Part shown: piece after piece, positions 1-20,000 of the stretch
How the letters are laid out: each line of letters opens with the position of its first letter
How positions within the stretch are numbered: position 1 is the stretch's first letter
Source: Chiloscyllium plagiosum
Lineage: Eukaryota
NCBI RefSeq assembly: GCF_004010195.1
Contig: NC_057757.1
Coordinates: 7,195,722-7,215,721 of the forward strand
DNA length: 20,000 nt
Direction of reading: 5' to 3'
Made by a program: the position numbers and the translations under genes
Notes under the pieces: generated by a model
Told to the model about the DNA's origin: nothing
The model's database searches: none
What the model saw: the letters and a program-made list of their open reading frames with translations, nothing else

Positions 1-9480: not shown

Positions 9481-9899
9481 TAGATAGTATTTGAAAGTAG
9501 CAAGCATGTTCTGAAACAGGAAGCTATGAAGAAATCAAACATTTGTAATTTTGCTGTTAATCATAAAGTGTTAGTGTTGCCTCCAGTGAATGGTGAACCT
9601 TTAAAGACAAGATTTATCGAGTCGATAGGAAATTAACTGAAATTAAATCTGACATTTTATAAGAATGTTAGATAGAATGATATCTCACAGAGTGTGTTGT
9701 GTGAATAAGCTCAAAAGGTATTTTTAGAGGGAAGGAAAGCAAAAGGAGAATGTGTTACAGTTTATAACATGGTGAAGAACCAAGTTTAGAGGATTCTGAA
9801 TTGGACATTCCTCTAATTAAATCGAACAATGAGGAAGCTCTCAAAATTGGGCTACATTATTGAGTTACTTTTCAGAGGAAAATCTAAATGACCTGAAAG

Positions 9900-10666
9900 C
9901 ACTGCAGCACAGACAAACTTCGGAAAACAGAGGAGAACCACCTATATAACGTATTCAAGAAGAACAGATACTCAAATAATATAATGTGCAGATTCCTCAA
10001 GAACAAACCACGACAAGCAGACCAAACACAGCCAGAAGCCCTAACCACCTTATCATACATCAAAGAAGTTTCAGAAATGACAGCCAGACTACTAAGACCC
10101 CTCGGAATCCTAGTAGCACACAAACCCACCAACACTCTCAAACAAAAACTAACAAACTTAAAAGACCCAGTACAACCCAAGGACAAAACCAACGTCATCT
10201 ACAAAATTCCATGCAAGGACTGCCACAAACACTACTTAGGACAAACAGGAAGAAAGTTAGCCACCAGGATACACGAACACCAACTAGCTGCAAAAAGACA
10301 TGACCCTCTCTCCCTCGTAGCCCTACACAGGGATGAAAAAAACCACCATTTCGACTGGGACAACACATCTATCCTGGGACAGGCTAAGCAAAGACATGCC
10401 AGAGAATTCCTAGAGGCCTGGCACTCCAACCACAGCGCCATAAACAAACGCATAGATCTAGATGCCATCTATTAACCCCTCAGAAAACGAACAGGAAATG
10501 ACATCACCACAAACCCCAGGAACCCCATCCAGGAGAAAGATATAAATAGAAAGCAGGAGACAACAGCTTCACTTCACTTGGAGGTCACCACTGATGATGT
10601 TACCTAGCCAGGTAATGAAACGTCTGGATATCAAACCTACAGCTCAGCGAGCAAACCTACACCCTA
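9900..10666 (+). mobile_element. 5'-truncated Penelope-like retroelement (end of RT/linker, GIY-YIG endonuclease, terminal repeat)
   Basis: Frame is open from 9900 and includes NVIYKIPCKDCHKHYLGQTGRKLATRIHEH and REFLEAWHS. Flanked by GACCTGAAAG (9890-9899) and GACCCGAAAG (10667-10676), a 10-bp target-site duplication with one mismatch. Confidence 0.93.
10588..10627 (+). ncRNA. Minimal type I hammerhead ribozyme in the Penelope terminal repeat
   Basis: CCA-CTGATGA-T-GTTACCT(AGCC)AGGTAAT-GAAA-C-GTC-TGG: both core boxes, a 7-bp helix II, helix I CCA/TGG and palindromic ACGT in place of helix III. Predicted cleavage is after 10624. Confidence 0.85.
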
Positions 10667-11116
10667 GACCCGAAAGATATTGATTTGTGAGAATAAACTG
10701 GGAAGTCCTAATCTAATTACACATGATGTGGATATAGAAGATACTGTTCCAATAACAACTTTATAGACTTAGCCCTCTAAAGTTGGCAAATGTTCAAAAA
10801 GAGATTGAAAGCATGCTCAAAGACAATATAATTGAAGTGAGTTGAAGTGACTGTAGTCATTGAGCCAAAACCGGATGGTACCCAATGAATATGTGTGGAC
10901 TATTGCAAAGTCAATGCTGTCACAAAATTTGATTCACATCCTATTCCACATTTGGAAGACTGTCTTGAGAAGGTGGGACAAGCAACTTATATTTCTAAGT
11001 TGGACTTCTTCAGAGGATACTGGCAGGTACCTTTATATGAAAGAGCAAAGGAAATCTCAGCTGTCGTGACACGGAATGGACTGTACCTGTTTAAAGTCAT
11101 GCCATTTGATCCTTGG

Positions 11117-11304
11117 GGCAGCATGGACCTGCTTTTGATAACATCGGCAAAGTAGATTTCAGAGGCAAAAATGAAGTGACTCGTTTTGCAGATGAGCAGG
11201 CTGAGACAATGTGGTTGCACTTGTGAAAGACCTGGTGCATGAGCTGCTGGATCAGCAGATTGACAGCTGACATTGTGATCCTTGGCGTTGCTGTTTTCCC
11301 ACTT
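11117..11304 (-). repeat. Unclassified repeat of about 185 bp, copy 2
   Basis: Inverted homologue of 7550-7733; lies within about 10 nt of the point where the Gypsy RT breaks off. Confidence 0.9.
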
Positions 11305-11724
11305 CTGTGGCACACAAAAATTTCTGTTCTCCTTTCAGATCTTCAAAGAGTGTTTGGTCAGTGCTTGGCACTGCTCTATAATAATGTGGACCACACTGTG
11401 TCCAGACCCATGGAGATAAATGCTAACAATAAGTTACCATTTCATATTTATTGTACCTGTCCATGATATTTTAATAATGTGTTTGTATGGAATCTCAATT
11501 TCATTCGTTCATTTGTCTAGGATCCACTCTAGGATCTAACATCTCAATTTTGAGAACACACTCTTGCTGCCATGAAGCTCCATTCACTTCCTTGCCCCAT
11601 TGAACAATCACACAGCTACTCCTTATTACAAAGCAATACAAATTCTCCATTATATCCCAGTGCAGAAATCAATAAGCCATAGACAAATAATCACACTTGC
11701 GATAATTTCTTTTCCTGTTTTAAA

Positions 11725-12606
11725 CTATTTTTCATTTATAGTAAATACAAACAACCACAGATATTTCACCTCTTCTCTGAATTTGCATTGTATTATTGCA
11801 TAGATGGCGGTGTTGGTACAGCGACCCAGAAGCTGAAGTATGAACCCCATCTCCCGAACGTGCACAGGTAGATACAACCTCGTACCCGAAGTAACCCATT
11901 CTCCAAGAAATACAATAGGTCATATATACTGCCCATAACAATATGAAGTTCCCTGATATAGAGTACAGGATAATTATGGACTTCCTGCAACTCTCCATCT
12001 CAGGGTCACTGGGACACTCCCTACAGCCATGACTCCAGAGTCTGCTGTGGGCTCTGTTAGTCACTAAAATATACCTGATTTTAAAAGCATTGAACAGAAA
12101 GATCGCAATAAATGGAATATATGGTGTCAGCATGTAGTGGAAGAATTCAACAGCACCCCATACTTTTGATTGTGCAACACTTTGTATCACATGACAACAA
12201 AACCAAGATAGATTTGCCAAATTGTATCTACTTGTGTACATAAAGTACCAGAAAATATTTTTCAATAGAAAAGCAGAGCAGTTGTTGCTAGAACCACGGT
12301 CGCTGTTTTTTCCACACGGTATTTAGTTTTCAGCTTCCAGGAACAAATGGCGATATAGCGATCGAATGTGAAACTGACTGTGAACCAGACGAAACAGTCA
12401 GTAACAGTGTAGAGCACAACAGCGTGCATGTTACCCACAGGGATATACAACACAAAACTGAGTTGCAAACGATAAACTGAAGGGATATATTAGATTGAAG
12501 ATAATTATCAGTAGATCCGCTGTTGCCATGGCTACCAGGTAACATGTGACACACTTGGAGAGGTCGCACTTACTCCGAGGCAGGATTACAATTGTTAGCA
12601 TGTTAA
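11725..12606 (-). pseudogene. GPR139/GPR142-like class A GPCR main exon, frameshifted
   Basis: Acceptor ctgtttgcgtccttccag ends at 12607. Reads NMLTIVILPRSKCDLSKCVTCYLVAMATADLL (TM1-2), VWFTVSFTFDRYIAIC (DRY), DPEMESCRKSIIILYSISGNFILLW (TM6) and CTNTAIYAIIQCKFREE (TM7/helix 8). At least three frameshifts (about 12480, 12265 and 11880). Confidence 0.92.
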
Positions 12607-12674
12607 CTGGAAGGACGCAAACAGACAGATTAGAATAAGAAAAAAGACAATGTTGATGGAGTTTTATGAACCGA

Positions 12675-12830
12675 TACAGAGCAGCTGTTTCACCTTGTGG
12701 GGCAATCTAGAAGAAAATGTCACAGTTCGAGGTGAAGGGGCATCAGATTTAAAACAGAAATGAGGAGGAATTACTTCCTTCAAAGGGCTATGAATCTGTT
12801 GAATTCACTACCTCAGATTATGGTGGATCA
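12675..12830 (+). mobile_element. CR1 3' fragment
   Basis: Encodes LFHLVGQSR and RFKTEMRRNYFLQRAMNLLNSLP. Confidence 0.8.
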
Positions 12831-13566
12831 ACTGATCAACTACCAAGTTAAAGTGGTCACGAATTGTAATAAGGGCATGGAATATTTCACATGAACGTGG
12901 ACTACAGATGGTGAAATTATTTCACTATGGCTCGCAGTGTGGGTCTTAAAGGGGAATTAAGAAGCACTGCTGAGCACATATCTCAGAAGGCATTAAAACA
13001 GTGAGCAACAATGGTTTCATTTGATTGAGAAATGTTGGATTAGTGATAACTGCTCGCAACTTGGTATTCTCTTTCAACAAGAAGGATCAGCAATGATTGA
13101 AGCCTCCATCGCTACCCTGTGACCTGAGGATGGGAGGAAGATTGCTCTGTGTAAGAACTCATTAGAATTTGCTGCCGTGCAGTGAGGAGATAAATGTTAT
13201 TGAGTTATGACTGGGTTAGCTACAATGAACCTCTTGCAGCATTTTTCATCATTCATGGATTAAGATTAGGGTCTTAAGGGCATGATCAGTCCTAACTACA
13301 ATCACTACACTGGATTCAAACAAAATAATTCATCATCACAAAGCACAGTAGAAAACAAATTGTTCCAGACTATCTGTGTTCTATCTTTTTCAAGGCAATC
13401 TAACTAGACCCATAACTATCATTTCTTCCAATAGTGTCCCCTTCACATGGTTGGATAATTCTGTTTTGCACATCTCTGTTGAGTCTCATAGAGTCATAGA
13501 GTTTTTACAGCCCAGTAAGAGGTTCCCTCAGCTCATCATGTCCATACTGGCCATCAAACATCTACC

Positions 13567-15350
13567 TAGAACACAGAACAGGCCCTTCGGCCCTTGAAGT
13601 TGTGCCGGCCTTTTATCTTACTCTTAAAATCGACTAACTTACATACCCTTCATTGAACTATCATCCATGTGCCTATCCAAGAGTCGCTTAAATGTCCCTA
13701 ATGTATCTGACTGTACTGCCACTGCTGGCTGTACATTCCATACACCCACCACTCTCTGAGTAAAGGACCTACCGCTGACATCTCCCCTAAACCTCCCTCA
13801 AATTACCTTAAAGTTATGCCTCCTCGTGATAGCCATTTCTGCCATTGGAAAAAGTCTCGAGCTAGCCATTCTATCTATACCTCTCAACATCATGTACATC
13901 TCTATTAAGTCACCTCTCATGCTTCTTCGCCCCAATGAGAAAAGCCCTAGCTCCCTCAACCTTTCTTCATAAGACATGCCTTCCTGTCCAGGCAGCGTCC
14001 TGGTAAATCTCCTCTGCACCTTCTCTAAAGCTTCAACATCCTTCCTATAATGAGGCGACCAGAACTGAACACAGTATTCCAATTGTGGTCTAACCAGGGC
14101 TCTATGGAGCTGCAGATAACCTCCCGGCTCTTAAACACAATCCCCTGCTAATGAAAGCCAACATACCATACGCCTTCTTAACAACCCTATCAGCCTGGGT
14201 GGAAACTTTGAGAGATCTATGCACATGGAGCCCAAGATCCCTGTGTTACTCCACACTGCCAAGAATCCTACCTTTAACCTTTATTTTGCATTTAAATTTG
14301 ACCTTCCAAAGTGAACAACTTCACACTTTTCCAGGTTGATCTCCATCTTCCACTTCTCAGCCCAGCTCAACATCCTGTCAATGTCCCATTGCAACCTGCA
14401 ACAGCCCTCCACACTATTCACAACTCCATCAACCTTTCTGTCATTGGCAAACTTCCACTTCCACTTCCTAATCCAAGTCATTGATAAAAATCACAAAGAG
14501 CAGAGGTCCCAGAACTCACCAGAATACCACTGGTCACCGAACTCCAGGCTTATTACTTTCAATCTACTACCACCCTCTGTCATCTGTGGACCAGCTAATT
14601 CTGGATCCAGAGAGCCAAATTTCCTTGTATTCCATGCCTCTTTATTTTCTGAATGAGCTTAACATGGGGAACCTTATCAAATGCCTTGCTAAAGTCCATG
14701 TACACCACATCCACTGCTCTACCTTCATCGACATGTTTTGTTACATCTTCAATTCAATAAGGTTTGTGAGGCATGACCTGCCCCTCACAAAGCCATGATT
14801 AGAGTGGTGCTGGAAAAGCACAGCAGGTCAGGCAGCATCCGAGGAGCAGGAAAATCGACATCTCATGTAAATGCCCTTCATCTGGAATGCTTTTCTAGCA
14901 CCACTCTAATCTTGACTCTGATCTCCAGCATCTGCAGTCCTCACGTTCACCTCACAAACTATGGTTTTCCAAGTAATTATCAATCCTCTTCCAATACTTT
15001 GCCCATCACTGACATAAGACTGACTGGTCTGTAATTCCCAGAATTATTCCTCTTCCCTTTTTTGAACAAGGGAATAACATTTGCCACCCTCCAATCATCT
15101 GGCATTTCTCCAGCGGACAGTGAGGATGCAAAGATCATCGCCAAAGGTGAGGCAATCGCTTCTCTCACTTCCTGTAGCAACCGAGGGTATATGCTGTCTG
15201 GCCTCGCAGATTTGTCTATTCTTAAGTTTTCAAACTTTTCAGCACATCCTCCCTACGAACATTAATCTTTTCTAGCATATCTGACTGTTTCACGTTGTCC
15301 TCAGAAACATCAAGGTCCCTCTCAGTATTGCACACTGAAGCAAAGTATTC
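13567..15350 (-). mobile_element. Younger 5'-truncated CR1 LINE (RT and 3' UTR)
   Basis: Track ORFs EYCVQFWSPHYRKDVEALEKVQRRFTR, KFANDRKV and DWRVANVIPLFKKG...NYRPVSL. Confidence 0.95.
14797..14951. mobile_element. Penelope terminal-repeat insertion made of two inverted partial copies, with a dead hammerhead
   Basis: 14797-14820 and 14888-14911 are 23/24 reverse-complementary. Homologous to 18219-18342. The minus-strand core is mutated to CAGATGA...GAGA. Confidence 0.8.
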
Positions 15351-15480
15351 TAATTCCATTTTCCAGCATTTGGGCATAGCCTTGCATGCCATTGGATTCC
15401 AACTGCTCATCTAAATAGTACATGCTTCGATTAGCTTTTTAGCAGCGAGTTTCAGGTAGGTACAAACCTCTGCGTTCAGA

Positions 15481-15658
15481 GGGCGGCACGGTGGCACAGT
15501 GGTTAGCACTGCTGCATCACAGCGCCAGAGATCTGGGTTCAATTCTTAGGTAAGGGGTAAATGTAGGGGTATGGGTGGGTTGTGCTTCGGTGGGTCGGTG
15601 TGGACTTGTTGGGCCGAAGGGCCTGTTTCCACACTGTAATCTAATCTAATCTAATCTC
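15481..15658 (+). mobile_element. Internally deleted HE1-like SINE with an (AATCT)n tail
   Basis: Head gggcggcacggtggcacagtggttagc...gggttcaattc is joined directly to the 3' part ending gggccgaagggcctgtttccacactgt and (aatct)4. Confidence 0.88.
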
Positions 15659-15661
15659 TCT

Positions 15662-15930
15662 CAAGGTGGCTCAGGGGTTAGCATTGTTTTCTCAGTGCGC
15701 CAGGGATTTGGGTTCAATTCTAGACCTCGGGTGACTGCCTGTATGGAGTTTGTACATTCTCCCTGTGTCTGTGTGCGTTTCCTCCAGGTGCTCTGTTCTC
15801 CTACAGCCTGAATTTGGCCAGCATGGGTGGATTTGCATGCTAAATTGCCCTGTGGTATCCAGGGTGGGCCAGTACAAACTTGACGTGCCCAATGGCCTCT
15901 TTCTGCACAGTAGAGTTTCTGTGATTTCTA
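15662..15930 (+). mobile_element. Older HE1-like SINE
   Basis: A and B boxes, central tggagtttgtacattctccctgtgtctg...ctaaattgccc and a CR1-like tail. Confidence 0.88.
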
Positions 15931-16403
15931 CTCTAAACCTCCTGCTCCTGGTCTTAAAACAATGTTCTTAGTTATTAACCCCTGTACTATGGGGAAAGGT
16001 GTCGACCTGTCAATGTGCTTCAGCTCTGAAGATCGATCTCGACACCCTATCCTACCCTCAAACCCTCACTCCTCCAGCCTTTTCTATTCTAATGAAAACA
16101 TTCCAACCTATCCAGTCTCTCTTCATAGCTGAAGTGCTCCAGCCCAGGCAACATGTTTATTAATTTCCTCTGCACCCTCTCCCATGCAATCATGTCCCTC
16201 CTATCATATATGGAGACCAGAACTGAACACAGTACTCCAGCTGTGGCCTGGCTAATGTTATACGTTTTAATTCCCTAATAACTTCACTGCTCTTGTATTC
16301 AATACTTTGACTGAAAGTGACAATTATCCCATATGTCGTCTTTACCATCTTATCTGTCTAATCTGCTCCTACTCGGCATTGTGGGTCAATTTCTTGCTAC
16401 ATT

Positions 16404-17032
16404 TGTTGTGTATTATATATTATCAAAATATATTAAAAAGATAGCTGAGACCCTAACTTTCCCTTATTTTGAAACTAAGTGTAAGCCATTACAGTCCAGA
16501 CGTAATTCAATTGGGCAACCTACTCGAGTTTCAGCAAAACACATTTTATTTTTACACTACAGTTAAAATATAGACAAAATAAATGGAAAAGAATAAAATT
16601 GGCTTAACTGTGACTCTTTTGAAATGTTCAACAAAATTATATATATACATTAGCTACTTTTATTTAACTGTTGCAATATAGTACCATCCCATAAACACAG
16701 CCTTGGCAAAGGCAAGTTCAATAAAATAGGTCGTCTCACATACAATGCCAGCAGCAGGAATTGAATCACAGCTTTTAACTGTAACATGAAAATTAATAAG
16801 AGTTCCCAGGTCCAGCTTCTCCCGAAGGCTAAAACTAAAAACCCTGGTCCTGTGGGATCTTGACACCACCCATTAAGGCTGCCTCTATTGTTCCAACTTT
16901 AAAAAAAATCCAAGGCCTCACAAGCTCTTTCCTTTATTGGCTTTGAGCAGACTGCTTAGTTCCTCTCTCTCAATCCTTCTTCCTAAGAAAGGCAGGACAA
17001 TATGCACATCTCAAAGTCACAGCATTGTCACA
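16404..17032 (-). mobile_element. Probable solo LTR (Gypsy-type)
   Basis: TGT...ACA termini with CATT/CTTT flanks, an AT-rich non-coding body and a minus-strand AATAAA at about 16550-16545. Confidence 0.45.
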
Positions 17033-17239
17033 CTTTGATTATTTAGCTTAATCATCTTTTCTGTGGAAGCTCCGTCAATTACCATGTTCTGTGTCATTTC
17101 ATTGTTAGCACTCCTGGCCATGGGAATAGTTCTAGTATAATGATGTCAAAGATCAGAATTGGGATGTCAATTGTTTACAATCAATGTACTACAAGACCAG
17201 GTAGAGGCTGGAAATACTGCAGTAACTAACTCAACTCCT

Positions 17240-17780
17240 CATTCTCCAAAGCCTGTTCATCATCATCTACAAGGCACAATTCAGGAGTATGATGGAATAT
17301 TCCCACTTTCATGTATGACTTCCTCTCAAAGAACACTCAAGAAGCTCAACATCATTCAGGACAAAGCAGCCCACTTGACTGGCATCACATAAACGTTTCA
17401 TCCCACAAGTAGTAGCAAGGTGTCCCATTTACAAAATATACAGCAGAAAAGTACCGAGGAACTTTAAACAGAATCTTTTAAACCCAGGACCACTTCCATC
17501 CAGAAGGACAAGGGCAGCAGATACATGGGGACACCATCCCCTGCAAGTTCCCCTCTGAGCCACTCCCCGCCCAGACTTGGAATAAATCACTGCTCCTTCA
17601 GTGTCACTGGGTCCAAATTGGGCAACTCCTTCCCGATAGACCCTGTGGATCTACATACAACACATGGACTGCAGTGGTTTTTAAGAAGGCAGCTCACCAC
17701 CTTCTTAGGGTTCAACTAGGGATAGACAACAAATGCTGGCCGGCCAGAGATACCCACATCTCCTGAGAGAATGAAAAGGA
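17240..17780 (+). mobile_element. L2/CR1-group LINE 3' portion
   Basis: Reads IYKAQFRSMMEY and TLKKLNIIQDKAAHL (post-RT LINE motifs); homologous to 4158-4475. Confidence 0.8.
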
Positions 17781-17882
17781 TGTGAGCACACATTGCAATG
17801 TTCCCAGGAAGGAGTGCTTGATAAATGTATTTGCATTCTTTGAGGATGTAAGACAGTAAATGCAGAAAGGGAAAGCAGCAGA

Positions 17883-17990
17883 TGTTCTGAAGAAGTGTCA
17901 TATTGGTCTCAAAATGTTAACTCTGATTCTCTCTCCACAGATGCTGCCAAATCTGCTGAGTTTCTTCAGCACTTTCTATTTTTAATCTGA
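17883..17990 (+). mobile_element. Solo Penelope terminal repeat with a decayed hammerhead, inserted in a short CR1 fragment (17815-18055)
   Basis: GTT-CTGAAGA...AAAA-T-GTT-AAC followed by ctctccacagatgctgcc...ctgctgag; homologous to the antisense of 8420-8521. Confidence 0.75.
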
Positions 17991-18077
17991 TAGATATAAT
18001 GTGTTTGGATTTCCAAAACCCATTCAGTAAGGTTAGAGACAAAAGAATACTACAGGGGTCCCCAGTTTAGACAGCAA

Positions 18078-18560
18078 GACCATAAAACATAGGAGCAGAA
18101 ATTAGGCCATTCGGCCCTTCGAGTCTGCTCCACTAATCAATCATGGCTGATTAGATTCTCAACCCCATTCTCCCGCTTTCTCCCCGTAACTTTTGATCCC
18201 CTTGGGCAATCAAGAACTGAGGAAGGGATAATGCCCGAAACGTCGATTCTCCTATTCCCTAGATGCTGCCTGACCTGCTGCGCTTTTCCAGCAACACATT
18301 TCCATCTCTGATCTCCAGCATCTGCAGACCTCACTTTCTCCTCAATCAAGAACTACCTCTGTGTTAAATATACTCAATGACCTGGCCCTCACAGCCTTTT
18401 GTGGCAATGAATTCCATTGATTCCTTCTGGCAAAAGAGATTTCTCTTTATCTCTATTCTAAAAAGAATACTCTAAGGCTATACCTTCGTGTCCTTGTCTC
18501 TCCTGCATGTAGAAACATCTTTGCACCATCCACTTTGTCCAGGCTGTCAGTATTCTTGTC
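18078..18560 (-). mobile_element. CR1 3' end
   Basis: cataaaacataggagcagaaattaggccattcggcccttcgagtctgctcc tail and the antisense DKVDGAKMFL segment. Confidence 0.88.
18219..18342 (+). mobile_element. 124-bp Penelope terminal-repeat insertion with hammerhead core and 12-bp target-site duplication
   Basis: CAATCAAGAACT at 18207-18218 and 18343-18354; CTGAGGA-A-GGG(ATAATG)CCC-GAAA-C-GTC at 18217-18244. Confidence 0.88.
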
Positions 18561-18937
18561 CCTGGCTACCTGGACAAGGATGAGAAACTTAACGTAGAAC
18601 TGTACAGCACAACAGCAGGGCCTTCAATGTTGTGCCATACATGATGCCAAACAAGAAGGACTGTAAAGTCGAACCCTATTTCTTCATTCTTCTTCGGCTT
18701 GGGCATTGTGCAGTTCGGTTTATTTTTCTGTGCTTTCAGATGATCCTGGAGAGTGACTTTTCACCTTATTTTACAGCAAAATACATGTGACATTAAATAA
18801 GTCAGATCATCCTCCACTTCCCTGCCTTTTCCCCATAACCTTGATTCCATTATTGATTTACTGCGCTGTCCCACTGTGCTTGATCTTACCCATATTGTTC
18901 CATTGCTTCAACTTTTGTCTTTAGATTTCAAACTCTT

Positions 18938-19152
18938 GTCGGAGTACTGCTATAACACACACTTCTTCAACACAAATTGGTCATAACTCGATTGAAGAAT
19001 TGAGACTGTTAGTTGTACAACCCGAACTTTCCTTGCCTTTATTGCTACAACTCGATTCTGGTCCCTTTGGTTTACATGACGCTGCCATTACGCAATTTTC
19101 ATATAATGAGAGATCGCACAGAAATGGAACTATCGCGTTATAAACAGACTGT
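18938..19152. mobile_element. MITE-like non-autonomous DNA transposon (Tigger/pogo-like)
   Basis: Decayed inverted ends (ctgctataacac versus gcgttataaacag) and internal repeats of an ataacgcgatt-like motif at about 18983, 19046 and 19087. Confidence 0.6.
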
Positions 19153-19794
19153 CTTTTGCTTTACCTGAAACTTCCCTATTTATAGTATCTGTAATAATCT
19201 TTAGTGTATGACAGGGTGGCCAGGACACTGGTCCAAGTCCAGTTGAAGTGGATTTGAACAGAGTACACACTTCATCACTAAAACCCTACACTCCCATCCC
19301 ATTCCATTCTTTGAACCCATTCTCCATCTACAGCCCATGTCCAAGAATTCAATCCTGGCCAGCCCCTCAGCCTGCGTAGAGACAGGAAGAAGCAGGGGCT
19401 GTTTTGATGTTACATGTTGGGCACTTTTCCCCTGTTCCACATTGACAGAAGTTATGGTGTTCTCTCGTGAAACAGCCTTCATCAAAGTAGCACATCTGGA
19501 CGCCTAGCTGGGGGCATTTATTTTTGCATTTTACAAGCAAGTGCTGAAATCATTAACATGTGCATTAAGGGGAACTGAAAAGGATTTTGAACTGGCCACA
19601 GAGTCAGTCGCAATGTCAAGGGAAATGGGAGGAGGAGGATGAGGCTTTAATGACTGTCCTCAGAAAGTTGGCCACGTGCGAGGGAGTGAGAGGCGGAGAA
19701 GGGGTAAAATATTAATGAGTACATAAAGCCCAGGAAAAGAAGGAGGGATGGAATAAATGGGCCTGAGATAAGGGGATTGACAGGGTGGGTGACG

Positions 19795-20000
19795 GGGAAT
19801 AATGGAGTCAGTGGGAGGAAGTATAATGGGGTCAGTGAGAGCGGGAATAATGGTGCTGGTGATGGGAACAATGGGTTTTTAGAGAGGAGGAATAAAGGGA
19901 TCGGTGAGAGGGCAATAATGGGTTCGGTGAGAGGGACATGATGGGGTCGGTGAGAGGAGTAATGGGGTTGTGAGAGGGAAAAATGGGGTCGTGAGATGGG
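19795..20000. repeat. G-rich minisatellite, unit about 21-25 bp (GGGAATAATGGGGTCGGTGAGA-like), running off the window end
   Basis: About nine diverged units are directly visible. Confidence 0.85.

Follow-up and report, generated by a model that had tools for sequence, protein, structure and literature searches.

A minimal hammerhead motif in a truncated Penelope-like element of Chiloscyllium plagiosum, and a genomic hint of cleavage in its family

The locus

The window, by which we mean the whole 20-kb stretch of Chiloscyllium plagiosum DNA that was analysed, contains a 5′-truncated copy of a Penelope-like element, recognized by its homology to other copies and carrying a minimal hammerhead motif. 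The features of the insertion and of the motif are as follows.

9600–9889 (+): left flank, older host repeat resembling an LTR retrotransposon
9890–9899 (+): target-site duplication, left copy, 10 bp
9900–10666 (+): 5′-truncated Penelope-like element copy (endonuclease end and 3′ pseudo-LTR)
9900–10475 (+): ORF fragment with a GIY-YIG-type endonuclease region, 192-codon frame
10541–10548 (+): TATA-like box, putative promoter
10571–10579 (+): putative RNA start region, about 30 nt past the TATA-like box
10588–10627 (+): minimal hammerhead of type I (CCA/TGG as helix I, CTGATGA core, 7-bp helix II, GTC triplet)
10588–10590 (+): CCA, 5′ arm of helix I, read from the sequence
10591–10597 (+): CTGATGA, core, read from the sequence
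10597–10599 (+): ATG whose letters are A9, the extra U and G10.1
10598 (+): extra T, unpaired, between A9 and 10.1
10599–10605 (+): GTTACCT, 5′ arm of helix II
10606–10609 (+): AGCC
10610–10616 (+): AGGTAAT, 3′ arm of helix II (7 bp, G·U closing pair)
10617–10620 (+): GAAA
10620–10623 (+): ACGT palindrome standing in for helix III (positions 15.2–16.2)
10621–10624 (+): CGTC, with the GTC triplet
10625–10627 (+): TGG, 3′ arm of helix I
10667–10676 (+): target-site duplication, right copy, one mismatch, at a CpG
10677–11155 (+): right flank, the same older host repeat, holding a decayed reverse-transcriptase (RT) fragment (RVT_1, E 3e-6)

The element copy is single-armed, ends without the optional ~35-nt tail and differs from five siblings by 4.4–6.4%; like them, it has drifted at CpG sites. 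Its endonuclease frame is identical at 167 of 185 positions (90%) to the corresponding frame of another copy, L033, where that frame follows a reverse-transcriptase frame. L033 matched RVT_1 (E 3e-12) and, weakly and below the Pfam cutoff, GIY-YIG (E 0.0098); the window's own endonuclease frame had no Pfam match, and its stop at 10473 corresponds to CAA in the copy L073. When the two flanks of the older RT-bearing repeat were compared separately with its relatives, about 25 nt at most separated them in nine of 11, the other two relatives being one with no left-flank match and one interrupted further left.

The first-pass annotation had missed that the motif belongs to a Penelope-like element and to a high-copy repeat. 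In this family the hammerhead is present at the termini of full-length RT-endonuclease copies, such as L046, in which two same-strand hammerheads lie 2,971 bp apart with the RT and endonuclease frames between them; the longer copies that we examined carry stops or shifts in these frames. Two same-strand pairs spaced 3.8–3.9 kb apart were considered as full-length elements and proved to be separate truncated insertions. An inverted partner accompanies 13 of 29 close relatives, none of the 29 has a second same-strand hammerhead within 1.5 kb, and the window's hammerhead site is a single copy with no tandem array. Copies have their 3′ end either at the position matching 10666 or some 35 nt beyond it. 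Endonuclease-bearing Penelope-like elements are described as having pseudo-LTRs, 5′ truncation, inverted 5′ copies and an optional 30–40-nt tail (PMC8557442, text consulted), and all of these were found at the level of the family, as was a single ORF with RT followed by GIY-YIG, the latter domain with the sub-cutoff match given above.

Other features of the window and related motifs

Upstream of the element and on the same strand, a frame at 2870–3060 (+) matches the C-terminal end of lipoxygenases (E 1e-6) and is possibly a last exon or a pseudogene. The broken frames at 11732–12706 (−) presumably resemble a seven-transmembrane receptor; Pfam gave no match in these frames to support that assignment. 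A tRNA-Gln(CTG)-like gene or relic adjoins a repeat arm at 7422–7496 (−), and a degenerate tandem array of 23–24-nt units, about 10 copies, occupies 19783–20000 and continues past the end of the window.

A decayed hammerhead of a sister subfamily lies at 2700–2739 (+), with G12 changed to A and A15.1 to G, on a short stub followed by a Penelope tail. Four more hammerhead-like relics, belonging to other repeat families, were picked out by eye at about 8518 (−), 14884 (−), 17887 (+) and 18217 (+), the last of which keeps the core and ACGT and has lost helix I. Elsewhere in the genome, the loci L032, L037, L070, L094, L123 and L124 point to at least three further minimal-hammerhead families, in one of which GC replaces CG at 15.2–16.2 and the triplet is GUA.

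The hammerhead motif and its fold

Every part of the motif described in the first-pass annotation lies where it was placed, within 10588–10627, and its identification as a minimal hammerhead of type I whose helix III is palindromic is borne out by a descriptor search and by folding. The predicted cut falls between 10624 and 10625. Our descriptor, which demands the core, three base pairs in helix I, three or more in helix II and pairing of 15.2–16.2, matched one site in the window and none of 1000 dinucleotide shuffles. In a 96-nt fold the pair probabilities were 0.86–0.99 for helix II and 0.63–0.74 for helix I; in a 221-nt context those of helix I dropped to about 0.3, so that its formation is context-dependent. 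The best fold of the monomer is an inactive hairpin in which the core bases GAUG pair with CGUC, its folding energy was overall no better than that of shuffled sequences (z 0.17), and an Rfam covariance-model scan returned no hammerhead match at E ≤ 1. Cofolding of two copies, by a method unable to model the helix III of the dimer, produced an intermolecular duplex of helix II that is inactive; the ACGU duplex contributes only about −3 kcal/mol.

Across the subfamilies, 91.5% of the cells in 13 hand-picked, related rows pair. In these rows G-C, C-G and U-A each occur as the outer pair of helix I, and one helix II position is unpaired in six of the 13. The covariation score of the same hand-picked rows was 0.31, versus 0.16 when shuffled and at most 0.12 when slid, and because the 13 rows are related it counts as support and not as a probability.

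Copy number and the G·U pair

A search of the 3.56-Gb genome with the 191 nt around the motif gave 1,583 first-look candidates; the 40 of them that were scored, the window itself included, showed 98–100% identity. The 34-nt core has 1,890 exact copies when C or T is allowed at 10616. Position 10616 and the next base read TG in 1816 core copies, CG in 74 and CA in eight, so that on the full list C stands at 10616 in 82 copies (74 CG and 8 CA). Decay in each copy separately would predict about equal numbers of TG and CA; the T was therefore present already in the amplified element. The G-U pair that the first-pass annotation saw closing helix II is indeed there, but the CpG decay that it offered as the probable cause is wrong for the window copy: judging from the genomic copies, G·U is the amplified subfamily's own state. 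It follows that changing T10616 to C, which had been suggested as a restoration, would not give back the original state of this copy. In three public contig sets of unrecorded kind and bearing three organism labels, C accounts for only 1–3% of depth at 10616, and the true CpG at 10621 shows C-to-T at 3–23% of depth. The sister subfamilies (11,949 matches) mostly have C, which was found in 85 of the first 100 matches listed, and a single ancestral C-to-T change in a master element is therefore plausible on the evidence of these sequences. The T at 10616 also creates a further in-frame ATG (10615–10617), with Met instead of Thr at codon 7.

The consensus pair G10.1-C11.1 of the published class (above 80%, not invariant) is thus represented by G·U in the window copy and in 1816 of the 1890 core copies. 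This does not bar membership in the class, since published members (S. mansoni 1, Clonorchis 1, Xenopus 1 and a cichlid entry) also carry G10.1-U11.1, and the published alignment already contains G·U together with the extra base (PMC4209133, parts consulted). We found no cleavage-rate data for G10.1/U11.1 in the literature searched.

Probable start codon and RNA start

The extra U after A9 noted in the first-pass annotation is present at 10598, and to this we add that it is likely the middle letter of the element's start codon: in copies whose pseudo-LTR continues into the ORF, the ATG at 10597–10599 opens that ORF. The frame from this ATG stays open for 273 codons in L075, 148 in L073 (where the start codon itself is mutated) and 103 in L070, and it stops or shifts sooner in the remaining eight of the 11 copies compared. 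Two other ATGs, at 10594 and 10615, are in the same frame. An ATG at A9-U-G10.1 was present in all 30 sister loci examined, as the search pattern required.

The TATA-like box at 10541–10548, which also precedes many sister-subfamily hammerheads, and the clustering of the 5′ ends of other copies at 10572–10579 (four at 10572, two at 10574, one at 10576 and four at 10579; 11 of 248 pieces, a biased sample) lead us to place the likely RNA start near 10571, both the start and the promoter being deduced from insertion ends. An initiator-like A at 10571 was considered as a family feature and rejected, as most copies have G there.

Insertion junctions at the predicted cut site

If cut RNAs served as templates, the reverse transcriptase would run off at 10625, and this prediction was fixed beforehand. 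Junctions were collected with patterns that force four mismatches upstream of each of three 11-base windows. The upstream control gave 25 matches and, after removal of four indels, 21 junctions; the window with the cut site gave 51 matches and, without five indels and three duplicates, 43 junctions. Among the 67 matches of the downstream control, 36 were dropped by eye as indels from the listing and 31 were examined, of which 10 were removed (five indels, two duplicates and three from another subfamily), leaving 21 junctions.

The window with the cut site thus holds 43 of the 85 junctions, versus 32% expected (P 3e-4), and 10625 alone accounts for eight of its 43, where the controls predict about 1.8 per position (P 9e-4). 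Within its own window, the same eight of 43 versus 9.7% expected is borderline (P 0.04–0.05). The excess is broad, positions 10621–10627 being mostly raised, and the control position 10618 received six of 21 junctions. In the larger sister G-C subfamily, which gave 131 matches of which 100 were listed and the first 80 examined, 72 junctions were left after removal of five indels and three duplicates; 19 of the 72 begin at the equivalent of 10625, versus 9.7% expected (P 4e-5), two of the 19 coming from one palindromic locus. Five of these 19 are fold-backs through a palindrome that begins at that very base, and at least two of the rows counted as flank may be missed short fold-backs. The upstream control of the sister subfamily had 296 matches, of whose first 100 about 22 were true junctions by eye, which gives a ratio near 2.

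When only junctions with host flank or microhomology of at most 1 nt were counted in the sister subfamily, 11 of 45 fell at the cut-site base (P 0.003); in the window's subfamily, seven of 33 with microhomology of at most 1 nt fell at 10625, and the pooled low-microhomology junctions of both subfamilies gave 18 of 78 (P 4e-4). The excess in the window's subfamily amounts to about 13–22 insertions among more than 1,890. We regard it as a modest, reproducible hint of cleavage in vivo, to which stalling or microhomology is a live rival. We found no genomic count of this kind at a Penelope hammerhead cut site in the literature searched, on which supplements beyond that search could bear.

One sister-subfamily copy, L300 (G000:C17:1792668-1793202), carries a run of some nine additional T precisely where the cut is predicted; this single case could reflect slippage or the tailing of cut RNA before rejoining.

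Does the hammerhead cut?

A minimal hammerhead is an ordinary motif for such a genome, and the question at stake is whether Penelope hammerheads cut in cells; their function has been called unclear (PMC8557442, text consulted). In the parts of the published reports available to us, a member from S. mansoni did not cleave as a monomer and cleaved at a low level as a dimer or trimer (PMC4209133), one of nine Xenopus dimer elements cleaved (bioRxiv 10.64898/2026.07.22.740005, a 2026 preprint), and the hammerhead of the anole Poseidon element cut only with protein, insertion in vitro not needing it (PMC11167929). The statement in the first-pass annotation that such minimal hammerheads cleave efficiently as dimers is, in light of the low dimer activity and the one active element in nine in these sources, overstated. 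That annotation also ranked the motif as the best candidate for a self-cleaving RNA, and it is the only intact minimal hammerhead in the window; the copy itself is likely inert. No second copy of its subfamily was found in the 20 kb of the window, and the nearest relative there, at 2701, has a broken core.

We hold with good confidence that the motif is the minimal hammerhead of a Penelope-like retrotransposon, located in its 3′ pseudo-LTR, and that the copy at hand, being solitary and 5′-truncated, probably has little cleavage activity or none. In an active element the RNA would start some 17 nt ahead of helix I; reverse transcription would begin about 40 or 75 nt past the cut site and normally run through the uncut hammerhead, copying being independent of cutting. 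Indeed, cutting would not be required for copying, because every copy that spans the site came from uncut or rejoined RNA. Cleavage would need either a partner hammerhead, with helix III formed as ACGU:ACGU, or the element's protein, and would occur in a small share of the RNAs. A cut after 10624 would take off the first ~54 nt, and since the cap and all three in-frame ATGs (10594, 10597 and 10615) would be lost, it would silence the RNA and not mature it. Such cut RNAs as were still copied would leave insertions beginning at 10625, and these are over-represented. For the wider proposal that Penelope minimal hammerheads cut in the germ line, that roughly 1% or fewer of the insertions in two subfamilies, the G·U subfamily included, stem from ribozyme-made 5′ ends, and that the ribozyme is an mRNA off-switch, we see an even chance.

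It is rather unlikely, in our view, that the family hammerhead never cuts in cells, being kept for its overlap with the promoter, the start codon and a protein-binding region, with the junction excess arising from RT stalling or microhomology joins. Such a history would suit the at least 1,890 copies that span the site intact, the wide spread of the G·U variant and the overlap of the hammerhead core with an ATG. It also fits the RNA data. In poly(A) single-cell RNA of the family (340 reads of run X21, labelled as another organism, not from the window locus, a library type poorly suited to the purpose), ends did not pile up and depth was steady over the site, and the anole RNA-seq likewise had no RNA ends at the cut site (PMC11167929, text consulted). 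A further run, X22, yielded no family reads. Nearby palindromes do raise the counts, at 10627 in the window's subfamily and at TGCA in the sister. Against this stands a peak that in both subfamilies falls on the position predicted beforehand (8/43 and 19/72) and stays there when microhomology is at most 1 nt (7/33 and 11/45). Stalling at the base of helix I, as judged from the predicted fold, would place the peak at 10628 and not at 10625, and the helix I pairs covary across the subfamilies.

That the window copy itself makes an active self-cleaving RNA, whether by transcription from the TATA box it carries and dimerization with family transcripts or by co-option to end a host transcript, appears improbable. 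It retains the core, the TATA-like box and both helices intact, and the family RNA in run X21 makes partners in trans conceivable; but besides the missing subfamily partner in the 20 kb, the broken core at 2701 and the weak ACGU duplex, no X21 read reached into the flanks of the locus, and the copy sits within another decayed repeat and shows the same CpG drift as its siblings. Coincidental resemblance to a short consensus, for which one could cite the missing Rfam match and the unremarkable folding energy, is refuted by the 1,890 core copies, the presence of the motif at the termini of full-length copies and the 0/1000 shuffles; the position and sequence moreover fit the published Penelope hammerheads and their consensus (PMC4209133, parts consulted), and we attach next to no probability to it.

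If ribozyme-made 5′ ends do underlie the excess, junction counts would be a genome-only assay of ribozyme activity: since any assembly allows insertions that start at the scissile bond to be tallied, cutting in cells would be open to testing in different families and core variants by computation alone.

Comparison with known systems

Non-LTR retrozymes, reported in one cartilaginous fish, contain a type I hammerhead derived from Penelope pseudo-LTRs, as here (bioRxiv 10.64898/2026.07.22.740005, text consulted). They are, however, non-coding tandem repeats, whereas the window copy stands alone and is joined to an endonuclease frame; with no tandem array, it was rejected as a retrozyme.

The Poseidon element of the green anole, PAc (Frangieh et al., 2024, PMC11167929), resembles the window element in layout only. 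According to the text examined, its ORF starts at hammerhead stem II, as in the window family, the cut site lies 26 nt past the ORF start (28 in the window family), and both have two 3′ ends (with and without a tail) as well as a GIY-YIG at the C terminus. PAc is a functionally tested element whereas the window element is a truncated copy, and the text examined reports no genomic junction excess for it.

The closest counterparts are the min-HHR of metazoan Penelope-like elements (Cervera and De la Peña, 2014, PMC4209133). The parts consulted contain no junction analysis in the text, no cartilaginous-fish entry in the supplementary alignment and no match to 'shark' in the two supplements searched. 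They share with the window motif the CUGANGA core, the extra base after A9, a long helix II, a short helix I and the palindromic 15.2–16.2, and with its family the prevalence of lone copies in 5′-truncated elements and the inverted partners. The window motif has the CUGANGA, GAAA and NUH triplet of the class, an unpaired base between A9 and 10.1, a helix II of 7 bp, a helix I of 3 bp and no helix III loop, and it lies in the pseudo-LTR of an element with RT and GIY-YIG. The window hammerhead is an additional member of this class, which was published in 2014.
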